Source of the DNA: Acidobacteriota bacterium | GTDB taxonomy: Bacteria; Acidobacteriota; UBA890; WLXD01 | NCBI GenBank assembly: GCA_965248695.1 | Contig: CBDFKD010000002.1 | Location: 160,001 to 224,000, forward strand | Direction of reading: 5' to 3' | Length of the DNA stretch: 64,000 nt | Shown: positions 1 to 64,000 of the stretch, one piece after another | Layout: each line of letters begins with the position of its first letter | Numbering within the stretch: position 1 is the stretch's first letter | Translations under genes and position numbers: made by a program | The notes under the pieces: generated by a model | Seen by the model: only the letters and a program-made list of their open reading frames with translations | What the model was told of the DNA's origin: nothing | Database searches by the model: none

Positions 1-204
1 GCGTCGTGGACGGCGAGTGATGCGCGTCGAGGTGGCGATGCTCTCTGGGCGGGTTGTGCCCCTACTCCCCTGACCAACGAGATCAGAAGACCAGCCCCCG
101 GCAATGCCGGAGGGGGACGGTGACTTCGTTGACGAGGCTCGGTCGACCGCAAGGCTTTAGGCGCGCCTGGCTCGTAGCCGCTGTAGGTTGACTGCGCCGT
201 TCGA

Positions 205-891
205 TCACCTGCACCGCTCCACCCTGGCTGCGATGCATGATGCCGCGCGCCGATCGCCACTGCCGTCCTTTCTCGGCTCTCCATAGGCTCCGTGTGAGCG
301 CCAGATCGAGTAGTCCCCCTGGTGGAATCCGCGGCCCACGCGAACCCGGGCCATGTACGGGGAATTCTCCAGCATGTAACCGAATTGTGGGTTGTAGTAG
401 AGCAGCCATACGTCGCGGGGGCAGCGCTGTAGCGACCACTTGACGTGGAGCAATACCCGCGCCAGGGCGCGCTCGCGAAACGGATTGAAGAGGTAGATCA
501 CGCACGGCTCGTCGGGAATCTCCAGCCGCGAGGCATCGGCGTGGACGAGCTCGATGCGACGCGTGTCGTTGCCCGCCTGCGCCCAGGCGCGTACGTTCCG
601 GCGGGCAACCGTATGCAGCGACAACGACGCCTCGACCCCGACGATGCGACGGAACGCATGACCCGCCGCCAGCAGCAGTACGCGGCCCTTCCCGGAACCG
701 AGGTCCATGAAGGTGTAGTCGTGGTGCCGTATCGGCAGTTCGCCGAGCATGTGACGGAACACGGCGGGCTCGGTGGCCTCGTAGGAGACGGCCTGCCGGG
801 CCACCTCCTCCGGATGGTCCAGCAACCCGACCGGGATCTCTCCGTCGGTATCGGTGCCGTGACGTGCGTCAAACTCCGTCTGGCAGTGCAT
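205..891 (-). CDS. Class I SAM-dependent methyltransferase
   Basis: Motif I FMDLGSGKGR, then GVE, and YLFNPF after strand 4. Confidence 0.8.
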   Translation of the reverse strand: MHCQTEFDARHGTDTDGEIPVGLLDHPEEVARQAVSYEATEPAVFRHMLGELPIRHHDYTFMDLGSGKGRVLLLAAGHAFRRIVGVEASLSLHTVARRNVRAWAQAGNDTRRIELVHADASRLEIPDEPCVIYLFNPFRERALARVLLHVKWSLQRCPRDVWLLYYNPQFGYMLENSPYMARVRVGRGFHQGDYSIWRSHGAYGEPRKDGSGDRRAASCIAARVERCR

Positions 892-949
892 GACCGGACT
901 ATCTTTCGATCCGTGCGGGTGCGCAATGGGGGTTAAATTCCCGCCGCCG

Positions 950-3550
950 CTAGTTGGTCGGCTTCACCCGCACCCTCCACGCCCCGCGACCGTGGGTGAA
1001 CGCGTACAGCATCGTCTTCGCCCCTTCATGCTGAAGTGTCAGCGACTCCGTGACGATGTTGCCGAAACCGGCGTTTTCCTGCGCCCACGAGGTACCGGTG
1101 TCAGTGCTGACGAAGACTCCCAGGTCGGTACCCAGGAACAGGCGGGCCGGGTTGTCCGGATCGACCACGATCACGTGCACGGGGATATCGGGCAGGCTTC
1201 CCTCACCGATTCCGTCGATGCTGGTCCACGAGCTGCCGCCGTCAGAGCTGCGGAAGACGTGGGGTCCGCCAAAGCCACCGTAGGTGAGATAGAGAACGTC
1301 CGGCTCGATCGGGTCGTAGGCGACCCAGGTCGCCCATGCCTTGCTCGGTCGACGGCGGGGCCATGCAGTTGCCGGGCCCGCGGCAAGGGCATCGTCGGTG
1401 GTGTGCACAAAGCCGAGCTCGGTGGCGACGGCGACTCGGTGGGAATCCGACGGCGACACGGCGATGGCGCTGGCTCGGCCACGGAGCTTGCGACTGGCGA
1501 CCTGCCAGCTTGCGGCGCCGTTGACGGTTCGGTACATGAGCTTGCCGCCGATCCAGAGGGTGTCAGGCCGCGCGGCGTCGAGCACGAAGGGGGTTATGAA
1601 GACGAAGTTGCCGCCGGGGTCGAGGAAGGCGCCGTTGCCGGGGGGAAGGCCGTTGGTGGCCGGGGTGAAGCTGGCGCCGCCATCGTCTGACTTCTGCAGG
1701 TTGGCGTTCTGCGATTCGACGTAGAGAAGCCGTGGGTCGCGGGGATCGATGGCGACGTAGCCACCGTCACCGCCAAACACCTCCACCCAGCCGTTGGGGC
1801 CACCGCCGGGCGGCCGCAAATTGGTCCCGTTGTCCTGGGTGCCACCCAGGAACGCCTTGCCGTCCGGAAACGGCAGTCCTTGATAGAACTGCGTCACCTC
1901 GAAGCTGTTGTTGAGCGGCTGCCAGGCCACCTGGCCGGCGCCAGGATCACAGAGGGCATCCTCAGCTATGGAGACTGGGGCGCGGCCGTTGTCGGTGCGC
2001 CACACACCGCCGTCGTTGACCACGAAGAGGGTCTGGTTGCCGACGCCGTCGTAGGCCGGGTGGAACACCATCCGGTGCTGATCGGCATGCAGGTGGCTGG
2101 CGGTCGCCTCTCCCCCGCCGGTCCACCAGAACGATGCCGGGCCCCAGGTTCGACCGCCATCGCTGGAGCGGAACCAGTCCACGCCAGCGGCCCAGACAAT
2201 GTCGGGGCTCAAGGGGTCGACGGCAATGGTGTTCACGTACCAGCCCATGGGCAGGAAGGTGCTGGAGTCGCCGAAGCCGCAGGCGTCGAGACGCGCTACC
2301 ACGGCGTTGTGTAGCAGCAGTGTGTTGTACGCATCGGGATCAGTGTTGCGTACCTGCGCCACCCAGCTGCCGGGGTCGCCGCCGCCGTCGGAGCGGTACA
2401 CGGCGTGCAGCGCTTGTTCGTAGGCGCCGCCGTCGTTGCTGGCGGCAAGGGCGTAGATCACGTCCTCATCCGATGGGGCCAACGCGATCGACGTGCGGCC
2501 CATGCCGCGCTCGCTCAGCACGGGTTCGAACGCCGCGGCGCTACTGCGCACGCCGCCGCTGCTGGAGACGCCCGCATCGGGGCCCGCACTCTTGGCAGCG
2601 ACACTGCGCGCCGCCGCGTCATTCGACCGGTACACGGTGGCCTGATCGAACGTACCGCACGAGGCGAACAGCACGTCGGTCGGGCGATCGGCGCGGACCT
2701 CGAGATCCAGACATCCGCCGGTGACTCCGGGGTCGAGGATCCGGTCCCAGGTGTCGCCGGCATCGGATGTTCGGTGCACCCCGGTGCGCGTCGCGGCGTA
2801 GAGGGTGCGCGAGTCCGACGGCGAGAACACCAGGTCGTTGACGAACCAAAAGTCCTCGTTGTCCGTAGCCGCCAGCATCGACCACGTCTTGCCGCCGTTC
2901 GTAGTGCGGAACACCCCGCCCCCGCGAAGCGGCAGGCCGGTGCCGCGCACATCCTCGCGGAAGTAGCCCTCGCCGGTGCCGACGTAGAGCACGCGGGCAT
3001 TGCCCGGATCCATCGCCATGGAGTTGACCGCGACGTTCGCCAGGCCATCGCCTACCGAGGTCCACTTGGCGCCGCCATCGGTCGTCTTCCATACGCCGCC
3101 GGAGACACCCCCGGCATACATGGTCTCGGGGCGCTGACGGTCGACCACCAGCGTGCGCGTACGGCCGCCTACGTTGCCCGGCCCCAGCACCTTCCATCGG
3201 CCTTTGAGGCTTCCGCCGCGCAGCTGCGATCGGCGCGCCTCGGCGGCGCTCAGATGGCGCCCTCGGGCGCTGGAATACAGCGGCATTCGGGCAGCGTGGG
3301 CCGCCGCCTGTCGATACGCCGAGCGCGTGTCGATCGTACGGTCGAGCGGTAGGCGCTTGTCGACGTGATATCGCTGCGCCGCCGACGGCGAACCGAACGG
3401 CACGGCGACGGCGCCATCGGCCTGAGCAAGCTTGGCGGCCAACGGCAGGGGCAGCTCAGCTTGCCTGGCCCCGGGGTCGAGGCTCACGGCCGCCAGGACG
3501 ATCGCCGTCGCGATGCAGGCAGCCAGGCAGATGCGGCAAGGAGCAATCAT
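950..3550 (-). CDS. Secreted BNR/Asp-box (VPS10/GH74-like) beta-propeller protein
   Basis: Signal peptide; repeated Asp-boxes (TTDGGAKW, TTNGGKTW, SSDGGRTW, SDDGGASF, SSDGGSSW); GGTQDNG and GGDGG motifs; C-terminal FTHGRGAW. Confidence 0.8.
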   Translation of the reverse strand: MIAPCRICLAACIATAIVLAAVSLDPGARQAELPLPLAAKLAQADGAVAVPFGSPSAAQRYHVDKRLPLDRTIDTRSAYRQAAAHAARMPLYSSARGRHLSAAEARRSQLRGGSLKGRWKVLGPGNVGGRTRTLVVDRQRPETMYAGGVSGGVWKTTDGGAKWTSVGDGLANVAVNSMAMDPGNARVLYVGTGEGYFREDVRGTGLPLRGGGVFRTTNGGKTWSMLAATDNEDFWFVNDLVFSPSDSRTLYAATRTGVHRTSDAGDTWDRILDPGVTGGCLDLEVRADRPTDVLFASCGTFDQATVYRSNDAAARSVAAKSAGPDAGVSSSGGVRSSAAAFEPVLSERGMGRTSIALAPSDEDVIYALAASNDGGAYEQALHAVYRSDGGGDPGSWVAQVRNTDPDAYNTLLLHNAVVARLDACGFGDSSTFLPMGWYVNTIAVDPLSPDIVWAAGVDWFRSSDGGRTWGPASFWWTGGGEATASHLHADQHRMVFHPAYDGVGNQTLFVVNDGGVWRTDNGRAPVSIAEDALCDPGAGQVAWQPLNNSFEVTQFYQGLPFPDGKAFLGGTQDNGTNLRPPGGGPNGWVEVFGGDGGYVAIDPRDPRLLYVESQNANLQKSDDGGASFTPATNGLPPGNGAFLDPGGNFVFITPFVLDAARPDTLWIGGKLMYRTVNGAASWQVASRKLRGRASAIAVSPSDSHRVAVATELGFVHTTDDALAAGPATAWPRRRPSKAWATWVAYDPIEPDVLYLTYGGFGGPHVFRSSDGGSSWTSIDGIGEGSLPDIPVHVIVVDPDNPARLFLGTDLGVFVSTDTGTSWAQENAGFGNIVTESLTLQHEGAKTMLYAFTHGRGAWRVRVKPTN

Positions 3551-3909
3551 GGTTTCGTGGCGCCGGCGGCAATCCGTTGCGGGAGTGCCGCAAACGGGTC
3601 CGGGCGGCGCCTGTGTAGTCTTGGAAGCGCATTCAGGGGCCCTCCCCTATTCTATTCAGGCTGCAGTCAGCCAAGCACGTGCGCGACGCGACCCAACCTC
3701 GCGCTCGGCTTTATCGCTCCGTGAACCCGAGCATGCTCGAAGATCACCCCTCCGTACTCCGACGCCTGGGCCGGCGACTCGACCGTCAGCTTCACGGACC
3801 GGCGTGTGTTTGCACTGGTTATCGCTGGGTGTTTCTATTCCACTATGGTGCTCTCCGACGCAGGCGCGTGTGGGAGCGGGTAAGTGACACCCCTGCACGG
3901 GAGACCCGC

Positions 3910-5250
3910 ATGAACGATTCGCGTATCGCCACAGCCAACCTCTCTTGCCGAGTGCCGTGCACGCAGACGAATGCAAGTCTGAATGGCATTCGGGTCACGA
4001 TCCTCTCGCTCCTCGCCGTGGCGGTTGCGTTGCCGGCTCTTGGAACTTCCTACATCCTCGCCAGCGACGAGGAGCTAGCCGACTTCTCCCATGTCATCGC
4101 CTACGGCACTGTGGGCGAGGTCTACGCGCCGCGCGTTGGGCATCCCTACACCGACTACGCGTTCGAGGTGGAACGTGCCATCCGCGGAGTACCCTCGGGG
4201 ACCACCCTGATGGTGAGCGTTCTCGGTGGCGAGCTACCGGGAGGCGGCTTGCGCCATATCTGGGGCACTCCGAAGTTCCGCCCCGGACAGCGCGCGCTGC
4301 TGTTTCTGCGGCAACGGGATGACGGCGTTCTTCGGATCACGCACATGACGCAGGGCGCGTTCCGCGAGATCGAGGTCGACGGTCGGCCCCTGGCGATGCG
4401 CAACATGGCAAGTGCCGCGGGTGTCCATCGTCCGTCCTCCTCCGGAAAGCCGGAACCGGTATCGATTCGTCGGGCGCACCATCCGCGCGATATGGGACGA
4501 TTCATGAGCTGGCTCGACGACCGCCTCAACGGCCGCGTTCGGAAATCCGACTACTTCGAGGATCCCGTGCTCACCGTCGGAGTGAAGCCGGCGGAAGCGT
4601 TCAACGTGATCACGTACGATACGAGCATCGGGACCCTTGCCGGCCGCTGGGCCGAGTTCGACACGGCAACCTCCGTGCCCTGGCGATATCGAGGGAAACA
4701 ACCGGGCCTTGCCGGCGGTGGCAGCAACGAGTTGCAATCCGCCATCGATAAGCTGAACGCCTATCGCAGCATCAATTTCGCGCTCGCCGGCAAGACCAAG
4801 ACGAAGACCAGCTTCTTCGTCTACGACCAGCAGAACGTGGTCCTGTTCAACGATCCCAACAACGAAGCCGCCGATTTCGACAAGAGCAGTTGTAGCGGGG
4901 TCCTGGCATTCGCCGGTTCGGGCTGCGACACGTGCTTCACCCAGCCGATCGGTGGCGACACATTCCTGCAGTTCACCGAGGGCGACATGGTGGTGAACAA
5001 GAACATCAAGTGCACCTTCCAGGGACCGAATGGTAGCGCCAATGCCGAGGAGATCTTCGGCCACGAGTTCGCGCATGCCCTTGGTCTCGGCCATACATGC
5101 GAGATTGCTGCCGACGGCGTCAGCACACCCGACTGCAAGAAGAAGAAGGAAGTGGCCGCGCTGATGTATCCCTTCGCCAAGGGCGACGGGCGTGGCGCGA
5201 AGCTCAACGGCGACGACAAGAAAGGTTTCAAGAAGGGTCTGAAATACTGA
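3910..5250 (+). CDS. Secreted matrixin/M10-like zinc metalloprotease
   Basis: Metzincin motif HEFAHALGLGH and Met-turn ALMYP; hydrophobic leader; start placed at ATG 3910 (uncertain). Confidence 0.75.
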   Translation: MNDSRIATANLSCRVPCTQTNASLNGIRVTILSLLAVAVALPALGTSYILASDEELADFSHVIAYGTVGEVYAPRVGHPYTDYAFEVERAIRGVPSGTTLMVSVLGGELPGGGLRHIWGTPKFRPGQRALLFLRQRDDGVLRITHMTQGAFREIEVDGRPLAMRNMASAAGVHRPSSSGKPEPVSIRRAHHPRDMGRFMSWLDDRLNGRVRKSDYFEDPVLTVGVKPAEAFNVITYDTSIGTLAGRWAEFDTATSVPWRYRGKQPGLAGGGSNELQSAIDKLNAYRSINFALAGKTKTKTSFFVYDQQNVVLFNDPNNEAADFDKSSCSGVLAFAGSGCDTCFTQPIGGDTFLQFTEGDMVVNKNIKCTFQGPNGSANAEEIFGHEFAHALGLGHTCEIAADGVSTPDCKKKKEVAALMYPFAKGDGRGAKLNGDDKKGFKKGLKY

Positions 5251-5272
5251 GTCACGGTCGGTGTCGGGGGGC

Positions 5273-5938
5273 ATGTTCGAGAATCACCCCCGGTTGCTAG
5301 GACGCCTTCGCCGCCGGCTCAAGGCGCAGCTCCCGGGGCCGCTGGCGCAGGCAACTATGTCACCGCGGCCGCGCACCGGCTGGAAGCCCGGTGTGCTGCC
5401 CGACGGATGCCGACATGCCGCGGGGTTGGTGCTGATCTATCCGATCGACGGGCGCTCCCATGTTCTGCTCACGCAGCGGCGCCACGACCTGGCCGATCAC
5501 GGCGGGCAGGTCTCCCTGCCCGGCGGCGAGATCGACGCCGACGAGGGCCGCTACCAGGCAGCCCTGCGGGAAACCGAGGAAGAAGTCGGTGTCAACCGCC
5601 AGCAGGTCAAGCTCGTTGGCAGCTTGACCCCGCTGCATATCCCGGTGAGCCGGTTCATCCTGCATCCGATCGTCGGCCACGCCGAGGAGCGACCGGTGGT
5701 AACGCCGTCAGACGACGAGGTCGCCCGTGTGCTGGAGCCCTCGCTTTCCAGCCTGGCGTCGCCGAGCAGCTGGCGACGCCAGCAATCAGAGCGCGGCGGC
5801 GAGCCCGCCGAGGTGCCGTTCTTCGCTGTCGACGACCTGGAGGTGTGGGGGGCCACGGCGATGGTCTTGGCGGAGCTACTGACCTTGCTGGACGCCCCGG
5901 TCGATCCGTGGCGCACCGGCGACGATTTCGCCGGGTGA
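5273..5938 (+). CDS. Nudix hydrolase, CoA pyrophosphatase family
   Basis: LLTQRRHDLADHGGQVSLPGG followed by Nudix box ALRETEEEVG; VWGATA near the C-terminus. Confidence 0.85.
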   Translation: MFENHPRLLGRLRRRLKAQLPGPLAQATMSPRPRTGWKPGVLPDGCRHAAGLVLIYPIDGRSHVLLTQRRHDLADHGGQVSLPGGEIDADEGRYQAALRETEEEVGVNRQQVKLVGSLTPLHIPVSRFILHPIVGHAEERPVVTPSDDEVARVLEPSLSSLASPSSWRRQQSERGGEPAEVPFFAVDDLEVWGATAMVLAELLTLLDAPVDPWRTGDDFAG

Positions 5939-5981
5939 TACCCTGGCCCCCTTTCCCACGCCACCCCCTGACCGAGTTGAC

Positions 5982-7106
5982 ATGAGCGAGAAGAACGTCA
6001 TCGATCGACGGAAGTTCGTTACCCGCGCCACGGGCGCCGTAGCTGGCGCCGCCGCACTCGGCGCCTGTGCGGGCGACAACGAGGGCGGTCCTGCCGTTCA
6101 CACACAACAGAACGTGCGCTGGCGCCTGGCGGCGAGCTTCCCGCGCAGCCTCGACACGCTCTACGGCATCAACGACTACCTCGCCGAGCGCGTCAGCCAG
6201 ATGTCCGAAGGGCGATTCACCATCCGGCCGTATCCCGCCGGCGAGATCGTACCGGCGCTGCAAGTGCTCGACGCGGTGCAGCAGGGCACGGTCCAACTCG
6301 GCGAGACGACCAGTTACTACTACATCGGCAAGAACCCGGCGCTGGCGCTCGATACCGGTATCCCGTTCGGCCTGACTGCGCGGCAGCATTTCGCCTGGAT
6401 GTACGAGGGTGGAGGCCTGGAGCTACTCCGCGAGCTGTTCGCCGACTTCAACATCATCAATTTCCCCGCCGGCTCGACCGGTTGTCAGATGGGCGGCTGG
6501 TTCCGCAACGAGATTCGGGGTCTGTCCGACCTCGGTGGTCTCAAGATGCGCATCCCGGGACTGGGGGGCGAGGTCATGAGCCGGCTGGGGGTGGCGGTAC
6601 AGGTACTCGCCGGCGGCGAGATCTATCAAGCGCTGGAACGCGGTGCCATCGACGCCACGGAGTGGGTCGGGCCACACGACGATGAGCGCCTGGGACTCCA
6701 TCAGGTAGCCAACAACTACTATTCGCCGGGATGGTGGGAGCCCGGCCCCTCGATCTCCTTCTACGTCAACCGCGATGCGTGGGAATCCCTGCCTATCACC
6801 TACCGCGAGATCCTCAGCAGCGCGACGATGGAAGCGGCAGCACGCATGACCGCCCGCTACGACCACCTCAATCCGCTCGCCCTGGAGCGCTTGCTCGCCG
6901 CCGGCGTGCAGCTGCGCACGTTCCCGCGCGACATCATGGAAGCTGCCTACGAAGCGTCGTACGACCTGTTCGAGGAACACGCCGCGGCAGACGCGGGGTA
7001 TCGCAAGATCTACGAGCAGTGGCTGCAGTATCGCGCCGTCTCCGATCGATGGTTCAACACTGCGGAGGCCGACTACACCCGATTCGTCTACGATCACCGC
7101 GCCTGA
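5982..7106 (+). CDS. dctP: TRAP transporter substrate-binding protein (DctP/TakP type)
   Basis: Tat-like DRRKF leader; QMGGWF, GLKMRIPG, LERGAIDATEW, YYSPGWWEPG. Confidence 0.9.
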   Translation: MSEKNVIDRRKFVTRATGAVAGAAALGACAGDNEGGPAVHTQQNVRWRLAASFPRSLDTLYGINDYLAERVSQMSEGRFTIRPYPAGEIVPALQVLDAVQQGTVQLGETTSYYYIGKNPALALDTGIPFGLTARQHFAWMYEGGGLELLRELFADFNIINFPAGSTGCQMGGWFRNEIRGLSDLGGLKMRIPGLGGEVMSRLGVAVQVLAGGEIYQALERGAIDATEWVGPHDDERLGLHQVANNYYSPGWWEPGPSISFYVNRDAWESLPITYREILSSATMEAAARMTARYDHLNPLALERLLAAGVQLRTFPRDIMEAAYEASYDLFEEHAAADAGYRKIYEQWLQYRAVSDRWFNTAEADYTRFVYDHRA

Positions 7107-7239
7107 GTCGGGACACAGTCCCCCACTTGGGGCCTCGACAGCCGCCGAACGGGTTGTTCGAGAGCGTCACTGCGCCGGGAATCACGAACCGGCGCCTGCT
7201 ACACTCGAATCAGCCCCTGGGAAAGTCGAGACTGGATCC

Positions 7240-8529
7240 ATGTTCAGAGGCCGCCTTCTGGTCGTCGCCGGCCTGCTAGTCACGGCAGCGTCGGTCGCCG
7301 TACCGTCCGTCGCCCAGCTGTCCGCCGGCCCATCGGGCCGGGCGCTACCGTCCAACCCTTACTGCCTGATCGGCGGATGTGGGTATGGGCGCGATGGAAT
7401 ACCCGAGCCCTACGCCGGGGGTGGCCTCACCGGCCGCTCGGCGCGTGCCTACTCGAGATCCGCCGACCCGATCTTCACGTCGCAGAGGACCTCGATGCTC
7501 TCGTGGGTGTCGAGCGCCGACATGAACGGTACCCCGACGAACGCCAACGACATATGGGGATACACGTCGCCGAGCGGGCGCGAGTACGCCATCGTCGGCC
7601 TGAAGATCGGCACTGCCTTCGTCGAGATCACCGACCCGGTCAACCCGCGGGTTGTCGGCATCATCGGCGGCGCAACGTCCGATTGGCGCGATATGGCGGT
7701 GTACCGCAGCTACGCCTACTCGATCAACGAGAGCAACGATGGCATTCAGGTTATTGACCTGTCGCGGATCGACCGCGGTGTCGTTTCCCTGGCAAACCAG
7801 GTGACCGACGCCGGCCTGTTCCGCGGCCACAACATCTACGTCAACGAAGACAGCGGCTACGCCTATGTTCTGGGCTCCAACATCGCCCGTGGCGGCCTGC
7901 TGGCAGTGGATCTGAGCGACCCCGCCAACCCGCGCCTGGAACCGGTCAACTGGGAGGTCACCTACGTCCATGACGTCTACGTCACGACGTACAAGAAGGG
8001 TCGGAACAAGGGCCGCGAGATCGCCTTCGCATTTACCGGCGTGTTCGGACTCCACATCATCGACGTAACCGACAAGGCCAACCCCACGACCTTGGCACAT
8101 CTGGACTACGACAACGCCACCTACGGGCATAGTGGCGCCCTGAGCGCCAACGGTCGGTTCCTGTACGTCAACGACGAGCTCGACGAGCGCAGCAATCCGA
8201 ACGTCGATCGCATGACGACCTATGTCGTACGCGTCGGCGACCTAGAGCGTCCGGTGCTGATCAACACAATCGACTGGGACACGCCGGTCATCGATCACAA
8301 CTCGATGATCCAGGGCGACCGCATGTTCGTATCGGCTTATCAGGGTGGCCTGCGCGTGATCGATCTCGAGAACCCCCGCAAGCCCACTGCGCGTGGCTAT
8401 TTCGATACCCACCCCGAGGGCGAGGGCGCCACCTTCAACGGCGCCTGGGGCGTGTACGCCGGCTTCGCGAGCGGCAACGTGATCGTCTCGGACGTCCAGC
8501 GCGGGCTCTTCGTCATCCGCTCGAACTGA
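7240..8529 (+). CDS. Choice-of-anchor B / LVIVD-repeat secreted protein
   Basis: Signal peptide; NDIWGYT..GREYAIVG, WRDM, HNI, YVHD, IDHN, FNGAWGVY. Confidence 0.8.
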   Translation: MFRGRLLVVAGLLVTAASVAVPSVAQLSAGPSGRALPSNPYCLIGGCGYGRDGIPEPYAGGGLTGRSARAYSRSADPIFTSQRTSMLSWVSSADMNGTPTNANDIWGYTSPSGREYAIVGLKIGTAFVEITDPVNPRVVGIIGGATSDWRDMAVYRSYAYSINESNDGIQVIDLSRIDRGVVSLANQVTDAGLFRGHNIYVNEDSGYAYVLGSNIARGGLLAVDLSDPANPRLEPVNWEVTYVHDVYVTTYKKGRNKGREIAFAFTGVFGLHIIDVTDKANPTTLAHLDYDNATYGHSGALSANGRFLYVNDELDERSNPNVDRMTTYVVRVGDLERPVLINTIDWDTPVIDHNSMIQGDRMFVSAYQGGLRVIDLENPRKPTARGYFDTHPEGEGATFNGAWGVYAGFASGNVIVSDVQRGLFVIRSN

Positions 8530-8556
8530 GCCGGAACGCCTTCGCGCGACGGATTC

Positions 8557-9879
8557 TCAGCGTAGCAGCGTCGTGACGATCTCCGGATAGACGATGATCA
8601 GCAGCAGCCCGATGAGCTGGATGACGATGAACGGCACGACACCGCGATAAATCTGCATCGTCTCCACCTCCGGCGGCGCCACGCCACGAAGGTAAAACAG
8701 CGCGAACCCGAACGGCGGCGTCAGGAACGAGGTCTGCATGTTGACGGCGATCATCACCGCGAACCACACGAGATCGAATCCGAGCAGGGCGGCGGCCGGC
8801 ACCAGCAACGGCACGATGATGAAGGTGATCTCGAAGAAGTCGATGAAGAATCCCAGGACGAAGACCGTCAGGTTGGCAGCCACTAGAAAGCCGATCGCAC
8901 CGCCGGGAAGATTGGTCAGCAACTCTTCGATCCAGATGTCGCCATAGACGCCACGAAACACCAGCGTGAACGCGGTGGAGCCAATAAGAAGAAACAGGAC
9001 CATCGACGTCAGGCGGGTAGTGTGATCGAGCGCCTGCTTGACAGCGTCCATCGACAGCCGGCCGTTCAGCCAGGCGAGCACCATGGCGCCGACAGCGCCG
9101 AGTGCGCCCGCCTCGGTGGGCGTGGCGATGCCGGCGAAGACGCTGCCCAGAACGACCAGAATGAGGGTCAACGGAGGCACCATCACCAGGCCCACGTCGC
9201 GCAGCAGCCGCCATCCGAACCGCATGCGCTCCTCTGGCGGCAGCGCCGGAGCGGCAGTCGGTCGGACGATCGCCACCGCAATCACGTAGGTTGCGTATAG
9301 GCTCGCCAGCAGCAGGCCCGGCAGCAACGCCCCGACGAATAGCGAGCCGACTGAGATCCCCATCTGGTCGGCGAGAACGATCAGCACGACGCTCGGGGGA
9401 ATGATCTGTCCGAGCGTTCCGGAGGCGGCGATCACCCCGGCCGACAGCTCCGGTGAGTACCGATACCGCAACATCACCGGCAACGAGATAAGCCCCATCG
9501 CCACGACGGAAGCCCCGACCACCCCGACGGCGGCCGCCAGCAACGCCCCGACGAACACGACCGCCAGGGCGAGCCCGCCCCGCAGCGGTCCGAAGAGCTT
9601 ACCGATCGTCGTCAGCAGGTCCTGTGCCAGCCCGGACTTCTCCAGCACCGTTCCCATGAAGATGAAGAACGGCACCGCCAGCAGCACGAAGTTCGACATG
9701 ATGCCGAAGATGCGCTCCGGCATGGCCAGCAACAACGGCCAGTCGAAGAACCCGGCGGCGACACCCACGAATGCAAAGATCACCGCCGTCCCGCCGATTG
9801 CGAACGCTACCGGGAACCCGGTGAAGATCAGCACCAGGAGCACGACGAACATCGAGATCGGCAGCCAGTCGCCGCTCAT
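8557..9879 (-). CDS. dctM: TRAP transporter large permease
   Basis: Highly hydrophobic; GTLGQIIPPS, ATPTEAG, SFLTPPFGFALFYL. Confidence 0.92.
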   Translation of the reverse strand: MSGDWLPISMFVVLLVLIFTGFPVAFAIGGTAVIFAFVGVAAGFFDWPLLLAMPERIFGIMSNFVLLAVPFFIFMGTVLEKSGLAQDLLTTIGKLFGPLRGGLALAVVFVGALLAAAVGVVGASVVAMGLISLPVMLRYRYSPELSAGVIAASGTLGQIIPPSVVLIVLADQMGISVGSLFVGALLPGLLLASLYATYVIAVAIVRPTAAPALPPEERMRFGWRLLRDVGLVMVPPLTLILVVLGSVFAGIATPTEAGALGAVGAMVLAWLNGRLSMDAVKQALDHTTRLTSMVLFLLIGSTAFTLVFRGVYGDIWIEELLTNLPGGAIGFLVAANLTVFVLGFFIDFFEITFIIVPLLVPAAALLGFDLVWFAVMIAVNMQTSFLTPPFGFALFYLRGVAPPEVETMQIYRGVVPFIVIQLIGLLLIIVYPEIVTTLLR

Positions 9880-10421
9880 GGCGTTGGCCCCGACTGTGCG
9901 CCGTCATTGGCGTCCGACCCGGCGCGCAAGAGGGTTGTCTTGCGAACAATTTCCGCCAGCCCCTGCAGCAGCAGCAGCCCGAAGGCCACCAGAATCATCG
10001 CCTTGATCGGGTAGCGCGGAAGCCCACCCGGATCCGGGGAGGCTTCCCAGATCGACCAGGAGTTGAGCACCGTCGGCAGACTTGCCCAGATACAAAAGAC
10101 CGCGAACGGCACCAGCAGCACGATCGTTCCGACGAGATCGACCCACAGCTTGGTGCGCTCCGAAAGCCGCGTGTACAGCACGTCGACGCGCACGTGATCG
10201 TCGCCCTTCAGCGCGTAGGCGGCACCCAACAGGAACACGAGGCTGAACAGGTACCACTGCATCTCGAGGTACGCGTTGGAGCTCAGGTTGACACCGATCC
10301 AGCGACCCGCGTACCTCGCCAGCGCGTTGTACGCGCCGATCAGAACCATGGCGAGGACCAGCCAAGAGACGGCGCGCCCGGTCCATTCGTTGAGCGCGTC
10401 GACGACACGAACGAAGCTCAC
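9876..10421 (-). CDS. dctQ: TRAP transporter small permease
   Basis: Four TM segments, HVRVDV motif; overlaps the dctM start. Confidence 0.88.
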   Translation of the reverse strand: MSFVRVVDALNEWTGRAVSWLVLAMVLIGAYNALARYAGRWIGVNLSSNAYLEMQWYLFSLVFLLGAAYALKGDDHVRVDVLYTRLSERTKLWVDLVGTIVLLVPFAVFCIWASLPTVLNSWSIWEASPDPGGLPRYPIKAMILVAFGLLLLQGLAEIVRKTTLLRAGSDANDGAQSGPTP

Positions 10422-10568
10422 GATCGGTTACCTCGGGCGGCAGGTCAGACGACGGCCGGAGTCTACACCTGTCGGGTGGACCACATCGTTGGCAAGACGT
10501 GTGTCCGCTAGGCATGGCACTAAGTTGTGCTGGGTCCGGGGTCCGCCGCCTGGTTGCCGGCCGTGTCC

Positions 10569-11882
10569 TCAGCGAACGAGAAGAACGCGATCGTTGGCCG
10601 GATACAGCCACTCGACGCCACGCTCGGTAACGATCGCGTCGTCCTCCAGGGGTATGCGGATCTTCGCGCCACCCCATTCCGGTGCCGCCGTGTAGGCGAA
10701 CAGCTCGATCGACAGGAGGTTGGTCGGCTGGATCTCGAACGTCAGGCGCAGCGGGTTGAACCACGCAATCGACGGGCCGACGCCGTGACCGAGGTTCCCA
10801 ACCGAGTGGCAACCGATGATGACCTCGGTCTTGTCGCTACCGGAGATGACGTTGAACTCCTTCATCATCTCGAAGCCGCCAGCGGTGATCTCGTCGTGCA
10901 ACCGCTCGAGCATGTCGGCGGCGGTCGGCCCCGGCTTGATGGTGCGTCGAATGATGTCACGCACCTTCCGAGCTTGATCGAAGGCGTTCTGGATGCCCGC
11001 CGGCGCTGCCGCTTCGCCCGCGCGCAACACGTAGGCGATGCGCTTCATGTCCGTGTACATGTTCAGGAACCCAACGCCCCAGTCGATCATCAGCAGATCG
11101 CCGCGCTGGATGATGCGCTCATTGGACGTCGCTACGATCCCTTCGGGGCCGGTGATGTAGATCGACGGAAAGTCGAAGGAGGTTTCCAATCCCCGCGCCA
11201 AGAGCTCGTCCATGATCCACCAGGCCACGTCCTCCAGCGCTGTCACGCCAGGCGTGATGACCTCGTTCGACAACGCCCGCTCGGCGATCTCACGCGACAG
11301 CTCGCCGGCCTCAGCGAAGGCGGCGATCTCGCTCGCTACGCGACGGGAGCGGAAATCCGAGATCAGCTTCTCGGCCGATACAAGCCGTTCGGCGTATGGC
11401 TCGCCGAGCGTCTCCACCAGGTGTACGTAGCTGCTGTGCGACAGCCCATCGGCACCGCCGATCTGGTGCGACATGTTGACCGCGATGCGCTCGGGGTTGC
11501 GCGCCAGCACGAACTCGCGCAGCTCCGTTGCCCCGACGATGTCGTAGGCACCGTTCTCCTCCAGGAGGTAGCCGCTGATACCCAGTGCGGCACGCTCGAT
11601 GCGCCCGCCCCGATCCGTGAAGATGTAATAGCCGGTGCTGCCAACGTAGCCGCGCCCCAGGTCCTCCGTCAGCGGATCCGGCGACCCCTCCTTGACGACG
11701 GTGATCCACATGTCGACGCGATTCTGTCGCATCGCCTCCGGCAGCACGTAATCGAACTTGTCGCGCCGGATCTGCGCCATACGTTCCCAGCGCCGTCTGG
11801 CTTCCTGGCCGCCGGCGTCCCCAGGAATCAGGGTGGTGAGGCACAAGAGCAGGCAGGCAAGAGCTCCGAGTTGTCGACGCAC
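10569..11882 (-). CDS. M24 family (Xaa-Pro-like) metallopeptidase
   Basis: Pita-bread metal ligands IDWG, TDMKR, CHSVG..GH, SIE, LEDD; GTG start at 11882 preceded by GGAG. Confidence 0.8.
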   Translation of the reverse strand: MRRQLGALACLLLCLTTLIPGDAGGQEARRRWERMAQIRRDKFDYVLPEAMRQNRVDMWITVVKEGSPDPLTEDLGRGYVGSTGYYIFTDRGGRIERAALGISGYLLEENGAYDIVGATELREFVLARNPERIAVNMSHQIGGADGLSHSSYVHLVETLGEPYAERLVSAEKLISDFRSRRVASEIAAFAEAGELSREIAERALSNEVITPGVTALEDVAWWIMDELLARGLETSFDFPSIYITGPEGIVATSNERIIQRGDLLMIDWGVGFLNMYTDMKRIAYVLRAGEAAAPAGIQNAFDQARKVRDIIRRTIKPGPTAADMLERLHDEITAGGFEMMKEFNVISGSDKTEVIIGCHSVGNLGHGVGPSIAWFNPLRLTFEIQPTNLLSIELFAYTAAPEWGGAKIRIPLEDDAIVTERGVEWLYPANDRVLLVR

Positions 11883-11991
11883 AGCGGTCTCCGCGTTGAT
11901 GAAACCCCACCGCAATCGCTGCGTCTATGATGATAGACAACAGTACCGGCGGCGCGAATCGCCGCGACCGGCAGAGCGGAGGAAGGTCAGT

Positions 11992-12192
11992 ATGTGGACG
12001 TTTTTCTTGTGGTTGATCTTGCTGATGATCAGCTGGCCGGTGGCGCTCCTCGCGCTGATCGTCTACCCGTTCGTATGGCTGCTGACCCTGCCGTTCAGGC
12101 TCATCGGCATCGGTGTTTCGACGATCTTCGAGACCCTGCATGCCCTGCTGGCGCTGCCGGCGCGCATGCTCCGAGGTCCGAGCCGAGCCTGA
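11992..12192 (+). CDS. Small (66 aa) membrane protein of unknown function
   Basis: GGAGG upstream of ATG 11992; very hydrophobic (WPVALLALIVYPFVWLLTLPFRLIGI). Confidence 0.65.
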   Translation: MWTFFLWLILLMISWPVALLALIVYPFVWLLTLPFRLIGIGVSTIFETLHALLALPARMLRGPSRA

Positions 12193-12298
12193 GATCAGAT
12201 CGACGCGTCAGGATCATAGCCGACCGGGCTAGTCGCGCACAGCAACGCGGTCGCAGCTCGCCTGGACCCGGCTCAAACGCCTCTGGCGAGAGCGTCGG

Positions 12299-13823
12299 CT
12301 ACGAGGCCGCGCGGCTGCGGAAGGGCACCACCGACGGTCCGGCCGTCTGCTGCAACTTGCTTCGCAACAACGGCTCGATCTCTTCGGGGGGCATTGCCTT
12401 TCCAAGCAAGTGACCTTGCACCGACTCGCAGTCGAGCGCCCGCACGAAGCGTAGCTGGGCATCGTTCTCGATACCCTCTGCGACCACTCCTAGGCGCAGC
12501 TTGTGCGCCATGGCGATGATCGCAGCCACCAGGCTGCAGTTCTCCTGATCCTCGGGCACACCCTCCAAGAACGACCGATCGATCTTCAGAACCTCAGCCG
12601 GAAACCGCCTCAGGTAGCTGAGGGAGGAATACCCGGTTCCGAAGTCGTCGACCGACAGCCCGACGCCCATGGCACGGAGCGCGTGGGTGTTGGCCACCGT
12701 CCCCGGGGTGGCGCGCATGAGCACGCCCTCGGTGATCTCGAAGCGGAGAAAAGACGCGTCGACCCCATGCGTGTCGAGGATCGACCGCACCCGATCGACG
12801 AAGCCAGTATGCCGGAACTGGCGTGCCGATACGTTGATCGCCACGGTCACACGCCCGACGCCACCGTCGAGCCACTCGCGCCACTGCTTGCAAGCGCGCT
12901 CGATCACCCACTCGCCGAGTGGCAGGATGAGTCCGGTCTCCTCGGCCACCGGTATGAACCGCGATGGCGAGACCGGCCCGAGCTCGGGATCCCGCCAACG
13001 AATCAGGCAACCCGGTGAGCGTGTCGCGATAGGCGAGGAAGCGGATCTCAGCCTCGGCCGCCTTGCGATCGGTTACGTCCTGTACGGTACCCAGTAGCCG
13101 CTCATCGCCATGTCGCTGCAGAGCGATCTCGGCGTGCTGGAACACATGCCGAACCTCTCCGTCGCGCTCGCGCGTCCGGTAGCCGATCTGGTCAGATGCA
13201 TCACCGTCTATTCCCCGCTGCAACGCCTTCCGAACGCCTTCGACATCGTCCGGATGCACCTGTTCGAGCCACCGCTCGAGCGCCACGGTGGGCGTCGGTT
13301 CGATCTGGAAGATACGGAACATCTCCTCCGACCACGCGAACGCCCGCTCCTGGGGGAGATGAATCCAGTTGCCTAGGTGAGCGATGCGTTGCGCCGTCGC
13401 CAGGCTGGCGCGGCTCTCGCAGAGATCCCTGAACGCAGCACCGGCCCGCAGCAGATAGCGCACTCGGTGGCGCAGGGTCGTGGCGCACACCGGCTTGTCG
13501 ATAAAGTCGGTGGCCCCCACCTCGTACGCCTGGTCCCGCGACTGCTCATCGCCGTTCCCGGTCATCATCAACACCGGAAGATCGCGCGTCGACTCGCTGG
13601 CCCGCAGGCGACGGCGAAACTCCAGCCCGTCGATGTCAGGCATGCAGACGTCGGTGAGGATGAGGTCCGGAAGGCCTCTGCCGAGCTCGGCGAGCGCTTC
13701 CTCTGCCGAACAAACTTCGACTACCCGAGCGATCGGCCCCAGCGCGGCGGCCGTGTAGAGACGCATCTGGGCGTCGTCGTCGACCAGCAACACCGTCGGC
13801 TGTGAGGAATTGGAGTCCGGCAT
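12299..13823 (-). pseudogene. REC-PAS-(GGDEF deleted)-EAL c-di-GMP signalling gene, internally deleted and frameshifted
   Basis: Receiver (LLVDDD, LTDVCMP, FIDKP) and PAS run to YRDTLTGLP, then the frame shifts at about 13006 into LIRWRDP..FIPVAEETG..EITE..DDFGTGYSSL..LKIDRSF..VAEGIE. Confidence 0.8.
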
Positions 13824-13829
13824 GGTGAT

Positions 13830-13960
13830 TCGTTCGTTAGCGTTTATTGGTCACTATTGATTATTAAAAAATTCTTAACCAGAGACTTAATTTTATTTAA
13901 TCATCAAAACATGTCAAATATAAAGAAAAACGATTAGAAGTTAAATAAACATAGCAAAGC
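13830..13960 (-). promoter_or_regulatory. AT-rich regulatory region upstream of the REC-PAS-EAL gene
   Basis: Abrupt A/T-rich tract (ttattaaaaaattcttaa...ttaattttatttaa...) in a GC-rich window; no ORF. Confidence 0.5.
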
Positions 13961-14035
13961 TTGACCGGACATGGCCACTATTGATCATCCCTGCCTATGC
14001 GATCCCGTTGAGAGCCAGCCGGTCGAGTGATCGAG

Positions 14036-15253
14036 CTAGCGGCTGCCGCCGGCAAGCCGCAGCGCCTCGGGCATGCGACGCAGCGCAGCCATGCTGGCGA
14101 TCCCGAAAGCGGGACCGACCGCAAGCACCGCGAACGCGACGCCCCAACCGAGTGAGTCCGCCAGCGACGGGATCAGACGGACGGTGATCGTCGTCAGCAG
14201 GAACCCCATCGCGGTCTGCATGGTGAGCGCCGTGCCGACGTACGCCGGATCGCTCAGCTCGCTGACCGCGGCGCTGAACTGGGCGCTGTCGGCAACGACC
14301 GTGAACCCCCACACCAGGCAGATAGCGGTCAACAGCAACGGCCAGGGACCGAACCATCCGACGACCAGTGCACAGCCGCCGGATATCCCCATCGCGACCG
14401 AGGTCGTCGCCGTTCGGCCGACGCGATCGGCGACGGCCCCGGCGATCACGGAGCCGATCCCGCCCACGGCGATGACGGCGAACCCGGCCAGGCGTGCGGC
14501 CAGTTCGCCGTAGCCCGCGGCGCGATAGCTCTCCAACAGGAAGAGAGGCGCCCACGCCCACATCGCGTAGAGTTCCCACATGTGGCCCAGGTAGCCGAAG
14601 TTGGCCCTTCGGCTTGCCGGATCGCTGAGGCTGCGCGCCGCCTGGCGCCACTTGAACCGCGTAGCAGGTGGCAGATAAGGCCCCGGGCGAACCGCCCAGC
14701 TGATGATGGCCACCGACACCAGCGCCGACACCGAGGCAGTGAGCATCACTACCCGCCACGGTGGAAGCCCGTCCGGTGAGGTGGAGAGCGGCAACATGCT
14801 GAACAGGTGCGGCAATGCCGTCCCCATCGTGGTGGCGGCCACCAGCGCGCCGATCGCGAGCCCGCGGCCGCGCTCGAACCAACTCGCCATCAGCTTCATC
14901 GCCGGCGGGTACACGCCCGCTAGACAGGCGCCGGTGGCGCCTCGCAGCAGAAGCACCGCCGGCAAGCCCGGTTCGAATAGGGGAATCGCGGCGTTGAGCG
15001 CAGCGCCGAGCAGCGCGCCGAGCTGGAATAGACGATGGGCGGCCAGTCGGTCGGCGACATTGCTGATCGCCAGTCCCAGCGCCCCGACCACGAAGCCAAG
15101 CTGAACGCTGACCGTCAGCCAGGCACGCTCACCGGCATCGAGGCCCCATTCGGCCGTCAGCGACGGAACGACAGCCGACGCCGACATCCACAACGACATC
15201 GCCAACAGCTCCGCCAGCGACAACCACAGCAAGACTCGCCACCGGTCGGCCAT
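14036..15253 (-). CDS. MFS transporter
   Basis: About 12 TM segments; motif A GAVADRVGR; GYLGHMWELYAMW. Confidence 0.9.
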   Translation of the reverse strand: MADRWRVLLWLSLAELLAMSLWMSASAVVPSLTAEWGLDAGERAWLTVSVQLGFVVGALGLAISNVADRLAAHRLFQLGALLGAALNAAIPLFEPGLPAVLLLRGATGACLAGVYPPAMKLMASWFERGRGLAIGALVAATTMGTALPHLFSMLPLSTSPDGLPPWRVVMLTASVSALVSVAIISWAVRPGPYLPPATRFKWRQAARSLSDPASRRANFGYLGHMWELYAMWAWAPLFLLESYRAAGYGELAARLAGFAVIAVGGIGSVIAGAVADRVGRTATTSVAMGISGGCALVVGWFGPWPLLLTAICLVWGFTVVADSAQFSAAVSELSDPAYVGTALTMQTAMGFLLTTITVRLIPSLADSLGWGVAFAVLAVGPAFGIASMAALRRMPEALRLAGGSR

Positions 15254-15360
15254 CGCGGCATCATAGACGAGGACAGCGGGCTGCCGTTCCGGGCCCGCGT
15301 TGCATCGATGCCCTCGCCGGTCCGTACTCGCTCGGGCACGACAAACCTCACGGAGGGAGC

Positions 15361-15717
15361 ATGAAGCTGGCGCACACCATGATTCGGGTCAGGGACCTGG
15401 AAGCGTCGATCGCGTTCTATAGCGGCTTCCTCGGCCTGAACGAGGTGCGACGAAAGGGGATGAACGATGCGACGCTGGTTTTCCTCGCCGACGTCGACGA
15501 ACACCACTACATCGAGCTCACCTACAACCACGACGGGCGCGACTACGAAGCCGGTGACCAGTTCGGTCACCTGGCGTTCCACGCTGATGACCTCGAGGCG
15601 GTGGTGAGCGATGTGGAGGCGCGTGGCTGGTGGTACCGACGCTCGCAACCCGACCCGGGCCGCTACATCTTCGTCAAGGACCCCGACGGGTACGATATCG
15701 AGATCCTGCAGGCCTAG
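15361..15717 (+). CDS. VOC family protein / lactoylglutathione lyase
   Basis: HTMIRV, IELTYN, FGHLAF, FVKDPDGYDIE; GGAGGG RBS. Confidence 0.85.
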   Translation: MKLAHTMIRVRDLEASIAFYSGFLGLNEVRRKGMNDATLVFLADVDEHHYIELTYNHDGRDYEAGDQFGHLAFHADDLEAVVSDVEARGWWYRRSQPDPGRYIFVKDPDGYDIEILQA

Positions 15718-15734
15718 CTGATCGGGAGGCGGTC

Positions 15735-16898
15735 TCAGCTCTCGGGATAACCCGTCATCTCCACGAAGCCGTGTGCGCGAACGGCCCTGCCCGCGGCGGT
15801 GCCTGACGCGCTCACCATGCCCTCCCAGTAGCGGAACGTGGCGGCGAACTCCTGATCGGCCAGCCGGGGCTCCACATCGAGCTCGAGCGCGATGCTCGGG
15901 ACTCGGATTCGCCATCGCGACGGATACGACACATCCTCACGGCTACGCCACCGGTCGACGACCTGCACGTCGAAATCTGACCGCCGTAGGTGGACCGAGG
16001 AACCGTCACGATGTACCAACGTGCCGCTGCTCACCGGATCGTTGGTGCCGTCAGCCCGACGCATCAGGTACAGCATCAGCTCACGATCGTCGGACAGCTG
16101 CAGCGAGAACCAGTCCCAGCCGACCTGGTCCGTCTCGAGTGCGCTGGTGCTCCACTCGCGGTCGAACCAACTCGCCCCTGCCACCGCGTGGCTGGTGGCG
16201 CCAATCCGGACGACTCCCGTCGTCCGCAGCCGCGTGACGCTGTAGTAATGCGACGCATTGCCGGGACTTGCACCCTTGCGGCTGAGACCGTTGTCGCCCT
16301 GGGCAACGACGGGTTTCATCGGTTGCAGTCGGAGGTCGACGGCGAATCCCTCCTCTGCCGCTTGCAAGCGCAGCTCCGGAAGTTCGAGCGAGCTCGTATC
16401 TGCGGCCGGAGAAGCGGCGTCGAGGCGCCAGCTCTCGAGCCAGACGGAGAAAGGCTCGGCGGTCGTACCCGCCAGCCCGAGAGCCCCGCGGGCGAACCGC
16501 TCGGCGAAATGAAACTCCTGCGACGCCACGTCGCTCAGAGCGAAATGCCCCATGTAGAGGTTCCGCGCTCCCCAAGCCGACTGGCGTGGCAACGATGCCG
16601 CAGCCAGCGCGGTGCGGAAGAAGGTCAACTGGTAGCCGAAGTCATCACCGTCATCATCGGTGAGCTGACCCGTCAAATACCACCATTCGTTACGGAAATC
16701 GGCATGCTCGGCATGATCGCGCGGAAACACGAACGGCCTCGGCCGCTCGGCGCGCGCAAAGTCGCCCACTTCTCCACCCAGGATGGAAGTCACCGAGAGT
16801 CGGGCTCGTGACGGCGTCGGCACGGCCGGTGAGCAAGTGGCCATGGGGACCAGAACCGCGGCGGAGAGCAATCGCGTGGCAAGCCGATGCACGATCAT
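15735..16898 (-). CDS. AttH/CrtC-like lipocalin-domain protein
   Basis: FPRDH..H..FRNEWWY, GYQLTFFR, SWFDREWS, GWDWF, YWEG, GFVEMTGY; ATG 16898 overlaps the permease stop (ATGA). Confidence 0.85.
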   Translation of the reverse strand: MIVHRLATRLLSAAVLVPMATCSPAVPTPSRARLSVTSILGGEVGDFARAERPRPFVFPRDHAEHADFRNEWWYLTGQLTDDDGDDFGYQLTFFRTALAAASLPRQSAWGARNLYMGHFALSDVASQEFHFAERFARGALGLAGTTAEPFSVWLESWRLDAASPAADTSSLELPELRLQAAEEGFAVDLRLQPMKPVVAQGDNGLSRKGASPGNASHYYSVTRLRTTGVVRIGATSHAVAGASWFDREWSTSALETDQVGWDWFSLQLSDDRELMLYLMRRADGTNDPVSSGTLVHRDGSSVHLRRSDFDVQVVDRWRSREDVSYPSRWRIRVPSIALELDVEPRLADQEFAATFRYWEGMVSASGTAAGRAVRAHGFVEMTGYPES

Positions 16899-19462
16899 TC
16901 CTCGCGCAGCGCCGCAACGGGCGGCAGCTGGGCGATCCGGGCTGCTGGCCAGAGTCCTGCCAGCAAGGCTGCGATGATCGCCAGTGCGAGCGCCTGCAGG
17001 AGGATCTCTGGCGGCACGTGCATCTGCAGAGTCCAACCGAACGAGCGCTTGTTGATGACGTGGACCATCACCCAAGCAAGGCCGAGGCCGAGCGGGATGG
17101 CCAGCGCCCCGGCGATGAAGCCGACGAGGCCGGTTTGTGAGGTCACCATCGCCCACAACTGCGGCGGCGTGAGGCCGGTAGCGCGCAGAACCCCGTACTC
17201 GCGCGTGTTTTCGAGCTGTATCGCCATCAACGCGCTGAGCACGCCGATGAAAGCGACCAGCATCACCAGCGTTCGCAGCACGCCGGTGATCAAGAACGTG
17301 CGATCGAAGATCTGCAACGAGCGCTGGCGTATGACCCGGTTCGTGATGATCACCACCCGTTGATCCTGGAAGATGTCGCGCAGGTCCGCGGCGAGCGCTT
17401 CGAGCGGCGTGCCGGGCAGCGCCGTCACCGACAACCCGTTGTTGCCGCGATCGGCCCACCAGCGATCATAGGTGCCCCGATGCATCAGAACCGCGCCCTG
17501 GTCGCTGGCGTAGCTGTAGTAGATCCCGGCCACGCGGAAGTCTCTATCGCCACGCCCGGTGCGCAGCGTGACGTCATCGCCCACCGCCGTGCCGTGACGG
17601 GAGGCGTATGGCTCCGACACCAGCACGTCGCCGTCGACGAACCGTCGCCAGGCACTGGCGTCGCCCGCCTTCAATCGATACGCCGACCCGTCGTCGACTC
17701 CATCCTCTATGGCGATGAGCGCTACCTGCGCGTCGCCGGCGGGGATCGTCACCACGCGGATCGTGCCGATCCTGAGGATCGACGGGTGCGCCTCGAGCGC
17801 CGCTCGTACCGACTCGTCGAGCGCCAGATCCGGCGCCGCGCGCCGCGCCGTAGCTGGCGACACATAGAGATCCGCCTGCAGAGTGTAGTCGAGCCAGCGC
17901 ACCAGCGTGAATCGGAAGCTGGCGACCATCACGCCGACTCCGATGACGACCGCTACCGCGATCATCAGGGCCGCCACCGCCACCGCTGTCCGACTCAGGC
18001 CCGCCGCCACGCCACGCGTCGATAGTGTGCCCACGGGTCCGAGGCGCCGGAACAGTAGTCGGTGCAGCAGACCGGCGATCGTCCGCGTAGCCAGAGGCGT
18101 CAACAACGCCGCCCCCAGCAACACGGCAAACAAGCCGGCGAACGCCGGCACCAGGCTCGCCGACGGAAGCGCGATGGCGCCGGCGCCCAGCACCCACAGG
18201 AGCACCGCCGCGGACGCCAGCCGCGGGGTCAGCAGCCGCGTCCGAGATTCGATCTCGGAGCGTGCCAGAGCCTTGCGCGGCGAGGTCCGGGTTGCCTCAC
18301 GGGCCGGCATCAGAGCCGCTGCCACGGTGGCGCCGAGCCCCAACACGCAGGCCATCACGATGCTCGACGGTGATACGGACAGCTCGCGCACCGTGACCGC
18401 GAAGTAAAGGTCGTTAACGGTACGCGTAACGAGGCTCACGAGGAGGCGCCCGAGCGCGATGCCGCCTACCAACCCGAGCAGAGTGCCCACCGTACCCACC
18501 ACCAACGCCTCGCCGATTACCAGGCGAAAGACTTCTGCCCGGGTCACGCCGAGGGCGCGCAGGGCACCGATCAGCGATCGTCGCTGCACCACCGAGAACG
18601 TCATTGTGTTGTAGATGAGGAACATGCCGCTGACCATGGCGAGCAGGCTCATGGCGCGAAGGTTGGTCCGGAACGCACTGGTCATCTGCATCGTCGCAGC
18701 GGCGCGCGCCCCGGCGACGACAATCTGCGCATCGAGGGGCAAGTCCTTCTCGATGCGCGCCAGGGCGCTCTTCTCATGAGCACCTTCGAGCCGCAGATCA
18801 ATGCGCGTGAGGCGTCCCAGCATGCCCAGCAGCTCTTGCGCCGTGGAGATGTCCGTCACCAGTACATCCTCCAGCCCGGCGCGGTCGTACCCTTCGCCCA
18901 GCACGGCGACCACCGACAACCGATCGTTGCGGCCGTCCGCCACGACATCGAGCACGCCGCCCACGGCCACACCGAGCGCCGCCGCGGTCGCTGCGGTCAG
19001 CACAGTTGCGCCCGGCTGAACGATCATCGTTCCCAGCGGCAGCGACTCCGTCCCGTCGAGCTCCGGAGCCCCGGCGACGCTTCCGCCGAGGTAGGTCCGT
19101 ACCTGTCCCTCCGCTAGCGGATCGACCCCCAGTACGCGCAGGACTCGCGCCGGGTCGTCGGCAAGGGAAACGTAGCCTTCGACCACCGGCGCGGCGGTGC
19201 GGATATCGAGATCGATGCGCAAGCGACGATAGGTCGCTTCGTCCAGGCCGCCGCTGCCGGCTTCAATCTGGTGAGTGGTGCTCCCGGTAAGAGCGGCCGT
19301 CGAGAGCTCGAAGGCGCGCTGCGCCGACCCCGTCGCGAGATCAACAGAAACCGCGACGCCGACCCCGAGCGCGACACCCAGCACCGAGAGCGCCAGCTGC
19401 CAGCGATGCCGCTGCAGATATCGGTAGCTACTGCGCCACAGCAGCCGACCAGGAAGGGGCAT
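16895..19462 (-). CDS. ABC transporter permease with two FtsX/MacB-type halves (AttF/G-like)
   Basis: GVALGV, SVVQRR..IGALRALG, REYGVLRATG, INKRSFGWT. Confidence 0.88.
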   Translation of the reverse strand: MPLPGRLLWRSSYRYLQRHRWQLALSVLGVALGVGVAVSVDLATGSAQRAFELSTAALTGSTTHQIEAGSGGLDEATYRRLRIDLDIRTAAPVVEGYVSLADDPARVLRVLGVDPLAEGQVRTYLGGSVAGAPELDGTESLPLGTMIVQPGATVLTAATAAALGVAVGGVLDVVADGRNDRLSVVAVLGEGYDRAGLEDVLVTDISTAQELLGMLGRLTRIDLRLEGAHEKSALARIEKDLPLDAQIVVAGARAAATMQMTSAFRTNLRAMSLLAMVSGMFLIYNTMTFSVVQRRSLIGALRALGVTRAEVFRLVIGEALVVGTVGTLLGLVGGIALGRLLVSLVTRTVNDLYFAVTVRELSVSPSSIVMACVLGLGATVAAALMPAREATRTSPRKALARSEIESRTRLLTPRLASAAVLLWVLGAGAIALPSASLVPAFAGLFAVLLGAALLTPLATRTIAGLLHRLLFRRLGPVGTLSTRGVAAGLSRTAVAVAALMIAVAVVIGVGVMVASFRFTLVRWLDYTLQADLYVSPATARRAAPDLALDESVRAALEAHPSILRIGTIRVVTIPAGDAQVALIAIEDGVDDGSAYRLKAGDASAWRRFVDGDVLVSEPYASRHGTAVGDDVTLRTGRGDRDFRVAGIYYSYASDQGAVLMHRGTYDRWWADRGNNGLSVTALPGTPLEALAADLRDIFQDQRVVIITNRVIRQRSLQIFDRTFLITGVLRTLVMLVAFIGVLSALMAIQLENTREYGVLRATGLTPPQLWAMVTSQTGLVGFIAGALAIPLGLGLAWVMVHVINKRSFGWTLQMHVPPEILLQALALAIIAALLAGLWPAARIAQLPPVAALREE

Positions 19463-19464
19463 GC

Positions 19465-20178
19465 CTAGCCGTCCCCCGAGCTCGCGTTCGGAAGCTCGTC
19501 CAATCGCCCGTCGCGGATCCGCAGCAACCTATCCGCGGTGGCTGCGATTTCATAACTGTGCGTGGCCATGATCAGCGTGCGGTCTCGCTGTCGGACCAGC
19601 CGGTCCAGCAGGTCGAGAACCTCGCCACCGGTCTCGATGTCGAGGTTGCCGGTGGGCTCGTCGGCCAACAACAGCTCGGGATCGTGCGATAGCGCCCGTG
19701 CAATGGCGAGGCGCTGCTGCTCCCCGCCCGAGAGCCGGTCGGGGAAGCTGTCCAGACGGTCCGCCAGCCCGACCTGGTCCAGCAGGTCACGACCGGCGGA
19801 GCGCGTTCGCTCGCTCAACGTGCCGCACAGTTCGAGCGGGAGAAGGACATTCTCCTCGACTGTCAACGTCGGCAGCAAGTTGAAGAACTGGAACACGAAG
19901 CCGACGCGGCGGCGACGAAACAGAGTTCGATCGCGCTCACTCAACGCGTCGATCCGCAGGCCGCCAACATGAACCTCCCCGCTGGTCGGCGAGTCCATCC
20001 CTGCGATGAGGTTCAGCAGCGTCGATTTTCCCGATCCACTGCGTCCGAGAACCACGACGAACTCACCGCGCCCGATGCTCGTACTGACGCCGCCGAGTAT
20101 CCGGCGGATGACACCGGCCTCGCCGTAGTCCTTCACCAGATCCCGCAGCACGACCATCGCGCCAGCCGACCCAGACAA
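19465..20178 (-). CDS. ABC transporter ATP-binding protein (LolD/AttE-like)
   Basis: Walker A GRSGSGKS, signature LSGGEQQR, Walker [13 protein letters not shown]. Confidence 0.92.
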
Positions 20179-20179
20179 G

Positions 20180-21388
20180 TCAGCCTGCCGCCGCCATCAC
20201 TTTCTCCAAGAGCCCGTCCTCAATGCCTGGCTGTATCCAGCGGACGACGACGACGAGCTCGTTGCCGGGATCGATCCACAACAGGTTGGCACCGCCCCCG
20301 CGAGCGCCGAACGATTCCTCTGCGACACTCGGCCACAGCTCGGCGCCGGTATTGAGCCACCACATGTGGCCATACCCAGGATTGAGCTCACCGGGAGTCG
20401 TGGCAGCGTCGATCCACTCCTCCGACACGAGCTGCTCGTCGCGCCATACCCCGCGGCGCAGATACAACAGCCCGAACCGGGCCAGATCCCTGGTGGAGAT
20501 CCACAGGCCGCCGCCCCAGTGGCCGCCGCCGCTGACCGATTCCACCTCCTGATCGCCGATCTCGACCATCGAGTTGCGGTAGCCATGCCAGCGCCACGAA
20601 CGGCTGGCGCCGATCGGCGTCATGATCTCCCGTTCCAGAACGTCGGCCAGCGACCGCCCCCATACGCGCGTGGCCGACAACGCGGTGCGATTCACCCTGA
20701 CGTCGTTGTACTCCCAGAACATACCGGGCGCCTGGAGCTCACGATCAGCGCCCTCTCGGCGGTCGGCGGTGTCGGGTTTGCCCCACAGCTCCCCCTCCCA
20801 TTCACTGGTCTGACGCAGCGCATGCTCCCAGGTAATTGATGCGTTCTGATCCGACTCGTAGCCACCGTCGTCCACGCTATCGGCGACGCGGGCGCCCAGA
20901 GCAGCGATCAGGCCGCGGTCGGTGGCCAATCCGACGAGCGTCGCCAGGAAGCTCTTGGTGACGCTGAACACCATATCGACACGGTTCGTGTCGCCCCACT
21001 CGGCGACGATGTAGCCGCGATGCAGCACCATGCCGTTTATCGACCCGCGCTCCTTCACGGCGCCGATGACCTCCTGATGCTCGCGCCCCTCGGACCGGCC
21101 CTCGAGATAGGCGCGCAGATCCGTCGGCACATCGGTCTCGTTGGCCACCGCGTAATCGATGGCCTCTTCCAGCAGCACCGGGCTGAAGCCGGCTTCTGAC
21201 GGCTCCCGGCGCTCCCACGCCTCGCCGCGGGCCGGGAAGTAGATCACCGCATCTTCAGGGTCCTCGAGGAGCTCGGGGTCGAGGATGTCGTCTTCCATGC
21301 AGGCGGCAACGACGATCCCGGCCAGCGAGACCATCAACGCCAGCGGGAGGACTCGTCGCAGACCGCCGGATCCTGGTCGCTGGATCAT
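20180..21388 (-). CDS. Serine hydrolase, beta-lactamase/class C family, probable lipoprotein
   Basis: SxxK (SVTK), YND, GGGHWGGG; lipobox-like VAAC. Confidence 0.82.
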   Translation of the reverse strand: MIQRPGSGGLRRVLPLALMVSLAGIVVAACMEDDILDPELLEDPEDAVIYFPARGEAWERREPSEAGFSPVLLEEAIDYAVANETDVPTDLRAYLEGRSEGREHQEVIGAVKERGSINGMVLHRGYIVAEWGDTNRVDMVFSVTKSFLATLVGLATDRGLIAALGARVADSVDDGGYESDQNASITWEHALRQTSEWEGELWGKPDTADRREGADRELQAPGMFWEYNDVRVNRTALSATRVWGRSLADVLEREIMTPIGASRSWRWHGYRNSMVEIGDQEVESVSGGGHWGGGLWISTRDLARFGLLYLRRGVWRDEQLVSEEWIDAATTPGELNPGYGHMWWLNTGAELWPSVAEESFGARGGGANLLWIDPGNELVVVVRWIQPGIEDGLLEKVMAAAG

Positions 21389-21738
21389 CCCGCCCTCGTG
21401 CCATCAGGAACCGCTTGTTCTGGAACGGCCAGACAGGGCGTAATGCCGTCCGCGTAGCCGAGATCGAACAGCATGCCGTCGGAAACCTGCCCCATCATGT
21501 TTCGCGGCTCCAGGTTGACGACGAAAAGCGCTTGCCTGCCGACGATCTGCTGCGGGTCTTCGCGCTCGCCCTTGATCCCGGCGAGTATCGTGCGCACGGC
21601 ATCACCGAGATCGACCGTCAGCTTCATCAGCGTGTCGGCGCCTGGAATCTCCTCGACACTGAGGATAGTGCCGGCGCGCACGTCGACCTTTTCGAAATCA
21701 GCGATAGAAATCCTCGACTTGATCGCGGCGGGTGTCAT
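21385..21738 (-). CDS. tRNA-binding OB-fold protein (CsaA/Trbp111 family)
   Basis: DFEKVDVRAG, VDLG...RTILAG, VVNLEPRNMMG..S.GM; ATG 21738 overlaps the cupin stop. Confidence 0.8.
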   Translation of the reverse strand: MTPAAIKSRISIADFEKVDVRAGTILSVEEIPGADTLMKLTVDLGDAVRTILAGIKGEREDPQQIVGRQALFVVNLEPRNMMGQVSDGMLFDLGYADGITPCLAVPEQAVPDGTRAG

Positions 21739-22103
21739 GGGTTCTCGTCCCGGTGCACTCTTTGCGGCGAGAATGCCGGCACGCAGATGGCTACATAGTT
21801 CGCCCCGGCGGCACCGGGTGTGCTGTAACGAACCCACTCGCCCTTGCGGGCGTGGACCGCCTGACCAGCCGTCACGTCGAAGCTGCCGTCGCGATGCTCG
21901 ATGCGCAAGGTCCCGGCGAGCACGAGCGTGTACTCGTCGAATTCAGGTGTCTGGCCGGGCTCCTGCCAGCCACTGGGGCTGTGCATCTGGGCGATGCTGA
22001 CGTCACCGGAGTCCGTGTTCATGCGGCCCACGTACTCCTCGATGACCTTCGGCATGTTCCCCGCCGCCGGCGGACGACTGGGCGCCGTTATGTGTGTCGG
22101 CAT
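21735..22103 (-). CDS. Cupin domain protein
   Basis: KVIEEYVGR, GWQEPGQTPEFDEY, GEWVRYSTP, CVPAFSP. Confidence 0.8.
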   Translation of the reverse strand: MPTHITAPSRPPAAGNMPKVIEEYVGRMNTDSGDVSIAQMHSPSGWQEPGQTPEFDEYTLVLAGTLRIEHRDGSFDVTAGQAVHARKGEWVRYSTPGAAGANYVAICVPAFSPQRVHRDENP

Positions 22104-22298
22104 CGGCTCTCCGTGAAGTTGCTTGGCGTGTCCCTCTCCAGCACTCTATCTAACACGGTTCTGCGCCGTTCCGCCGGCCGTTGAGCCCGACCCCGACCGA
22201 TGGCAAGCTTAGAGGTCTCGCGCGGGTTTCCGACCGTGTCACCACATCGGCGACGGCCCTGCCTTCCGCCATACCCGCGCTATGTCTAGAGGTGCCCA

Positions 22299-24350
22299 AT
22301 GAAGCGATCGACCCTGTCAGGCTTGCTGCTGCTGCCATTGCTGGCCGTCACCCTCCCCGCCGGGGCGCCCGCCCAGGAAGCACCGGAAGCCGCCGAGATC
22401 TCCGTCGAGCCGTCGTCGCTGACGCTCGAGGTGGGGCAAAAGCAGCAGCTCTCGGCAACCGTGCGGGACACCGCGGGTGAGGTCATCGAATCCCCCGTCA
22501 TCTACTTTTCCAGGGCCCGCCGGAACGTCGGTGTCAGCGGCACCGGAGAGCTCGAGGCCTACCGTCCAGGGACCTTCGAGATCATCGCCCTCGTGCCGAG
22601 GCCCGGCGTGGCGTTCAGTCGTCGCAGTCTCGCGGACAGCGTGAGCACCACGGTGCGCGTGACCATTCCGGAGCCACCGCTGGCAACGGCGGAGTTCGTC
22701 AGGGTACCAGCGGCGTTCTACGCCGAGACCCGAGTACGCCTGGACACCCGGATTACGGACGCCTCGGGCGCCGAGCGTTCCGATGTCGCGCTACGCTTCG
22801 CCAGCAGCGATGCGAACGTCGCCGAGATCAACGCACTCGGCACCGCGACGCTCAAGACGCCCGGCGATGTCACGTTCACGGTTGTCGCCGACGACGTCAG
22901 CCGCGAGCTGCCGGTACGCGTGGCGGCCAACAACACGGCGTCGCTGCAACTCGAAGCGAGCACCTTGAGCGCCCGCACCGGCGACGTGATCCACTTCACC
23001 GCCTCGCCGCGAGACAGCGCCGGCAACGAAATTGCCGATCTGCCGGTGCAGTACGCCTTCCAATCGCGCAGCGCCGAGTACGGCCTCGGTGACCCCGGCT
23101 CCGGCCTGGTCACACCGGATGGTCGATTCGTGGCCGACCTGCCGGGCGAGTACACCATCGTGGCGGCCAGCGGCAAGCACACGAATTCGGTCACGGTGGC
23201 GATCAGGCCACGCGCGATCCAACGTGAGATCGAGGTTCTCGGGCAGGGCCGCGTCAGCGACCGCTCTACCTCGGATCTCTGGGTGTGGGAGGGACCGGAC
23301 GGACGCGACTACGCCGTCACCGGTACCCACAGCGCCGATGGGCACGCTTATTTCTGGGACGTCACCGAGCCGTCCAACATGCAGCTCATCGACACGATCA
23401 AGGTCGATGCGCGCACCGTCAACGACGTCAAGGTGTCGGAAGACGGCCGCATCGCCGTGATCAGTCGCGAGGGCGCCTCGAACCGGCGCAACGGGCTGCT
23501 CATCCTGGATGTCTCCGATCTCTACAACCAGGGTGCACAGGTACTGGCGCGCTACGACGATCAGCTTACCGGCGGCGTACACAACGTATTCATGTACGAA
23601 GACCACGTGTATGCGCTGAGCGCCGGCCAGCGTTACGACATCATCAACATCGAGGACCCGCAAAACCCCCATCGAGTGAGCTCGTTCGAGATGGACACGC
23701 CCGGCCACTCGATCCACGACGTCTGGGTGACCGACGGGATCGCCTACTCGTCCAACTGGACCGACGGTGTGGTCGCCGTCGACGTGGGTGGCGGCGGCAA
23801 GGGCGGCTCTCCGCGCAACCCGGTACTCCTCGGAAATACGCCCTACCCCAACGGCTGGAACCACGCGGCGTTCCCGTTCCGTTCCGCATCCACGGGTCGG
23901 TTCTACATGATTGGCGGCGACGAGGCGGGTCTACGTGGCGGCACTCCGGGCTATGCGGGCGAGCCGCAGCGGATGCAGGGATGGGTTCACATCTACGAAT
24001 GGGACGACTGGGACGAGCCCAAAGAAGTAGCCCGATACGAAGTGCCGGAAGCCGGCACCCACAACCTCTGGGTGGATGAGGAGAACGAGATCCTCTACGT
24101 CGCCTACTATCAGGGTGGGCTACGGGTGGTCGATATCTCGGGCGAGCTTCTTGGTGATCTTTATCGCCAGGGCCGGGAGATCGCCTACTTCTTGCCGTTC
24201 GATCCGGAGGGGTATGTGCCCAACGCGCCGTTCACATGGGGCCCGCAACCGCACAAGGGCAACATCTTCTTCTCCGACTACAACTCCGGCCTGTGGGCGG
24301 TGCGATTAAAGCCGCTCGAGGACGAGGATGCGACTATCGGTGGCAGCTGA
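22299..24350 (+). CDS. Secreted Ig-like-domain plus LVIVD-repeat protein
   Basis: Signal peptide; Big_2-like segments (FASSDANVAEINALG); SDLWVWEG.DGRDYA, GGVHN, IHDVWV, GTHNLW. Confidence 0.75.
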   Translation: MKRSTLSGLLLLPLLAVTLPAGAPAQEAPEAAEISVEPSSLTLEVGQKQQLSATVRDTAGEVIESPVIYFSRARRNVGVSGTGELEAYRPGTFEIIALVPRPGVAFSRRSLADSVSTTVRVTIPEPPLATAEFVRVPAAFYAETRVRLDTRITDASGAERSDVALRFASSDANVAEINALGTATLKTPGDVTFTVVADDVSRELPVRVAANNTASLQLEASTLSARTGDVIHFTASPRDSAGNEIADLPVQYAFQSRSAEYGLGDPGSGLVTPDGRFVADLPGEYTIVAASGKHTNSVTVAIRPRAIQREIEVLGQGRVSDRSTSDLWVWEGPDGRDYAVTGTHSADGHAYFWDVTEPSNMQLIDTIKVDARTVNDVKVSEDGRIAVISREGASNRRNGLLILDVSDLYNQGAQVLARYDDQLTGGVHNVFMYEDHVYALSAGQRYDIINIEDPQNPHRVSSFEMDTPGHSIHDVWVTDGIAYSSNWTDGVVAVDVGGGGKGGSPRNPVLLGNTPYPNGWNHAAFPFRSASTGRFYMIGGDEAGLRGGTPGYAGEPQRMQGWVHIYEWDDWDEPKEVARYEVPEAGTHNLWVDEENEILYVAYYQGGLRVVDISGELLGDLYRQGREIAYFLPFDPEGYVPNAPFTWGPQPHKGNIFFSDYNSGLWAVRLKPLEDEDATIGGS

Positions 24351-25596
24351 GCGACACAGATTGCGGTTGGCGCGCTCGCGGCGGGCTCGGCGGATCGCGC
24401 CGCGGCGACCGATTCCCGGATTTCCGCTTGTCGGATTCGGCATTCTGATCTTGGTGCTGGTGGCACTGCTCACGCTGGTGGCGCCGACGCCGGGAGCTGC
24501 TGCGCCCGACAACACGTACTTCCTGTACGTCGCGGCCGAGTCCGACGACATCGTGGAGAAGATCGCCTTCGGTCCGGACGGCTTCCGACTCGTTCGCAGC
24601 ATTCCGGTCGGCATCTGGCCGACCGAGACGGAAGGCCCCCACGGCATGTCCATCTCGCCGGACGGCCGCTACTGGTACGTCACCATCGCACACGGCAACC
24701 CGTTCGGGATGCTGTTCAAGTACGACACCGAGACTGATGAGTACATCGGCGACGTGACCCTGGGATTGTTCCCGGCGTCGATGGTGATCTCGCCGAGCAC
24801 CGGACTGCTGTTCGCGGTGAACTTCAACCTTCACGGCGACCACGTGCCCAGCACGGTCTCGGTGGTGGAGACCGAGTCGATGACCGAGGTGGCGCAGATC
24901 CCGACCGGGGTCATGCCGCATGGGTCGCGCATGAACGCCCGCGGCAGTCGTCAGTACAGCGTCGCCATGATGAACGACGAGCTGCACGAGATCGACGCGT
25001 ACCAGCTGCGCAATCGGCGCATCCTGCCGCTTTCTGAGAACGCGCCCTCCTGGGAGCGCTATCGCCAGACGGGCAACGGACTCGCGGAGGACGGCGACGC
25101 AGACTCCACGAACGGTATGGGCGACATGCGCCACGACGGCGACGTGGCGATGAAGCCGCCGCTGATCAAGCCCACCTGGGTGTCGCAAGTCACGCCTCAA
25201 GGGAAGGTGTATATAGCTGGCAACGGATCCGCCCGTCTGCTCGAAGTAGACGTCGAGGACTGGAAGGTCGAGCGCACCTTCACGACGGCAGCCGGACCCT
25301 ACAACCTGGATGTGACTGCGGACGGCAAGCTGCTCGTGGTCACCTACAAGAGCAGTAGGTCGATCGGCATCTGGAACCTCGAGCTAGGCGAAGAGGTAGC
25401 CAGAATCGATACGCTGCGGCCGATCCCGCATGGGGTGGTCTGTTCCCCTGACGGCCGCTACGCCTTCGTGACCATCGAGGGTATCGGCGGCGAGCCGGGG
25501 TCGGTGGAAGCCTATGACCTGCAGACGCTGGAGCGCGTCGGCAACATCGACATCGCCAAGCAGGCCGGCGGAATCGCCATCTGGAAGGTCGAGTGA
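24328..25596 (+). CDS. YncE/YVTN beta-propeller protein
   Basis: Repeated PHG..SPDG/TADG blades; start uncertain. Confidence 0.75.
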   Translation: MRLSVAAERHRLRLARSRRARRIAPRRPIPGFPLVGFGILILVLVALLTLVAPTPGAAAPDNTYFLYVAAESDDIVEKIAFGPDGFRLVRSIPVGIWPTETEGPHGMSISPDGRYWYVTIAHGNPFGMLFKYDTETDEYIGDVTLGLFPASMVISPSTGLLFAVNFNLHGDHVPSTVSVVETESMTEVAQIPTGVMPHGSRMNARGSRQYSVAMMNDELHEIDAYQLRNRRILPLSENAPSWERYRQTGNGLAEDGDADSTNGMGDMRHDGDVAMKPPLIKPTWVSQVTPQGKVYIAGNGSARLLEVDVEDWKVERTFTTAAGPYNLDVTADGKLLVVTYKSSRSIGIWNLELGEEVARIDTLRPIPHGVVCSPDGRYAFVTIEGIGGEPGSVEAYDLQTLERVGNIDIAKQAGGIAIWKVE

Positions 25597-26048
25597 CGCA
25601 CGAGTTCGACGCCGTCATCAAGGAGGGCCGTGGCGGCGGCGCACTGGTGGAGATCCCCTTCTCGGTGCACGAGGAGTACGGAACACACGGCCAGGTGCGG
25701 GTGACCGCCACCTTTGACGGCGAGCCGTATCGCGGCTCGATCGCACCCATGGGAGGTCGCCATATGCTGGGCATCGCCAAGGCAATTCGCGCCACTATCG
25801 GCAAGAGCGTCGGCGACACCGTGCACGTGGTCGTGCAGCAGGACACGGCACCGCGCGAGGTCGAGGTACCTGCCGAGCTTCGAGACGCTCTGGCGGAAGA
25901 TGCCACCGCGGCAGCCACCTTCGACGGACTGGCATATACGTATCGCAAGGAATACGCCGGCTGGATCGCTGGCGCCAAGCGCGAGGAAACGCGCCGGCGG
26001 CGACTCGGGAAGGCGCTCGAGAAGCTTCGCCGCGGAGAGAAGCTGTGA
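25593..26048 (+). CDS. DUF1905 plus YdeI/OmpD-associated domain protein
   Basis: VTATFDGEPYRGS, IRATIGK..GD, KEY..WI..AKREETRRRR. Confidence 0.82.
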   Translation: MTHEFDAVIKEGRGGGALVEIPFSVHEEYGTHGQVRVTATFDGEPYRGSIAPMGGRHMLGIAKAIRATIGKSVGDTVHVVVQQDTAPREVEVPAELRDALAEDATAAATFDGLAYTYRKEYAGWIAGAKREETRRRRLGKALEKLRRGEKL

Positions 26049-27067
26049 CTGGAGCATCCGAGCCTGGCCACCGGTCCGGTAGCACCGTCGAGATCTCCGT
26101 AGTAGTGCCGATGTTCAACGAGGCTGACAACGTGGCGCCGCTCTACGAGCAGCTGACCGGCGCACTGGAGCCCCTCGGTCGTCCCTACGAGGTGGTAGTC
26201 GTGGACGACGGCAGCAGCGACGGGACCTTCGAAAAGCTGCGCGAGGTCCATCGGCGAGACGGCCGCTGGCGCATCATCCGCCTGCGACGGAACTTCGGAC
26301 AGACGGCGGGGTTCTCGGCTGGCTTCGAGGCTGCTCGCGGTGACGTCGTGGTGACGATGGACGGCGACCTGCAGAACGACCCCGCCGACATCCCGCTGCT
26401 AGTGGCCAAGATGGACGAGGGCTTCGACATCGTCAGCGGCTGGCGCGTGAAGCGCCGCGAGCCGTTTCTCACCCGCCGCCTGCCCTCGATGATCGCCAAC
26501 CGCATCATCTCCCGTACAACAAGCGTATCGCTACACGACTACGGCTGCTCGCTGAAAGCCTACCGGCACGAGATCCTGCGCAACGTCAAGCTGTACGGGG
26601 AGCTGCATCGCTTCATTCCCGCGATCGCCAGCTGGCAGGGCACACGCATCGCGGAGATCCCCGTGAACGACCGTGCGCGAGTTGCCGGGACGACGAAGTA
26701 CGGGCTGTTGCGCGTCTTCAAGGTGGTCCTCGATATCCTGCTGGTGCGATTCCTGCTGGGCTACGCGACCCGCCCGTTCCTGTTCTTCGGAGCCCTCGGG
26801 GGCAGCCTGGCGCTGGCCGGCACCGGGCTGTTGGGATACCTCGCCTACGTGCGCTTCGTGATCTTCGAGCCGATCGCCAACCGTCCATTGCTTACCGTCG
26901 CCTTCGGGTTGGTCCTCATCGGCATCCAGATCATCAGCACCGGCCTGCTGGCGGAGATGGCCATGCGGACGTACTACGAAGCTGCCGGCCAGACGCCGTA
27001 CCGGATCGCAGAGAAGCTCGAGTCCGGCGGTGTACATGCGGATGCAGCCCGTACCGCTACTACTTGA
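26045..27067 (+). CDS. Family 2 glycosyltransferase (ArnC/GtrB-like polyprenol-phosphate type)
   Basis: VVVPMFNE, VDDGSSD, RNFGQ, MDGDLQNDP, HRFIP; two C-terminal TM segments. Confidence 0.9.
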   Translation: MTGASEPGHRSGSTVEISVVVPMFNEADNVAPLYEQLTGALEPLGRPYEVVVVDDGSSDGTFEKLREVHRRDGRWRIIRLRRNFGQTAGFSAGFEAARGDVVVTMDGDLQNDPADIPLLVAKMDEGFDIVSGWRVKRREPFLTRRLPSMIANRIISRTTSVSLHDYGCSLKAYRHEILRNVKLYGELHRFIPAIASWQGTRIAEIPVNDRARVAGTTKYGLLRVFKVVLDILLVRFLLGYATRPFLFFGALGGSLALAGTGLLGYLAYVRFVIFEPIANRPLLTVAFGLVLIGIQIISTGLLAEMAMRTYYEAAGQTPYRIAEKLESGGVHADAARTATT

Positions 27068-27971
27068 ACGTCCGTTCGCCGGCTTCGATGCGCAGCGGTA
27101 GGCGGTTCTGCTGCGGCGGCATCGGGCAGGTGGCGAACGCCGTGAACGCGCACGGCGGATTATAGGCCCGGTTGAAATCGACCACCACGCGACCCTGCTC
27201 GTCGGGTGCATCGATCCACAGGAAGCGGCCGGCACCGTACGTGGAGTCGTTGTTGGTCTGATCACCGAAGGCGGTGAAGAAGTTCACCGTATCGTCCGAG
27301 TCCCTCCACAGGTCCAGGCGGTACGTCTCGCCGCCGAGATCGAACACCGCCGCGCCTGGCGACTCGACGTCCGCGACGGTACCGAGCACGTTCGGCACCT
27401 TGATGGTCTTTGCTGGCTCGTAGGCCTCGAACCGGCCGGCGCGATGCCAGTCGGGCGCGACGGTGAAGTTGTCGATCGACTCGAACTCCTTGAGCACCGG
27501 GCTCGCGGAGTCCTTGAGTCGGACCACGAACACGTCCTGCCGGAGCATCACGTTCCAGCGCAACGTGTCCCATGCGATCACCGGGCCAGATTCGTCGGCC
27601 CGGTCTCGCGCCAGAACATCCAGCGCGGGCTGGTCGTCGATCGTCGGCGCCACGCCGTCGGCGGCAACGAAGGTCACCGAATCGCCGTCGACGTGGAACA
27701 CACCCAGGCGCGGCGGCACGCCGGCACGATCGTAGATGAGCTGATTGTCGGCGGCCGAGCCGAGCCGATTGTCCCCCGGCTCGAGCCAGTACAGACCTAC
27801 CAGCGATAGCCACCCATCGGGTCGGACGAGCTGATCGTGGCGCCAGCTCCTCCAGGACTCCACCGTTTGACGATGCGCCTCGGCGTCGTACGGCAAATCG
27901 ACGCTCTCGCCCACACTGCAGGCCATCATCGACACACCAGCGAGCAGCGTGATGGACCGCGCGGCGATCAT
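27060..27971 (-). CDS. DUF1684 domain protein
   Basis: GWLSLVGLYWL, TYGAGRFL, DFNRAYNPPCAFTAFATCP, IEAGE; ATG 27971 overlaps the aldolase stop. Confidence 0.85.
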   Translation of the reverse strand: MIAARSITLLAGVSMMACSVGESVDLPYDAEAHRQTVESWRSWRHDQLVRPDGWLSLVGLYWLEPGDNRLGSAADNQLIYDRAGVPPRLGVFHVDGDSVTFVAADGVAPTIDDQPALDVLARDRADESGPVIAWDTLRWNVMLRQDVFVVRLKDSASPVLKEFESIDNFTVAPDWHRAGRFEAYEPAKTIKVPNVLGTVADVESPGAAVFDLGGETYRLDLWRDSDDTVNFFTAFGDQTNNDSTYGAGRFLWIDAPDEQGRVVVDFNRAYNPPCAFTAFATCPMPPQQNRLPLRIEAGERTFK

Positions 27972-28651
27972 CGCACCATCGCCGGCGCGGTTTCCACGCC
28001 CCAGTCGCGTTGCGGGCGCGTGGCCTGACGCATGGCAGCGAGGCAGTGCCCGGCGCGCTCTTCGATCTTGTCGAAGCGCCCAGCGCGCAGATCTTCGGCA
28101 TCGAAGAGGCTTGCAACCCATCCGACCGCGAACACTCCGGCGGCGAACCAATCGCCGACGTTGTCGGGCGTCACGCCGCTCGTCGGCACCAGGCGCAGGT
28201 GCGGCAGCGGTCCGAGCAGCATGCGGGCGTACTCCGGGCCATTGGCCGGCGCCGGGAAGAGCTTCTGGAGCTGCGCACCGGCCTTCTGCGCCAGAACCAT
28301 CTCGGTTGCCGTGTAGGCGCCCGGCATGGCCACCGCGCCGAGCTCGACGGCGGTGCGAATGACCGCCTCGTCAGTTGCTGGCGAGACCACGAACGACGCA
28401 CCCACCTCGATCGCGCGCCGCGCCTGCTCGGGCTCGAGCACCGTGCCCACCCCGACGAGCAGATCATCGCGACGGGCGAAATCCCCGATGAGCTCGTACG
28501 CACCCGGACAGCTCAGCGTGAACTCGATGATGCGGAAGCCAGCGCGCACCACAGCCTCCATAGCACGCGCGGCGGTCTCCTGATCGTCGGTTCGTAGAAT
28601 AGCCGTCCCGCGTTCCTCAAAGGCTCGACGCAAGAAGTCGTGTTCGTTCAT
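27968..28651 (-). CDS. eda: KDPG/KHG aldolase
   Basis: AILR, IEFTL, GVGTVL, FVVSP, KLFPA (Schiff-base Lys), PTSGV. Confidence 0.85.
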   Translation of the reverse strand: MNEHDFLRRAFEERGTAILRTDDQETAARAMEAVVRAGFRIIEFTLSCPGAYELIGDFARRDDLLVGVGTVLEPEQARRAIEVGASFVVSPATDEAVIRTAVELGAVAMPGAYTATEMVLAQKAGAQLQKLFPAPANGPEYARMLLGPLPHLRLVPTSGVTPDNVGDWFAAGVFAVGWVASLFDAEDLRAGRFDKIEERAGHCLAAMRQATRPQRDWGVETAPAMVR

Positions 28652-28871
28652 CGCGGTCTCGCGGAGGGTTGGTTGGAGTGGTCACGGTAGTCCGCGCTGA
28701 CGCGGGCTACAAGAAGGGGCACTACGACGGGGACGATCCAGCGGCGGCGCCCAAGGTCCCGTAGACGTTGCCGTGGGGACCCTCTTGCTTTTTACTAACG
28801 AGAGTCGGGCAGCATGGCGGCGACGGATCGTCGCCGTCGACGGTTGCACCCCATCTCTCGAGGGCAACACC

Positions 28872-29636
28872 ATGAGCACCCAACAGGCAACGACCACGAT
28901 CCTCCGCCGGGCTTCCGCGGTTGCCCTGATGGTGATGACAACAACCGGCGGCGCCAGCACGCAGATGCCACCGGCGGCGGACATCCTGCAGCACAGCATC
29001 GACTACCACGACCCCGAGGGTCTGTGGTCCTGGAACTCCTTCCGCATACAGCTCGCCGGCACTCGTCCGATCGCCGGACCGACACTCACCGAGATCGTTG
29101 TCGACAACGCGGCGGGCCGCTTCACGATGCAGCGCGACCGCTACGGCCAGTTGATCGAGACCGCGGTCACCGGCGACGAGTGCTGGACAAAGCTAGACGG
29201 CTCGATCGACTTCACTCCTGAGCAGGCGGAGCGCTTCAGCCTGGGATGCGACCAGATGCGCCGCCAGCGCGATTACTACACCTATCTGTACGGGCTGCCG
29301 ATGAAGCTGCGCGACCGCGGCACGCTGCTCCATCCGGAGGCTATCCGCACCGAATTCCAGGGACAGGCCGTCTGGCAGGTGCGCATCACCTACGATCCCG
29401 CGGTGGGCAGCGATACCTGGTACTTCTACATCGATCCCTGGTCGTTCGCCCTCGTCGGCTATCGCTTCTATCACGACGAAGCGGCCAACGACGGCGAGTA
29501 CATCATCCTGGACCGGATCACGGAGGGCGGTGGCGTGCGCCTTCCCAAGGTGCGCTCCTGGTACAGGAACGACAACGACGAGCTCCTTGGCACCGATACC
29601 GTGAGATCGGTCGAGCGACTGAGCCGCGACCAGTGA
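28872..29636 (+). CDS. Secreted protein, DUF6503-like
   Basis: Signal peptide; SIDYHDP...W, YYTYLYGLPMKL.D.G, VGSDTWYFY, NDGEYI. Confidence 0.7.
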   Translation: MSTQQATTTILRRASAVALMVMTTTGGASTQMPPAADILQHSIDYHDPEGLWSWNSFRIQLAGTRPIAGPTLTEIVVDNAAGRFTMQRDRYGQLIETAVTGDECWTKLDGSIDFTPEQAERFSLGCDQMRRQRDYYTYLYGLPMKLRDRGTLLHPEAIRTEFQGQAVWQVRITYDPAVGSDTWYFYIDPWSFALVGYRFYHDEAANDGEYIILDRITEGGGVRLPKVRSWYRNDNDELLGTDTVRSVERLSRDQ

Positions 29637-29670
29637 TCTTCGTCGTCCCGGCCGCCATCGCGGCGCCTCA

Positions 29671-30876
29671 ATGAGCTCCGACCTGAAGCGCTGCGTCGAC
29701 TTCACGCAGCGGCTGATCCGTACGCCGAGCCTGCCAGGCGAGGAGGGCGCCATCGCCGAGCTCGTGGCCACCGAGATGCGCCAGCTCGGCTACGCCGACG
29801 TGGCGCAGGACGAGGTGGGGAATGTCGTTGGGCGGGTGCCAGGATCGAGCCCGACGCCGGCGGTGATGTTCAACACCCATCTGGATCACGTGGATGTCGG
29901 CGACGCGACGCGCTGGCCGCACCCGCCGTTCGCCGGCGAGATCCACGATGGCCGTATCTGGGGCCGTGGCGCCGTGGATATCAAGGGCCCGCTGGCGGCG
30001 CAGGTCTACGGCGTGGGCCGCCTGCTCGAATCGGCGAAACCGCCAGCAGGAGACGTGTGGGTGACCGCCGTGGTACAGGAAGAGGTCGGCGGCGCCGGCG
30101 CCCGGCATCTGAACACATATCTGGTGCCGGAGATCGCGGTCATCGGCGAGCCGAGCGGCAACACGCTTCGTCGAGGCCACCGGGGCCGCTGCGAGCTCGT
30201 CGTCCACATCACCGGACGCTCAGCCCACGCCAGCGTGCCGCATCAGGCCAACAACCCGCTCGAGGTACTTGCCCGGTTCTTGGTGGGGCTCGAATCGCTG
30301 AAAATGGATGTGCAGACCGACCTGGGTCAAAGCACGGTGGCACCAACGCTGATTCGCACGGATCAGATCAGCGCCAACGTGATTCCCGCCGAGGTGTGGC
30401 TCACGTGCGACTGGCGGCTGGTACCTGGCGAAACAGCCGAATCGGCGCGCGCAAAGCTCCAGCAGCTCGCCGCCGAGTGCTTGACCGAGGGCACCGCCGC
30501 GGAGGTCACGATCCCACGAGACCGACGCCTGGCGCACACGGGCGTCGAGGTGATTCTGGAAGGTGAGCACCCAGCCTACATTCTCGACGATGGCCATCCT
30601 GCAGTGCGCGCCGCATGCGAGGCGCTGGGGCCGGTGATCGGCAACGTTAGCGCGGTCGGGACCTGGCGCTTCGCCACCGACGGCGGCCACTTCTCGCAGG
30701 CCGGCGTCGCCTGCGTCGGGTTCGGTCCGGGGGATGAGTTGCTGGCCCACACGCTGAACGAGCATATCGAGATCGATGCACTCGGCGTCGCCCTCGACGG
30801 TAACGCGGCGCTGGCGTGGGGCCTGGCGCGCCAGACGGTGCAGCCGCGGCCGGACACCTCCGCAGAATCCGCCTGA
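29671..30876 (+). CDS. M20/M25/M40 metallo-hydrolase (ArgE/DapE/YgeY-like)
   Basis: HLDHV, WGRGAVDIKG, QEE, GEPS, HAS, TDGG, GFGPG..AH. Confidence 0.88.
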   Translation: MSSDLKRCVDFTQRLIRTPSLPGEEGAIAELVATEMRQLGYADVAQDEVGNVVGRVPGSSPTPAVMFNTHLDHVDVGDATRWPHPPFAGEIHDGRIWGRGAVDIKGPLAAQVYGVGRLLESAKPPAGDVWVTAVVQEEVGGAGARHLNTYLVPEIAVIGEPSGNTLRRGHRGRCELVVHITGRSAHASVPHQANNPLEVLARFLVGLESLKMDVQTDLGQSTVAPTLIRTDQISANVIPAEVWLTCDWRLVPGETAESARAKLQQLAAECLTEGTAAEVTIPRDRRLAHTGVEVILEGEHPAYILDDGHPAVRAACEALGPVIGNVSAVGTWRFATDGGHFSQAGVACVGFGPGDELLAHTLNEHIEIDALGVALDGNAALAWGLARQTVQPRPDTSAESA

Positions 30877-31106
30877 TGAATCCACTGCCGACCTTTCTGT
30901 TGCGCTACTTCTCCGGGCTTCGCTACCCGTGGCTGTTCGCCCTCACCGCCGGGCTGTTCGTGCTGGACCTGCTCGTGCCCGACATCTTGCCGTTCGCCGA
31001 CGAGCTCCTGCTGGGGCTGACAACGCTGCTGCTGGCGACGCGCGGCAAGGAACGGGGTCCAGAGCCACCGTCCGCGGGCGACTCACCGCCGTCGCTGCCA
31101 GAGTAG
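30876..31106 (+). CDS. Small membrane protein, DUF6116-like
   Basis: LRYPWLF...LFVLDLLVPDILPFADELLL; ATG overlaps the upstream TGA. Confidence 0.7.
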   Translation: MNPLPTFLLRYFSGLRYPWLFALTAGLFVLDLLVPDILPFADELLLGLTTLLLATRGKERGPEPPSAGDSPPSLPE

Positions 31107-31178
31107 CGGCGCTATCGCAGCCAGCCTGCACGAAACCACCATCCGCACACGCCCGACCAACCGGTACACCGCGCTCCT

Positions 31179-32645
31179 CTAGCGGACGACGAACTGGTCG
31201 ACGTGGGCCTCGTCCATCGGCGAGGTGAGCAGCGACACGACCACCAGCGTGACCAGGTTGGCGACCAGGCCGAATATACCGGGCTGCACCTGTTGCCACT
31301 GAAGCGCCGGTACGTAGTAGAAGAGCACGACGACGCTGCAGCCAGTCGCGAGGCCCGCCAGCACGCCTTGCGGCGTGGCGCGCGGCCAGTAGAACGTCGC
31401 CACCAGCACCGGCGCAATCTGCACGAGAAAACCGTACGAGAGCAGCAACAAAGCCACTAGCGAGAGCTCGGAGACGACCGCGAAGTAGTAGGCGAAAGCC
31501 GAGATCACGAGCACCATCGTGCGGATGAGCCGAGTCTGCTGGCGCTCGCTGAGCGCCCGCGGTGACAGCGCGCACACGAAGTCGCGCACCATGATCGACC
31601 CGGCGGCGTGCAGCAGGGCGTCGCCAGTTGACATCGAGGCGGCAAGCGCGCCGGCGCAGAACAAGCCGACGGTGAACGGCGACAGGTCCATCGACATCAG
31701 GATCGTCGGCAGTATGGCGTCGGCCGGCACAACGTCGCGGTAGCGGAGAATTCCCGAGAAGCCGATGAAGATGATCGGAATCAAGAACACCTGGAACGTC
31801 GGGTAGAAGATGATCGTCTTCTTGAGCACGCGCTCGCTGCTGGCGGTGTAGATCTTCATGAAGTAATGCGGCCACAGGCTGAACCCGATCGCTGAGACGG
31901 CAATGGCGCTCGAGTAGCCGCCCCATGTCCAGCGGCTACCGGCCGCATCCAACCCTGGCGGCGTGAGCATCTCGGGCACCGCCGCGACGAGCTCCTGGAA
32001 CATCGGCCCGACGCCGCCGTACAACCGATACGGCAGATACAGCCCCAGGCCCCAGGCCAGCACCATCATGAAGACTCCCTGGAACGTATTGGTCCAACCG
32101 ACCCCCATCACACCGCTGGCCAACACGTAGATCAGCACCACGCCGTAGGCGATCGCGGCGCCGAGCCAGTGGGGAATCCGTCCCTCGGTAACGACGCTGA
32201 AGACATAGCCGGCGCCCTGCATCTGCAGCACCAAGTAGGGAATGAATGCCACCAGGCTGAGCAATGCCAGCGCCGCCGACAGCCAGCGACTGTCGAAACG
32301 GTGGGCGAACAGCTCGGCCTGCGTGACGTAGCCGAACCGCCGACCGAGCCGGGCCACTCGTGGTCCATAGGCGTACCAAGGGATCAACCCGACGGTGGCG
32401 TACGACAGGATGTAGAAGGCGGCCGCGCCGCGCGAGTACGCCCAGCCCGGTCCGCCGAGAAAGGAGAACGCCGAGAAGATCGACGCGCCCATGATGAAGT
32501 ACATCAGCACGAAGCCGAGCGTGCGGTCGCCGGCGATGTAGCCTTCAGGGCCGCTGCTCGCGCGCCGCCCCGAGATCAGGCCCACCGCCAGCGACGCCAG
32601 CAGGTAGCCGAGCGTCACGCTGAAGACCACCACCCAGGCCGGCAT
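31179..32645 (-). CDS. Sodium:solute symporter family protein
   Basis: About 13 TM segments; SAFSFLGGPG, GVGWTN..QG, ALAASMST. Confidence 0.9.
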   Translation of the reverse strand: MPAWVVVFSVTLGYLLASLAVGLISGRRASSGPEGYIAGDRTLGFVLMYFIMGASIFSAFSFLGGPGWAYSRGAAAFYILSYATVGLIPWYAYGPRVARLGRRFGYVTQAELFAHRFDSRWLSAALALLSLVAFIPYLVLQMQGAGYVFSVVTEGRIPHWLGAAIAYGVVLIYVLASGVMGVGWTNTFQGVFMMVLAWGLGLYLPYRLYGGVGPMFQELVAAVPEMLTPPGLDAAGSRWTWGGYSSAIAVSAIGFSLWPHYFMKIYTASSERVLKKTIIFYPTFQVFLIPIIFIGFSGILRYRDVVPADAILPTILMSMDLSPFTVGLFCAGALAASMSTGDALLHAAGSIMVRDFVCALSPRALSERQQTRLIRTMVLVISAFAYYFAVVSELSLVALLLLSYGFLVQIAPVLVATFYWPRATPQGVLAGLATGCSVVVLFYYVPALQWQQVQPGIFGLVANLVTLVVVSLLTSPMDEAHVDQFVVR

Positions 32646-32944
32646 CAGTCGGCAAGGTCCCGGTCGGGAGTCCGCTGGTCGGGAGCATCCTCATCGAGCA
32701 CTCCCTGGCGGACTTCCCATCGATACAGCGCCAGGCCGGCCAGAAACGACACCCCTACCAGTGCAGCAAGAAACGCCAACGCGAACGGCATTCCGAACAC
32801 GAACGGACGGATGCGAGCGAACGGCACGTGCAGCGGCCAGACAAGGGCCGCCGACACGATCACGAACCAGCAGGTTGCAGCCCGGTAGACGCGCCGCTCC
32901 CGACTGGTCAGCCGACGCGAGAAGAACCTCGGGGCGAGACGCAC
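32645..32944 (-). CDS. Two-TM accessory protein of the symporter (DUF3311/DUF997-like)
   Basis: WP..RIRPFVFGMPF; abuts the symporter start. Confidence 0.65.
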   Translation of the reverse strand: MRLAPRFFSRRLTSRERRVYRAATCWFVIVSAALVWPLHVPFARIRPFVFGMPFALAFLAALVGVSFLAGLALYRWEVRQGVLDEDAPDQRTPDRDLAD

Positions 32945-32951
32945 GGCAGCG

Positions 32952-33377
32952 CTATTCCTTCCGACCGCGAACCGAACCTCGGTCGCGCTTCACCTTGGAT
33001 CGATGCCGTTTGTCGTCCAACCGACGGCGCTTGGCCGCACCGCTGGGCCGCGTCGGTCGACGCTTCTTCGGCCGCCGCAGGGCGTTTTCCAGCAGCACGC
33101 GGAAACGCTCGATGACTTCGACCCTGTTCGCCGCCTGCGAGCGCGCCGCATGTGACGAGATCTGCAATACACCGTCGTTCGATAGGCGCGCCGTCAGAGT
33201 CGATAGCAGGCGTTCGCGGTCTTCGTCGCCAAGGCTCGGAGAGCCCGTGACGTCGAACCGCAATGTGACCCGACTGGACACCTTGTTCACATGCTGGCCA
33301 CCCGGGCCACCGCCGCGAGAAGCCACAAAGCTCAGCTCCTCAGCGGGAATGGTCACCCGTTCGTTGATCTTCGGCAT
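32952..33377 (-). CDS. arfB: Alternative ribosome-rescue peptidyl-tRNA hydrolase ArfB
   Basis: SRGGGPGGQHVNK (GGQ), RSQ..N, basic C-terminal tail KKRRPTRPS...RRL..K...S.VK..R. Confidence 0.93.
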   Translation of the reverse strand: MPKINERVTIPAEELSFVASRGGGPGGQHVNKVSSRVTLRFDVTGSPSLGDEDRERLLSTLTARLSNDGVLQISSHAARSQAANRVEVIERFRVLLENALRRPKKRRPTRPSGAAKRRRLDDKRHRSKVKRDRGSVRGRKE

Positions 33378-33416
33378 GGCACAAGGATAGACCGGGACGG
33401 ACTATGATCTGGCCCC

Positions 33417-34496
33417 ATGCGCGTCCGTCACGCTGAGACCTGGCGACACGACTTCACGCTCCGTGAGCCGTACACCATCGCCTACGATACCTATGACAGC
33501 GCCACCAACTTCTTCGTCCGGCTCGATACCGACACTGGCCTCAGCGGCTACGGTTGCGCCTCGCCAACGTCGGAGATAACCGGCGAGTCGATCTCCGATT
33601 GCGAGGAAGCCTTGGCGCTCCTGGCAAACGGGACGGTCAACGTCGATCCACAGCAAGGGCGCGGGCCGGCGCTGGGGAGCGAGACCACTCGCACGCCCGC
33701 CGCCGTCGCCGCCGTCGACATGGCGCTGCTGGACCTTCGAGCGCGCGCTGCCGGTGTGCCCCTTTGCGTCCTGCTCGGCGGTGCCCCGGGGAGCCTGAAC
33801 ACCTCCGTGACGCTGGGCATCGACTCGCTCGACGCGACCCTCGAGCGCGGCCGCGATCAGGTCGCCCAGGGCTTCCGTGCCTTGAAGGTCAAAGGAGGAA
33901 ACGATGTCGACGCCGATATCGCCCGTATTCGCGGCCTGCGCGAAGTGCTCGGACCTGATATCGAGATTCGATTCGACGCCAACCAGGGCTACGACGCCGA
34001 GGCTGCGCTGCGATTCGCACGCGGTGTGGCGCAAGCGGACGTAGTTGTCTTCGAGCAACCCACCACGGCGGCCGACAGCCGCGGCCTGGCTGATCTCACC
34101 GCCACCCTAGGGGCATTGCGGAAGGAGGACCCCGGCATTCCTCTCGTGCTGGCAGACGAGAGCCTGCTGGGCGTCGCCGACGCGCTGGAGTTGGTAGCCG
34201 GCGGGGTTGTCGACGGCTTCACGATGAAGCTGATGAAGGCCGGCGGTGTAACGGCCTTGCAGGCGATCGATGGCGTGGCCGCGACCGCCGGCATGCCGTG
34301 CATGTTGAGCTGTATGGACGAGGCCGCCCTCGCGATCGCAGCCGGGCTCCATTTCGCGCTGGCCGCGAGAACCATCCGCTGGGTCGATCTCGACGGCCAC
34401 CTCGACCTGCTGGACGATCCCACCGCCGCGGCGCTCAGCCTGCGCGACGGACGGCTGGCACCAGCCCCCGGGCCGGGCCTAGGGGTCCAGCTGTAG
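33417..34496 (+). CDS. L-Ala-D/L-Glu dipeptide epimerase (enolase superfamily)
   Basis: KVK, FDANQGY, EQP, ADES, MKLMKAGG, DLDG. Confidence 0.85.
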   Translation: MRVRHAETWRHDFTLREPYTIAYDTYDSATNFFVRLDTDTGLSGYGCASPTSEITGESISDCEEALALLANGTVNVDPQQGRGPALGSETTRTPAAVAAVDMALLDLRARAAGVPLCVLLGGAPGSLNTSVTLGIDSLDATLERGRDQVAQGFRALKVKGGNDVDADIARIRGLREVLGPDIEIRFDANQGYDAEAALRFARGVAQADVVVFEQPTTAADSRGLADLTATLGALRKEDPGIPLVLADESLLGVADALELVAGGVVDGFTMKLMKAGGVTALQAIDGVAATAGMPCMLSCMDEAALAIAAGLHFALAARTIRWVDLDGHLDLLDDPTAAALSLRDGRLAPAPGPGLGVQL

Positions 34497-34509
34497 GCCT
34501 TTTCGGGTT

Positions 34510-34638
34510 ACGTCAGGATTGATCAATAACGGTCAATCGCGTCCTTTAACTAATTTAAGAATGTATTTCTTTCTTCTTCGAACTGATGATAGGCATTCGT
34601 ATAATTTCCTTGGTCTGTCCTACTGAGGATGCCTCATC
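34510..34638 (+). promoter_or_regulatory. AT-rich promoter region of the hybrid histidine kinase
   Basis: A/T-rich tract containing a perfect TATAAT at 34600-34605. Confidence 0.55.
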
Positions 34639-36813
34639 ATGAATTCAACTCTCCAAAGTCGCCGTCGGATCGTCACGCTGCTCCGCTGGGTGATGTTCAT
34701 CGCCCTTGCGTATCTGGTCTGGGCGAGCGGCGAGGGCACCGTCGCTCTGCGCGCCGGGCTGCTCGGCGTCGTTGCGCTGTCGAACATCGTCTTGTCTCGG
34801 CTCCGACTGGCCACCTGGGAGCATCCAGCGCTACTGCCCGTCGTCGCGACGGTAGACATCAGCGTCCTGCTCGGGGCGATGGTCTCCGGGCCGGGATTCG
34901 CCCGCGACTTCTTCTTTGCGTACTTCATCATCTTGGCGGTCGTCGGACTGGCAAGTAGCCTGCGGTGGGCAATTGTCGGCACCACTCTGGCTGTGGCCGG
35001 CTACGGTGGAATCCTCGGTCTGGAACACGGCATCGTCCTGTTGCAGACGCCGAGCCTGATCGGACGCCTGGGCTTCCTGTTCAGCATCGGCGTCGGCTAT
35101 GGCGGCCTCATCGAGGCCAGCCGCGCACGCCTGCGCGAGACGCTGCTGCAGCAACAGCTACTCGGCTGGGTAGACAAGCTCCGGACAGCGTTCTCCGACG
35201 ACTTCGACGCCAACGACGTGATCCGCCAGGTCCTGGTCGACATTCAAGACGTCTACCCCGGCAATGTGCGCGCGTCGCTCGTGCAACTCGGCGACGAGAC
35301 CATGCAGGTCATCTCGTCGAGCGACGATCAGGAGGTGCGCGAGCTGGAATTGTCGGCCGAGCGATACCCCGAGCTCATGCAGGCGGTGGAGACACGTGAG
35401 CCGATCGTGATCGACGACCTTCGTAGCGATTCGTTGACCGAATCAGTTCGCGAGCTCGTCTCGGATCTGCCGTTCAACTCGCTGCTCCTGTGCCCGGTCA
35501 ACCTGGAGGATCCGACAATCGGCCATGTCGTGCTGCGTGTGGCACGCCAGAGCGGCGCCTTCAGTCCGAGCATTGTCAATACGACCCAGCACGTAGCCGA
35601 GGCGATCGGGGCGGTCTTCCGGCAGGCGAAGATGCGCGAGGCAATGGAGCGCTCCGAGAAGATGGAGATGGTCTCGCAGATCGCCATGAGCGTCTCCCAC
35701 AGTTTCAACGACATCTTGTCGACCGTGTTGCTATCGGCCGAATCACTGCGCAAGCAAGCCACTCGTCACGCTGCGTCCGGCGTCAGCGGACCCTTCGATG
35801 AGGAATCCATGTCTCGGTTCGAGACCATCGAGCTGTCCGTCAAGGAGGGTCTGACGATCGTCGAGCGTCTGGCGGCCTGGACCCAGGTCGACGGCTCGAC
35901 GCCACAGGAACTCAACGGTCAGGCGATCGAGCCGCGGGCCATCCTCGAAGAGGCCTGGAAGTACGCCCGCCCGCACTGGGCTCGGCGCGAGGCCACGCGC
36001 GGCCTCGAGCTGAAACTTGAGGTCGAAGAGACCCGTGCCGTCGAGGGCAGCCAGCCGGAGCTACGCGAAGTGCTGCTCAACCTGATGATCAACGCAGTCG
36101 ATGCCATGCCGAAAGGCGGCACCATGACGCTGCGCCTCAGGGAGGTCGGCGAGCAGGTCGTCTTCAGCGTCGAGGATACGGGCACTGGAATGTCCGAGGA
36201 GACCCTCGAGCGCATCTTCGACCCGCTCTTCACGACCAAGGGTAAGGCGGGCACCGGCCTCGGCCTGCCGACTGCCCAGTCGGTCGCTGACCGGCACGGC
36301 GGCAAGCTCTCCGCCAAGAGTCAGGAGGGCGTCGGTAGTTGCTTCACCCTGGCCTTGCCGGCGTCTTCGAAGACCGTGGGAGCCGACACACAGAGTGAGA
36401 CCGCTGGAGACGACACCGGCGCCGCCGCAAACCAGCGCGTGTTGCTGGTCGAGCCCAACGAGCTGGTTCGCGACGTGATGCTGCGCGTGCTGCAGGGCGC
36501 CGGATTGCACGTCGATGTGGTGGCCGACCTCGATGAAGCAGAGGTCATGCTCGGTACCGACCGCGCCTATTGTGGGCTGGTGGTCGACGCTGCCGTCGGT
36601 GGCGACGACCTGCCGGACTTCCTCGGCGAGATGCACACCATGGACCCTGAGCTCGCAGCGCGGGTCTTGCTCTACAGCAACGGCGGCATGACAACCGAAA
36701 TGAAGGAATTGCAGCAGACGTTCGGCGTATCGTGTGTCGACCGCTCGGCCGGCCTCGCTGTGCTGAGCGACGCGCTGGGCATCATCACGGCAAGGGACAG
36801 CGCCGCCGCCTGA
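34639..36813 (+). CDS. Membrane hybrid sensor histidine kinase (TM-GAF-HisKA-HATPase-REC)
   Basis: N-terminal TM segments; H-box SHSFND; N box NLMINAVDAM; G1 DTGTG; F box IFDPLFTTK; G2 GTGLGL; degenerate receiver. Confidence 0.88.
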   Translation: MNSTLQSRRRIVTLLRWVMFIALAYLVWASGEGTVALRAGLLGVVALSNIVLSRLRLATWEHPALLPVVATVDISVLLGAMVSGPGFARDFFFAYFIILAVVGLASSLRWAIVGTTLAVAGYGGILGLEHGIVLLQTPSLIGRLGFLFSIGVGYGGLIEASRARLRETLLQQQLLGWVDKLRTAFSDDFDANDVIRQVLVDIQDVYPGNVRASLVQLGDETMQVISSSDDQEVRELELSAERYPELMQAVETREPIVIDDLRSDSLTESVRELVSDLPFNSLLLCPVNLEDPTIGHVVLRVARQSGAFSPSIVNTTQHVAEAIGAVFRQAKMREAMERSEKMEMVSQIAMSVSHSFNDILSTVLLSAESLRKQATRHAASGVSGPFDEESMSRFETIELSVKEGLTIVERLAAWTQVDGSTPQELNGQAIEPRAILEEAWKYARPHWARREATRGLELKLEVEETRAVEGSQPELREVLLNLMINAVDAMPKGGTMTLRLREVGEQVVFSVEDTGTGMSEETLERIFDPLFTTKGKAGTGLGLPTAQSVADRHGGKLSAKSQEGVGSCFTLALPASSKTVGADTQSETAGDDTGAAANQRVLLVEPNELVRDVMLRVLQGAGLHVDVVADLDEAEVMLGTDRAYCGLVVDAAVGGDDLPDFLGEMHTMDPELAARVLLYSNGGMTTEMKELQQTFGVSCVDRSAGLAVLSDALGIITARDSAAA

Positions 36814-36907
36814 CGACACCGAGATCTGGGACACCGGTCCGTAAGACGACCCACACCCCGCCGTCGGCCGACCCGCGTAGGCCGTATGGTCTGCCGCTGT
36901 AGTCGAC

Positions 36908-38287
36908 TCAGGTCACGACGGTGGGAATCCAGCCGTTGCGGCGCGCCAACGCGTATACGAACCCTCCGACGACGAGCGTGGCGAGCGCGGCCGTGGTCGG
37001 ACCCGGGGTCGAGATCAGACCCTGCACCCAGGCGGCGACGGTTATCGCAATGAAGATGAGCCCCGGGACCGGATGCCATGGGGTCACAAAGGCGCCCGGC
37101 GGGACCGCTTCAGCTCGCCGACGGACAACGAACAGCGTCGAGATCGTCAGTGCATTGAACAGTAGCAAGGATGACCCGATGTAGATCAGCAACGCTTCGA
37201 ACGCTCCGGTCAACGCTAGCAGCGCGGCAAGCAAGCCCTGCGCCACGATCGCGATCACGGGTACCCGGCCCGATGACGAGAGACGCCCCATGGGCTGAGG
37301 GGCAAGGCCATCGCGAGCCATCGCGAAGTAGATCCTCGGCCCCACCGCCGTCATGGCGCTCACCGAGGCAAACATCGCCAGCGCGATGATGGCGCTCACC
37401 GTCAGCGAGCCCCCGGCTCCCAGGAGACGTGCCGCCGCTACCTGGCCGACGGCGATCACGGGTTCCCAATCGGCTTCCGGAATGGCGTAGAAGAACAGGA
37501 CGTTGACTGCCAGATACAGCGCTGTCACGGCGAGCGCGCCACCTACGATCGCCCGCGGTAGGTTGCGTCCCGGCCGCTTGACCTCGCCGGCCATGTAGGC
37601 GGCGGCGTTCCATCCGGCATACGCGTAGCTCACCGGTAGCAGCGCGGCCCACCAGCTGCCCTGCGCCGTACCGACCGCGCGCAAGCCGCTCCAGTCACCC
37701 CGACCGCCGGCGAAGCCCACCGCCACGAACAGCGCAATGGCGGCGACCACCACGGTGGCCAGCGTCGTCTGGAACCAACCGCTCGATCGGACCCCGAGGC
37801 TGTGTACTACCGTCAGCGCGAGCACCACGATCGCCGCCGCGGCGGCGCCCTGCGTCACGCCCAGGTTGGCGATCAGGGCGGCATCCGAGTTCCAGCTCGG
37901 GATCAACGGCGCCACGTAGGCGGTCATCCCGAGCGCCGATGCGGCCACCGCGGCCGAGAACCCGACGATGAAGGAGGTCCACCCGCTGAGGAAGCCCCAC
38001 AGGGGACCGAAGACGCGTGCCAGGTAGCGGTACTCTCCCCCGGCTCCCGGCATGCGCGTGGCGAGTTCGGCGTAGCACAGCGCGCCACACAGACCCAACA
38101 AACCGGCGACCGCCCACACTCCGAGTGCCGCCGGCGCGCTGCCAGCCGCCACCCGGACGAAGGCCGGCAACGTGAAGATTCCTGTGCCGACCATGTTGGT
38201 CACCACGAATGCGCCCGCCCCGACGGCACTCAGGCTTCGCACCAAGCCATCGCTGGTTGGTTCGTGCTTGCTCACCCCGTCTGCCAC
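36908..38287 (-). CDS. APC family amino acid permease
   Basis: NMVGTGIF, YAELA..PGAGGEY, YAGWN...GEVK.P..NLP; start uncertain. Confidence 0.88.
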   Translation of the reverse strand: MADGVSKHEPTSDGLVRSLSAVGAGAFVVTNMVGTGIFTLPAFVRVAAGSAPAALGVWAVAGLLGLCGALCYAELATRMPGAGGEYRYLARVFGPLWGFLSGWTSFIVGFSAAVAASALGMTAYVAPLIPSWNSDAALIANLGVTQGAAAAAIVVLALTVVHSLGVRSSGWFQTTLATVVVAAIALFVAVGFAGGRGDWSGLRAVGTAQGSWWAALLPVSYAYAGWNAAAYMAGEVKRPGRNLPRAIVGGALAVTALYLAVNVLFFYAIPEADWEPVIAVGQVAAARLLGAGGSLTVSAIIALAMFASVSAMTAVGPRIYFAMARDGLAPQPMGRLSSSGRVPVIAIVAQGLLAALLALTGAFEALLIYIGSSLLLFNALTISTLFVVRRRAEAVPPGAFVTPWHPVPGLIFIAITVAAWVQGLISTPGPTTAALATLVVGGFVYALARRNGWIPTVVT

Positions 38288-38489
38288 TCCATTGTCCCCA
38301 CCGCACGTGGTTGAACAGCTTCGTCGTCTGGCGCGGCTGCGACCCGCCACGCCGCGCCCTCGGGAGTCGCCAGGGTAGCCGAGGCAGCCTCAGTGTATCG
38401 GGAGCGGCTGCCGAAACGACCGATCCGGGCACCGTTGACGCGCTCCGCGAGCCTATGCGCGTTGGCGGCGCGCGGACTACTCTTGGTGC

Positions 38490-40106
38490 ATGGGCACCGA
38501 ACGTCCGGCGCGACTGGACGAACGCACGGCGAACACGCGCGTAACTCTCGTCCAGGCGACCAACGGGACGGGGGCTACCCCTGCCTCCACCCTCCTGCGA
38601 ACTCGGCTGCGGACCGTCGCCCTGCTCATCCTCGTAGCGTTGATGTTGTGGCTGCTGCGAGGTCCGTTCATCGCCGGCCAGGCGTATTCCGGCGTCCAGC
38701 TGGCGACGATCGGGGCCCTGGCGACGGCGACCGCGCTGCTGTGGTCACGCATCGTTTTCTCCCGACTCTGGCTTCGGGTCGCCGAGGGTGCCGTGTTTCT
38801 CCTCACCACCGGCGGCATCTCGGCCCATGCTTATCTGCTGGTGCGCGACCGCGCCCTGGCCGGCAATCAGCTGCTGGTACAGGGGCAGCTCTACGCCCTG
38901 GTCATCGCCACCAGCGCGCTGGTGGTAGCTCACGGCATGCTGCTGCCGAAGACCTGGAGGTCGACGCTCGCGTTCACGATTCCGATGGCGGCGATTCCTC
39001 TGGCCACGCTCGCAATGATGTCGAGGCTCGAACCCGCGGCGTTCGTCACCGTCCGGTCGATTCTGAGCTTCGAAACGGTCACCGATCTCGGCATGGTGCT
39101 GGTCGCCTCGCTGGCCGGCGGGGCGACGGGCACGCAGATTATCTACTCGTTGCGCCGAGCAGCGACCGCCGCTCGCGACCTGGGCCAGTACCAGCTGCAG
39201 GAGCGCATCGCCAGCGGTGGCATGGGCGAGATCTGGCGCGCCAGCCACCGTTTCCTGGCCCGTCCGGCCGCCATCAAGGTGATTCACCCCGACAAGGTCA
39301 GCCCGCTGGGCGGTGACTCAGCCGCGAAGGTGCTCGAACGATTCGAGAAGGAGGCCCAGACCACCGCCCGTCTGGAGTCGCTCAACACGGTGCGGATCTA
39401 CGACTTCGGCCGCACCGACAGCGGCGAGTTCTACTACGCGATGGAGCTACTCGAAGGTCTCGACCTGGAGCTCATGGTGGAACGCTACGGGCCGGTATCA
39501 CCAGGGCGCGCGATCCATTTCATGACCCAGGCGTGTGACTCGCTCTCGGAAGCACATTCCCTCGGCCAGGTACACCGCGACGTCAAACCATCGAATCTCT
39601 TCGTCTGCAAGGTCGGCCTTACCTACGACGTGCTCAAGGTGCTCGACTTCGGCCTGGTGACCCGGGCCGGCAGCGAGAAAGCGCGCGATCTGCGGCTCGA
39701 AGGCTCCGAAGGCCTGGCCGGGACGCCTGCCTACATGGCCCCCGAGCAGGTGCTCGCTGACACCACCATCGACGAGCGCGCCGACATCTACGCCCTGGGC
39801 TGCGTCGGATACTGGCTGCTGAGCGGTCACACCGTGTTCGACATCGACCGCCCGCTGGCGATGGCAGTGGCACACGTCAAGGCGCCCCCGATGTCCCTGT
39901 CTCGACGCACCGAGATCGCTGTACCTGCCGACCTTGAAGCGTTGATCATGCAGTGCCTCGAGAAAGATCCCGCCGCTCGACCTCAAAGCGCCGAGGCCCT
40001 CGCCGACCAGCTGACCGCGTGCGGCGACGCCACCGGGTGGTTGCCACCACAAGCGCGCGAATGGTGGCGCCGACATCGGCCGTTGGAGGGCGACCCGGGC
40101 ACGTAG
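38490..40106 (+). CDS. Membrane Hanks-type Ser/Thr protein kinase
   Basis: N-terminal TM segments; IASGGMGEIW, AAIK, HRDVKPSN, DFG, GTPAYMAPE, DIYALG. Confidence 0.92.
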   Translation: MGTERPARLDERTANTRVTLVQATNGTGATPASTLLRTRLRTVALLILVALMLWLLRGPFIAGQAYSGVQLATIGALATATALLWSRIVFSRLWLRVAEGAVFLLTTGGISAHAYLLVRDRALAGNQLLVQGQLYALVIATSALVVAHGMLLPKTWRSTLAFTIPMAAIPLATLAMMSRLEPAAFVTVRSILSFETVTDLGMVLVASLAGGATGTQIIYSLRRAATAARDLGQYQLQERIASGGMGEIWRASHRFLARPAAIKVIHPDKVSPLGGDSAAKVLERFEKEAQTTARLESLNTVRIYDFGRTDSGEFYYAMELLEGLDLELMVERYGPVSPGRAIHFMTQACDSLSEAHSLGQVHRDVKPSNLFVCKVGLTYDVLKVLDFGLVTRAGSEKARDLRLEGSEGLAGTPAYMAPEQVLADTTIDERADIYALGCVGYWLLSGHTVFDIDRPLAMAVAHVKAPPMSLSRRTEIAVPADLEALIMQCLEKDPAARPQSAEALADQLTACGDATGWLPPQAREWWRRHRPLEGDPGT

Positions 40107-40315
40107 CAGGCCGTGGCGGTGGTGCCGGGTTCAACAGCAGTTTCCGGCTACGACCAGCCACCGGCAAACTAGCGACTACCGGTGTTCGCTTGCGGGACAC
40201 CGCCTTCCATTTTGCCGGCGCCACTCGGATACTTGCTGCACTCCCCTTCGGCACGTCCGTGGGGTGATCTGTGCCATGGGGGCAACAGGCGCCAACCGAG
40301 CCACGGAGGAATCTC

Positions 40316-40741
40316 ATGGCGAAGATCGAACGGAAGCACGAAGTCATCGACGGTCCTCTGACCGAGGAGCTGCTGCACTCCAAAACGGCAGACGGCTGGC
40401 GCGCCCTGGCGGTCGTGTGGGAACGCACGGTAGAGGGAGAGGAGGAGGACGCTTCGACGCAGGCGGTACCCTACGGCCTGCGAGTCGCGGCAGACTGTGC
40501 CACCCTCGAGCCGGCGGTCGACGAGATCAAGGCGATGATCCACATGCTGAAAATGATCGTCGACGACAAGGGCTTCGGACAGATCGCCCAGGAGCTAAAC
40601 GAGGCGGGGTTCCGGACACGTCGTGGCGGCGAGTGGAACCAGACTTCCGTGTTCCAGATGCTGCCGCGCCTGATCGAGGTCGCACCGAGCATCTACTCGA
40701 GCGACGACTGGTTGGCTCTCAAGCCGCATTTGACGCTCTAG
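40316..40741 (+). CDS. Small protein with a serine-recombinase 'Recombinase' DNA-binding domain only
   Basis: VPYG..., GFGQIAQELNEAGFRTRRGGEWNQTSV; GGAGG RBS; no resolvase catalytic domain. Confidence 0.72.
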   Translation: MAKIERKHEVIDGPLTEELLHSKTADGWRALAVVWERTVEGEEEDASTQAVPYGLRVAADCATLEPAVDEIKAMIHMLKMIVDDKGFGQIAQELNEAGFRTRRGGEWNQTSVFQMLPRLIEVAPSIYSSDDWLALKPHLTL

Positions 40742-40831
40742 CAGGCCCGCCTCGATCGGCCACCATCTCGACCAGGGGCATCGGGGCGAGAACGGGTGCT
40801 ACCCTGCCTCCGATCAGGAGGCCGGGCGACG

Positions 40832-42349
40832 ATGAAACAGAGCTTTTCTGCCGCGGCGGCCCAGCTCGTGCATCTGTCGGGCCCGGACCGCGGCCGTACG
40901 CGTCGCGTCTTCGGTACCACGCACCTCGTGCCAGCGAACGGTGGGCGGCTGAAGCTCGTCTACGGAGCACCACAGGTTGACGAGCGACCGATCGCCTCGC
41001 TGGTGCCCGACGACAGAGGGTGGCGCCTGGAGCTCCCCGCCGACACCGACGCGTGGGTAAACGGTACACGCGCCGGAAACCGATCGCTTGGCGCTGGCGA
41101 TCTCATCGAGATCGGTGATCCTGGCCTGCTGCTGCGCTTTCGCCCGCGCCCTCCAGGCAACGCCTACAAGAGCGTTCGCGAGGCATTCGACGACTGCATC
41201 GACTGTGTGAAGCTGGGCGGCAGCGGGATACTCGACAACCTCGGCCTGCTGCTCTGGGGGCCGATGCACGAGCTCACCACCCAAGTCCGCCCGCTGGTCC
41301 GCCTGGCGGTAGTGCTGGGGGTGGCGTCGCTGGTAGCCGGTGTCGGGGTGCTATGGAATCGCAACGCCCGGCTGGAGCGACAGCTCGACGCACAGCTGCA
41401 GCGCATCGAGGGAATGGCGGAGTTGCTGGCGGCTTCCGAGCGTGACGTCTTCACCCTCGACGACTTCACGGACGTGCGGGCGCAGCTCGACTTCCGCATC
41501 AGCGACACGCTGGCGAGGATCGAGGCACTCGAGAACCGCGCTACGGCCCGCGGTCGAGTGATCTCGGAGGCCTCGGCGGCTGTCGTATTCGTCCAGGGGG
41601 CGTACGGTTTCGTGGAGCCGCGCAGCGGGCGACTGTTGCGGTCGCCGAGCGCCGCAGGGGGCGACGTATCGGCTCCGCTCGGGATAGATGGAGACGGTTC
41701 GCCGCTCGAGCTGCGATACACCGGTACGGGCTTCGTACTCGCGGAGACGGGCCTCGTGGCCACGAATCGCCATGTAGCGCTGCCCTGGGAGTCCGAACCT
41801 GCGGCGCGGCGCCTCATCGAGCAGGGCTTCACTCCGACGATGCAACGGCTGGTCGGCTACCTTCCCGACCTCGAAGAGCCGTTCGACCTCACGGTCGTGG
41901 CCGGCCACGCGCAGGCCGACGTCGCCATCCTCCGTCGCAGTGGCACGGCCGCCAGTGGCGCCGGTCTCCGCCTTGCGGCCGATGCGCCCGAGATCGGCGA
42001 CGAGGTGCTCGTCCTCGGCTACCCAACCGGGATCCGGGCAGTCCTGGCGCGCGCCGATCCGACGTTCGTTGCCGGTCTCCTCGCCCACGGACCGGTCGGA
42101 TTCTGGGACCTCGCCGATCACCTTGCACGTGGCGGCTACGTGGCCCCGCTCGCCACCGTCGGCGGCATCGGGCAAATCACGGCGGGTGCCATCGTGTATG
42201 ACGCGGAGACAACACACGGCGGCTCAGGCGGCCCGGTGCTGGCGCTCGACGGTACTGTGGTGGCAGTCAACGCCGCCGTGCTGCCCGAGTTCAGCGGCTC
42301 CAACCTGGGCGTTCCGATTCAGCGCGTCAGAGAGCTGATAACGCCCTAG
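40832..42349 (+). CDS. Degenerate-FHA / TM / coiled-coil / trypsin-like serine protease
   Basis: WVNG...LGAGDLIEIG (FHA C-terminal half); one TM; triad TNRHV, ADVAIL, GGSGGP. Confidence 0.8.
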   Translation: MKQSFSAAAAQLVHLSGPDRGRTRRVFGTTHLVPANGGRLKLVYGAPQVDERPIASLVPDDRGWRLELPADTDAWVNGTRAGNRSLGAGDLIEIGDPGLLLRFRPRPPGNAYKSVREAFDDCIDCVKLGGSGILDNLGLLLWGPMHELTTQVRPLVRLAVVLGVASLVAGVGVLWNRNARLERQLDAQLQRIEGMAELLAASERDVFTLDDFTDVRAQLDFRISDTLARIEALENRATARGRVISEASAAVVFVQGAYGFVEPRSGRLLRSPSAAGGDVSAPLGIDGDGSPLELRYTGTGFVLAETGLVATNRHVALPWESEPAARRLIEQGFTPTMQRLVGYLPDLEEPFDLTVVAGHAQADVAILRRSGTAASGAGLRLAADAPEIGDEVLVLGYPTGIRAVLARADPTFVAGLLAHGPVGFWDLADHLARGGYVAPLATVGGIGQITAGAIVYDAETTHGGSGGPVLALDGTVVAVNAAVLPEFSGSNLGVPIQRVRELITP

Positions 42350-42432
42350 TGGACCTCTAGCAGGCCGTGGTGGAAGTGTGGCGGGCCGGGCGGTAAGGCC
42401 CGGCGACGTCATGCCGGCAGATGCCGCGACCG

Positions 42433-42993
42433 CTAGTCTGAGCCCCCCGAGGCAGCGTTGACACCGGCAATGAACACGTCGGTCACATCGAGTGAGCTCG
42501 AGTAGTGCAGCATGCTGCCCGTCTGTACGAGCCGCGCATCGAAGACCAGGTCCCACCCCTGCTCGCTTGCGAGCCTTTCCAGCACCGGGATCAGAACCTG
42601 ATTGATGCGCTGCTGACCATCGGTCTGCAGACGATCGAGCTGGCGGCGAGCATCGTCCTGTAGACGTTCGATGGCCACCTGTTTGGTCTCGATCTCCGTG
42701 TTCAGCGAGGCCATCGCCTGCGCGCTGAGCGTCAAGGACTGCTGCTGCCGGCTGGTCACCAGATTCTGCAGCTCGGCCTGCAGTTGGTCCGATTGCGACT
42801 GCCAGTTGGTGGCGGCCGCCTCAACCTCGGTGCGAACGTCACGTCCCACCTGTGTTTCGGCGGTGACACGGTCACCGTTGACAACCACCACGCGTCCCGA
42901 CGCGGCGTTCTGGGCATTCAACGGTAAGGCTGCACCGACCATCACCGCGATCGTCAGGCTGACCGACTGTAACAGGATATTGCGGATCTTCAT
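42433..42993 (-). CDS. OmpH/Skp family periplasmic chaperone
   Basis: Signal peptide; long Q-rich coiled coil; GWDLVFD...LDVTD. Confidence 0.75.
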   Translation of the reverse strand: MKIRNILLQSVSLTIAVMVGAALPLNAQNAASGRVVVVNGDRVTAETQVGRDVRTEVEAAATNWQSQSDQLQAELQNLVTSRQQQSLTLSAQAMASLNTEIETKQVAIERLQDDARRQLDRLQTDGQQRINQVLIPVLERLASEQGWDLVFDARLVQTGSMLHYSSSLDVTDVFIAGVNAASGGSD

Positions 42994-43198
42994 GGAAGCT
43001 CTCCTCGGAGAAAAGTACCCTCGGAGCGTCAGACGCGGGAGCATCCCGATTCGTCGTCGCTCGCGATCAGAATTCGTCGCCGTTCAGGTTAGCGGATCAA
43101 TGGCGGCCACGTCTCGTGCCGGGTCAGTGTCGGCCGTGGCTGGCCCTCTTTGTGTATGCTTGTAGCGCCAATCCCCTGTCGCCCTGAGGATTCCGATC

Positions 43199-44002
43199 AT
43201 GAAGCGACTGCGGCCGCTCTTGGCGGCAGCCCTGCTGGCACTCACGCCGTCGTCAACGGGACTCGGCGCACCCGGCGTCGACAGCGCAGCTGCGGCTCGC
43301 TGCACCTGTATGTCACCGAAGCGTCCCGCCTGCGAGGTGTGGTGGCAGACGGCGGCGATCTTCGTCGGACGTGTGACTCGCCTGGACACCGTGACGGAAG
43401 AAGTGGACGGCGATACCCAGATCAAGATCTTGGCGACCATCCGAGTGCAGGAACGCTGGCGTGGCGCCGAAGGACAGCGTGACGTCGTCGTGGCTACGGG
43501 AGCCGGCGGCGGCGATTGTGGCTTCCAGTTCGCCTTGAACCGCACCTATCTCGTCTACGCCAACCAGTCGTCTCGAACAGGCCGTTATGAAACAGGGATC
43601 TGCTCACGCACCTCCTTGGCTCGGGATGCCGAGATCGATTTGACGTATTTGCGTGGACTCGAAACCGCCGACAAGGTGGTCTCGCTCTACGGGATGGTCT
43701 ATCGGGAGCGTCAACAGCTGCCTCCCGGTACCGATCGCAGCCTCGACATGCGACTGGATCCAGGCGGTCCGGTCGCCGACGTGCGCATCAGCCTGGAGGT
43801 GACGGTCGGCGAGGAACAAACCTACGTCAGCGACAATGATGGCTGGTTCGAGATCGAGGGTCTGCCGGTCGGCCTGTACGAGGTGCAGCTGGACGCGCCG
43901 CAGATCGAAGACACCGCACGCTGGCGGCTTCGGATACCCATCGCCCCCGCCTGTATCTGGCGCAACCTGATCGTCGAACCGCTGCCGCTAGACGGCGGAT
44001 AA
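43199..44002 (+). CDS. Secreted TIMP/netrin-like domain protein with C-terminal carboxypeptidase-regulatory-like beta domain
   Basis: CTC, AIFVGRV, GGGDCGFQF...YLVYA, GICSRT; later SDNDGWFEIEGLPVGLYEV. Confidence 0.7.
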   Translation: MKRLRPLLAAALLALTPSSTGLGAPGVDSAAAARCTCMSPKRPACEVWWQTAAIFVGRVTRLDTVTEEVDGDTQIKILATIRVQERWRGAEGQRDVVVATGAGGGDCGFQFALNRTYLVYANQSSRTGRYETGICSRTSLARDAEIDLTYLRGLETADKVVSLYGMVYRERQQLPPGTDRSLDMRLDPGGPVADVRISLEVTVGEEQTYVSDNDGWFEIEGLPVGLYEVQLDAPQIEDTARWRLRIPIAPACIWRNLIVEPLPLDGG

Positions 44003-44083
44003 CGGTCCCTGCGACGGTCCCGCGAGCGGCCAGCTTAGCGCCCGGCTTGGCAACGGTCCGGACTCCGCCGACGAAGGCGCCCC

Positions 44084-44122
44084 TGCGAGGCGAAGCCAGC
44101 TACTGCCAGGTTTCGCCTCGCA
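44084..44122 (+). terminator. 14-bp hairpin between the TIMP-like gene and the convergent ncRNA candidate
   Basis: TGCGAGGCGAAGCC (44084-44097) pairs with GGTTTCGCCTCGCA (44109-44122), one G-U on the + strand; no U-tract. Confidence 0.5.
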
Positions 44123-44153
44123 CCCCTCGGGCCATTCCGGGTACCAAAAAATT

Positions 44154-44603
44154 GCCCGGATGATTGCCGCGACGGCCTCCCGTGGGGTCCGGAACCCTCC
44201 GTCGCGGCGTATCTCGAGCTTCCCTCGGCTCTACGGCTCGACTTCTGACTCTTGCGAGCCTTCCGTCGACCCTGCCACCGACATCACTCTGACGAACGTG
44301 CCGGTAACTCCGTTGCTCTCCGGCTCCCCCTTGCGGGTTTGCCTTCCAGCTCCGTCAAGGTCTCCCACTCGTCCTTGCGAACGTCTGGTCCACCTCTCTC
44401 AGGCAGTCGCCTTCCACCCTTGCGGGCTTCCAGCGCCTCCCCGGGCGTCCCGGGCTCCCTCTCGAACTCCCGGTTAGCCCCGAACCCTTTCGCATCCCCT
44501 TGCGGTTCCGCTTCCAGGCTCGTCGAGCCGTCTTCCACTCAAGGTCGTTTCACGACCTCAACAGGTTCCGAATCTCCCGTTTGGCCGGGGCAATCATCCG
44601 GAC
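44154..44603 (-). ncRNA. Candidate large structured ncRNA (about 450 nt), family not recognised
   Basis: 5' GUCCGGAUGAUUGCC (44603-44589) pairs with 3' GGCAAUCAUCCGGGC (44168-44154); five C-GCAA-G tetraloop arms; G-U pairs and GNRA loops point to the minus strand; followed by AAUUUUUU; no credible ORF. Confidence 0.78.
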
Positions 44604-44610
44604 CCGACCG

Positions 44611-44639
44611 ATCAAACTATGGACGTACTGTGGCGGCAA
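44611..44639 (-). promoter_or_regulatory. Putative sigma70-like promoter of the ncRNA candidate
   Basis: TTGCCG (44639-44634), 17 bp spacer, TTTGAT (44616-44611); overlapping TAGTTT is an alternative -10; predicted start near 44604 coincides with the terminal helix; AT-rich tract at 44680-44706. Confidence 0.45.
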
Positions 44640-44841
44640 GCGCGACGGAGAATTTTCTTCGCCGGTCGCGCAAGAAGTTCATAAGATCATTTAATCCAAT
44701 ATGTTACGGATCCTCGCCGGCAGCTGAACGCATCTGGTGAACACCGAAATCCGGAGACAGTCAGGAACCCCCAGCGTCGCGAGATGTGTCCGGGGCCGGC
44801 GGCGCGGCGCGCGGCGGTGCTTTCCGAGCGATAATCTGCGC

Positions 44842-45429
44842 ATGAGCGTCCAAGATCCAATCGCTCGGTTCCTCGAGCTTCAACGACGCGCAGAGCGCAA
44901 CGGTGAGCCGCAGCGCGCTACCGCTATGACGCTGGCGACCGCGACGTCCAACGGACGGCCCTCGGCGCGCATGGTGCTGCTGAAGGGAGCCGACGAGCTC
45001 GGCTTTGCCTTCTACACCAACTACGGCAGCCGGAAAGCCGCCGAGCTCGAGGCCAACCCGAACGCGGCGCTAGTCTTCTACTGGCCCACGCTGTCGACTC
45101 AGATACGTGTCGAGGGCCCTATAACCCGCGTCCCAGACGCGGAGGCCGACGCTTACTTTGCCTCCCGACCGCGTCAGAGTCAGCTCGGTGCGTGGGCCTC
45201 CAAGCAGAGCGCGCCGCTCGAGGGCCGTCGCGCGCTGGTCGTGCGTTATCTCACCGAGAAAGCCCGCCGGCTGGGTCAGACGATCCCGCGACCCGAGTTC
45301 TGGGGCGGCTACCTGCTACGTCCCGTACGCATCGAGTTCTGGGAATCGCGCCTCGGGCGACTGCACGATCGCACCGAGTACACGCGCTCAGGAGATGACG
45401 AGTGGCGGCGGGCGATGCTGTACCCGTAG
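44842..45429 (+). CDS. pdxH: Pyridoxamine 5'-phosphate oxidase
   Basis: AMTLAT, PSARMVLLKG, FYTNYGSRK, YFASRP..SQLGAWAS.QS, WGGY, EFW, RLHDR, LYP. Confidence 0.95.
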   Translation: MSVQDPIARFLELQRRAERNGEPQRATAMTLATATSNGRPSARMVLLKGADELGFAFYTNYGSRKAAELEANPNAALVFYWPTLSTQIRVEGPITRVPDAEADAYFASRPRQSQLGAWASKQSAPLEGRRALVVRYLTEKARRLGQTIPRPEFWGGYLLRPVRIEFWESRLGRLHDRTEYTRSGDDEWRRAMLYP

Positions 45430-45483
45430 GTTCTCTAAGACAAGCGATCGAACTCAGGCGGTCTGTCCATGCCTCGAACGTCT

Positions 45484-45510
45484 GCTTAACGCCGCTGCGC
45501 TTCAGCTGCC
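45484..45510 (-). repeat. attC half-site (one arm only)
   Basis: + strand GCTTAACgccgctgCGCTTCAGCTGC matches the corresponding arm of the intact sites; partner arm absent. Confidence 0.6.
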
Positions 45511-45587
45511 GCGGCGGCGCCTTCGCAACCACCGACCAAGACTGCGCCAATGGCGCATGGACGCGCAAGACGCGTCGGGAGCGGTAC

Positions 45588-45655
45588 GGCTAACGGTTCA
45601 GAGGCTGAGCTGCGGACGGCGAAGCCGGCCCGACAGCTCCTGGCTCGTGTTAGCC
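45588..45655 (-). repeat. attC site (68 bp)
   Basis: + strand GGCTAAC...GAGCTGCGG...CCGACAGCTC...GTTAGCC imperfect palindrome, 7 bp after the cassette ORF stop. Confidence 0.85.
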
Positions 45656-45662
45656 GGCATTC

Positions 45663-46094
45663 TCAATCGTAGTACCAGACTACTTGGAGCCCGTAGTCGT
45701 TCAGATAATCCTCGATCCGTTCCTTCAGACCAGCTGTCCTCGACGCGGTCGGGTAGATGATCCCGGCACACACGTCGAGTTGATCGGCGTCCAGGTACTT
45801 CTCGATGTATCGCCAGACCTGTCTCCTGTGGGACGCTAGGTTCCTCTGACGATTACGCGGGAGTATGCGGTCCCAATCCGTTGCCTTGATCTCAACAACG
45901 GTCACCATGTTGCCCAGTTCGTCCACGAAGATGTCCATGCGGCCGCGACGCGGGCGCCCGGTGCGGGTAAGCCCGGCGAGCAACGGGATCGTGTGCTCGA
46001 TCCTAGGGTTTCCGTCGGCCGTTTGACCCCAGTCGGTCTGGACCGTCCTCTCGAATTCCCTCCCTCGCCTCAGTTGCTCCGGTTGAACGCCCAT
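45663..46094 (-). CDS. Cassette-borne PD-(D/E)XK nuclease-fold protein
   Basis: G..FE helix, GRMDIFV...VVEIKAT, then QVWRY; flanked by attC sites. Confidence 0.65.
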   Translation of the reverse strand: MGVQPEQLRRGREFERTVQTDWGQTADGNPRIEHTIPLLAGLTRTGRPRRGRMDIFVDELGNMVTVVEIKATDWDRILPRNRQRNLASHRRQVWRYIEKYLDADQLDVCAGIIYPTASRTAGLKERIEDYLNDYGLQVVWYYD

Positions 46095-46136
46095 TCAGCG
46101 TTTCCTGGCATGGGAGGTGGCGCTGGCTGTTTGCCC

Positions 46137-46203
46137 GGCTAACGAATCAGCGCTTCAGCTGTGGGCCGCAAGGTGGACCGACAGCTGCTAGCGGTTGTTA
46201 GGC
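46137..46203 (-). repeat. attC site (67 bp)
   Basis: + strand GGCTAAC...CGCTTCAGCTGTGG...CCGACAGCTGCTAGCG...GTTAGGC. Confidence 0.88.
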
Positions 46204-46243
46204 GGCGCCGTTCATTCCGTTCCCATGCTGGGTAGATGAGAAC

Positions 46244-46762
46244 TCATCCGTTTGAGTACCTACCGCGCCGCATGTGCAGTGTGTCTGACTGGTGGGCGAG
46301 CTTGAGGCCGTAGATTCCCAGGTCGCTTCGAAGTGCCAGCTCCAAGTCCTCAGCGGCATTCAAGATTGCTTGACCCGACGCTTCAGGGATGTCTCCAGAC
46401 TCAGCCGATGTCGCCGCTTTCCGAAGAGCCTGGCGGAAGTCGTAGCAAACGTTAGTTGTTTTGGGACCAAGGAGAATCGCATACTCCGCATCCCAGGCAT
46501 CTATCTGGCCGAGAAACTCGCGCACGCGGGATGCGTTTGTTGTCCCTGATCGAGCCCGGTCCGGTAGTCGGCTGATCAAGGAGTAGAGTGCGGGATATGC
46601 AGCTAGCCGCGCAGCCACGAGCTGTTCAAGCAGCTTCTGCTCAGTGCCAATCCGGAGCTTTGCAACCTCCATGCGGATACCGAGCTTGGCGACAACCCAT
46701 GCAACTACGCCGGCTACGACGGCGCTGAGCCCCGCCGCTGCCATGGGAACGAATGAGTCCAT
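46244..46762 (-). CDS. Cassette-borne hypothetical protein with an N-terminal TM helix
   Basis: GAGAGG RBS; hydrophobic AAAGLSAVVAGVVAWVVA; helical C-terminus ending ALRSDLG; flanked by attC sites. Confidence 0.7.
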   Translation of the reverse strand: MDSFVPMAAAGLSAVVAGVVAWVVAKLGIRMEVAKLRIGTEQKLLEQLVAARLAAYPALYSLISRLPDRARSGTTNASRVREFLGQIDAWDAEYAILLGPKTTNVCYDFRQALRKAATSAESGDIPEASGQAILNAAEDLELALRSDLGIYGLKLAHQSDTLHMRRGRYSNG

Positions 46763-46798
46763 ATCCTCTCGGTCACGTGTCCTGTCGGTACGACGGCT

Positions 46799-46865
46799 GC
46801 CTAACGGTTCTACGCTTCAGCTGCGGGCCGCGTAGCGGACCGTCAGCTGCTAGCGCGTGTTAGCG
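46799..46865 (-). repeat. attC site (67 bp)
   Basis: + strand GCCTAAC...CGCTTCAGCTGCGG...CCGTCAGCTGCTAGCG...GTTAGCG. Confidence 0.88.
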
Positions 46866-46952
46866 ACTCTCCAAGGTAGTCTGGAGCCTCGGTGACAACG
46901 TCGCACATCCGGACACGCACGTGATCGAAACCAGAATGACTGCTCGACGCAT
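46860..46952 (-). pseudogene. 30-aa cassette ORF: lipoprotein signal peptide only (probable truncated cassette)
   Basis: MRRAVILVSITCVSGCATLSPRLQTTLESR*; TAA lies within the attC R'' box; GTTAGGT core site at 46976-46970 upstream. Confidence 0.5.
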
Positions 46953-47382
46953 GGTCTTTCCGTGGGGCGACCTAACTAGCATTCAATTGCGCTTGTCGGA
47001 CGGCATACTTGCCGACGCCTGCAGCCAAAGCAATAGAAGCGAATTTCGCAGGGCGCGGGTCGGTGGACGGATGCCTTACGCGCATGGTCGTGCCGGCGAA
47101 TGACGCTCATCGAGTGGTCCGACGGTTGGCACCCATGCTGGCGACTCTGGCGGTCGCCGGCCGCGGAGGCGCGCACGTACCTCTTCGAAAAGGCTAATCC
47201 GGAAACGGTCTCGATCCGTCGACCGAGGAAACCGAGCCCGATTCCCGAGCCCCGTGTGGGCGACGACATCCCGACGGGCACGGGGTTCCGAGGCGACGTG
47301 TGAGGCGACCAAGCTCGTGGGGCCGGCTCGAAGAGGTGCTTGCGCGCCTTCGCAGCCGCCTCCAAGTCGAGCTGAAGACCCG

Positions 47383-48069
47383 CTAGAACGGCACGCCAAT
47401 GGCATCACAGAGAAGCCGCATCATCGGGGTCGCCGCCCGCCACTTGGCGGTGACGTCCTTCAGAAAGCTATCGCTGGTAACGAAGTCCTCTCCGAGCCGT
47501 GCCACGGCGATGAAGTCCTTGCGCTTCAGATCCTCGATCGCCGTATGATCGGCGTCGAAGCCGCGCGGGGGCCGTTTCAGCGAGTCACCTGCCAGCGCGA
47601 AGTGGTTGCTGAAGCGCTTGCCACCGACGGCTTTCTTCCACCCGGCGGCGTCCGCAGCGATGAGCTCACGAATCGCCTGAACGGCTGGTCCATCGGGTCG
47701 CCAGATACCCGCCGCGACGAAGACGCTCTTGGGCTCGACGTGCAAGTAGTACCCAGGACAGTGGGCGTCCTTCCCTTGCTCGTGTCGAAAATGAACGCCG
47801 GTGTGGGTCTTGTAGGGGCTCTTGTCCTTCGAGAAGCGGACGTCGCGATGGATGCGGAACAGCGAGCCACCCGATTTCTTCGCCAGCGCAATGAAGTGCG
47901 GGCTGATGGCGTGCAGCGGTGCCTCGAAATCGGCGATGAAGTCGAGCGCCGGCTCACGTACCTTGTCCTCGTAGCGGTCCTGGTTGACTTTGAACCAGTC
48001 GCGATCGTTGTTGCGCTTCAGCGCTCGAAGAAAAGCGAAGGTTGCAGGGGTGAAATATCGTTGGCCCAT
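47383..48069 (-). CDS. DUF2461 (TIGR02453-type) protein
   Basis: FL..L..NNDRDWF, FRIHRDVRFSKDKSPYKT, LKRPPRGF..DH...EDLKRK. Confidence 0.88.
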   Translation of the reverse strand: MGQRYFTPATFAFLRALKRNNDRDWFKVNQDRYEDKVREPALDFIADFEAPLHAISPHFIALAKKSGGSLFRIHRDVRFSKDKSPYKTHTGVHFRHEQGKDAHCPGYYLHVEPKSVFVAAGIWRPDGPAVQAIRELIAADAAGWKKAVGGKRFSNHFALAGDSLKRPPRGFDADHTAIEDLKRKDFIAVARLGEDFVTSDSFLKDVTAKWRAATPMMRLLCDAIGVPF

Positions 48070-48143
48070 GTTCCATCCGCGTCGTTGAGAAAGAGGAGCA
48101 GGCGATGGTAGCCGGCTCGGCAGCCATCCATCGCGCCGCAGTG

Positions 48144-50411
48144 CTAGAGATTCTCCAGCACGAAATCCGTCATCGTGCGCTGCAGATGCCAGACGAGCTC
48201 GCGCTGGCGGACGCCGTGACGCGACCGCGGGTACATCATGAACTCGAAGTCCTTACCCGCCTTCTGCAGCTCGTACACCAGCTGCACCGAGTTCTGGAAA
48301 TGGACGTTGTCGTCCATCGTCCCGTGCAGGATCAGCAGCTTGCCGTGTAGATCGGCCGCTGCCTTGACCACCGAGGTAGAGTCGTAGCCCTCGGGATTGT
48401 TCTGCGGCATGCGCATGTAGCGCTCGGTGTAGATGGTGTCGTACAGCCGCCAGTCAGTTACCGGCGCCCCGGCGATGCCGGCCTTGAACGACTTCGAGTG
48501 CGTCATCGCGAACGAAGCCATGAAGCCGCCGTAGCTCCAGCCCCAGATACCGAGCCGATCGCCGTCGACCCAGGACTGTTGCCTGAGCCAGTCGAGGCCG
48601 TCCTCGATGTCGCGCAGCTCGACGACGCCCATCTGCTGATAGGCATGCCAGGTGGGCCGGATGCCCTTGCCCGAGGCCGAGCGGTTGTCGCACATCCAGA
48701 TGACGTAGCCCTGCTGCGCCAGCATCTGGTGCCACATGTAGCGGGACCCGCCCCAGCCGTTGCGCACCACCGGAGAATGCGGACCACCGTAGTTGTACTG
48801 CAGCACTGGGTAGCACCTGTCGGGATCGAAGTCCGGAGGCTTGATGACCATCGCCTCCATCATGAAGCCGTCGCGCGTCGGCACCTGCAGGAACTCCACC
48901 GACCCGAGATCGAGGCTCCCGAGCGCCGCTACCCGATTCTCGGTGATCGTGCGTACCATGGAGCCGTCGGCCGCATGCAGCCGCACCTGGGACGGCGTAG
49001 TGGCATCACTCCAGGTGTCGAGGTAGTGCGTCAGAGCGGGGTTGAAGCTCGCCCGGTGATCGCCCTCGCGTGACGACAGGCGCTCGAGCCCTGAACCGTC
49101 CGTACGCACTCGATAGACCTGGTTGGCAATCGGGCTGTGCTCGGTACCGGAGAAGTAGACCCGGCCCTGATCGTCGACGCCATGCAACGTGCGCGCCTCC
49201 CAGTCGCCGCTGGTCACCTGGTGCTTCACGACCGGGATATCGAATCCGTCGAACGCATAGTGATACAGGTGCTTGAACCCCGTGCGCTCGGAGAACCACA
49301 GGAAGCTCCCATCCGGAAGCCAGCTCGGCCCGCCCATCTCCTGGACGAACGCCTCGGTGGTCTCCCGAATGAGCGTCGTGCTGTTGCCCGAGCTCGGATC
49401 GGCCATGTTGAGCTCGAGCCAGGTCTGCTCGCGATCCTGTACCTGATACACGACGCGGTCGCCGCTCGGATGCCAGCCGACGCGGACGATCAGATGCTCG
49501 ATGGGCTCGTACTTTTTGGAGTCGACCCACACCGCCTCGCCGCCAGCCGCCCTCACCACGCCGAGCCACACCTTCGGGTTCGGATCGCCGGCCTTCGGAT
49601 AATTGGTGACCTCGGTATCGAGGGTCGACGGGATGTGGTCGATGACGGTGAACTCGTTCACCGGTGACTCGTCGAGCTTGAGGAACGCCAGCGCGCTGGA
49701 ATCCGGGCTCCACCAGTAACCCTTGAAGTTGCCGCGCCCGTAGATCTCCTCCTGATAGACCCAGTCCAGGCGTCCGTAGAACAGCTCCGAGGACCCATCC
49801 GTGGTCAGCGCCCGCTCGCGACCCGAGTCGACCTCGATCAGATGAAGGTTGTAGTCGCGCACGAACGAGACGAAGCGCTCGTCCGGCGACAGCTCCTCCC
49901 CTACCTCCGGATCGGCATCGAACGTCAGCCGCTTCGCCGCCCCCGAGGCAAAGACCACGAACAGATCGTTGGCGTGGTTCAGCAGCACGGAATCTCGCCC
50001 GCGGGCGATACCGTCCGCCGCGCTCCCGGCCAGGATCGCCACATCGTCCGCTGTCAGACCCGCCAGCTCGCCGAGCGCGGCCCGGATGGCATCCGTATCC
50101 ACCGCCGCCGAGGTAGTCCCGGACACCGCGTCGATCGCCCGCCACTCGCCGCGCGCGTCGCGCTCGACGTAGCTCGTGTCATCGACCCAGGTGAGCGAAG
50201 GCACCGATCCGCTGTAGTTGACGCGCTCGCCGGCGTCGGGGCTATAGAGCGACTCCAGGGTGATCCGGCCGCTCTGCGCCAGGGTACCGCCGGGACCCGC
50301 GGCAAGTAGCCCCCCTGAACCCGTAGCGGCCCGCAGCTGCCAGGGTGCCAGGCTACTGGAAACGATAACAGCAAGGCTGATCAAGCAGGCGCGCAACAAG
50401 GTTCGACGCAT
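48144..50411 (-). CDS. S9 family dipeptidyl peptidase IV
   Basis: DWVYQEE, WWSPDS, YPKAG, nucleophile GWSYGG, HGTMDDNVH, catalytic His in RSRHG. Confidence 0.92.
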   Translation of the reverse strand: MRRTLLRACLISLAVIVSSSLAPWQLRAATGSGGLLAAGPGGTLAQSGRITLESLYSPDAGERVNYSGSVPSLTWVDDTSYVERDARGEWRAIDAVSGTTSAAVDTDAIRAALGELAGLTADDVAILAGSAADGIARGRDSVLLNHANDLFVVFASGAAKRLTFDADPEVGEELSPDERFVSFVRDYNLHLIEVDSGRERALTTDGSSELFYGRLDWVYQEEIYGRGNFKGYWWSPDSSALAFLKLDESPVNEFTVIDHIPSTLDTEVTNYPKAGDPNPKVWLGVVRAAGGEAVWVDSKKYEPIEHLIVRVGWHPSGDRVVYQVQDREQTWLELNMADPSSGNSTTLIRETTEAFVQEMGGPSWLPDGSFLWFSERTGFKHLYHYAFDGFDIPVVKHQVTSGDWEARTLHGVDDQGRVYFSGTEHSPIANQVYRVRTDGSGLERLSSREGDHRASFNPALTHYLDTWSDATTPSQVRLHAADGSMVRTITENRVAALGSLDLGSVEFLQVPTRDGFMMEAMVIKPPDFDPDRCYPVLQYNYGGPHSPVVRNGWGGSRYMWHQMLAQQGYVIWMCDNRSASGKGIRPTWHAYQQMGVVELRDIEDGLDWLRQQSWVDGDRLGIWGWSYGGFMASFAMTHSKSFKAGIAGAPVTDWRLYDTIYTERYMRMPQNNPEGYDSTSVVKAAADLHGKLLILHGTMDDNVHFQNSVQLVYELQKAGKDFEFMMYPRSRHGVRQRELVWHLQRTMTDFVLENL

Positions 50412-50462
50412 CAAGGTGCTCCCGGTATTAGGCGCTCGATTCCGATCGACAATGAAGTCCAG

Positions 50463-52823
50463 TTATTGCAGGTAGCCAAGGGCACGGAGGGCACGCGCCG
50501 TCTCGTCGTCGATCACCACGTCCTCCGACTCCAGCAGCGGCTTGCGAGAAGAAATCATCCTCTGCAAACCGAGGCGGAGATAGCCGGTCGACGCCGGGGA
50601 CTCGCCGAACAAGTCCTCCAACTCTCTGACATCGGTTCGCCACCGAAACAGCTGCGTCGCCCCGCCGACCTCTGGCACCCCGCGAGACCACTCCATGAGG
50701 TGGTGGTCGTACGTCAACAGGCTGTCGACGCGCCATTGGTCCAGGTCAAGGTGTGCCAGCAGGCGGCGCTCGGCAAAGTGTGGTGCATCGGCGCCTTCGA
50801 TCGCATTCTGCACCAGCGGTACCAGGCTATCGCCGTGCTGCGCCGGCAGACGAGGAGCGCCCACCAGATCGAGAATCGTCGGCAGCAGATCGACGTGCTG
50901 AACGCGGGGCTCGACGCGCGTGCCGGCTGCCCAGCCGCCCGGGAACTTGATCACTAGTGGGACGAAGATCATCTCTGGATAGAGGGTGCGACCGTGCCCG
51001 AAGCCCCCGTGGTCGTAGAACTCCTCGCCGTGGTCGGACACGAACACGATGATGGTCGAGTCGTAGATCTCCAGCTCTCGCAAGCGATCGAGCATGCGCC
51101 CGAACTGCGCATCGTTGTGGGCGATCTCGGCATCGTAGAGATCCGTTGCGAGGCTCACTTCCGCTGCAACAGAGGTTCCCGGCAACTGCTGTCGCAGATG
51201 AGGGATCAACAGCTGATCGAAGTTGCGTGCGAGCCGAGAATCGGCGACGAATCGCGATCGATACGGCTCGGGCGGCGTGTAGGGGTGGTGCGGGTCCATG
51301 GAGTGCAAATAGGCGAAGAAAGGCCGGTCGGTTTGGCGCGCTTCGAGCCAGGCGAAGAAATGGTCGTTCACCCGATCCGACAATTGGGCGGGGCCGTCGA
51401 AGTTGCCGATCGGGTCGAGGAATTCGTGGGTATCGAAGCCGATGTCAAAGCCGAACCGAGACGTCAAGTTGATGTTGGTCACTACAGCGTAGGTCTGATA
51501 GCCGTGTTGTCCGAGCAACTTCTGCATCGTGACGGCTTCGGGGGAAAAGCTGTCGTTGCGGTCGAACATTCCGTGGGCGCGAGGCGCAAGGCCTGTGAGG
51601 ATCGAAGCAACCGAGGTCTTGGTCCAGCCGGACTGCGCCATCGCGTCGTCGAAGATCACCGCCTCGGTGCTCATGGCGTCCAAGAACGGACTCGTCGGCC
51701 GCTCATATCCGTAAGCACCGAGATGGTCGGCACGGAGTGTATCGACCAGGTAGACAACGATGTTCGGCGGCCGCCCGTCCGGCGAGCTCGCTTGCATCGC
51801 GGCGCTCAGGGCTGCCGGGACACCGGCGCGTACCGGGGCACCCCGGGGCGAAGCTTCGCCGGCTTGCTGTACAACGAGCTCAGCGTCCTCGGCGCTCGGG
51901 CTGGGCGCTCCAGGGGCGATCGGCGCTGTCAGCACAGCCCGGTGGAGGCGAAGCCCCGAGCCGGGCTCGGGGACCCGCTCGGACGGCACAGCCAGGAACG
52001 ACACACGTGCCACACCTTGACCATCCAGTGGCGTCTCGAAGGGCGACTCCAGCTCTGATTCGGCGAGTTCGACAACCTGAACCGGTGGGCTTTCGTCCTC
52101 GTAGAGGACTTCGACGCGCAAGGTGCGTGTGCCACTGTCACTCGCCGCGCCCCAGACGGACACCCCATCCCAGCGCAGTGTTGTACCCGGCGCAACGTCG
52201 ACGAAGTAGTCGACTCTGGTCAGCAACGGGATCTGCAGTGACTGCGCGTTGACCCGTACCGAGCCGACGGAGATATCCCGCCCGATGGCGACTTCCCGCC
52301 AGGCGACGGTCAGCTTCGGCCGGTTCTTATCGTTCGAGGTGGGAAACTCCTCGGCTGCGTGCCTGTATCGCAGGCGCATCACGTTGCGACCCGAGCGCAG
52401 CTGTGATCGTCGAACACGCGCGCTGTATTCGTGGAAGTCGGAACGCAGCGAGAACGTGGAGACGTGGTGCCCGTTGACCAGCAGATCGACCGCAACCTCG
52501 GCACGCGCCATCGGATCGGACGGCTGGCCGCGCAATCTGATCATCGTGCCACGTCGATCGTGGGCATAGAATTCGAGAGCCGACTCGGGCCAGACGCCCC
52601 ACACGAAAGGAACTCGCCCGTCCCAGCTCTCGTCGCTGCTCCATCCATACAACAAATGGGCGCGCGCCTCCGGAGACCCGAGCCCGATGATCCGCGTCTC
52701 CGGACGGACAGTTGCATGCTCGAAGTTGGCAGCAAAGTCGAACACGACCGGGTCGGTCGCACCACAGCCCGCCGTCAGCAACAACGCCGAGCTCAACGCG
52801 GTGAACGTGTACCTTCTCAACAT
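50463..52823 (-). CDS. Sulfatase-like (alkaline phosphatase superfamily) protein with long N-terminal domain
   Basis: DTLRADHL, SGWTKTSVASILTG, HSMDPHHPY, YDAEI, SDHGEEF..HG..GHG, LRALGY; start placed at ATG 52823. Confidence 0.82.
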   Translation of the reverse strand: MLRRYTFTALSSALLLTAGCGATDPVVFDFAANFEHATVRPETRIIGLGSPEARAHLLYGWSSDESWDGRVPFVWGVWPESALEFYAHDRRGTMIRLRGQPSDPMARAEVAVDLLVNGHHVSTFSLRSDFHEYSARVRRSQLRSGRNVMRLRYRHAAEEFPTSNDKNRPKLTVAWREVAIGRDISVGSVRVNAQSLQIPLLTRVDYFVDVAPGTTLRWDGVSVWGAASDSGTRTLRVEVLYEDESPPVQVVELAESELESPFETPLDGQGVARVSFLAVPSERVPEPGSGLRLHRAVLTAPIAPGAPSPSAEDAELVVQQAGEASPRGAPVRAGVPAALSAAMQASSPDGRPPNIVVYLVDTLRADHLGAYGYERPTSPFLDAMSTEAVIFDDAMAQSGWTKTSVASILTGLAPRAHGMFDRNDSFSPEAVTMQKLLGQHGYQTYAVVTNINLTSRFGFDIGFDTHEFLDPIGNFDGPAQLSDRVNDHFFAWLEARQTDRPFFAYLHSMDPHHPYTPPEPYRSRFVADSRLARNFDQLLIPHLRQQLPGTSVAAEVSLATDLYDAEIAHNDAQFGRMLDRLRELEIYDSTIIVFVSDHGEEFYDHGGFGHGRTLYPEMIFVPLVIKFPGGWAAGTRVEPRVQHVDLLPTILDLVGAPRLPAQHGDSLVPLVQNAIEGADAPHFAERRLLAHLDLDQWRVDSLLTYDHHLMEWSRGVPEVGGATQLFRWRTDVRELEDLFGESPASTGYLRLGLQRMISSRKPLLESEDVVIDDETARALRALGYLQ

Positions 52824-52975
52824 CACTTGGCAGCTGGAATAGAGAACCGTCGAGACCAGAACAGAAGAAACGGCAGTTGTATTACTTCGGGAGCCACGGC
52901 GCAAAGAGCGGTTCGGGCTTCCAAGGCCAACCGGCCAGGGGGCATGTAGAATGACGCCTCCCCGGATCCCGAGCC

Positions 52976-55226
52976 ATGAAGACCACCAAGCCACCGACCA
53001 GGCACGCTCGCCTGATCGTGTTCCTGAGCAGCGTTGCCGTGCTGCTTCTGCTGCCGGCCAACGCGTCAACTCAGGCGCAATCGCGTACCCAAGAGGTTTC
53101 GGGCCACACCCGCATGGTGACGTTGCTGGCGCAGCTGCACGAGCAACAACCGTTCGGTTTGGAGTACGAAAGGGCTCTCGAGCGTATCTACGATCGCGTC
53201 GAACAGCTACCGAACGACGTCGCGCTGACCCAGCAATTGGCGATGATCCAGCGACTCGCCGAGGCGCAGATCCGAGCCGGTGAGCCACTCGCCGCCATCC
53301 AGCACCTTGACGAGGTGATCCACGGCGTCCGATTGCTGCGTTCCAGTCAGCAGCTGCGGCTGACGATGAACGGCCGCTTCTGGCTCGGGGTAATCTCGTT
53401 GCGACAGGCGTTGCTGGGCAACTGCCAGGGAGCAGCGGCGGCCGTTCGCTGTACGCTGCCGATCGCTCCCGCCGGTGTGCACCAAAGCCAGGAAGCCGGT
53501 CGCGAAGCGATCGAGCATTTCCGTACCGTAGCCAACCTCACGCAGCCGGAGGCGCCCGAGCATCTCGCTGCCCAGTGGCTGCTCAACGTTGCCTTCATGT
53601 TGATGGGCGACTATCCGGGCGCAGTGCCGGCGCAACACCGAATCGACCCAGCGCATTTCCCGAGAAACGTCGCGGAAATGCGACCGTTCGAGGACATCGG
53701 ACCGCAGCTCGATGTCGACACCTCCAGTGCGGGCGGTGGCATCGCCGTCGACGATTTCGACGGTGACGGCTGGCTCGACGTGATGGTGTCGTCTGCCGAT
53801 CTGGGGGGGCAGCTTCGTTTCTTCCGCAACACGGGCGACGGCGTGCTCGTGGATGCCACGGTCGACGCCGGTCTGGAGGGAATCACCGGGGGACTGAACC
53901 TGGTACAGGCCGACTATGACGGCGATGCCGACCTGGACCTGCTCGTGCTTCGTGGCGGCTGGCTGGCGACCGGCGGGCAGCACCCCAACTCGCTGCTGCG
54001 CAACAACGGCGACCTGACGTTCGTCGACGTCACCTTCGAGGCCGGCCTGGGCGCGCGCCACTATCCCACCCAGGTTGGGGCCTGGGCGGACTACGACCTC
54101 GACGGTGACCTCGACCTGTTCATCGGCAACGAGGCCTGGTGACGAGTACAACCGCCACTCCAGCCAGCTATTCCACAACCACGGTGACGGCACCTTCACC
54201 GACGTGGCCGCGGAGGCCGGGGTGAGCAACCGGGCGCTCACCAAGGGCGCCGCCTGGGGCGACTTCAACGACGACGGCTACCCTGATCTGTACGTCTCGA
54301 ATTTCCAGGGCGCCAACCGCATGTACCGCAACGACGGCGACGGCAAGTTCACCGACGTCGCCAGCGCCCTCGGAGTGGACGGCCCCTACCATAGCTACTC
54401 GGCCTGGTTCTGGGACGTGGATAACGATGGCGCCCTCGATCTGCTGGTCAACAGCTACCGCACGCCGCAGACGAGCGTTCCGGACGTCTGGTACTACGCC
54501 GCCGACCTGCTCGGCTACGAGCATCCGGCCGAGAAGCTGGCGCTGTTCAAGGGCGACGGGGGGGGCAGCTTCGTCGACGTTGCCGCCGAGTACGGTGTGG
54601 CACGTGTCAGCCTTGCCACGGGCGCCAACTTCGGCGACCTCGACAACGACGGCTGGCTGGATTTCTATCTCGGCACCGGGTATCCCGGCTTCGAGGCTCT
54701 GTTTCCGAATCTGATGTACCGCAACCAAGGTGGAACCGGCTTCGTCGACGTCACCTATGCGGGCGGCTTCGGGCATCTGCAGCGAGGGCAGGGAGTGGCC
54801 TTCGCCGACTACGACAACGACGGCGACCAGGACGTGTTCGAGCGCATGGGCGGACTGCTGCCCGGCGACGAGGTCGTCGATGCGCTGTATCGGAATCCGG
54901 GCTTCGACAACAACTGGCTGACCCTCGACCTGCGAAGCCCACAATCCAATCGCTTCGCTGTAGGTGCAAAGATCACTGCCCAGATCGTCGACGGCGGCGT
55001 CAGCCGAACGCTGACGCGGGTTGTCGGCCAGGGTGGCAGCTTCGGAGCCAACCCGCTCCGCGTCCACCTGGGCCTGGGCGGTGCGACACGCGTCGACCGC
55101 CTGCATGTCGTGTGGCCGGCCACCCGTCAGATGCAGACGTTCACCAACCTGACGGCGAACGAGCACCTCCTGATCCAGGAGGGATTCGCCGAGCCGCGCA
55201 CGCTCCCAGCCGCGACGACCCGCTAG
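52976..55226 (+). pseudogene. CRTAC1/ASPIC-UnbV FG-GAP repeat protein split by a frameshift near 54135
   Basis: DFDGDG.LD-type repeats in both ORFs (52976-54142 and 54075-55226); C-terminal NNWL...NRFAVGA...HLGLG; junction AAC GAG G CCT GGT GAC. Confidence 0.75.
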
Positions 55227-55366
55227 TTGCCGGTAGCAGGCCGCCGGAGGGAGTAGAATCCGGCTCGGCCGCAGCACGGGTTGCATGACGGGTGGCTCCC
55301 GTCGGCAGCATGGGTGGCTGTGGCCGCCAGGCCCGCGCCGGAACCCCTAGGACCAAGGGAGCAAGC

Positions 55367-56011
55367 ATGAACAGTCGAGCCCTTACCGCCGAGTTCATCG
55401 GCACCTTTGCACTTATTTTCATCGGCGCTGGCGCCGGAGCCATAGGAGCCGGCGGCCTGGTTGGCGTGGCGCTGGCGCACGGCCTGGTGATCGTCGGCTT
55501 CGCCTATGCTTATGGCCACATATCCGGAACGCATATCAACCCGGCGGTAACCACCAGCCTGCTGGTGGCCGGTGAGATCGACGTCGCCACGGCGGCCTCC
55601 TACATCGTCACGCAGCTCGTGGCCGGCCTCGTCGCCGCCTTCAGCCTGGCGCAGGTGCTCGGCGGCACGAGCACGGGACTGGGTGCCACGCTGCTGGCGC
55701 CTGATGTCTCGGTCAGCCAAGGATTCGTCATCGAGGTGATTCTGACCTTCTTCCTGGCCAACGCGGTGCTCAACTGTGCCGCGTCCGGCAAAGCTGGCAA
55801 CCAGGCCGGTCTCGCCATCGGCCTGACGCTCGCCTTCGCCATCCTGATGGGCGGCCCGCTCACCGGAGCGTCGCTCAACCCGGCGCGCTCCCTAGGCCCA
55901 GCAATCGTCAGCGGCCAGACCGCAAATCTGTGGCTGTACCTCGTGGCCCCGCCGGTTGGCGGCGTGCTCGCAGCATTGGTCTACACCGGCATCCTGAAGG
56001 AGCGCAACTAG
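55367..56011 (+). CDS. MIP family channel (aquaporin)
   Basis: AEFIGT, SGTHINPAVT, SLNPARSLGPA. Confidence 0.92.
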   Translation: MNSRALTAEFIGTFALIFIGAGAGAIGAGGLVGVALAHGLVIVGFAYAYGHISGTHINPAVTTSLLVAGEIDVATAASYIVTQLVAGLVAAFSLAQVLGGTSTGLGATLLAPDVSVSQGFVIEVILTFFLANAVLNCAASGKAGNQAGLAIGLTLAFAILMGGPLTGASLNPARSLGPAIVSGQTANLWLYLVAPPVGGVLAALVYTGILKERN

Positions 56012-56080
56012 CGCAGCCGCGTCGAACGCAGAGATGTCGGGCGCAGGAGAGCAGCTACGAGGTGCGGTGCGCCTTCACGG

Positions 56081-57934
56081 CTACTCCCACTCGATCGTGC
56101 CGGGTGGCTTCGACGTCGTGTCGAGCGCCAAGCCGGACACGCCGGGAACGGCGAGCAGGTTGCGGCGCAGCTCGTCGAGGACAGCGGCGCCGAGCTCGAC
56201 GGGACGCGCGGTCATGGCGCGCTGCGAGTGCACCGGGCGCACGACAACGAGCTCGCCCAGGCGCCCGTCGCCATGATCCAGCTGCACCGGCACCAGCACG
56301 GTCGGGCACTGCCACACCTGGTCGTAAAGATCGTGGCGCCTTAGCGCTTCCATCACCAGGTGGTCAGCACGCCGCAGGATCTCCAACCGCTCGGGCGTGA
56401 CCGTTGCCGCAACGGCCCTCGCCCCGGAAGGAACGTCCGGGGCGAGGTTCCAAACGCAGCGATTGATGCCGGCGACCTCGGCGGTGATCTGCGACGTGGC
56501 GGCGATCAGATCCTCCCACGGCGCCGGCCCGCTCAACATCACCGGGTGCTCGTAAGCGCGCAGATCCGCCTTCACGCCCACGGAACGCATCGGCAACACC
56601 AGCGTGTTGAGGCCGAATCGGTCGCCGATCGCATCCAGCGTATCGGCCTGCTCGATGGCCATCGCGGCTTCGTCATCGCCGCGACTGCACAGCAGGCGCA
56701 CACCGAGCCCGGGGCCCGGAAACGGGTGCCGCCAGATCAGATGATGCGGCACGCCGAGGCGCTCTCCGAGCTCACGAACCTCGGTCTTGTACAGATCCAC
56801 CAGCGGCTCGATGACTCGACCCTCGGTGATCATCTCTTCGATGACCGGCACCCGATTGTGGTGCGTCTTGATCGTATCGGAGCGCTTGCTCGCTCCGGTT
56901 TCGATCGTGTCCGGATAGATCGTCCCCTGCCCCAACATCAATTCGTCCACCGCCAGTCGGGCGGCCTCGGCATTGAACACCTGGACAAAGGTGTCGCCGA
57001 TCACACGTCGCTTCGCCTCCGGCTCGATAATCCCGTCGAGGGCGTCCAGGAATACGCCGCTGGCGTCGACGAATTTGAGGTTGCCGGCGATCCCGAGGTC
57101 CTCGAACAGCTGCAGGACCTGGCGGCTCTCGTCGTGACGCATGAGCCCATTGTCGATGTGCAGCAGATGAAGACGCTCGGGGCCGAGCGCACGCCCCAAC
57201 AAGGCTGCCGCAACCGTGGAGTCAACTCCACCCGATGCCAGCAGAAATACCGATCGCTCTCCCACCTGAGCGCCAATGTTGGCGACCTGATCCTCGAGAT
57301 ACCCATCCATCGTCCAAGACGCTTCACAGCCACAGATGTCGAGCACGAAATTCGACAGCATGCGATCCCCGTGAACCGTGTCGTCCACTTCGGGATGAAA
57401 CTGCAATCCGTATCGACGCAGGGAATCGGATCCGATGGCCGCGAAACGGTGATCAGGAGCCCCGTCCACCGTCTGGCTGAACCCCAGCTCGGCGAACTGT
57501 GGCCCGACCGACGCCACCGAGTCGTAGTGGCTCATCCATACCGGCTCGATCGCGTCGAGGCCGTTGAAGAGCGCATGCTCTCCGGTGAGGTGGAGGTTGG
57601 CGCGACCCCATTGGCGGCCGCCGTGAACCACCTTGCCACCGTAATGCTGGGCGATCTCCTGATGCCCGAAGCACAGTCCGAGGATGGGCACGTCGAGGTC
57701 ATAGATGGACTTCGTATAGGTGGAGTCCTCGCCTTGCGAGGCAAGGCTGGGGCTGCCCGAGATGATGATCCCGCGGTAATCGGCGAACGCGTCGACCGGA
57801 TCATCGGGTTGGCGAATCTCCGCCAGGACTCCTTGACGCCGTACCTTGGTGGCGATCAGGTGGGCGTATTGCCCACCGAAATCGACCACAGCAACGGCGT
57901 CGTGGCCCTGTCGGGTGGTCGCGGCCTCGGTCAC
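56081..57934 (-). CDS. guaA: Glutamine-hydrolysing GMP synthase (long form, 617 aa)
   Basis: DFGGQY, GLCFGHQ, QFHPEV, SGGVDS, QGTIYPD, IKTHHN, RHPFPGPGLGVR, KPPGTIEWE. Confidence 0.93.
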   Translation of the reverse strand: MTEAATTRQGHDAVAVVDFGGQYAHLIATKVRRQGVLAEIRQPDDPVDAFADYRGIIISGSPSLASQGEDSTYTKSIYDLDVPILGLCFGHQEIAQHYGGKVVHGGRQWGRANLHLTGEHALFNGLDAIEPVWMSHYDSVASVGPQFAELGFSQTVDGAPDHRFAAIGSDSLRRYGLQFHPEVDDTVHGDRMLSNFVLDICGCEASWTMDGYLEDQVANIGAQVGERSVFLLASGGVDSTVAAALLGRALGPERLHLLHIDNGLMRHDESRQVLQLFEDLGIAGNLKFVDASGVFLDALDGIIEPEAKRRVIGDTFVQVFNAEAARLAVDELMLGQGTIYPDTIETGASKRSDTIKTHHNRVPVIEEMITEGRVIEPLVDLYKTEVRELGERLGVPHHLIWRHPFPGPGLGVRLLCSRGDDEAAMAIEQADTLDAIGDRFGLNTLVLPMRSVGVKADLRAYEHPVMLSGPAPWEDLIAATSQITAEVAGINRCVWNLAPDVPSGARAVAATVTPERLEILRRADHLVMEALRRHDLYDQVWQCPTVLVPVQLDHGDGRLGELVVVRPVHSQRAMTARPVELGAAVLDELRRNLLAVPGVSGLALDTTSKPPGTIEWE

Positions 57935-59412
57935 TCACGCTCCTCGGGCGCCGACTCCAGCCGTGCCAGCATACGGTCGAGCGCGGTGCGGTCATAGAGC
58001 CGGCCGGCCGACATCACCGCCGCGATACGCTGCGTGTTGCGAATGTCATCGAGCGGATTGGCGGCCAGGAGCACGAGATCGGCCTGCATACCGGCGGCAA
58101 CTGTGCCGAGCTCGTCCTGAAGCCCGAAGTACTCTGCCGGCCGCAAAGTTGCAGCTTGCAAGACCTGCATCGGCGTCATCCCGGCCTGTACCAGAAGCGC
58201 GAGCTCCTCGTGGAGGCTGAATCCGGGTGTCAGGAAGAAGATCGGCGTGTCGGTGCCCGCCATGATGCCGATGCCGGCCTCCTGCAGGCGAGCCACCATC
58301 CCGAAGGCCCACTCGGCGTGCGCCCGTGTCGCCGACTCGGGCGCGGGCTCGGGCTGCGACTCGGCCATCGCCACGGCGTCACGCGACCACTGTGTACGCA
58401 CGGGCTCCGGGAGGTAGCGGAACGTCTGTTGCCACTCAGGTCGGGCAAACAGCCGTGTCACGCGCGCCTTGACGATCGTCAGCGTCGGTACCTGCCAGGT
58501 GTTGTTGCTCGCCAGCCGATCGATCACCCACGCACAGCGATCAGCATCGTAGGTCTCCACGGCGCGTTGGCGCTGGGCCGAGTGGATGCTGCTACGCAGG
58601 GCGCCGCCGTCCTCGTCGGCTCCGGCGGCCAACATCTCGCGACGCTCCGCCAATAGGGCCTCGGCGTCGGAGGAACACGCCAGCTCCAGGTTGCGGAGGT
58701 GCTCGAGGCTGCTGAGACCCTCGATCGCCGCATCGCCGGCATCCAGGCTCAGGGGGACGTGCCCGGTCACCGGCAGTCCATGCCGGCTGGCGCGCCGCAA
58801 AACGGCGCGGTACACGTCAGGATCGAGCATCTCGTAGGCCTTGATCAGGTCGACTCCCGCCGCCGCCAGCTCGTCCACTGCACGCTCACCCTCCTCGACC
58901 GTGCTGACACTGATTGCCAGCTCGGGCCGGAACGGCTGGCTGCCGTCGTACACCCGCGGTACTCCGTCCACCAGTGGGCCCGCGACGAACACCCGAGGAG
59001 CCACACCTGCCGCCGCTGTTGCCAAGCCGCGCCAGGCAAGCACGTCGTCAAGCAATCCACCGGTATCCCGCACGCTGGTGACCCCATTGGCGAGAAATAG
59101 CGGGAACATCACCGCTTCGAGCTCGGGAGTGAACGTCAGATGAACGTGGGCGTCCCAGAGTCCCGGGATGAGGAACTGACCCTCGGCGTCGACAACACGC
59201 GGCCCGGACGGTGAGATCTCGCCGGAGTCGGGCGCGACCTCGACGATGCGGTTGCCAGCCACCCGCACGACCATGCCCGCACGCAGCCCGTTGACCGCGT
59301 CGATCACGGCTACGTTGCGGAACACCGTCCCGTCAGTCGGCGGCGGCCCCGAGGATTGCACACAGCCAGCCAGCAGCGCTGCGACAGCAACAACGAGTCG
59401 TGTGCACCTCAT
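57931..59412 (-). CDS. Amidohydrolase family lipoprotein
   Basis: Lipobox LAGC; IPGLWDAHVH, GVTSVRD, LIK, GH, EH, AGTD, ADLVLL..NPL. Confidence 0.85.
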   Translation of the reverse strand: MRCTRLVVAVAALLAGCVQSSGPPPTDGTVFRNVAVIDAVNGLRAGMVVRVAGNRIVEVAPDSGEISPSGPRVVDAEGQFLIPGLWDAHVHLTFTPELEAVMFPLFLANGVTSVRDTGGLLDDVLAWRGLATAAAGVAPRVFVAGPLVDGVPRVYDGSQPFRPELAISVSTVEEGERAVDELAAAGVDLIKAYEMLDPDVYRAVLRRASRHGLPVTGHVPLSLDAGDAAIEGLSSLEHLRNLELACSSDAEALLAERREMLAAGADEDGGALRSSIHSAQRQRAVETYDADRCAWVIDRLASNNTWQVPTLTIVKARVTRLFARPEWQQTFRYLPEPVRTQWSRDAVAMAESQPEPAPESATRAHAEWAFGMVARLQEAGIGIMAGTDTPIFFLTPGFSLHEELALLVQAGMTPMQVLQAATLRPAEYFGLQDELGTVAAGMQADLVLLAANPLDDIRNTQRIAAVMSAGRLYDRTALDRMLARLESAPEERE

Positions 59413-59449
59413 AGGAGCTCCTCGGCCGTGGACTGAACCTGCTCGTGGT

Positions 59450-59824
59450 TCACCCACCAGCACGCTTGACCACCCAGCCACGCCGCTCGAGATCGGCGAC
59501 CAGCGTGTCCCGATGGTCACCCTGAATCTCGATGGTGCCGTCCTTGACGGTGCCCCCTGATCCGCACCTGCGCTTCAGCTCCTTGCCCAGCTCGATCAGA
59601 GCCGCCCCCGTCAGCGGCACGCCGGTGATGAGCGTCACCCCTTTGCCGCGGCGTCCCTTCGTCTGCCTCATGACCCGGACGACACCGTCTCCCCGGACGA
59701 CCGGCGCCGACTTGCGGCAGCTACACCGGGTTGTCGGCTGCTTGCACCTGGGACACATCTGCCCGTGTGCGGTCGAATACACCAGCCCAGCGCTCCCACC
59801 GGCCGACTTACCTGCGCGACTCAT
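59450..59824 (-). CDS. yciH: Translation initiation factor SUI1 family
   Basis: LVYST, TKGRRGKGVT, LKRRCGSGGTVKDGTIEIQGDHR; GAGGGG RBS. Confidence 0.92.
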   Translation of the reverse strand: MSRAGKSAGGSAGLVYSTAHGQMCPRCKQPTTRCSCRKSAPVVRGDGVVRVMRQTKGRRGKGVTLITGVPLTGAALIELGKELKRRCGSGGTVKDGTIEIQGDHRDTLVADLERRGWVVKRAGG

Positions 59825-59841
59825 CCCCTCACCCCGTTGCT

Positions 59842-60906
59842 TCATTGTAGCTCGGCCGCCGCATGACGCTGGTACGCCGGCGTGGTACGACGCACGAAGC
59901 TGTCGCCGGCTCGAACGACGAACAAGGCGGCGATGTCTCGTTGCGTAGCCCACGCGATTCCATCGTCGGGACCCATCACCATGAGCGCGGTCGCCAGGGC
60001 GTCAGCAGTCATGCAAGCATCCGCTAGCACCGACACCGAGACTCCACCGTGCGCTACTGGGCGGCCGGTACGCGGATCCAATGTGTGGCTCACCGGCGTG
60101 TCGTCGAGAAAGTACGCGTTGCGATAGCTACCCGACGTCGCCAGCGCGCCGTCGAGCGCTACCACGAGCGGCGCGGTACCCCCGGCGCCCGGCGCCTCGA
60201 TCGCGATGCGCCAGGGGCGACCGAACGTCGTCCGCCCCCGCGTCCGCACCTCGCCGCCGATGTCGACCATCACATTGTCCCAGCCGGCGCCTGCCAGGTC
60301 GGCGACAACAGCATCGACCGCGTAGCCCTTGGCGATCCCGGACAGATCCACGTAGGCGTGCGCGTCGAGCTTGGTCACCGTGACAGCTGACACATCGAGC
60401 TTGAGCTTGTCGGCGCCCACATGACCCAGCGCGGCGGCCAGCTCGGCGTCGGACGGGAGCTCGTCGATACGTCCCGGTGGCCCGAATCCCCAGGCGTTGA
60501 CCAGCGGACCGGCGGTGACGTCGAAGGCGCCGCCGGTATCAGCCGCCATCTCGATGGCGGCCTGAAGAACCTCGGCGGTTTCCGGCGACAACCGTACCGG
60601 CTGATTCGCCGACGCCCGGTTGAGCGTCGAGATCTCCGAGTCCGCTCGATAGGTCGACATCCGCCGATCGATCCGGTCCAGCGTCTCGGTGATCCGTTCG
60701 TCGATCACCTCACGGGCACCGTGTGCGTCGACGTCGTCTACACGGACCGTATAGCGCGTCCCCATCGTAGCGCCGCTGAACAACGCCCCAGGACGCGGAT
60801 CGGAAACGGCGCCGCAGGCGATCGTTAGCACCTGGAGCACGACGGTCGTTAGGACGCGTCCGTGCCTTCCCAGCTGCCCTTCATCTCGCCACCGGTTAAC
60901 TCGCAC
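59842..60906 (-). CDS. apbE: FAD:protein FMN transferase ApbE
   Basis: TMGT, MSTY..DSEIS, FDVT.GPLV..WGF, DLSGIAKGYAVD, ATSG.Y, H.LDPRTG, ADALATAL; lipobox-like TIAC; start uncertain. Confidence 0.9.
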   Translation of the reverse strand: MRVNRWRDEGQLGRHGRVLTTVVLQVLTIACGAVSDPRPGALFSGATMGTRYTVRVDDVDAHGAREVIDERITETLDRIDRRMSTYRADSEISTLNRASANQPVRLSPETAEVLQAAIEMAADTGGAFDVTAGPLVNAWGFGPPGRIDELPSDAELAAALGHVGADKLKLDVSAVTVTKLDAHAYVDLSGIAKGYAVDAVVADLAGAGWDNVMVDIGGEVRTRGRTTFGRPWRIAIEAPGAGGTAPLVVALDGALATSGSYRNAYFLDDTPVSHTLDPRTGRPVAHGGVSVSVLADACMTADALATALMVMGPDDGIAWATQRDIAALFVVRAGDSFVRRTTPAYQRHAAAELQ

Positions 60907-61460
60907 TTGTGCGGGAACTCCAGGCTGCAGTCGTCTAGCGGCTTGCGCAGCGCGGGGTCCATCAGCTCGTGGATGTCGAGCCGCATGGCCTCTCTGGAGT
61001 ACGCCGCCAAATCCAGGATGCCGGTGTCCATCCGGATGGCGTCTTCAGGGCACACCTCGACGCAGTAGCCGCAATAGACGCAGATACCCAAGTCGATGTC
61101 GAATCGCAATGGGTACTTCTCCACATGCGGATCCGGGTGCTCGCCCGGCACGATAGTGATGCACTTGGCCGGGCAGACAGTCTCGCACAGCATGCATCCG
61201 ACGCACCGGGGGGTGCCGTCGTCGCGCAGCGTGAGCCGATGCCTGCTGCGGTACCTCGACATCAGCGGTCGGAGCTCCTCGGGATACTGATAGGTCACGG
61301 CGGCCCGGATGTGCTTGAGCCGACCCAACAGGTGGGCAACGTGCAGAAAGAGGTTCCGGAAGAAGTGTCTGGAGGTGATCCTCAGCCCAGAGATGATCTG
61401 AGGCAGGTAGAGATTCTCCCAGAACGTCAACTCGCGTCGCTGGACAACTTTTACGGTCAC
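60849..61460 (-). CDS. nuoI: NADH-quinone oxidoreductase subunit I
   Basis: TYQYPEE; two 4Fe-4S motifs CVGCMLCETVCP and CVYCGYCVEVCP; GTG 61460 overlaps the nuoH stop. Confidence 0.92.
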   Translation of the reverse strand: MTVKVVQRRELTFWENLYLPQIISGLRITSRHFFRNLFLHVAHLLGRLKHIRAAVTYQYPEELRPLMSRYRSRHRLTLRDDGTPRCVGCMLCETVCPAKCITIVPGEHPDPHVEKYPLRFDIDLGICVYCGYCVEVCPEDAIRMDTGILDLAAYSREAMRLDIHELMDPALRKPLDDCSLEFPHKCELTGGEMKGSWEGTDAS

Positions 61461-62551
61461 GAAGCCCCCTCGCCGAAGAACAACAGTACCAGGGCGGTCA
61501 CCACCACGTTGATCACCGCGACCGGGAACAACCCCTTCCACCCCAGCGACATGAGCTGATCGTAGCGGAAACGCGGCAAGGTCCAGCGTATTTGCATGAA
61601 CAGCCAGGAGAAGATCACGACTTTCAACGCAAAAGCCCCTACCCCAAGCAGGACGTAGACCAGGTTGGATACCGCAATCTCGCTACCCCAGGGGAACAGG
61701 AAGCCTTCCGGCGTCAGGAAGGGCACCTGCCAGCCCCCGAAGAAGAGCGTCGTCGCCAGGCAGGCGACCATGATCGTTTCGAGGAAATCGGTCAGGAAGA
61801 ACATCCCGAACTTCATGCCGCTGTACTCGACGAAGTAGCCGATAATCTCCGACTCCCCTTCCGGCAGGTCGAAAGGCAGCCGCTTGGTCTCCGCCAGCGC
61901 AGCGGTGACGAACACGAAGAAGGCCACCGGCTGGGCGACGATTCCCCACAGCGGGATCCAGCCACCGATCATCTGACCCTGTGCTCGAACCAGCTCGGAG
62001 AGGTTCATCGTTCCGTAGACCATGATCACCCCGAGGATGGCCACCCCGAGCGCGATCTCGTAGGAGATCATCTGCGCCGTGGCGCGCAAGCCACCCATGA
62101 TCGCGTAGTTGTTGCGCGACGCGAAGCCGGCCAGGATAACGCCGTAGACACCCATCGAAAGCATGGCGAACACGTAAAGCAGCGCCGCGTTGAGGTTGGC
62201 GACCTGGAGATCGATGACCAGGTCCCCCCAGATAAGTCGGTCGCCGAAGGGGATCGCTGCGAAGGCCACCAGGGCGAAGAACACCGAGAAGAACGGCGCC
62301 AGCGTGTGGAGGGTCTTGTTGGCGCCTGTCGGGACGATGTCCTCCTTGGTGAACATCTTGATGGCGTCCGCTATGCCGTGAAACAGACCCAGCATGCGGA
62401 AGCCAAAGATGGGGGCGCGGTTTGCCCCGATGCGATCCTGGATCAGCGCCGACTGCTTGCGCTCCACCCAGGTGTGCAACCCGGCGAAGTTGACCACGCC
62501 GAATAGCACCAGCGCAGCCAGCGCCAGCTTGATGAGGATCGCCTCGATCAC
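61457..62551 (-). CDS. nuoH: NADH-quinone oxidoreductase subunit H
   Basis: ERK...QDRIG.NR, ADAIK...KED, GGLR..AQMISYE, PFDLPEGESE, EYSGMKF, WTLPRFRYDQLM. Confidence 0.95.
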   Translation of the reverse strand: MIEAILIKLALAALVLFGVVNFAGLHTWVERKQSALIQDRIGANRAPIFGFRMLGLFHGIADAIKMFTKEDIVPTGANKTLHTLAPFFSVFFALVAFAAIPFGDRLIWGDLVIDLQVANLNAALLYVFAMLSMGVYGVILAGFASRNNYAIMGGLRATAQMISYEIALGVAILGVIMVYGTMNLSELVRAQGQMIGGWIPLWGIVAQPVAFFVFVTAALAETKRLPFDLPEGESEIIGYFVEYSGMKFGMFFLTDFLETIMVACLATTLFFGGWQVPFLTPEGFLFPWGSEIAVSNLVYVLLGVGAFALKVVIFSWLFMQIRWTLPRFRYDQLMSLGWKGLFPVAVINVVVTALVLLFFGEGAS

Positions 62552-64000
62552 GGGCTCGCCGCCTCGGGCTGCTGCCCCGGGATGGAACCCGGAACGGGGT
62601 GCGGCGACACCAGGGCAACGCCGTCCTGCCCGATCGTCTCGTAGGTCAACCCGGCGAAGGGCTCCTCGACGGCGGCGAGCGCCGCGAAGATCTCTTCCGG
62701 CTTCGTGCCGTCGAGCGGCCGCTCGAGCAGCTCGGCGAGCGACATCAGCACGCGCCAGTCCTCGCGCGACCTGCCGTAGGGCGGCATCACCCGGCCAACG
62801 CGCTGGATGCGTCCGTCGCAGTTGACGAACGTCCCGTCCTTCTCGACGTAGCCAGCTGTCGGCAGCGTCCAGTGGGCCAGCGACGCCGTAGCGTTGTCGT
62901 TGGTGCCGGAGAAGATCAGCAGGTCGACCTTCTGCGCCACCTCGGCAGCCTTGCTCTCGCCGAACAGGTCGACCAGATCGTGTCCGAAGACCCACAGAGC
63001 ATCGAGCTCTCCCGCCAATGCCGCGTCCAGGATCCCGCCTGCGGCGGGCGCATCGGGCCCGCCAAGTCCGAGCAACGTGGCGCCGTAGGTATTGGGGCTC
63101 TTGTCGGCCATGATCAGAAAATCGTCCGAGGAGCCAGGCTGCTCGGGGACGTTGGCGCTGATCTGCGCGCCGACGAAGACCTCACGGATCAGGAAGAGCT
63201 CCTCGTTGGTCAGCTGCGTCGAGGCGATCACACCGATGCGTGCCTCGTCATCGCCGACACGCGTCGCGATCGCCTGCAGGGCCTCGTCCCAGGTGGCGTC
63301 ACCCTCCGGCCCACGCACCAGATCAAGCCGCTCGTGATCCAGCCAACCGAGCCCATACCTGCCTTCGTCGCACAGCCACCACTCGTTCACGTCGGCGTTG
63401 TAGCGCGGCTTCACTCGCACCATGCGGGCGCCGTCGTTCAGGTGCGGCCGGTCGAGAATGAAGTGCATGTCGAGGTTGCAGCCACGGCTGCACCCGTTGC
63501 AGACTGTGGGGACGCTCGACAGGTACCAGACCCTTGCCTTGAAGCGGAAATCGGCCTCGGTGAGCGCACCCACTGGACAGATATCGACGACGTTCGCCGA
63601 GTACGGGTTGTCCAGCCTGGCACCCGGGTAGATACCCAGCTCGGCGCTGTCGCCGCGATTGAAGATGCCGAACTCGCCGGTATTGGTGATCTCGTCGGTG
63701 AAACGCACGCAGCGGGAGCACAGGATGCAGCGCTCCTGGTCGAGCATGACGTGCGGGCCGAGCTCGACGGCCTTCTTCTTCTTGACCTTGTGCTCACGAA
63801 AGCGCGGGTCGTAGAGCCCGAAGTTCATGTAGAAGTTCTGCAGGTCGCACTCGCCCGACTGATCGCAGACGGGGCAATCGAGAGGATGGTTGGCGAGCAG
63901 GAACTCCAGCACCGACTGACGCCCCTTCTCGGCCCGGTCGTTGGTGGTGTGCACCACCATCCCGTCGGTGGCCGGCAGGTTGCAGGCGATCTGCAGCTTG
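62548..64000 (-). CDS. nuoG: NADH-quinone oxidoreductase subunit G (5' end outside the window)
   Basis: NHPLDCPVCDQSGECDLQ, CILCSRCVRF, CPVGAL, CNGCSRGC...LCDEGR. Confidence 0.9.
   Translation of the reverse strand, partial: KLQIACNLPATDGMVVHTTNDRAEKGRQSVLEFLLANHPLDCPVCDQSGECDLQNFYMNFGLYDPRFREHKVKKKKAVELGPHVMLDQERCILCSRCVRFTDEITNTGEFGIFNRGDSAELGIYPGARLDNPYSANVVDICPVGALTEADFRFKARVWYLSSVPTVCNGCSRGCNLDMHFILDRPHLNDGARMVRVKPRYNADVNEWWLCDEGRYGLGWLDHERLDLVRGPEGDATWDEALQAIATRVGDDEARIGVIASTQLTNEELFLIREVFVGAQISANVPEQPGSSDDFLIMADKSPNTYGATLLGLGGPDAPAAGGILDAALAGELDALWVFGHDLVDLFGESKAAEVAQKVDLLIFSGTNDNATASLAHWTLPTAGYVEKDGTFVNCDGRIQRVGRVMPPYGRSREDWRVLMSLAELLERPLDGTKPEEIFAALAAVEEPFAGLTYETIGQDGVALVSPHPVPGSIPGQQPEAASP

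Follow-up and report, generated by a model that had tools for sequence, protein, structure and literature searches.

Few small RNAs are near-universal in bacteria: tmRNA, RNase P RNA, SRP RNA and 6S RNA. Members of the 6S family are rods of about 150-200 nt in which a closing stem and a terminal stem flank a large central bubble; they bind the sigma-70 holoenzyme and template product RNAs. CsrA sites, in turn, are GGA motifs in hairpin loops. According to PMC9130861, Actinobacteria are without 6S RNA and possess Ms1, an RNA of about 300 nt that is longer than 6S RNA, is related to it in structure and binds RNA polymerase; Ms1 binds the core enzyme, not the holoenzyme, and its extra elements are hairpins at the ends. 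Large ornate bacterial RNAs are reported to form RNA-only complexes in cryo-EM (bioRxiv 10.1101/2024.12.08.627333).

In the window, as we call the whole 64-kb stretch of acidobacterial DNA analyzed, positions 44603-44146 of the minus strand almost certainly form a stand-alone noncoding RNA gene, with its own sigma-70-type promoter and an end at a U tract after a 21-bp end-joining helix. The gene is an enlarged orthologue of a rod-shaped RNA, P1. In 4 of the 5 genera that make up the window's family, 5-10 hairpins, largely the result of module duplication, occupy the place of the rod's single apical hairpin.

The locus and its status as an RNA gene

The RNA gene (44146..44603, minus strand; ~458 nt with the U tail) was recognized from its fold, single copy, homologues and RNA-library contigs. 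Over 471 nt, the minus strand folded at -223.9 kcal/mol, compared with -185.6 +/- 6.2 kcal/mol for 100 shuffled sequences (z -6.17; none of the 100 as good), and the plus strand gave z -2.50, with 2 of 100 shuffles as good. The RNA occurs once in its own 5.89-Mb genome (self-match only, among 18 candidates) and is present at full length, with 91-96% identity, in all 4 other genomes of the genus. It is divergent from pdxH, a neighbour correctly named in the original prediction, and convergent to a gene that had been called TIMP-like; the product of the latter instead shows a weak match to CarboxypepD_reg (E 2.2e-6, below the Pfam cut-off). The RNA sits between these two genes in the window's family and downstream of citrate synthase in the class's other family (4 of 4 loci examined). 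Because the neighbours differ between the two families, the RNA is not tied to one mRNA; among the loci compared in both families, no protein gene was kept as its neighbour across the class.

From the sequence, a sigma-70-type promoter is predicted at 44611..44639 on the minus strand, with TTGCCG (44639-44634) as the -35 box, a 17-nt spacer and TTTGAT (44616-44611) as the -10 box; the predicted first RNA base is the G at 44603, 7 nt past TTTGAT. This geometry, originally proposed as placing the start at the closing helix, recurs in family-level homologues, where the -10 box is again TTTGAT, the spacing is unchanged and the -35 box is again of the TTG type. The short forms described below carry TTGACAG-17-TAnnnT at an equal distance to the RNA start. 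At the other end, the expected U tract is found at 44146..44151 (read 44151-44146 on the minus strand), directly after the closing helix in intrinsic-terminator geometry. It is kept in every homologue: each of the 43 distinct members collected has a run of 5-10 T residues after the helix.

Contigs from 4 metatranscriptome libraries (2 studies) fell on 44156-44595, with identities of 95-99% in 15 of 21 and below 90% in 2. Their word depths by library were 6,784-12,599, 2,064, 59 and 2-7, values that cannot rank expression, and the contigs give no strand, ends or expression level. The RNA is probably abundant. Of the minus-strand transcript that had been predicted, the contigs speak for the RNA and cannot tell its strand. 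Whole contigs from two studies ended at 44594/44595 without a loose end, a weak hint of the 5' end. Loose ends were seen in two contigs, at 44592 (28 letters) and 44594 (255 letters), and one contig of library X1 was rearranged. The flanks (43200-44087 and 44606-45400) had no RNA-library contig, an observation of no evidential weight; relatives' flanks may fall under the 85% threshold.

Three other readings of the region are the leader or riboswitch of a neighbouring gene, a MITE bounded by terminal inverted repeats, and a small protein gene. The pairing between the two ends of the RNA is indeed reminiscent of such repeats, and ORFs of 84-162 aa, the shortest on the minus strand, overlap the region. 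However, indels relative to genus-level relatives were 1 nt long (5 of 5 runs in G004, and likewise in G002), and substitutions were distributed over codon positions without periodicity (42/49/46, 43/36/52 and 44/34/37). The frame-breaking indels and flat counts ruled out protein coding, and no ORF was conserved among homologues, in agreement with the original view that the gap holds no credible one. A Pfam scan of the two plus-strand ORFs (162 and 105 aa) gave no match. A MITE or other mobile repeat was ruled out by the single copy in the 5.9-Mb genome. The RNA is convergent to one neighbour and divergent from the other, and both change in the other family. These alternatives are already contradicted by the tests run, and we consider them very improbable.

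In searches with 4227 Rfam families, the whole 64-kb window gave no match at gathering score. At E up to 10, the RNA region gave three chance-level matches only (13-13.6 bits), and 10 homologous loci (E up to 1) and one short form (E up to 10) likewise gave chance-level matches only; across all searches, these were PyrR205, H19_2, flg-Rhizobiales, MIR1846 and RF_site8. There was no Rfam match to ROOL, GOLLD, OLE, raiA, other large RNAs or any ribozyme. RNase P RNA, SRP RNA and tmRNA were each detected elsewhere in the window's own genome, which rules out all three identities and agrees with the original remark that no signature of RNase P RNA or tmRNA is seen. We found no description of this RNA in the literature covered, a scope that leaves aside supplementary lists such as the Additional Files of PMC2864571 (extra 6S representatives, Acido motifs). 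The original prediction of a stand-alone structured RNA of an unnamed family on this minus strand is supported by the fold, the single copy, the class-wide homologues, the covariation, the RNA-library contigs, the lack of an Rfam family and the lack of any sign of coding; every test named at the outset as able to contradict it was run or approximated, and none went against it.

The P1/P2/P3 family

P1 is a rod-shaped RNA of ~176 nt (175-179 nt), tightly conserved in length (175-181 nt in 31 short members of the family), with its own sigma-70-type promoter, a closing helix and then a U tract. Enlarged P1 forms measure 351-510 nt and vary in hairpin number from genus to genus; most of the class lacks the distal domain. 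Of 26 genomes of one acidobacterial class, 22 yielded P1, P2 or both, so that the RNA has homologues through a whole class, and a model search found none in 139 other Acidobacteriota genomes. The paralogues P2 and P3 occur in one family of the class. P3, at ~102 nt, keeps the basal helix and the GGGAGGC block and has no room for a bubble. Because the ~450-nt form is a lineage-specific enlargement of the ~176-nt rod, it is the basal rod, and not the ornate domain, that makes up the conserved functional core.

A pattern scan of a genome collection returned 44 matches. A T run followed 25 of these, which are family members; their records are titled Acidobacteria or Acidobacteriota (21) or 'uncultured bacterium' (4). 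The other 19 had neither a T run nor the 5' motif and were dropped as chance. Short DNA matches outside the class (G046, G047, G054 and G060; 28-48 nt, E 2.8e-4 to 8e-3) were also attributed to chance; the model search outside the class was empty.

Basal rod and distal hairpins

In the minimum free energy (MFE) structure, RNA nt 1-21 (44583..44603, minus strand, read 44603-44583) pair with 44178-44154. The end-pairing helix of the original prediction is borne out, and is longer than the 15 bp claimed. In alignment A5 (enlarged forms), this helix 1 has 21 pairs, 99.2% of cells paired and 2 compensatory pairs; short forms show 4 compensatory pairs in the closing helix. The most conserved block of the RNA, GGGAGGCCGUCGCGG..AUCAUCCGGGC (44154..44181, minus strand), comprises the 3' strand of the closing helix and bulges; it is 83-95% identical order-wide (query positions 440-475) and forms invariant columns in alignments A2 and A5. 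The basal block is the sole part common to P1, P2, P3 and the enlarged forms and is conserved beyond pairing needs. Two internal-loop motifs recur in alignments A2, A3 and A5, both on the minus strand: GUUGAGG at 44556..44562 (GUUGAAGG in short forms) and CGGAGGG at 44195..44201 (CUGGAGRAG in short forms), candidates for the 5' and 3' sides of a central bubble.

Covariation supports both the rod and the seven-hairpin distal domain, as sought for the predicted fold. In the 31 short forms, whose alignment was fitted to the model, 92.0% of cells were paired versus 32-42% when slid, and 29 of 56 pairs were compensatory; none of 500 shuffles was as high. An independent MAFFT/RNAalifold analysis of 14 P2 sequences yielded 48 pairs, with compensatory changes in 13. 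For 12 enlarged forms, 86.3% of cells were paired (34-44% when slid), with 52 of 146 pairs compensatory. RNAalifold on the combined P1 and P2 MAFFT alignment (A2) gave the basal helices only, because its middle is misaligned; separate and model-guided alignments were used in its place.

The distal domain (44231..44525, minus strand) is a 7-way junction of hairpins that takes the place of the single apical hairpin of short forms; it corresponds to MFE branches and to helices 7-22 of A5, which are 69-100% paired and carry compensatory pairs in 13 of 16 helices. Five of its hairpins are GCAA-capped. The motif CGCAAG occurs 5 times in the RNA, always on the minus strand, and 46 times on both strands of the window; all five copies in the RNA cap hairpins of the junction in the MFE structure. 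The five C(GCAA)G arms are thus located as originally drawn, each at the end of a hairpin of the 44525-44231 junction, and the strand bias of the GNRA loops holds. A conserved UUCGUCAGA-type hairpin is also on the multi-way junction. Most distal hairpins have symmetric purine-rich internal loops of the GGAA/GGAA type, and internal direct repeats (D1, D5, D7 and D12) connect distal modules. In A5, the distal domain showed no invariant unpaired core. The extra hairpins arose largely by duplication of a module consisting of a stem, a purine-rich symmetric loop, a stem and a GCAA loop.

Two further helices of the original prediction compete with others. The local hairpin GAGGUCG-UGAAA-CGACCUU (44541..44559, minus strand) is conserved in a core of 5 bp, 2 of which show compensatory changes, but the MFE structure puts its 5' strand in a long-range helix (helix 4, 44555-44550 with about 44206-44201), in which 4 of 6 pairs are compensatory. 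The 10-bp stem of GCCGCGACGG with CCGUCGCGGC (44208-44199 with 44175-44166, minus strand) is pairable in 85.8% of cells in 12 homologues versus 25-60% when slid, but it excludes the closing helix, and no covariation is possible because its 3' arm never varies. This stem may be a by-product of sequence likeness, since the strand with which the closing-helix segment pairs in it resembles the 5' strand of helix 4.

Possible functions and comparison with known RNAs

Rfam 6S matches were found in 24 of 35 genomes of other Acidobacteriota (22 above the cut-off) and in none of 26 genomes of the class. A class without recognizable 6S RNA offers a concrete functional hypothesis: by analogy, the RNA may work like 6S RNA, as an RNA polymerase decoy in which duplicated GNRA hairpin modules have taken the place of the tip, a reading that we favour tentatively, at somewhat less than an even chance. 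The rod would mimic promoter DNA and sequester RNA polymerase. The loops GUUGA(A)GG and (C/U)GGAG(G/A)G, which lie about 41-50 nt from the 5' end, would mimic the open bubble, the basal helix the downstream DNA, and the ~30-bp arm past the loops the upstream DNA. Enlargement begins about 31 nt past the conserved loops, at the apical-loop position of short forms; there, the ornate domain would lie outside the polymerase footprint and hence be free to grow, and it might also serve a second purpose, such as stability, self-association or the binding of another partner. The window RNA is a single-copy gene in a class with no RF00013 match, as would suit one housekeeping copy with no other 6S RNA. 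No match to CsrA (PF02599; none among 29 candidates), Ro/TROVE (PF05731) or Hfq (PF17209) was found in the window's genome (96.4% complete). As judged from the genome sequence, candidate partners of other decoy RNAs would thus be missing, which we counted for the 6S-like reading. As regards a bacterial Y RNA, whose partner Ro/Rsr is usually encoded close by, the window had no Rfam Y-RNA-type match and the genome no match to Ro/Rsr.

Several results speak against this hypothesis. Sequence and structure place the RNA outside the Rfam 6S family: with RF00013, no match appeared at gathering score, none in the window RNA or in a 201-nt stretch with a short form when E was allowed up to 10, and none in 10 homologous loci with E up to 1. 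None of the sequence motifs of canonical acidobacterial 6S RNAs recurs in it. The predicted bubble is small, with 6x3 and 3x3 loops around a 3-bp helix that shows one compensatory change and a G-U wobble in 5 of 14 sequences, and in unpaired-probability profiles the central region of P1/P2 stands out no more than in the canonical 6S set. Since 11 of the 35 other Acidobacteriota are also without an Rfam 6S match, the lack of a match is common in the phylum and may reflect limits of the model. 5-Formyltetrahydrofolate cyclo-ligase (PF01812) was not found in any of the 5 class genomes searched. At 12 canonical acidobacterial 6S loci, no same-strand ORF of at least 80 aa starts within 500 nt downstream, with two exceptions (an 80-aa ORF overlapping the RNA and a 90-aa ORF 244 nt away). 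Synteny thus speaks neither for nor against the 6S-like reading. As P3 has the basal helix and leaves no space for a bubble, what all members of the family share is the basal domain; this points to a partner reading that domain and counts against the 6S-like reading.

Such a partner could be another RNA-binding protein, for which the RNA would be a decoy or scaffold, recognized through the invariant basal domain GGGAGGCCG(A)UCGYGG with its bulges and/or through the repeated purine-loop and GNRA modules, with enlargement multiplying the sites as in sponges of the CsrB/RsmZ type. The conservation of the basal block beyond pairing needs, a distal domain built of repeated modules and the high word depth in RNA libraries are consistent with this proposal; the lack of CsrA, Ro/TROVE and Hfq genes and of a protein gene kept as a neighbour is not, and the GGA motifs lie in internal loops, unlike CsrA sites. 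Because short forms have one module, multivalency cannot be the ancestral function. The original idea of a scaffold or protein-sequestering RNA survives in this form as a rival of perhaps one chance in four, deprived of the three proteins sought. An RNA acting through its own architecture is improbable. In that case, GNRA and purine-rich loops would make tertiary contacts for self-assembly, as in ROOL, GOLLD and OLE, or for a ribozyme; five GCAA hairpins and a UUCGUCAGA-type hairpin on one multi-way junction, covarying distal hairpins and the cryo-EM precedent speak for it, whereas a domain that most of the class lacks, with a variable hairpin number, is unlike a precise tertiary machine, and neither Rfam matches to ROOL, GOLLD, OLE or ribozymes nor an invariant unpaired distal core was found. 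We give still less credence to a trans-acting base-pairing sRNA family (P1/P2/P3), in which a single-stranded element, e.g., GGGAGG of the basal loop, would pair with C/U-rich mRNAs. Like multi-copy sRNA families, this one indeed comprises several paralogues with a common motif, strong promoters and terminator-like 3' ends. However, the motif is mostly within a helix or small internal loop, nearly the whole molecule is base-paired, Hfq was not found, and the tight length of the 176-nt rod is not expected for a seed-pairing sRNA.

An extension of the 6S-like reading, which we regard as a long shot, is that the class swapped canonical 6S RNA for the unrelated rod family P1/P2/P3, and that the decoy of one family then gained a modular GNRA-hairpin domain with a second activity, as a multimeric particle or a conformational switch. 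The two mutually exclusive helices that share 44555-44550 both covary, which would fit a switch. If this extension is true, an ornate, evolvable effector domain would be seen for the first time in a 6S-type regulator. If the RNA is simply a stand-in for 6S RNA, it would show, like Ms1, that RNA polymerase decoys either arose anew or diverged past recognition, and would represent a new sequence solution to promoter mimicry. Near-universal small RNAs being so few, a class-wide one is worth having: probably abundant, backed by covariation and in no database, it carries more weight in a phylum that is known chiefly from uncultured genomes. Together, the short and enlarged forms provide a natural before-and-after series, in which a small RNA becomes ornate by duplication of hairpin modules at a tolerated position; this has implications for how large structured RNAs such as ROOL and GOLLD originated. 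With a covariance model of the family, annotators could name a strong signal in marine and sponge metatranscriptomes that otherwise has no explanation.

Compared with the CsrB/RsmZ sponges, the RNA is alike in its repeated purine-rich, GGA-containing modules and likely high abundance; it differs in that the genome has no CsrA gene, its GGA is in internal loops and its hairpin loops are GCAA. It shares with ROOL, GOLLD, OLE and raiA RNAs the size class, many GNRA-capped hairpins on multi-way junctions and the lack of a known function when discovered. Unlike in those RNAs, the ornate part is a recent, variable add-on to a small rod, confined to one acidobacterial class and without an Rfam match.

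With 6S RNA, it has in common the size (short forms of 175-181 nt versus canonical acidobacterial matches of 174-188 nt), an end-closed rod, loops about 40-50 nt from the 5' end, independence from neighbours and apparent abundance, and its occurrence is complementary, exactly in the class where RF00013 finds nothing. It differs from 6S RNA in lacking a covariance-model match and common motifs, in internal loops far smaller than the classical central bubble, in ending at an intrinsic-terminator-like U tract and, in the window form, in a ~295-nt multi-hairpin tip domain. No sequence relation to Ms1 was found, and Ms1 may not be among the 4227 Rfam families searched; the extra hairpins of Ms1 are at its ends, whereas those of the window RNA are at the tip. 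As a lineage-specific, longer-than-6S RNA in a group without canonical 6S RNA, Ms1 is nonetheless alike, and it is the best precedent for a class-specific replacement.

Gene organization and predicted fold

The minus strand between pdxH and its upstream neighbour had been predicted to encode a stand-alone structured RNA of an unnamed family, and this was confirmed: an RNA of about 458 nt is encoded at 44603-44146. pdxH was recovered as described (44737-45429, plus strand; PNPOx_N, E 3.1e-28), whereas the supposed TIMP-like gene on the other side (43199-44002, plus strand) gave a weak match to a CarboxypepD_reg-like domain instead. On the minus strand, the promoter-like sequence consists of TTGCCG, 17 nt, TTTGAT and a further 7 nt before the G at 44603. 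The first 21 nt of the RNA pair with 44178-44154, in agreement with the predicted pairing of the ends, and AA plus six U (U tract, 44151-44146) lie immediately 3' of this closing helix. All the other RNA elements listed in the original prediction were likewise found in place.

Two inverted repeats lie near the 3' end. One (44084-44122; 14 nt, 93% complementary, 11-nt loop) is located between the end of the RNA and the stop codon of the convergent CarboxypepD_reg-like gene. A T run is absent after it on both strands, and that gene may use it as a hairpin for termination or processing. The other surrounds the U tract. The flanking bases are complementary in many members of the family described below (GGGCA-U7-UGCCC, for example in the short-form locus L010; CCGGG...CCCGG at 44146-44160 in the window), so they could also pair into a small hairpin with the U tract as its loop, an element that may serve both convergent transcripts.

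No Rfam 15 model matched at the gathering score in the 64-kb window, and at E values up to 10 there were three chance-level matches alone (13-13.6 bits). No description of the RNA was found in Rfam 15, in full-text literature searches or in the available main-text portions of PMC2864571, bioRxiv 10.64898/2026.10.21.760802 and PMC9130861. A repeat was rejected, as the genome (5.89 Mb, 2 contigs, 96.4% complete) has one copy of the sequence. So were the housekeeping RNAs, which are located elsewhere in the genome: RNase P RNA (290 bits), tmRNA (166.8 bits) and SRP RNA. The small bacterial SRP RNA model gave two matches above its cut-off (69.9 and 52.8 bits), at G000:C2:2283459-2283558 and G000:C2:2816376-2816463 of the window's own genome (G000), both outside the window. 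A protein gene was rejected on three grounds: homologues at genus level differ from the window by 1-nt indels (single-base in 5/5 indel runs of G004 and of G002, two of the genomes searched), substitutions are spread evenly over the codon positions of three overlapping ORFs (42/49/46, 43/36/52 and 44/34/37), and two plus-strand ORFs had no Pfam match. Codon-level conservation, which would have spoken against an RNA, was thus not seen in the three ORFs.

Folding against shuffled controls, as had been proposed for both strands, favoured the minus strand. A 471-nt minus-strand stretch folded at -223.9 kcal/mol, compared to -185.6 +/- 6.2 in 100 dinucleotide shuffles (z -6.17; 0/100 as good), and z was just -2.50 for the plus strand. 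In the minimum free energy (MFE) structure, a long basal rod leads at RNA nucleotides 79/373 into a seven-way junction (44525-44231), with GCAA loops capping five of the seven junction hairpins and symmetric purine-rich internal loops, such as GGAA/GGAA, in most of them. Of the 46 CGCAAG sequences on the two strands of the 64-kb window, five lie in the 458-nt RNA, all of them on the minus strand.

A class-wide family of rod RNAs

Employing a DNA search of 60 relatives, we found full-length homologues (91-96% identity) in all four other genomes of the genus and partial matches in four more among six other genomes of the window's family. In the second family of the order, just the final ~36 nt matched (query 440-475, 83-89% identical), and the matching 5' and 3' ends are merely ~175 nt apart. 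There the RNA, which we call P1, is 175-179 nt long with the same paired ends and U tract, preceded by a TTGACAG-17-TAnnnT promoter with an A tract upstream, and each sequence folds as a single long rod. The window RNA is the enlarged form of P1.

A covariance model built from six P1 sequences (R1) found P1 in eight second-family genomes and in genus g2 of the window's family. It also detected a paralogue, P2 (43-57 bits, 176-181 nt), at L062:1501-1677 (-), L065:1502-1678 (-), L058:1501-1676 (+) and 13 further loci of the other family. P2 has the same type of promoter and a 3' block with one additional A (GGGAGGCCGAUCGYGG); R1 found none in the window's family, and in G000, G005 and G007 of that family a pattern search plus R1 found P1 alone. 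A third paralogue, P3 (~102 nt; L145 and L146, about 1501-1605, minus; L068:366-467, plus), shares the TTGACA promoter, the closing helix and the GGGAGGCGAUCG block, and its middle part is nearly absent. P3 thereby points to the basal domain as the functional unit that the paralogues share.

With the DNA search and R1 combined, members were present in 22 of the 26 genomes of the order, the sole order of its class. The window's family accounted for 10/11 (not found in G010, 77% complete) and the other family for 12/15 (not found in G015, G017 and G025; 88, 72 and 55% complete). None of 139 genomes from elsewhere in the phylum was matched by R1, a result that speaks for short forms only because R1 misses enlarged forms. 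When 185,579 species genomes were scanned for an exact pattern, 44 matches resulted, 25 of them family members with a T run; the remaining 19, without a T run, were judged chance. Metagenomes yielded 32 more loci. In total there were 43 distinct members, 31 short (15 P1 and 16 P2) and 12 enlarged. The window RNA is one member of a family of 176-nt rod RNAs that extends through the class.

The window's family keeps the gene order pdxH, RNA, CarboxypepD_reg-like gene, the RNA being divergent from the former and convergent with the latter. In the other family, P1 lies downstream of citrate synthase on the same strand with its own promoter (4/4 loci examined) and is followed by an HtrA-type protease gene (2/2), and in two of four loci P2 and an SNF-family transporter gene are divergently oriented. 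Among the loci examined in both families, no neighbour is conserved across the class. The RNA is an independent gene.

Covariation, proposed as a check, was found in both forms. In the 31 short forms, aligned to R1 and hence biased towards the model, 92.0% of cells were paired (32-42% with the partner slid) and both sides had changed in 29/56 pairs; none of 500 shuffles reached any of these measures. Independently, MAFFT and RNAalifold recovered the same rod from 14 P2 sequences (48 pairs, 13 compensatory). The 12 enlarged forms (351-510 nt) were alignable over their length. The window MFE mapped onto them paired 86.3% of cells (34-44% slid), with compensatory changes in 52/146 pairs; this structure came from one aligned row, which favours it somewhat. 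The closing helix itself covaries, with G-C replaced by U-A at column 13/507 and by A-U at column 9/511.

Enlargement, alternative pairing and expression

Short and enlarged forms have in common the basal rod, a 5' loop motif GUUGA(A)GG (44562-44556), a 3' motif (C/U)GGAG(G/A)G (44201-44195) and ~31 nt of rod beyond these two. At that place short forms carry a single apical hairpin, whose two stems are separated by a small purine-rich internal loop of GA type and capped by GAAA, GCAA or GCGA (by a UUCG-type loop in P2), and enlarged forms carry 5-10 hairpins. The first module of the window RNA (CGGAACCGCAAGGGGAUGCG) is still similar to the apical hairpin found in certain short P1, for example L012, and internal direct repeats connect modules (D7, 92% over 13 nt; D1, 73% over 26 nt). 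Since genus g2 retains the short form, the enlargement arose within the window's family. The ornate part is a recent addition built of modules, and repeated copying of the apical module is its simplest explanation.

The strand 44555-44550 (GUCGUG) has two mutually exclusive partners, and both pairings track its changes across genera. The predicted hairpin at 44541-44559 has a core with two compensatory pairs, but the MFE uses the competing helix 4 instead, in which GUCGUG pairs with CGCGAC near 44206-44201 (4/6 pairs compensatory). A further possible partner of CGCGAC is the invariant GUCGCG in the 3' strand of the closing helix; their pairing is the predicted 10-bp stem, possible in 85.8% of cells, with one strand invariant. 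Together, the local hairpin and the 10-bp stem make up a self-consistent second fold in which the 5' end would be released. It could be a switch, triggered for instance by an occupied 5' strand, or equally a co-transcriptional intermediate. The arrangement is not evident in short forms.

A small share of a 2.2-kb stretch was contained in four public metatranscriptome libraries (X1-X4) of two studies, labelled marine sediment (one) and sponge (three). Contigs of 58-602 nt with at least 85% likeness cover 44156-44595; 15 of the 21 placed contigs were 95-99% or more alike and two under 90%. Maximal word depth was 6,784-12,599 (X2), 2,064 (X3), 59 (X4) and 2-7 (X1), from contigs that give no strand and no reliable level. 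Two whole contigs, one from each study, stop cleanly at 44594 and 44595, which hints weakly at an end; two further contigs have unexplained loose ends at 44592 and 44594. The flanking DNA carried no contigs, a lack that is not taken as evidence. In X1 record 2, 44515 is joined back to 44363 with 15 other letters between; this may be a relative with another order or number of hairpin modules, or a mis-assembly.

Possible function

The class is without recognisable 6S RNA: the Rfam 6S model matched 24/35 Acidobacteriota outside the class (22 above cut-off) and 0/26 inside, and the other three near-universal small RNAs (RNase P, SRP, tmRNA) are present in the window's genome. We consider a 6S-like mechanism a serious prospect, at somewhat under even chances. 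The family is strongly promoted and the window form is probably abundant. Against this reading count the retention of the basal domain alone in P3 and the 11/35 other Acidobacteriota that likewise have no Rfam 6S match. The 6S model did not match the window RNA, 10 homologous loci or a short form at any threshold used. In several phyla 6S RNA typically lies next to the gene for 5-formyltetrahydrofolate cyclo-ligase; the domain of this enzyme (PF01812) was found in 0/5 class genomes searched (G000, G005, G007, G011 and G012; 91-97% complete). The unpaired-probability profile was uninformative.

A decoy for another protein, one reading the invariant basal block, is a rather unlikely alternative that would suit the basal domain of P3; as no CsrA, Ro/TROVE or Hfq genes were found in the window's genome, its partner would have to be something else. 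A self-assembling or catalytic ornate RNA we regard as improbable. A base-pairing sRNA seems a little less probable again, and that the sequence is not a stand-alone RNA is very hard to credit. The RNA could also represent a new class altogether.

As the leading candidate for the RNA's role we infer a 6S/Ms1-like housekeeping decoy. Against this, the RNA shares no sequence motifs with canonical acidobacterial 6S RNA, and its loops are small for 6S (6x3 and 3x3 around a 3-bp helix with one compensatory change). In size, the canonical acidobacterial matches (174-188 nt) are close to P1 and P2, which are class-wide, rod-shaped, paired at their ends and held to 175-181 nt. The conserved loops of P1 and P2 lie ~41-50 nt from the 5' end; the bubble and the start of the product RNA of E. 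coli 6S RNA lie at roughly that place. In such a decoy, the arm with the enlargement at its tip would be the mimic of upstream DNA, a position at which added bulk should do no harm. As stated in PMC9130861, Actinobacteria are without 6S RNA and have instead the longer Ms1, which binds RNA polymerase.

Follow-up and report, generated by a model that had tools for sequence, protein, structure and literature searches.

The well-understood abundant bacterial RNAs (6S, CsrB, tmRNA, SRP RNA, and RNase P) come nearly all from cultured model phyla. Bacillus carries two 6S paralogues, 6S-1 and 6S-2, and the large RNAs ROOL and GOLLD have been reported to assemble large RNA-only particles. In the protein-sponge RNAs (CsrB/CsrC, RsmX/Y/Z, CrcZ), the repeated element is a terminal-loop GGA or a single-stranded A-rich stretch. 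The literature on large ornate bacterial RNAs includes PMC12968392 and PMC3413148, and the divergent 6S-Flavo (RF01685) in Table 1 of PMC2864571 shows that lineage-specific 6S forms exist. Supplementary files 1–6 of PMC2864571 may further describe motifs from Acidobacteria.

Here we analyze a locus in a 64,000-nucleotide stretch of an Acidobacteriota genome (contig CBDFKD010000002.1, positions 160,001–224,000; hereafter the window). The original prediction proposed repeated hairpin modules in an RNA read from the minus strand. These modules, or arms, make up the central domain of an RNA of ~459 nt that stands on its own, does not code for protein, and is highly structured; its gene is on the minus strand at 44604–44146. 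Rfam 15 has no entry for the family to which the RNA belongs, and the family is specific to a single class of Acidobacteriota, uncultured and mostly marine. In the RNA of the window, the family's apical arm has been multiplied to give these arms.

In kind, the family resembles both the sponge RNAs and the large ornate RNAs, and it is a member of neither group. Like the protein-sponge RNAs, the RNA of the window stands alone, carries repeated hairpin modules, has a putative promoter and a likely U-run terminator of its own, and has paralogues differing in size and in the number of modules. Unlike in the sponges, the repeat is a purine-purine internal loop within a capped hairpin, and there are in addition a conserved handle and a kink-turn-like core, with no match in Rfam. 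Similar to the large ornate RNAs (OLE, raiA, ROOL, GOLLD, HEARO), the RNA is non-coding, longer than 400 nt, and many-armed, has a strongly conserved structure, and occurs in environmental RNA libraries. It differs from them in taxon and in construction, one arm of a 177-nt relative having been multiplied. The Rfam models of these five ornate RNAs gave no match at E up to 10.

The RNA gene and its surroundings

The predicted fold of 44140–44620 has a minimum free energy of −224.9 kcal/mol, compared to −188.1 ± 6.3 kcal/mol in 100 dinucleotide shuffles (z = −5.9; none of the 100 was as low). The features of the fold are collected in Table 1. The RNA is closed by a helix of 21 bp, the handle, in which 19 of the 21 pairs are invariant in 11 long homologues. 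The stretch GGGAGGCC...TCG of the 3′ strand of the handle shows no variation in any aligned member of the family, and handle helices 1–2 have compensatory changes in 7 of 20 pairs across types A, B, and C of the family, which are described below. In the junction region (helices 5–7), four pairs are compensatory in the alignment of the long forms. The RNA is single-copy in its own genome.

Table 1. Coordinates of the RNA gene and its parts, in the 5′ to 3′ order of the minus strand.
Feature	Positions in the window	Strand	Basis
Whole RNA gene, ~459 nt, inferred ends	44146..44604	−	Fold, RNA-library contigs, frameshifted ORF
Promoter candidate TTGCCG-17 nt-TTTGAT, conserved upstream motif	44611..44639	−	Layout in homologues
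Handle, 5′ strand (GUCCGGAUGAUUGCC-C-CGGCC)	44583..44603	−	Pairs with 44154–44177 in the fold
Kink-turn-like loop, bulged strand: C-stem UUCGGAACCU, bulge GUU, GA, G, NC-stem GUCGUG	44551..44572	−	Fold
Junction-closing stems (two), 5′ strands	44525..44543	−	Pair with 44213–44231 in the fold
Arm 1: GGAA/GAAA 4x4 loop, then GAA/GGA 3x3 loop, GCAA cap	44481..44522	−	Fold and arm finder
Arm 2: hairpin, GAGA cap, purine loops (not in the original prediction)	44443..44480	−	Fold
Arm 3: GGAA/GGAA 4x4 loop, GCCC-GCAA-GGGU	44401..44442 (core 44435–44408)	−	Fold and arm finder
Arm 4: GA/AG 2x2 loop, CGUUC-GCAA-GGACG	44357..44396 (core 44388–44365)	−	Fold and arm finder
Arm 5: GGAA/GGAG loop, AAA/GGA loop, CCC-GCAA-GGG	44311..44354 (core 44350–44315)	−	Fold and arm finder
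Arm 6: 15-bp hairpin (not in the original prediction)	44274..44308	−	Fold
Arm 7: GGAA/AGAA 4x4 loop, GGCUC-GCAA-GAGUC	44235..44272 (core 44269–44238)	−	Fold and arm finder
Junction-closing stems, 3′ strands	44213..44231	−	Fold and long-form alignment
Kink-turn-like loop, non-bulged strand: CGCGAC-GGA-GGGUUCCGGA	44188..44206	−	Fold
Handle, 3′ strand with conserved asymmetric loop GGGAGGCCG-UC-G-C-GG	44154..44185	−	Fold, invariance
U-run downstream of the handle, probably the 3′ end or the tail of a terminator	44146..44151	−	Conservation

The U-run downstream of the handle is kept in nearly all members of types A, B, and C. A terminator consensus scan of 43900–44900 called no terminator; the U-run escapes such a scan because its "stem" is the long-range handle. 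A promoter consensus scan of the same interval called no promoter. In the homologues from the family of the window's genome (f1; the other family of the class is f2), the layout TTGnnn-N17-TTTGAT is found 6–7 nt upstream of the first paired base, and from this layout we infer that it is the promoter of the RNA. The f2 paralogues have an A-tract and a near-consensus promoter, TTGACA-N16/17-TAnnnT.

The RNA gene is flanked by the divergent pdxH (44737–45429, plus strand) and by a convergent ORF with a CarboxypepD_reg domain (43199–44002), and this gene order is conserved within f1. The region contains an internal ORF of 84 aa. A 1-nt insertion shifts its frame in two genomes of the same genus (G004 and G002), and it is interrupted in the g3 clade too. 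Its disruption in relatives means that the region is non-coding.

A search of the 64-kb window with all 4227 families of Rfam 15 (cmscan) produced no match at the gathering score, and on 43900–44900 at E up to 10 there were only three chance-level matches, with E from 1.7 to 6.9. Full-text literature searches found no description of such an RNA; the terms were limited, and this is no proof of absence from print.

To look for the RNA in sequenced libraries, we compared, as contigs, four RNA runs from four studies; the run search had returned 23 runs from 13 studies, 10 of them on record as RNA. Metatranscriptome contigs of all four runs cover 44156–44596 at 85–100% likeness, with two contigs in run X7, 17 in X9, 20 in X16, and two in X21, one of the latter, 427 nt long, spanning 44171–44593. 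Contig ends are found at 44592–44596 (all four runs) and 44171 (two runs); they hint only weakly at where the RNA ends, as contigs carry no strand, end, or level information and RNA libraries may contain DNA. Word depths reach 13,673 in X9, 7,204 in X16, and 224 in X21, values that cannot rank expression. The flanks (43900–44137 and 44614–44900) have no contig cover in the four RNA runs, uncovered parts not counting as evidence. RNAs of the family are probably abundant.

Homologues and covariation

The class is here equivalent to a single order and is represented by 26 genomes from f1 and f2, mostly of marine, uncultured Acidobacteriota. BLAST identified the long form in all four genomes of the same genus and, via the ends of the RNA, in 15 of the 26 genomes of the class, including the window's own. 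A pattern scan of metagenomes added 11 loci, among which one (L181) is an evident chance match, two are cut at a contig end, and some are duplicates; four new sequences were used.

The alignment of 11 long forms (A4) yields a consensus fold of 104 pairs with 97.9% of cells paired. Compensatory changes are present in 25 of these 104 pairs, which none of 500 column shuffles reached, the structure tested having been derived from the same alignment. When the partners were slid by 1–3 columns, pairing dropped to 34–49%. Most of the compensatory changes separate two deep clades, g1 and g3, and hence represent few independent events. In the alignment of 21 type A, B, and C sequences fitted to the model (A7), pairing extends to 91.1% of cells and compensatory change to 33 of 56 pairs, a result reached in 0 of 500 shuffles. 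A MAFFT alignment of types A and B (A6) was excluded, as it misaligned the 3′ strand of the kink-turn. Overall, covariation in these alignments supports the predicted fold of the RNA.

Repeated arms of the central domain

The minus-strand letters of 44238–44522 match exactly the reading from which five arms had been proposed, and the minimum free energy fold of 44140–44620 gives each of the five as drawn. The domain contains two further hairpins absent from the original list, at 44480–44443 (with a GAGA loop) and 44308–44274.

We defined an arm as a GCAA-capped hairpin with ≥3 bp in the outer stem, ≥2 bp in the inner stem, and between them loops of 2–4 nt, purines only, on both sides. With this definition, a mechanical finder detected five arms in the region and one weak match in the rest of the 64-kb window (both strands, the other 127 kb). 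Dinucleotide shuffles of the 459-nt RNA (n = 2000) contained on average 0.01 arms. A genome-wide scan (11.8 Mb on both strands of the 5.9-Mb genome), in which the definition was slightly different (both purine loops of at least 3 nt), produced 84 scattered module matches; two modules within 150 nt were found only at the RNA of the window, and there was neither a second cluster of modules nor target-like sites elsewhere in the genome. The original prediction was to be abandoned if modules were as dense in shuffled sequence or elsewhere; given how few there are, with none of the 2000 shuffles reaching five arms and a sole cluster in the genome, it withstands this comparison. Neither GGA (26 occurrences in the 459-nt RNA versus 21.3 ± 3.0 in dinucleotide shuffles, reached in 160 of 2000) nor GGAA (nine versus 5.5 ± 2.0, reached in 153 of 2000) is enriched. 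The frequencies of GGA and GGAA are no higher than expected from the purine-rich composition.

The GCAA loop had been described as invariant. This holds within the sequence of the window, but not among the homologues, where the caps vary. Among 56 modules detected in 13 long homologues, the cap is GCAA in 34, GAGA in 12, UUCG in five, GGAA in three, and GCGA in two. GGAA serves as the 5′ loop in 17 of these modules and as the 3′ loop in 14, and GA/AG loops are found in 16. The strict finder detected no modules in G007 and two in G008, indicating that the purine loops vary in size.

Individual arms can be followed among the homologues. The stem of arm 4 covaries (CGUUC/GGACG, CGCCC/GGGUG, CCUCC/GGAGG), its alignment columns 239 and 248 being CG in six and UA in five of the 11 long forms. 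The tip stretch UUCGUCAGA of arm 6 is kept in g1, G007, G008, and the locus L178, and helix 26 of arm 7 has two compensatory pairs in the long-form alignment. Thus, the proposed modules are indeed repeated inside a real structured RNA, and their stems covary while the purine loops persist.

A kink-turn-like loop in the core

The fold contains a kink-turn-like loop, in which a C-stem is formed by 44572–44563 with 44197–44188 and an NC-stem by 44556–44551 with 44206–44201, with GGA opposite the bulged strand. The NC-stem covaries, three of its five pairs (columns 52–56 with 422–426) being compensatory. At the homologous place, 23 of 34 family members match a strict sequence definition of the K-turn and the remainder are near-misses, where the finder is permissive, had no shuffle control, and gave up to seven matches per sequence, many of them at non-homologous places. 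By type, the strict matches comprise 9 of 13 long forms, 4 of 9 short A forms, all 10 type B, and neither of the two type C sequences. The deviations include A for G at position 1b in G012A, a C-stem of only 2 bp in five of the nine short A forms, and AGA in place of GGA in the four g3 long forms.

The g1 long forms and the type B sequences carry G at position 3n. According to a passage in PMC4382518, G at this position permits the K-turn to fold with only metal ions present, and this fits the absence of an L7Ae-family protein (PF01248) from the window's genome. The C-stem, the 3-nt bulge, and the G·A/A·G pairs are shared with the K-turns of riboswitches and rRNA, with 3n = G predicting protein-free folding. 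Unlike those K-turns, the motif of the window lies in a trans-acting RNA with its own ends, and the kink is predicted from sequence.

Paralogues and distribution of the family

In f2 and in one genome of f1 (G005), type A occurs as a short form of ~177 nt, in which the handle and the kink-turn-like loop carry one apical arm only. Types B and C were uncovered in the class with R1, a covariance model derived from six of these short type-A RNAs. Type B is ~178 nt long and present in 10 f2 genomes; type C has 103 nt. The fourth type, D (~290 nt), came to light in the handle-pattern search described below and was found by BLAST in 10 of 11 f1 genomes, including a copy in the window's own genome, outside the window (G000:C2:69879–70199); in f2, BLAST found no full-length type D, only three 42-nt matches, all in G012. 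A profile of the 3′ handle matched only types A and D in the window's genome.

None of types B, C, and D has a match in Rfam, and all of them have the handle in common with the RNA of the window. Across the family, the asymmetric loop of the handle reads GGGAGGCCG-(N)UC-G-C-GG. Types A and B also share the kink-turn-like loop and an apical hairpin with a small all-purine internal loop (GA/GA or GAA/GGA) under a stable tetraloop.

The pattern of the 3′ handle followed by the U-run is present in 25 of the 26 genomes of the class and in 6 of the 375 other genomes of a 401-genome sample of the phylum. A reversed control pattern matched 10 genomes outside the class, so the six outside matches, which were inspected by eye only, look like chance. 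Run with strict filters over a 151-genome sample of the phylum, R1 matched five genomes, all in the class; it scores only 20 bits on the long form of the window and therefore cannot find long forms. A scan of genome contigs with a 3′ motif of 15 specified bases gave at least 118 matches in many phyla, and checking for the 5′ partner left three, none with a T-run. We regard these matches as chance and, accordingly, of no use for the distribution.

The paralogues have diverse neighbours: type A of f2 adjoins citrate synthase, type B and an SNF symporter gene are divergently oriented, and type C sits upstream of homoserine dehydrogenase. No gene for an RNA-binding protein was found beside any paralogue or beside the RNA of the window.

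From one arm to many

The apices of the short A forms are GA-GCC-GAAA-GGC-GA and GAA-CC-GCAA-GG-GGA, and the second of these, the lone apex of the short form G021A, recurs unchanged as the inner part of arm 1. In the window's family, five to seven arms are set on a multi-way junction, with a total length of 343 to 502 nt depending on the genus. The f1 lengths are 178 nt in G005, 343 nt in G008, 440–468 nt in g1 and g3, and 502 nt in G007. The simplest reading is that the apical arm was multiplied stepwise within f1.

The equivalent arm of type B reads CGU-GAA-GGC-UUCG-GCC-GGA-ACG. Its cap in the 10 type B sequences is UUCG in seven, UUAG in one, and a 5-nt loop in two, and UUCG also caps one arm of the long homologue G006. 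As the cap varies in this way, the conserved element is the tandem purine-purine loop. In these alignments the tetraloops look like interchangeable stable caps.

Possible functions

Our preferred reading, which we put forward tentatively and at less than even confidence, is that the RNA is a stable scaffold or decoy showing several copies of one purine-loop surface to a putative partner. The handle and the kink-turn would build a compact, nuclease-resistant core, the multiplied arms would display to the partner several copies of one surface, the tandem G·A purine loop, and the GCAA loops would serve mainly as stable caps. The RNA would thereby act as a multivalent scaffold or decoy for a putative RNA-binding protein other than CsrA, L7Ae, or Ro. 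The original prediction had also suggested multivalent binding sites for one protein. Multivalent display is reasonable, since short relatives have one arm and the lineage of the window five to seven, while the analogy drawn at the time to CsrB/RsmZ fails, as detailed below.

Some observations run against a scaffold or decoy. No partner-protein gene lies beside any paralogue, and the genome contains no look-alike sites that could be the natural targets mimicked by a decoy. Moreover, many arms are not required, as G005 manages with a single-arm form and has no type B.

The same genome is among the observations favoring another possibility, rather unlikely in our view, that the function resides in the conserved core (the handle, the kink-turn, and one arm), and duplication of the arm is tolerated, giving more stability or bulk but no separate binding sites, similar to the expansion segments of rRNA. 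As in those, a conserved RNA has grown in a lineage-specific manner, with helices inserted or duplicated at one apical site; on the other hand, the RNA of the window is not an rRNA, and its added helices closely repeat one motif. The core is common to all type A and B sequences, while the arm number varies by genus over the range of lengths given above and is down to one in G005, a member of the same family. Similarly, a 12-nt deletion in the sequence M179 has removed the inner part of arm 1. The absence of target-like sites elsewhere in the genome points in the same direction. Yet between clades that are ~70% identical, the extra arms retain their purine loops and caps while the stems compensate, which argues for selection on each arm and not for tolerance alone.

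The tetraloops and purine internal loops could also be the working parts of an RNA-only architecture, in which GNRA and purine internal loops would make intra- or intermolecular tertiary contacts within a large RNA-only particle; by analogy with other RNAs this is conceivable, and we consider it unlikely. GNRA caps are many (GCAA and GAGA account for 34 and 12 of the 56 modules), the predicted stability is very high, no protein partner was found, and the kink-turn-like bend is of a kind that, according to a passage in PMC4316175, generally mediates tertiary interactions. However, UUCG, which is incapable of GNRA-type contacts, caps the same arm in 7 of 10 type B sequences and once in G006, and inspection by eye revealed no known receptor sequence of the 11-nt type. 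The tetraloop/receptor contacts offered in the original prediction as an alternative to protein binding are thus weakened.

That the family is a lineage-specific substitute for 6S RNA, i.e., an abundant rod-like RNA binding RNA polymerase, is quite improbable. The short forms are indeed similar to 6S RNA in being rod-like, ~177 nt long, with paired 5′ and 3′ ends, putatively strong promoters, two paralogues, and probably high abundance, and they occur in a class otherwise without detectable 6S RNA. RF00013 has no match at E up to 10 in the window's genome, where RNase P, tmRNA, and SRP RNA are each found elsewhere, and it matches 0 of 13 genomes of the class, compared with 91 of the 151 genomes sampled across the phylum, among which the class itself and one unpublished genome (G160) are counted. 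With these counts, a divergent 6S RNA merited a test. However, such absence is common, as 60 of the 151 phylum genomes likewise have no match to RF00013. Moreover, the family lacks the features by which 6S RNA is recognized. The consensus folds of short A and B hold only small internal loops, up to the 6x3 kink-turn-like loop, where 6S RNA would have a large central bubble between two long irregular helices, and the 6S sequence blocks of the phylum (UGAGCC, GGGAGCCC, CACCCACCUGG, and GGUUCA) are absent from the family alignments. Neither RF00013 nor RF01685 matched 43900–44900 at E up to 10. Conversely, R1 had no match among 11 of the 12 6S loci that were fetched (L152 was left out), and no synteny with canonical 6S loci was found. 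The RNA of the window is not a canonical 6S RNA.

A relation to Y RNA and the Ro RNP was also considered and rejected, as the TROVE domain of Ro60 (PF05731) has no matches in the window's genome and no Y RNA model of Rfam matched.

Finally, a CsrB/RsmZ-type sponge for CsrA is close to refuted: repeated GGA-containing modules in a stand-alone RNA with a putative promoter, a U-run, and paralogues of varied length do recall such sponges, but the search for csrA/rsmA that the original prediction had called for found no CsrA (PF02599) at E up to 0.01 in the window's 96.4%-complete genome, while three control genomes matched, GGA is not enriched, the GGAs face purines within internal loops instead of being exposed in hairpin loops or single strands, and no Csr/Rsm model of Rfam matches 43900–44900.

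Meaning for the class

The class has a new family of RNAs that is class-wide, present in RNA libraries, and absent from Rfam, with four paralogue types built on one conserved handle. It is possible, if doubtful, that the class has an abundant-RNA system of its own, in which the unique handle would be read by a dedicated protein or machine and the member found in the window would be a multivalent platform, evolved through multiplication of a tandem G·A hairpin. Such a class-wide system would consist of two to three paralogous RNAs per genome sharing one handle and, if real, would amount either to global regulation by RNA and protein of a new kind or to an RNA body that organises itself.

Members of the family form a clear natural series, from 177 nt with one arm to ~460–500 nt with seven, and this series shows how a large ornate RNA can arise through the multiplication of one motif. 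The short and long forms, together with mutants of the arms, the kink-turn, and the handle, are concrete constructs for work on the structure and on the partner. The family may also help to explain how these bacteria live without a recognisable 6S RNA, in the genomes of the class, and without CsrA, in the genome of the window.

RNAs sharing the closing handle

The helix that joins the 5' and 3' ends of the window RNA, referred to here as the handle, closes the type D RNA in the same form. The consensus fold of type D comprises 101 pairs, 14 of them compensatory, and a promoter-like site, TTGACA-N17-CATAAT, belongs to this RNA itself. BLAST found type D in 10 of the 11 genomes of family f1, counting the copy in the window's own genome (G000), and no full-length copy in the f2 genomes; Rfam yielded no match for it. 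The type C RNA is comprised of the handle and a short rod, with nothing more. In two genomes (G017 and G024) a homoserine dehydrogenase gene follows it immediately downstream on the same strand, and type C could be a cis-acting leader instead of a free RNA.

RNAs of types C and D and the protease genes near the window RNA and the short form in G022
Feature	Location	Strand	Remarks
Type D RNA	G000:C2:69879-70199	+	~290 nt; outside the window; loci L213-L219
Type C RNA	L166:1501-1603	+	103 nt
Type C RNA	L173:365-467	+	103 nt
Type C RNA	L195		
Trypsin-like/PDZ protease gene	window 40796-42349	+	near the window RNA
Trypsin-like/PDZ protease gene	L158:1713-3023		adjoins the short form in G022

The window and G022 both have a protease gene near the RNA, probably as a vestige of old synteny.

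Canonical 6S RNA (RF00013) was absent from all 13 genomes searched among the 26 of the class; in the sample of the whole phylum, 91 of 151 genomes had it. Separately, the small bacterial SRP RNA model has two distinct matches in G000 (C2:2283459-2283558 and 2816376-2816463), scoring 69.9 and 52.8 bits, both above the Rfam cut-off.

Conserved elements of the window RNA

The sequence 3' of the handle, GGGCA-U(6-8)-(U)GCCC (window 44137-44160, minus strand), recurs at the same place in homologues, and its G006 version, GGACA...UGUCC, carries a compensatory change. Since the flanks GGGCA and (U)GCCC recur after the handle, the U-run could form the loop of a small hairpin.

The tip of the arm 6 hairpin carries UUCGUCAGA (window 44285-44298, minus strand), which is kept in the g1 clade, in G007, G008 and L178, and is replaced in the g3 clade. 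All other conserved stretches in the domain are purine-only or tetraloops, which makes this one a candidate site for pairing or recognition.
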